This document shows positions 1 to 14,322 of a stretch of DNA of 14,322 nt, one piece after another. This DNA comes from Chlamydiales bacterium (lineage in GTDB: Bacteria > Chlamydiota > Chlamydiia > Chlamydiales > JBDQID01): the NCBI GenBank assembly GCA_047611865.1, contig JBLFWS010000082.1:1-14322 (forward strand), given 5' to 3'. The translations under genes and the position numbers were made by a program. The stretch's first letter is position 1. Each line of letters opens with the position of its first letter. The notes under the pieces are model-generated. The model ran no database searches. It was not told where the DNA came from and was given only the letters and a program-made list of their open reading frames with translations.

Positions 1-1694
1 TGCCATGACAAACGTAATAAGGCCATTGCAGCCTGAGCATTCCCATTTGGCAGAACACTATCTTTTCCATCTCTATAACGAAGATATAGTTCTTCATGGT
101 CTTTAGAAGTACTATAAAATGATCCACTTTCCTCATCGTAAAAATATTTAATTAATACTTCTGAGAGTTTCAAAGCCTCATCTAAATACTTCTCTTCTGC
201 CCCTGATTCGTACAAATCTATCAAAGATTGAACAAAAAAAGCATGGTCTTCTAAGAATCCATGAATATGAGCTTTACCTTCACGATACGTTCTCCAAAGT
301 CTACCGTCATTTCGAATCATCTTTGTCAGAAGAAAATCTGAAGCCTTTTTTGCTGCATCGAAATACCGCTGATCGTTAAGCACGCGAAACGCATCGGCCA
401 TAGCACTTATCATCAATGCATTCCAAGCAGTAAGGATTTTATCATCTTTCCCTGGATTGCAACGCTTAAGTCTCTCTTGATAAAGTTTCCCCTTAGATTC
501 TTGAAGAATTTTCTTAAGTTGTTCTACACTTATATCCAACCCACCAGCTACCTCCTCAATTGAACGAGGAGTATTCAAAATGCTTTTACCCTCCCAATTT
601 CCCTGAGGGGTGACGTCAAAATACTTACAAACAACTTCTGCATTTTCACGGTTCAGTAGGGATTGAATTTCTTCTGGTGTCCAAACGTAAAACTTTCCTT
701 CCTCACCCTCAGAGTCCGCATCCTGGGCAGAGTAAAATCCTCCCTCAGGAGATGTCATCTCTCTTAAAACATATTCCAGGGTTTCTTCGGCAACCTGTCG
801 ATATTTTTCATCCTTGCTTACTTGAAAAGCCTCCAGGTAAACTTTAATCAAAAGCGCGTTGTCATAAAGCATCTTCTCAAAATGCGGTACCAACCAAGCA
901 TCATCTGTAGAATACCTTGAAAAGCCACCCCCTAAATGGTCATAAATCCCTCCATCTTTCATTCCATCCAATGTTCTCCTTGCCATTGCCAAAGAGTGTG
1001 GATCTCCATCATTATGGTATTGTCTAAATAGGAAAGAAATCGTTCCACTTGGTGGAAATTTCGGAGCCTGTCCAAAGCCACCAAATTTTCCATCGAAATC
1101 ATTTGAAATATTGCTGATAGCTAACTCTGTCGCTTGTAGTCCAATGGGGGATGAGGTATTTTCTTCGAATGATTTTTGAAGTTCAGACGCCAAATGACCC
1201 GCGTGATCATTGAACGTTTGATTTTCTTTTTTCCATGAATCTGAAATCTGATTCAGGATACTCTTAAATCCAGGACTATCATAATTATCTACAGGCGGAA
1301 AATAGGTTCCTGCATAAAAGGGCTTTTGATCAGGTGTCAAAAAAACGGTCATTGGCCACCCACCGTGTCCATTATTTATGTACTGGGTAGCAATCATGTA
1401 GATTTCATCTAAGTCAGGGCGCTCCTCCCTATCAACTTTTATGCAAACATAATTTTCATTCATTGCCTCAGCAATACTTTCATTTTCAAAAGACTCGTGC
1501 TCCATAACGTGACACCAATGACACGCTGAATATCCAATACTGAGTAAAATGGGTTTATTCTCGGACCTTGCCCTTGTGAGGGCTTCTTCACCCCAAGGGT
1601 ACCATTCAACAGGATTGTGTGCGTGTTGGAGCAGGTAAGGACTAGTCTCATGAATTAATCGATTAGTGAACTTTTGCTTAGTTTTTTGCGACAT
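1..1694 (-). CDS. yyaL: Thioredoxin domain-containing protein, YyaL/SPATA20 (DUF255) family; 3' end runs off the window
   Basis: Manual translation from ATG at 1694 (AGGGA upstream): [39 protein letters not shown]...[24 protein letters not shown]...[13 protein letters not shown]...[11 protein letters not shown]; later [11 protein letters not shown] and [13 protein letters not shown] motifs. The same frame still reads [20 protein letters not shown] at the window edge. Missing from the ORF track because it has no stop in the window. Confidence 0.95.
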
Positions 1695-1873
1695 CGTTCA
1701 ATCCCTATTAGGAACGGCAATTGCCAATAGATTTATAAATTTGTATGAAATAATAAGATTACTTAGAAAAATTATAAATTGAAACCAGAAGTCAAGTTAT
1801 CACTTTTGGTAAAACCATTAGTCTTCCCAATAAAAGCCCCTTCCGCCTTTACCATTGTCTACAGATAGGGGCG

Positions 1874-1932
1874 TTGTTGCATAAATAACCACTGAGCCAC
1901 TGAGATCAGTGAGAAAGAATGAGAAAATTGAG
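1874..1932. repeat. Left arm of the inverted repeat flanking the GxxExxY gene (core 1888-1915)
   Basis: Core ACCACTGAGCCACTGAGATCAGTGAGAA (1888-1915) matches the reverse complement of 2301-2328 at 27/28. The outer TTGTTGC (1874-1880) matches the reverse complement of 2339-2345. Contains periodic TGAG units and the palindrome CACTGA-GA-TCAGTG. Confidence 0.9.
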
Positions 1933-1939
1933 GAACATT

Positions 1940-2283
1940 TTATACGATTAGCCGTCGGAGTCCATGCTTCAACAATTTTACGTTAAAATTTATCAACAAG
2001 CCTCTGCCTCCACCCATCTGTTTTAGGTAGGATAGGAGCTTTGCTTCATCAACTGGTAAAAGCTCCGAAACAGCTTTGATTTCAACAATCACCTGATCCT
2101 CAACGACCAAATCCAATCGATATCCAGCATCTAACTTAATACCTTTGTATGAAATAGGAATGACTTTTTGCCTTTCTACTTTCAGAGTATTCTAAGAAAG
2201 CTCATAACACAAAAAAGTTTCATAGCCAGATTCTAATAACTCTGGACCAAGCTCTCGATGAACCTGAATAGCTGCATGATCAT
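1940..2283 (-). pseudogene. GxxExxY family protein (PD-(D/E)XK nuclease fold, PDDEXK_3), pseudogene
   Basis: Minus frame reads [111 protein letters not shown] (TAA 1940-1942). In-frame TAG at 2192-2194. No in-frame start: there is a TGA at 2285-2287 and the nearest ATG (2281-2283) is one base out of frame. The motif Gly appears replaced (GPELLESGY vs typical GPGLLESxY). Confidence 0.9.
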
Positions 2284-2345
2284 CTCACTATCTCATACCC
2301 TTCTCACTGATCTCAGTGGCTCCGTGGTGATGAATTGCGCAACAA
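2284..2345. repeat. Right arm of the inverted repeat flanking the GxxExxY gene (core 2301-2328)
   Basis: Reverse complement reads TTGTTGC-GCAATTCATC-ACCACGGAG-CCACTGAG-ATCAGTGAG-AAGGGTATGAG-ATAGTGAG, parallel to the left arm TTGTTGC-ATAAATA-ACCACTGAG-CCACTGAG-ATCAGTGAG-AAAGAATGAG-AAAATTGAG. Confidence 0.9.
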
Positions 2346-2447
2346 ATCCTTGTTGAGATTAGAATGGATTTACCCAACAATACCCCCACAAACTAAAATC
2401 AAAAGCGAATTTCCGAAAAGTTTGAGTCTCTGATTTGAAAATACTAT

Positions 2448-2960
2448 CTAAGCTTCTTCCTCATTCAGGTATTTGTAAACGAAAGCTGAAATTGCACCAC
2501 CAGAAAACGGACCCACTAGATAAATCCAAGAAATGGAAAGATAGATCCCCCCATCAAAGTATCATAAAGTATTGATCCACAAGCTACAGCAGGATTAAAC
2601 GCTCCAGCAGAAAGCGGCCCTCCAACAAAGGTTATCGCTGCAAACGAAGCTCCAATAGCTATTCCATAAATATGGTTACCCTTAAGCGCATCACTTGTAG
2701 CCACAGCTAAAACAACTGAGCAAAGGACAAAAGTAAACAAAGCCTCCACAAAAACAGCCTTCCATACTGAAATTTCTTCAGAAACCTCAGGAAAAAATGT
2801 ATCCGTCGTAAAACATTGATAAATAGCAGCTGCTACAAAAGCTCCCAAAATTGAGAAAACATATATGCAGGAACAAGTTTTTTTTCCAACTTTCCCGTTA
2901 GACTTACTGCAAGAACGAGAAAAAGGGTCCCCAAAATTCCATTAAATATTGTTTAATAAC
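2448..2960 (-). pseudogene. Aquaporin / MIP family channel pseudogene
   Basis: Reconstructed across frameshifts: KQYLMEF/(L)GTLFLVLAVSLTG-KLEKKLVPAYMFSQF/(L)GAFVAAAIY...VEALFTFVLCSVVLAVAT...GGPLSAGAFNPAVACG.../ISWIYLVGPFSGGAISAFVYKYLNEEEA* (TAG 2448-2450). Frameshifts near 2935, 2849 and ~2535-2545. Only the second NPA motif is present. The 5' end is approximate. Confidence 0.88.
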
Positions 2961-3092
2961 ACGCTCACTTAAAAATTTTCAGCTTCGTCACAATCTACTT
3001 TCCCTTAAAATTTTTAAAAGCCAAAAAAAGAATAGTATGTGAAAAATCCAGCCATACAAAAAAAATTCTCTTTGTGTCACTAAAATGTTTAA

Positions 3093-3117
3093 TGACCTAA
3101 ATTGATCAATTGTGTCA
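3093..3117. promoter_or_regulatory. Palindromic candidate operator upstream of the fad operon
   Basis: Perfect 12-bp palindrome AATTGATCAATT (3100-3111) nested in TGAC...GTCA (3093-3117), ~120 bp upstream of the fadD start. AT-rich, so it may be chance. Confidence 0.25.
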
Positions 3118-3229
3118 AACCTAGTTTTCTAGAATTTTAGATTATTAATATGAAAACATAAATTCAAGTGGTCTGGAAATTAGATCGGGCACCGTATGAA
3201 TTTTAAAACTGAGACCGGAGAAAAAGTAG

Positions 3230-5008
3230 ATGGAGCAGTACACCACTCTACCTAGAATGATTCGCTATGTACTCAATACTTACCGTAACTCTTCAGCTTT
3301 CAGTTATCGTGAAGGTGGCGAGTGGAGACATATATCAACAGAAGCATTTCTTGAGAAAATCCGCCGCTTAAGCCTGGGACTAAAAAAACTGGGCATAAAA
3401 AAAGGCGATTGCGTCGGAATAATGGCGAAACCATCACCCTATTGGCTTATCATAGATTTGGCCGTTATAATTGCTGGAGGTGTATCGGTCCCTCTATTCC
3501 CCTTTGTTTCCAAAAAGAACTTTGAATACCAAGTTAATGACTCCAACATGAAGTACCTTTTTATCGTTGGACAAGAATTATGGTCTACATACTCAGAATT
3601 CAGACATCTTTTCCAGAAAGTCATTACTCTTGATGTTCCTGAAGAAGAGAAAAGCGATCTCATAGATATGAGACACGTAATGATTATAGGGGATAAGGCC
3701 TCATCAGAAGACCCTTCTTTGTATATTAACATGAGTACCGAAGTTAAAGAAAACGATTTAGCAACAGTCATTTACACTAGCGGCAGTACAGGTCAACCCA
3801 AAGGCGTCGAGCTAACACACAAAAATTTCATTGCACAAACAAAAGCAGGTCAAATTCGGCTTCCTCTAGACCCAAGAACAGATCGGGCTCTAAGTTGTTT
3901 ACCATTAGCCCACATCTTTGAAAGAAGCCTTATGTATTTTTACATAAGTTCTGGGGTAAGCGTCTTTTTTGTGGACGATATCAAAAATGTCGCCGAAATA
4001 GCTCGTGAAGTAAAGCCCACTGTAGGAGCCATGGTCCCTCGGCTAATAGAAAAAATATATGCTAAAATGGAAGCATCAATTGATAATTCCCCCCCATTAA
4101 AAAAAACTCTCGGAAAGTGGGCGATCAGACTAGCCAATATTTCATCTCCAAATAGCTTTGAACGCTTACAAGCCCGCTTTGCTGAAAAACTGGTATATTC
4201 CAAACTTCGTAGAGCCTTGGGTGGTAACTTTAGAGCAGTCTTACTCGGTGGAGCCTCATTAAACCCACAACTTTGCCAGTTTTTTCTCAATATAGGAGTT
4301 CCCCTCTACCAAGGATATGGCCTTACGGAGACATCTCCAGTAATTACCATGAACTTCCCTGGAAACAATAAAGTGGGTACTGTAGGCCTGGCTTTTCCTG
4401 AAGTCGATCTAGCTTTGACAGAAGACGGAGAGATCATCACACGAGGCCCAAGCGTCATGCGTGGCTACCACAATAATAAAGAAGCCACAAGCATATCAAT
4501 TGATGCTGAGGGTTGGTTTCATACTGGTGATAAAGGCACAATCGATGAGGAGGGTTACCTGAAGGTCACCGGAAGAGTTAAAGAAATCTTCAAGACATCC
4601 AACGGAAAAATGGTATCTCCTGTACCTATCGAACAAGATCTATGCATGTCTCACCTTGTTGACATGGCAATGATCATCGCCGAAGGCAGAAAGTTTGTTT
4701 CCGTCCTATTATTTCCTGACTTCGACATCCTTAACAAGATGAAAATTGAAAACGAGGGAACTCATTTTACAGATGATGAGTTTCTTGATAGTGACTTTGT
4801 CAGAAATGAAATGGTCCACATACTCAACGATGTAAATGATAAACTTAATCGTTGGGAAAAAATCAGGCAATACCGCTTTGTAACTAGTAAAATTTCCGTC
4901 GAAAGTGGAGAGCTTACGCCAACACTTAAAATGAGACGTAATAAAATCGAAGACGAATTTAGCAACATAATTGAAAGCATGTACCAAGATGTAGGGGAAA
5001 AAGTATGA
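3230..5008 (+). CDS. fadD: Long-chain fatty acid--CoA ligase (AMP-dependent synthetase)
   Basis: 592 aa. AMP-binding motif IYTSGSTGQPKGVELTH, QGYGLTETSP, GWFHTGDKG, C-terminal ELTPTLKMRR. GGAG RBS at 3217-3220. Confidence 0.95.
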   Translation: MEQYTTLPRMIRYVLNTYRNSSAFSYREGGEWRHISTEAFLEKIRRLSLGLKKLGIKKGDCVGIMAKPSPYWLIIDLAVIIAGGVSVPLFPFVSKKNFEYQVNDSNMKYLFIVGQELWSTYSEFRHLFQKVITLDVPEEEKSDLIDMRHVMIIGDKASSEDPSLYINMSTEVKENDLATVIYTSGSTGQPKGVELTHKNFIAQTKAGQIRLPLDPRTDRALSCLPLAHIFERSLMYFYISSGVSVFFVDDIKNVAEIAREVKPTVGAMVPRLIEKIYAKMEASIDNSPPLKKTLGKWAIRLANISSPNSFERLQARFAEKLVYSKLRRALGGNFRAVLLGGASLNPQLCQFFLNIGVPLYQGYGLTETSPVITMNFPGNNKVGTVGLAFPEVDLALTEDGEIITRGPSVMRGYHNNKEATSISIDAEGWFHTGDKGTIDEEGYLKVTGRVKEIFKTSNGKMVSPVPIEQDLCMSHLVDMAMIIAEGRKFVSVLLFPDFDILNKMKIENEGTHFTDDEFLDSDFVRNEMVHILNDVNDKLNRWEKIRQYRFVTSKISVESGELTPTLKMRRNKIEDEFSNIIESMYQDVGEKV

Positions 5009-6294
5009 AAGAACGAATTGCCATAATTGACGGCATACGGACTCCATTTTGCAAAGCTGGCGGCGTACTCAAAGAAACGTCGTCCGATGATCTCGGTGCA
5101 TATGTAGTAAAAGAATTAATGATCCGTACCGCTTTTCCAAAAGAGAAAATTGATGAATTAATCTTTGGTTGTGTGGGTCAGCCAGTTGATGCTACTAACG
5201 TTGCCAGAGTACTAGCCCTAAAAGCTGGATTACCAATTAGTCTCCCAGCATGTACTGTTCAACGCAACTGCGCATCCGGTATGGAAGCCCTCACTTCTGC
5301 TGCAAACCAAATCCTTGCAGGACAAGCTGAAGTGATTCTTGCTGGAGCTACGGAAGCCATGAGCCAAATTCCTCTTTTGTACAACAAAAAGATGACGGCA
5401 ATGTTCACTCGTCTTGCGAAAGCAAAAACTGTCGGGGAAAAGCTCTCGGCCCTAGCTTCTTTTAGACCTTCTTTTTTAAAGCCTATCATTGGCCTCGAAG
5501 CAGGCCTCACTGACCCCATATGTGGAATGATAATGGGCTTAACAGCGGAAATTCTTTCCAGAGAGTTTAAGATCGGAAGAGATGAACAGGATGAATTCGC
5601 TCTTAACAGTCATAAAAAAGCCGCAAATGCTATGAAAAAAGGATATCTCGCAGAAGAGATCATTCCTATTCCCGTGGCTCCTCGGTTTTCTCAACTTCAA
5701 ACAGAAGATGATGGTCCTCGGAAAGATCAGACCTTAGAAGCTCTTGGAAAACTTAAACCATACTTTGACAGGGTTGCCGGCTCTGTGACAGTTGGGAATT
5801 CCTGCCAGATCACTGATGGAGCCTGCGCTACCCTGCTTATGACAGAGAGTAAAGCCAAGGAAATGGGATATACTCCTATCGGATATTTACGAGAATATGC
5901 TTACGCAGCTTTAGAACCAGACAGAATGGGTCTGGGCCCTGTATATGCAACAGCCAAACTTTTCGAAAGAACAGGCCTGTCCGTGAGTGATTTTGACCTC
6001 TTTGAAATGAACGAAGCATTTGCTGTCCAGGTTATTGCCAACCAACGGGCCTTTGCTTCTGATGAATTCTCCAAAAAGTATCTAGGTCGTGAAAAAGCAC
6101 TTGGTAAAATTGACCCTGAAAAACTCAATGTCAATGGCGGAGCGATCGCCTTGGGCCATCCTGTTGGAGCTACCGGAACACGCCTAGTGATTACGTTGCT
6201 AAAAGAACTTAAAAGAAGAAAGAAAAATCTTGGCCTAGCCTCCCTATGTGTAGGTGGTGGTCAGGGAGCTGCATTAGCATTGGAAGTGGAATAA
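5005..6294 (+). CDS. fadI: 3-ketoacyl-CoA thiolase (acetyl-CoA C-acyltransferase), FadI-like
   Basis: 429 aa. IIDGIRTPF N-terminus, catalytic NCASG, NEAFA, GGAIALGHPVGATG and CVGGGQG. ATGA overlap with the upstream ligase. Confidence 0.93.
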   Translation: MKERIAIIDGIRTPFCKAGGVLKETSSDDLGAYVVKELMIRTAFPKEKIDELIFGCVGQPVDATNVARVLALKAGLPISLPACTVQRNCASGMEALTSAANQILAGQAEVILAGATEAMSQIPLLYNKKMTAMFTRLAKAKTVGEKLSALASFRPSFLKPIIGLEAGLTDPICGMIMGLTAEILSREFKIGRDEQDEFALNSHKKAANAMKKGYLAEEIIPIPVAPRFSQLQTEDDGPRKDQTLEALGKLKPYFDRVAGSVTVGNSCQITDGACATLLMTESKAKEMGYTPIGYLREYAYAALEPDRMGLGPVYATAKLFERTGLSVSDFDLFEMNEAFAVQVIANQRAFASDEFSKKYLGREKALGKIDPEKLNVNGGAIALGHPVGATGTRLVITLLKELKRRKKNLGLASLCVGGGQGAALALEVE

Positions 6295-8456
6295 TGGATA
6301 AAGCATTTCAGTTAAAGATTGATTCCGAAGGAATAGGAAGGCTGACCTTTGATCTTCCTAGAGAGAAAGTAAACAAACTTTCCGCACCCGTTATGGAAGA
6401 ACTTTCCTCCATAATAGATGACCTTGCCGTGGACTCTTCGGTAAAGGCCCTTATTTTGGATAGCGGTAAAGACGGGGTTTTTATTGCCGGGGCAGATATC
6501 AAGGAAATTGACAGCATTAAAACTCGTAGAGATGCATTGGATAAAGTTGAAGGAGGTCATAATATCCTTCGCAGGTTAGCCAACCTTCCTTTCCCCACAA
6601 TCGCTTTGATAGACGGAATCTGTCTTGGAGGAGGAATGGAGCTGGCGCTTGCCTGTACTTACAGGCTTGTCACCGATCATCCAAAGACCAATCTGGGGCT
6701 TCCAGAGGTGTCATTAGGCGTCTTACCGGGATGGGGTGGCACTCAACGCTTACCTCGACTTGTCGGATTGGCAGAAGGGCTTAAAATGATCCTCTCAGGT
6801 AAGTCTATTGATGCAAGAAAAGCCTGGAAAATCAAGCTTGCCGACGGCATTTTCGCCTCCGAATTCAAAGAAGTAGAAACTAATAAATTTATCCAGGCCT
6901 GCTTAGATCCAAAAGGAAAAAAGTCTATCTTAGAAAGACGAGAACGCCCTGGACTCTTCCCCTACCTCATGGAAAAAAATTCTCTTGGTCGCTTCCTGGT
7001 TTTCAAAAAAGCAAAAGATGACCTCATGAAAAAAACTCATGGTCACTATCCAGCCCCTCTTTCTGCTTTAGAAGTCGTAAAAGAAACTTTTGCTGCAGAT
7101 CTTGAAATCGGTATGGAAAAAGAAAGAAACGCCTTTGCTACACTTGCCTGTAGCAAAGTAAGCAAGAATCTCATAACCCTTTTCTATACAAGCCAGGATC
7201 TCAAAAAAGACCCAGGCTCAAGCGTCGAAGTTTCATCCAACGGAGTCAGCAATACAGGTGTACTCGGTGCTGGAATTATGGGAGGCGGTATCGCGTGGTT
7301 GATGAGTAACCGCGATATCAATGTCAGAGTAAAAGATATCGTTTGGGACGGAATTGCCAAAGGATACGAACAAGCTCACAATTATTATGCACAGCTTGTG
7401 AAAATTCGAAAACTTAAGCCATCTCAAGCCAACCTCAAGATGCATAAAATTAGTGGAACAATCGATTTCTCCGGATTCAAGGACCTCGATCTAGTGGTTG
7501 AAGCTATCGTAGAAGATATGAATATCAAGAAAAAGGCTTTGTCAGAACTTGAGGATCATGTCACACCTGAAACTATGATCTGTAGCAATACTTCATCTCT
7601 CTCTATCACAGAGATGTGTTCTGAAATGAAGCACCCTGAACGCTTCGTTGGAATGCATTTTTTCAATCCAGTAAACCGTATGCCACTGGTAGAAATTATA
7701 CCCGGTGAAAAGACAAACCCCGAAATAGTAGCAAGAGCTGTCGCCTTCGCCAAAAGACTGGGTAAAACACCCGTTGTTGTAGCTAATTCTCCCGGTTTTC
7801 TAGTGAACAGAGTTCTACTTCCATACGTCAATGAAGCCATACTGATGCTGGAAGAAGGCATTGATCTCGAACGAATCGATAAGGTCATTTTAGACTTCGG
7901 GATGCCCATGGGTCCTCTACACCTTGCGGATGAAGTGGGACTTGATGTTGCCTATAAAGTTGCCCATGTTCTTGAAGAAGCTTTCGGAAAGCGAATGAAA
8001 GTGGCCGACCTTACCAAGACCCTTCATGAGCGGCAGTTATATGGGAAAAAGGGAGGCAAAGGTTTCTATATATACAAAGGCAAGGAATCTTCTCCAAACC
8101 CCGAGATTGCTAAAATTGTTACCACTCCCAAAGTAGGCAACACCCTAATTGACGATAAAACTATAGTCGACAGAGCTATTCACATGATGATCAACGAAGC
8201 TGCTCTATGTCTAGAGGAAAGAATCATAGAAAAACCCGAATATCTGGACATGACTATGATCATGGGTACAGGTTTCCCTGCCTTCAGAGGAGGTCTACTA
8301 CGCCATGCTGATGATCTGGGAATTACTAATGTTGTCAACAAGCTAAAGCAACTATCCATGGAATATGGTAAGCGCTTTACACCTTGCGAGCTTCTGAAAA
8401 ACATGAGCCGAGACGACAAAACTTTTTATTCATATCCTGATGAAAGCGAGAAGTAA
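6294..8456 (+). CDS. fadJ: Fatty acid oxidation complex alpha subunit (enoyl-CoA hydratase / 3-hydroxyacyl-CoA dehydrogenase), FadJ-like
   Basis: Crotonase motifs FIAGADI, CLGGGMELALAC and GLPEVSLGVLPGWGGTQRLPRLVG; dehydrogenase motifs GVLGAGIMGGGIA, EAIVED, SNTSSL and GMHFFNPV. Start moved from 6246 to the ATG at 6294, which overlaps the thiolase stop (TAATG), giving MDKAF... Confidence 0.94.
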   Translation: MDKAFQLKIDSEGIGRLTFDLPREKVNKLSAPVMEELSSIIDDLAVDSSVKALILDSGKDGVFIAGADIKEIDSIKTRRDALDKVEGGHNILRRLANLPFPTIALIDGICLGGGMELALACTYRLVTDHPKTNLGLPEVSLGVLPGWGGTQRLPRLVGLAEGLKMILSGKSIDARKAWKIKLADGIFASEFKEVETNKFIQACLDPKGKKSILERRERPGLFPYLMEKNSLGRFLVFKKAKDDLMKKTHGHYPAPLSALEVVKETFAADLEIGMEKERNAFATLACSKVSKNLITLFYTSQDLKKDPGSSVEVSSNGVSNTGVLGAGIMGGGIAWLMSNRDINVRVKDIVWDGIAKGYEQAHNYYAQLVKIRKLKPSQANLKMHKISGTIDFSGFKDLDLVVEAIVEDMNIKKKALSELEDHVTPETMICSNTSSLSITEMCSEMKHPERFVGMHFFNPVNRMPLVEIIPGEKTNPEIVARAVAFAKRLGKTPVVVANSPGFLVNRVLLPYVNEAILMLEEGIDLERIDKVILDFGMPMGPLHLADEVGLDVAYKVAHVLEEAFGKRMKVADLTKTLHERQLYGKKGGKGFYIYKGKESSPNPEIAKIVTTPKVGNTLIDDKTIVDRAIHMMINEAALCLEERIIEKPEYLDMTMIMGTGFPAFRGGLLRHADDLGITNVVNKLKQLSMEYGKRFTPCELLKNMSRDDKTFYSYPDESEK

Positions 8457-8459
8457 GTA

Positions 8460-10427
8460 ATGACCATAAAAAAACAGGATCCAAAACAAGAAAAAAAGAA
8501 TCAAGCACAAGGACCCGCCATGCATGAAACAAAAACTGAAAATGTAGAAGAGCAGGATGATAGTGCTTTACTGACGAAGGGAGCCAACGAAGGCACAAGG
8601 CAAGCTATGGAAATGGCTGAATCAGCTCGTCAGAAAAAGTTTGATAATCCTAGCTTTTGCCGCCAACTATTTATGGGAGACTTTGACCCCTCACTACTTT
8701 ATCCATTTCCTCAGCAAAGTGAAGAGGACAAAAAAGTAGGTGATGAGATGGTGGAAAAAGTCAGAGTGTTCCTTGAAGAAAACCTGGATCCCGACGAAGT
8801 CGATGCCACTCGCACTATACCCCAAAAAGCCATTGATGGAATGGCTGAACTTGGTCTCTTTGCGATGAAGGTGCCTAAAAAATATAATGGTTTAGGCTTT
8901 TCTCAAGTAAACTACAATCGAGTCTTACAGCTAGTATCTACCTATTGTGGCTCTACGGCCACACTCTTGTCAGCCCATCAGTCCATCGGGGTTCCAAATC
9001 CATTGAACCTTTTCGGTACTGAAGAGCAAAAACAGAAATTTTTTCCCCGTTTCAGGGAAGGCTCTATCTCAGCTTTTGCTTTGACTGAACCAAACGTCGG
9101 GTCAGATCCTGCACAAATGACTACTACAGCAGAAATCTCAGAAGACGGCTCATACTACACTGTCAATGGACTAAAACTCTGGTGCACAAACGGTACACTG
9201 GCTGACATCATCGTCGTAATGACACAGACAGCACCAAAGATCGTTAAAGGTAAGGAAAGAAAACAAGTCTCCGCTTTCATCGTAGAGATGAATGCCCCGG
9301 GAATTGAAATAGTTCATCGCTGTGACTTTATGGGGCTCAATGCAATTGGAAATGCCCTGATTAAATTCACCAATGTCAAAATTCCAGCTGAAAATCTTCT
9401 TTGGGGAGAAGGAAGAGGACTGGCATTAGCCCTTGCTACTCTAAACACAGGACGTCTTACCCTTCCTGCTGCCAGTGGAGGTTGTGCAAAACAATGCCTT
9501 TCCATTGTTCGCAGGTGGAGTAAAGAAAGAGTACAGTGGGGACAGTCCATTGGTCTACATGAAAATGGCAGAGAAAAGATATCCTACATAGCCTCCTCAA
9601 CACTTGCTATAGAAGCTATAACTTGGCTTACCAGCGCATGGGCTGATAGTGGTGACGTAGATATCCGCATTGAAGCTGCTATGGCAAAGTTCTTCTGCAC
9701 AGAAGAACTTTGGACCATCACAGACCTCACAATGCAACTACGAGGTGGCCGAGGCTATGAGAAGTCCTGGTCCCTTAAAGCTAGAGGAGAAGAGGGATTC
9801 CCGGTAGAGAGGATGATGCGTGACTGCCGTATAAATACCATTTTGGAAGGTACGACAGAAATCATGAAGCTATTCCTGGCACGTGAAGCTATGGATCCTC
9901 ACCTGAAATATGTACTCGATGTTATGAAATCAAAAGGTGGAGAGAAGGTTTCTGCCATTCTAAAACTTTTTGCTTTCTACGCCACCTGGTACCCCAAGCA
10001 GTGGATTTACGGTAGTAAATCTTCACAATACAAGAGTATGGGACCACTAGCAAAACATATGCGTTATGTTGAAAAAAGTGCCCACAAATTGGCGAGAAAC
10101 ATCTTCCTTTACATGGCTCTCTATCAACAAGGACTTGAAAAGAAGCAGCTTATTCTAGGAAGGTTAATGGAAATTGGTACAGACCTTTTTGCCATAACCG
10201 CTACATGCTCTTATGCGACCAAGCTTGCCAACGAAAAAAATGGTGATAAGTCTGTTATCTCTCTAGCTGAATATTTCTGCACGAGAACCCGTCGTCGTAT
10301 CAATGATCGTTTCAAAATGCTAAGCGATAATGATGATAAACCATCCAACGAACTTGCCAAAGATATCCTCAACGGGGATATGAAGTGGATGGAAGAAGGC
10401 ATCATGTGGATAGGTGATAAGGAATAA
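8460..10427 (+). CDS. fadE: Acyl-CoA dehydrogenase, long (VLCAD/ACAD9-like) type
   Basis: 655 aa. AFALTEPNVGSD, NGLKLWCTNG, LNTGR, RVQWG, QLRGGRGY and ERMMRDCRINTILEGT (catalytic Glu), plus an extra C-terminal helical region. Starts 3 nt after the fadJ stop. The gene symbol reflects pathway role, not established orthology. Confidence 0.92.
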   Translation: MTIKKQDPKQEKKNQAQGPAMHETKTENVEEQDDSALLTKGANEGTRQAMEMAESARQKKFDNPSFCRQLFMGDFDPSLLYPFPQQSEEDKKVGDEMVEKVRVFLEENLDPDEVDATRTIPQKAIDGMAELGLFAMKVPKKYNGLGFSQVNYNRVLQLVSTYCGSTATLLSAHQSIGVPNPLNLFGTEEQKQKFFPRFREGSISAFALTEPNVGSDPAQMTTTAEISEDGSYYTVNGLKLWCTNGTLADIIVVMTQTAPKIVKGKERKQVSAFIVEMNAPGIEIVHRCDFMGLNAIGNALIKFTNVKIPAENLLWGEGRGLALALATLNTGRLTLPAASGGCAKQCLSIVRRWSKERVQWGQSIGLHENGREKISYIASSTLAIEAITWLTSAWADSGDVDIRIEAAMAKFFCTEELWTITDLTMQLRGGRGYEKSWSLKARGEEGFPVERMMRDCRINTILEGTTEIMKLFLAREAMDPHLKYVLDVMKSKGGEKVSAILKLFAFYATWYPKQWIYGSKSSQYKSMGPLAKHMRYVEKSAHKLARNIFLYMALYQQGLEKKQLILGRLMEIGTDLFAITATCSYATKLANEKNGDKSVISLAEYFCTRTRRRINDRFKMLSDNDDKPSNELAKDILNGDMKWMEEGIMWIGDKE

Positions 10428-10447
10428 TCACTTTCAAACATGTAATA

Positions 10448-10494
10448 CCCGAACAGTTTTCCCTATTATCCAAAACTGTTCGGGCTTTTCTTTC
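10448..10494 (+). terminator. Intrinsic terminator of the fad operon
   Basis: Perfect 13-bp stem CCCGAACAGTTTT (10448-10460) / AAAACTGTTCGGG (10472-10484), 11-nt loop, followed by CTTTTCTTTC; 20 nt after the ACAD stop. Confidence 0.8.
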
Positions 10495-10540
10495 CCTTCA
10501 AAACAAATCTATCAGCTATCCAAAAACTCTCAAGTTCTTG

Positions 10541-10675
10541 TATACCCGACACAGTTACAAACTTTAAACCCAGCGGGCACCCTATCTTTATGTAAAAGCG
10601 TAGTGAAATTTATGCGCTTTAAGAACCCAAAAAATTCTCCCCACAAATTCAAAGTTTGTAGCCAAGTCCGGTATA
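10541..10675. mobile_element. 135-bp MITE/ERIC-like element with 28-bp imperfect terminal inverted repeats and TA ends
   Basis: Left TATACCCGACACAGTTACAAACTTTAAA (10541-10568) vs reverse complement of 10648-10675 TATACCGGACTTGGCTACAAACTTTGAA: 22/28 without gaps. Internal hairpin AAAGCGTA (10595-10602) / TGCGCTTT (10613-10620). Lies in an intergenic position. Confidence 0.6.
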
Positions 10676-10708
10676 ACGTAGAGATTATTTTGTTACAGGA
10701 GTACTTTA

Positions 10709-11530
10709 ATGACATCTTTCCTTTCAAGTTTATTCACCAACAACGATTCTAGAATAAATAAATTACTATCCAATGCCACTCTCGACACTAATGTCAGTGA
10801 GCCCTCGGAAGCTCAGGTAATCCTCCTTCTTGAAACGAAAAAAAAACGTGCTCACAGAATCTTCCACGCAACTGTAATAGAACATCTCTATAACTTTCGC
10901 AAAGGGGATATTATCCTCCTCCAAGATAGTAGTGAAAAGGCCCCAAAAAGCTTGGACTGTTCTCAAATACGATATGTCACCCCCTCCAATCTTCGGATAG
11001 CTGGTTGGGAGTCAGTAATTGTGAGTCCTTTAAGGGATTCTCTGTTCCGGATCAACGAAAGAACAAAAAGTGCAATACAAGGTATTCTACATACTCATGA
11101 AAGCTTTACTCCAGAGCACAGCCTTGCAAACTTCAGGCATTTATCAGCTGCCTCTGAAACCTTAGGACATAAAGCTCCCTTTTCTACCGAAGAATATGTT
11201 CGCATTGTTTACAACTCTTCGCCTTCAGACAAAAACGTAGAAAAAAAAATTAAGAGACTCTCGTATATGGGGACATTACTCATAAAGAGAAATAAGGAAA
11301 AATATCAAATGCTAACTTTTCCTATACTCCAGGACTCTTTAATTCAGGGCATAAAAAAACAAGCTGACAGAAGAAGAATCTTTGTAATTGCCAACAGTTC
11401 CCATTTCAAACTTACTGAGGCTCCAAATCCTGAATATGTGCAGAAACTACAAGATTACTTAGGAACGACAAAATATCTTGTCCTGGATCCCGAGCGCATT
11501 GATAAAATATGTAGTGAAATGGCTAGATAG
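10709..11530 (+). CDS. Hypothetical protein; possible degenerate EreA/ChaN/TraB(TIKI)-fold protein
   Basis: 273-aa ORF with AGGAG RBS at 10697-10701. Ser/Thr/Asn-rich N-terminus. Motifs VILLLETK, DIILLQD and QDSLIQGI...RIFVIANSSH. The coding call is solid; the family call is tentative. Confidence 0.7.
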   Translation: MTSFLSSLFTNNDSRINKLLSNATLDTNVSEPSEAQVILLLETKKKRAHRIFHATVIEHLYNFRKGDIILLQDSSEKAPKSLDCSQIRYVTPSNLRIAGWESVIVSPLRDSLFRINERTKSAIQGILHTHESFTPEHSLANFRHLSAASETLGHKAPFSTEEYVRIVYNSSPSDKNVEKKIKRLSYMGTLLIKRNKEKYQMLTFPILQDSLIQGIKKQADRRRIFVIANSSHFKLTEAPNPEYVQKLQDYLGTTKYLVLDPERIDKICSEMAR

Positions 11531-11535
11531 CACCT

Positions 11536-11555
11536 TGCCAAGTTTAAGATTGGCA
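11536..11555. terminator. Short hairpin between convergent genes, possible bidirectional terminator
   Basis: TGCCAA (11536-11541) / TTGGCA (11550-11555), 8-nt loop, in the 34-nt gap between two convergent stops. No clear U-tract. Confidence 0.3.
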
Positions 11556-11564
11556 GATCTCTAC

Positions 11565-12260
11565 CTATTTCTTTAAAATGGCCTCTTGCTTTATTCCTTT
11601 GGCGATATCTACTAGTTCAGGATCTTCCTTACTTATTCTCAGGGCATTTTCTGCCTGTATCAACGCTTCATCATAATTCCCTAAAGAAAGATTGCATTCT
11701 GCTGCATATAGGTTAAGACTAGGATTCTCCTTATCTAATTCTAAAGCAAAGTCATATACCTGCTTAGCTTCAGAAATATTCCCTTGAAGTAGCTCTGACA
11801 TACCCAAGCCCATCCAATTCAAAGAAATCGATGGATTCAACAAACAAAGCAACATGTACATAGAGCTTGAAGCCGCAAAGTTTTCTGTATCAATCCCCTC
11901 TCCAGCCACCTGATACAAAAGAAGAAATTCATTTTCAGAAATCGATAAGATCTCCTGAAGAAATTTTTCTTCAGCAAATTTGGGATCTATAGACTGACAA
12001 AGATCAATTTTTTTCAATATAGGGGCTATTTTTTTATGCTTATGGCTTTTTTTAAAATTGTCAATCCCTTCAGAAATTTTATTTGTGAAACCGGAAAAGC
12101 CCTCTTTCAAGTCAAATTCTTTTCTCCTCTTAAAAACTTCATCACTTTCATGCGCTCTCTGCTCGGGAGATCTCTCTTCACATAATTTACTTGCAAAAGT
12201 TTTGATGTTTTCTTTAAAGGTCTTCTCAAAAGGGTGAATACTATCTCTTTTATTTCCCAT
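11565..12260 (-). CDS. TPR protein, SycD/LcrH (class II type III secretion chaperone)-like
   Basis: The C-terminal half LYQVA...LLCLLNP...WMGLG...GNISEAKQVYDFALELDKENPSLNLYAAECNLSLGNYDEA follows the three-TPR SycD/LcrH pattern. Start set at MGNKRD (12260), 4 nt after the upstream stop and with GAGG upstream, rather than 12311. Confidence 0.8.
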   Translation of the reverse strand: MGNKRDSIHPFEKTFKENIKTFASKLCEERSPEQRAHESDEVFKRRKEFDLKEGFSGFTNKISEGIDNFKKSHKHKKIAPILKKIDLCQSIDPKFAEEKFLQEILSISENEFLLLYQVAGEGIDTENFAASSSMYMLLCLLNPSISLNWMGLGMSELLQGNISEAKQVYDFALELDKENPSLNLYAAECNLSLGNYDEALIQAENALRISKEDPELVDIAKGIKQEAILKK

Positions 12261-12264
12261 ATTC

Positions 12265-12774
12265 TTAAGCCTCAGGTCTTGTTTGTAGATCTTCTGCCAC
12301 AAATTCATCACCAGGATCGGGAAAATCGGGCAAAGAAGCCTTAGGGATATTATATCCTAAGCCAAACTCTGAATGAATAGCATTATATATAGCAAAAACT
12401 GCTAATCCGGGTGAAAGAAATCCAAGCCCTATATTTTTAACAACTTCCTTAGCCACATCTTTTCCACTAAAACCACATTTTTTAGCTGTTATAGCAAAAT
12501 AAGCGCTGACACATACACCACCAACGAGCAATGTCCAACCAATTGGCGTAGCGAGAGATGCACCACCAGCTATGGCTCCCAAAGTTAATAGCGCAACTCC
12601 CACTCCAGTTAGAAATGAACTGGCTTTTACTTTGTTCTTCAGCGTTTTAAAGTGTTCTCCTATCCCTTTTCTAACTGCTGGAGGCTCTTCCCTCCCTTCA
12701 GGACCATCTACATATTGACGTTCCAGATTTCTGATATTATCTCGAGCCCCCAGCCCCTCTGTACCACCAGCCAT
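12265..12774 (-). CDS. Hypothetical membrane protein with bilobed hydrophobic domain (Inc/translocator-like)
   Basis: 169 aa from ATG 12774, preceded by a GGAGG RBS (12779-12783). Has a ~44-aa uncharged segment FLTGVGVALLTLGAIAGGASLATPIGWTLLVGGVCVSAYFAITA, a second hydrophobic stretch IGLGFLSPGLAVFAIY, hydrophilic termini and no signal peptide. Confidence 0.75.
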   Translation of the reverse strand: MAGGTEGLGARDNIRNLERQYVDGPEGREEPPAVRKGIGEHFKTLKNKVKASSFLTGVGVALLTLGAIAGGASLATPIGWTLLVGGVCVSAYFAITAKKCGFSGKDVAKEVVKNIGLGFLSPGLAVFAIYNAIHSEFGLGYNIPKASLPDFPDPGDEFVAEDLQTRPEA

Positions 12775-13109
12775 AGTTCCTCCATGTTTCACATTTTTAT
12801 TACTATACATATTACCATCTTCTATATTTATTTTTAGATTTAAATATAACAAGCAAACTAAACATACAATTCACTTTAATGATTAGACGTTTACATCCTA
12901 AGTTATTAATCGATAATAAATATCCATTTTCCTTCCAGACCATTCTTTCTATAAATTCTGACCCTCCACTAATGCGATCCCTATATGTGACGATAATATG
13001 TGCAAGCTGTAGCTTAGAGCACGTGACGTAAAGTGTAAAACCACAAGCGTTTAATAATACGTTACTTACCATACATCTTTTAAAAAATAGCAAGTGTGAG
13101 TTTGACCAT

Positions 13110-14322
13110 ATGACAAGCTATCAACAACACGACTTTCGTAGTTACAAGCCTACTAATTACAATCATATCGATGATGGTAAGGAACGTAGCGGTCACAGCT
13201 CACAATACGAAGATGTTCAGTTTAATTTTAGGATAGCTAACGAAAATGGACCTGCCATGATCTTGAAGTACCAAGTCAATGGCCAGCCTCCCTGTTACTA
13301 CACTATTCACTTCTTACAAGGAGAAAACAACCTCTTAGAAGGAAATTTGGATAGCAAACCAAAAGTTCTACAAATGCTCGCCAAAAAAGCTTCTCATATA
13401 GTTAAAACAATTCGAACTGCAAATAATGGACACTTCGACCATGCAAGTGTCTCAAAAGATGGCGTTGAAACAAGCGGGCCTGAATGGAAGCTTCATAAAG
13501 ATGAAAAATGTGGTTTTTCCAATAAAAATATCTCATACAACGAGAAAGTATCGAATATTTACGAAAAAGTAGAAGGCTCCCTAAGCGAACTCAAGCCACC
13601 TTCCAGGGCTCAAAGTCCAGAGTCTTCTCCTAGAATGGACCAAGCTCATCCTTCCGGTCATACAAATGCTCCTCATACACAGCCGACAGCAGAAAGACAG
13701 CCTCCTCCAGCCAAAATGAGAATCTCATCACAGCTTGATGACACCATAGAAGGAATCGATTCACATGTCGGTCAATTCAGGCACAGGCTAAGAGACCTTG
13801 AAAGTTCTCAGGCCGACTCCGAAGACGAAGAGCGTATCCGCACATTGAAAGAGAGCCTTAGACGCATAGAAGAAAACATAGCGTCTTTGCAAGAATACCG
13901 AAAAAAAGGAGGCCCCCTTGGAGATCTACCTACAAGTCCTTCAGAGGGCAGTAGCACCGAATCAGAGGTAATACGCAGTCAGGAAAAATTAATCGCAGAT
14001 CTAAGTGCAAGGTTAGCTGAAGCAATGGCAGGAAAATCCGGAAGAAGAAACGTCGCTGAAGATGACTTATCTCCCAGATCCCCCACCAGCATCGTACCGC
14101 CAGTTTCCACAGAAATACCCATAGATGAAGGCGCCGATGATGCCAGAATAAGACAGCGAAAATTAGATGAACTCAATGCTAAAATTAGGCGATCTGAAGA
14201 AGCATCCCCTACTGCAGGCGGAGAAACAGTAGAAGAATTACGGCAAGAACTAGAAGATTTCGGAAGGGAAATTTCAGAAAACGAAGCCCATATCGATCCA
14301 TCACAATTTGCAGAAATAAAAA
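13110..14322 (+). CDS. Hypothetical protein with coiled coils and Ser/Pro-rich linkers; 3' end runs off the window
   Basis: Open frame of 404 codons from ATG 13110 to the window end: MTSYQQHDFRSYKPTNYNH...PSRAQSPESSPRMDQAHP...RIRTLKESLRRIEENIASLQEY...LSPRSPTSIVPP...VEELRQELEDFGREISENEAHIDPSQFAEIK. Not in the ORF track because it has no stop in the window. Confidence 0.85.
   Translation, partial: MTSYQQHDFRSYKPTNYNHIDDGKERSGHSSQYEDVQFNFRIANENGPAMILKYQVNGQPPCYYTIHFLQGENNLLEGNLDSKPKVLQMLAKKASHIVKTIRTANNGHFDHASVSKDGVETSGPEWKLHKDEKCGFSNKNISYNEKVSNIYEKVEGSLSELKPPSRAQSPESSPRMDQAHPSGHTNAPHTQPTAERQPPPAKMRISSQLDDTIEGIDSHVGQFRHRLRDLESSQADSEDEERIRTLKESLRRIEENIASLQEYRKKGGPLGDLPTSPSEGSSTESEVIRSQEKLIADLSARLAEAMAGKSGRRNVAEDDLSPRSPTSIVPPVSTEIPIDEGADDARIRQRKLDELNAKIRRSEEASPTAGGETVEELRQELEDFGREISENEAHIDPSQFAEIK

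Follow-up and report, generated by a model that had tools for sequence, protein, structure and literature searches.

What placed a small nuclease gene between long inverted repeats in the genome of a Chlamydiales bacterium, and what does the gene product have to do with those repeats? The gene, of the GxxExxY family, lies in a stretch of 14,322 nt (GCA_047611865.1, contig JBLFWS010000082.1), here called the window; G000 denotes the host genome and C-numbers its contigs. An earlier note on this DNA had proposed a minimal element in which a PD-(D/E)XK protein takes the place of a DDE enzyme. The termini of the unit, the 9-bp duplications around its sister copies and its parents are instead those of an IS903-group DDE element, and that part of the proposal is not supported. 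In our judgement the unit is probably a broken, deleted copy of such an element, placed by the DDE enzyme, with the GxxExxY protein likely binding the inner repeats, or arms.

The unit spans positions 1870–2349 (minus strand) and has the structure of a two-gene IS5/IS903-group element of ∼1.56 kb that has suffered an internal deletion and become non-autonomous. It had been drawn as 472 bp, at 1874–2345; the unit stands but the boundaries do not, as alignment of its end copies in register puts the true ends 4 bp farther out on each side (480 bp), where they open with GGCG/GGAT-TTGTTGC. Two layers can be distinguished. The outer layer consists of 18-bp IS5/IS903-group terminal inverted repeats (TIRs). 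On the GxxExxY side (1870–1887, plus strand), the repeat agrees with the right end of IS903B at 15 of 18 bases; on the transposase side (2332–2349, minus strand), the third base is unlike that of the sister copies on C1 and C49. The inner layer consists of tandem-heptamer arms. One arm (1888–1913, plus strand) lies 3' of GxxExxY and holds three GAG-class heptamers, beyond which a purine-rich tail extends to 1939; the other (2303–2328, minus strand), also with three heptamers, lies in the parent just past the transposase stop codon. The inverted repetition itself is as first described: segments 1885–1915 and 2301–2331 are 94% complementary over 31 nt, forming the longest high-identity inverted pair out of 125 pairs in the window, and their cores (1888–1915 and 2301–2328) are identical at 27 of 28 positions. 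The arms had been called palindromic, but are arrays of CACTGAG, CACTGAG and CAGTGAG spaced 8–9 bp apart, and self-folding of each is weak (–5.0 and –3.9 kcal/mol). A short inverted duplication (CAACAA/TTGTTG) beside the unit end, at 2340–2355, possibly reflects fold-back synthesis.

Between the arms is a GxxExxY (TIGR04256/PF13366) pseudogene (1940–2275, minus strand) corresponding to residues 30–140 of the intact protein. The frame had been given as 1940–2283. A minus-strand PF13366 frame is indeed present (1952–2275, E 5e-34, one TAG), but it is not complete: the start is absent, and the first residue with homology corresponds to residue 30 of the intact protein (140 aa), at position 2275, where the truncated gene joins the opposite end of the element. 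That this copy is inactive was correctly seen, with the start lost and a TAG inside the frame (2192–2194). The putative catalytic D...ExK, in a 15-residue stretch and equivalent to D84, E94 and K96, is intact, as claimed. In the motif, Glu stands in place of Gly (GPELLESGY), and D and K replace the conserved residues H105 and Q108. The window copy is an ordinary dead remnant.

To trace the ends, we searched the host genome with an arm profile. There were 140 matches, 53 of them strong, and none in the reversed genome; further arm copies, which the earlier note had suggested looking for, include GxxExxY-bearing remnants and gene-less MITEs. Most matches start GGC[GCT]TTGTTGC, 4 bp outside the earlier boundary. 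This exact end motif occurs 141 times in the genome versus twice in the reversed genome, so the ends of the unit are not due to chance. When ends no more than 4 kb apart were paired, 82 pairs resulted, a number that includes chance pairings. The flanking 9-bp duplication is exact in 35 of the 82 pairs and matches at 8 of 9 bases in 16 more, and exact duplications of 4–7 or 10–12 bp were found at none of them. The unit's sisters, C1:17666–17928 and C49:13215–14722 (97–99% identical), have perfect 9-bp duplications. The same ends and arms also bound 61 near-full gene-less MITEs of ∼200–210 bp.

Several other features of these repeats were seen. The MITE family (201–210 bp; C5:19342–19551 and about 60 others) combines IS903-type ends with an inner arm doublet; most copies have 9-bp duplications, and coding similarity to the transposase or GxxExxY is absent. 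TIR-only remnants of 27–41 bp lie at C22:14537–14563, C6:28875–28905 and C37:9003–9043; the first has an exact 9-bp duplication, and the others show a match only when the register is shifted, or none. Ends of other small elements sit inside TIRs or arms at C29:27375, C83:11492, C205:2346 and C141:1838–2139, and at L242 and L248 of genome G279, suggesting that the repeats attract further insertions; these inserted ends are of GGTCC type and CGACAT type, with 3–6 copies each in G000. The C49 sister copy is interrupted by another IS-like ORF (13395–14582), which looks IS630-like, and a multi-copy element of ∼390 bp breaks the transposase at C37:128–511. A GxxExxY fragment of another subfamily (C96:703–843) has different purine-rich upstream repeats and is split by another insertion.

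The host genome also holds pieces of a parent. An intact NF033579 transposase on C57 (319 aa; 287 bits, cut-off 140) stops at a TIR plus arm. An overlap of C57 and C100, 97.8% identical over 319 bp, connects this transposase to an intact GxxExxY gene, and overlaps among C57, C100 and C37 put the two genes back to back, with GxxExxY reaching the other terminus. From these overlapping pieces and from relatives, we infer a parent element in the host genome. No complete two-gene copy is assembled there, which counts against our explanation. Transposase fragments are kept in other derivatives (C29, C124 and C135), and GxxExxY coding DNA remains at 17 or more places as remnants of the element. With partner TIRs in the same genome and no transposase of its own, the window unit fits the definition of a non-autonomous IS derivative.

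In related Chlamydiota the parent is intact (1,564 bp, up to 11+ copies per genome) and carries two divergent genes, one for a DDE transposase and one for GxxExxY. Its layout is TIR, arm, outward-facing transposase, outward-facing GxxExxY, arm and TIR, with the two genes about 120 bp apart. Two Waddliaceae MAGs have this layout at 15 loci; both ends were found in 14 (1,563–1,564 bp), and 10 of these 14 complete copies are flanked by perfect 9-bp duplications. A 1,570-bp two-gene version is present in genome G294. Locus L130 of genome G259, which belongs to the same order as the host, is identical to the Waddliaceae MAG locus L038, so the host is a chlamydia in the broad sense. The parent has the hallmarks of the IS5/IS903 group, namely an NF033579 DDE transposase, a TIR of ∼18 bp that opens with GGC.TTGTTG and a 9-bp duplication. 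It resembles IS903B in its transposase (44% identical), its end (15/18 identical) and its 9-bp duplication. It differs from IS903 and IS903B, and from the single-ORF ∼1.05-kb IS903 format (1,057 bp in the public record of IS903B), in its length of 1,564 bp, its second, divergent GxxExxY gene and the subterminal heptamer arrays at both ends. According to the part of the source available, Tn602, which is bounded by IS903, is likewise flanked by 9-bp duplications (PMC9282650).

Nearest to the window unit is L052, a 1,280-bp deleted version in a Parachlamydiaceae MAG. In a blastn comparison, nucleotides 1–67 and 75–480 of the unit match separate ends of L052, which places the deletion point in the unit; the junction (2276–2283) is where the transposase was lost together with the divergent intergenic region and the start of GxxExxY. 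Because this copy has lost both the transposase and the GxxExxY start, the DDE enzyme, rather than GxxExxY, is most likely what moved it. Very likely, an IS903-group element captured an arm–GxxExxY–arm cassette, and its DDE enzyme transposes the composite in cis or in trans. For the window unit, the enzyme would have acted on the outer TIRs, as for IS903 derivatives.

Could the 472-bp unit instead, as the earlier note read literally would have it, be an autonomous-type element moved by GxxExxY itself? Transposase-free arm–gene–arm cassettes of similar size are widespread (see below), and the window copy has no 9-bp target duplication (2/9 bases match), a fact that also counts against our own explanation. 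Yet the ends are IS903-type, a kind of TIR that free cassettes lack; the start of GxxExxY has been lost at the junction with the transposase-side end; the near-identical sisters have 9-bp duplications; and the derivatives on C29, C124 and C135 retain transposase fragments. The structure of the parent largely refutes this alternative, which we consider very improbable.

A search for a partner end to account for the missing duplication at the window copy found none. The unit lies in an interval between an aquaporin gene and a gene that we take to be yyaL, and the upstream gene has different neighbors in all three relatives compared (G001, G004 and G008). The locus is present in three public ice-metagenome runs, likely from one campaign and one of them perhaps the source of the assembly, and no RNA run was listed among the public runs holding it. 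No contig in four metagenome runs lacked the unit while joining both flanks; the joints seen were those of other deletion copies. There was thus no empty site for the window copy among the relatives and runs compared, which again counts against our explanation. Two observations concern the surroundings. The adjoining MIP/aquaporin-like gene (2396–2900, minus strand) seems broken, with a TAG preceding its last helices and a change of frame close to its start. By eye, the region 10709–14322, with a TPR chaperone-like ORF (11565–12311) and unknown ORFs, is like a type III secretion chaperone/effector region.

Given a DDE transposase, what is GxxExxY doing in the element? One alternative is that it serves as an accessory subunit of the IS, bound to the arms and aiding synapsis, cleavage, regulation or retention. 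TnsA works with TnsB in Tn7, which offers an analogy. Arms do lie inside both TIRs of every two-gene lineage and of the MITEs, and the close, divergent arrangement of the two genes would suit such a partnership. The passenger is also as well conserved as the transposase (dN 0.20–0.26 versus 0.20–0.27). Its dN/dS is about 0.06 (L032 versus L056) and 0.07 (window versus L052) in the two closest IS-linked pairs, and on these sequence comparisons it is under purifying selection. But GxxExxY or arms accompany just 5 of 30 transposase loci, only those at 71% identity or more, and all 25 related loci at ≤60% identity lack both, most with the same TIR type. Such plain relatives reach 5–9 copies per genome (G593, G058, G082 and G573), and the duplication length is still 9 bp. 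Since these relatives are multi-copy with the same ends, GxxExxY is probably dispensable for IS transposition. Nor is there a sign that the IS is targeted to arms, because none lies within 300 bp outside any of the 15 Waddliaceae two-gene copies. Finally, the IS-borne GxxExxY genes are not one clade: monophyly is rejected (AU p 4e-5, with groups defined once a first tree had been inspected), and the TIR-less, transposase-less cassettes L051, L064, L071 and L131 fall between them on branches with good support. The cassette has thus entered or left the IS more than once. We regard an accessory subunit as improbable. Within the IS, GxxExxY would rather be a hitch-hiker, kept through its own activity. 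In four plain IS903-group relatives (L257, L260, L273 and L280) the terminal repeats are lengthened to 40–100 bp, which could account for an arm copied to both ends.

The arms are not confined to the IS. The earlier note had proposed testing whether inverted repeats are enriched around other GxxExxY genes, and in several phyla they are. Sample 1 comprised 111 loci (relatives of the query and best hits in Chlamydiota), reduced to 90 by dereplication and to 86 with full flanks; five transposase-linked loci were set aside. At 60 of the remaining 81, the flanking inverted-repeat score exceeded the 99th percentile of displaced controls (the median score was 39, versus 16 in controls). Sample 2 comprised 90 loci from phylum draws, 82 of which remained once fragments and short flanks were dropped, and 65 of these exceeded the same percentile. 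By phylum, as named from the seed loci, the counts were 20/30 for Bacteroidota, 23/27 for Planctomycetota, 21/23 for Pseudomonadota and 1/2 for Desulfobacterota, in samples that both favor canonical members. These free cassettes have no IS903-type TIR. Long direct duplications were found at 1 of 56, which counts against our explanation, and an inverted extension into host DNA beside the ends was rare (7/56). Short inverted duplications of flanking DNA at an end were seen at L064 and L119; that at L064 corresponds to 26 bp of the end of the upstream gene.

Arms around free genes consist of two to four heptamers of the form CRCN-(GAG, AAG, GAA, GAT or AAT), ∼9 bp apart. In 110 of 113 typed loci, one heptamer class is common to both arms (shuffle mean 53, maximum 70). 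The repeat co-varies with protein phylogeny, with 35 class changes on the tree versus 64 when shuffled. A class spans phyla, and paralogues within one genome differ in class (G466, G490 and G311). Residue 24 of the protein covaries with base 5 of the heptamer, Thr24 being paired with G in 94/112 cases versus 1/30. On a careful tree with 11 independent pairs, residue and base changed the same way in 6.4 and the opposite way in 0 (median p 0.016); residue 24 was unchanged with the base in 4.6 pairs and the bootstrap had not settled, both of which count against our reading. A quick tree gave just four independent pairs (p 0.125).

E44, D84, E94 and K96 are kept in 162–166 of 168 proteins, and the structure model (pLDDT 86.7) has a restriction-endonuclease-like fold, with the core E, D and ExK of a predicted PD-(D/E)XK nuclease. 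Structure matches are weak and broad (3ijm, Z 7.9; BpuSI, 7.7; Cas4, 7.7; Hjc, 6.7), with the PD-(D/E)XK superfamily dominating, and the fold does not point to a particular substrate. The best Foldseek match was Cas4 SSO0001 (E 0.01, weak), and there was none at E 0.001 or better. Sequence searches found no solved structure, and PADLOC returned nothing beyond weak hits to Cas4 (E 5e-4). The family is common (108/300 Chlamydiota-side genomes and 44/71 in the Bacteroidota draw); a plasmid search found eight records with GxxExxY, all under 60% identical. GxxExxY/PDDEXK_3 is listed as of unknown function in the portion of the source seen (PMC3424549). We think it reasonably probable that the heptamer arrays are bound by the predicted PD-(D/E)XK protein and that Thr24, in its first helix, reads or tracks base 5. 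By analogy with RAYT and REPINs, it may also nick or cut the arrays or hairpins and so spread cassettes and doublets, to which we give somewhat less than even weight.

Arms are also dispersed without the gene. Of the 301 genomes in a phylum draw, 70 contain a strict arm pattern, for which the controls gave 0 matches across all of them. PF13366 was present in 58 of these 70 versus 50 of the 230 others, kin among the genomes not being independent; an association of the repeat with GxxExxY, which the earlier note had made a test of its proposal, is thus evident. Twelve of the 70 arm-bearing genomes had no PF13366 hit, and a profile search of five of these 12 found GxxExxY in none, which counts against our reading. 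Dispersal as doublets, in the manner proposed from REPIN-RAYT systems, was clear in G279, where a single GxxExxY gene coexists with 24 dispersed doublets that share the private spacer motif of the lone resident cassette. Among the 80 of 122 metagenome arm hits that we classified were 38 short doublets, 26 solo arms, 7 wider pairs, 7 hits that were cut off and 2 pairs of arms around GxxExxY. That only 2 of 80 frame the gene, and that one of the seven wider pairs holds an unrelated ORF, both count against our explanation. At L353, a 502-bp arm pair surrounds an ORF that by eye resembles a GNAT acetyltransferase; genes other than GxxExxY may therefore sometimes lie between arms.

The arms might instead be host regulatory or mRNA-stability elements, or sites for host proteins such as IHF/HU, into which cassettes merely insert or through which they autoregulate, without spreading them. 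Arms start just past a same-strand stop codon in 27 of 53 cases versus 8 of 53 at the mirror position, as might be expected of such elements, and some genomes have 11–30 arms with no gene found. Repeats of this family are moreover already in print. In the part of the text available, Aklujkar 2009 (PMC2700814) describes 'class 2 predicted global regulator binding sites' in Geobacter metallireducens, paired inverted arrays of three CACGGAG-type units that belong to the same repeat family as the GxxExxY arms; there they are presented as putative IHF/HU-type sites, without a link to a nuclease gene. One such pair, of 438 bp, lies just 5' of a glyoxalase-family gene (PMC2700814, same part). In genome G705, a 440-bp GxxExxY cassette with CACGGAG-type arms lies 5' of a similar glyoxalase-family gene; by this analogy, and as far as the available text describes it, the 438-bp Geobacter pair probably holds GxxExxY as well. 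Against host elements, heptamer class tracks the gene and not the host, with several classes per genome and one class across phyla, and the 24 doublets of G279 carry the spacer motif of its sole resident cassette. We judge a purely host role unlikely, and favor arrays that are read by the GxxExxY protein.

How do these elements compare with known systems? Transporter IS (tIS) and TnpB-bearing IS carry non-transposase genes. The parent is like them in holding a non-transposase gene, here a predicted nuclease under purifying selection, and unlike them in that the passenger is of the PD-(D/E)XK type, has its own repeat family and exists in a free cassette form. No Rfam match was obtained, so a guide RNA is not evident. 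As described in the accessible parts of the sources, REPIN-RAYT systems, REPtrons and TIRtrons share with the cassettes an enzyme gene, often single-copy, between inverted repeats (PMC3116915, PMC3733652); as in REPIN-RAYT, the GxxExxY repeats also occur as dispersed intergenic inverted doublets, and gene and repeat co-occur. They differ from REPIN-RAYT in three respects: the protein has a PD-(D/E)XK fold (TIGR04256) and is not an HUH Y1 transposase, the repeats are tandem heptamers with weak self-folding and not GTAG/CGTC-tagged palindromes, and the cassettes are strongly mixed across phyla. Neither a link between GxxExxY and repeats nor the two-gene IS was found in the literature searched, which took in few subscription journals and had ISfinder outside its scope. 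The parent thus belongs to the IS903 group, carries a nuclease passenger under selection and is apparently unpublished, and its repeats have already appeared in print for Geobacter.

More broadly, GxxExxY cassettes may form a self-propagating class, in which an enzyme of restriction-endonuclease fold reads its own heptamers and the cassette spreads its arms unaided; in Chlamydiota such a cassette would have fused with an IS903-group vehicle, shuttling in and out of it. We offer this tentatively, as possible rather than probable. The arms are a candidate DNA substrate for GxxExxY, for which a one-residue, one-base switch of specificity is predicted. The multi-copy, intact two-gene IS provides a test system in which each component (transposase, passenger, arms and MITE reporters) can be altered independently of the others. 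If the enzyme does spread the repeats, REP-like families would gain a second, non-HUH engine, and the published 'regulator sites' of Geobacter would be accounted for.
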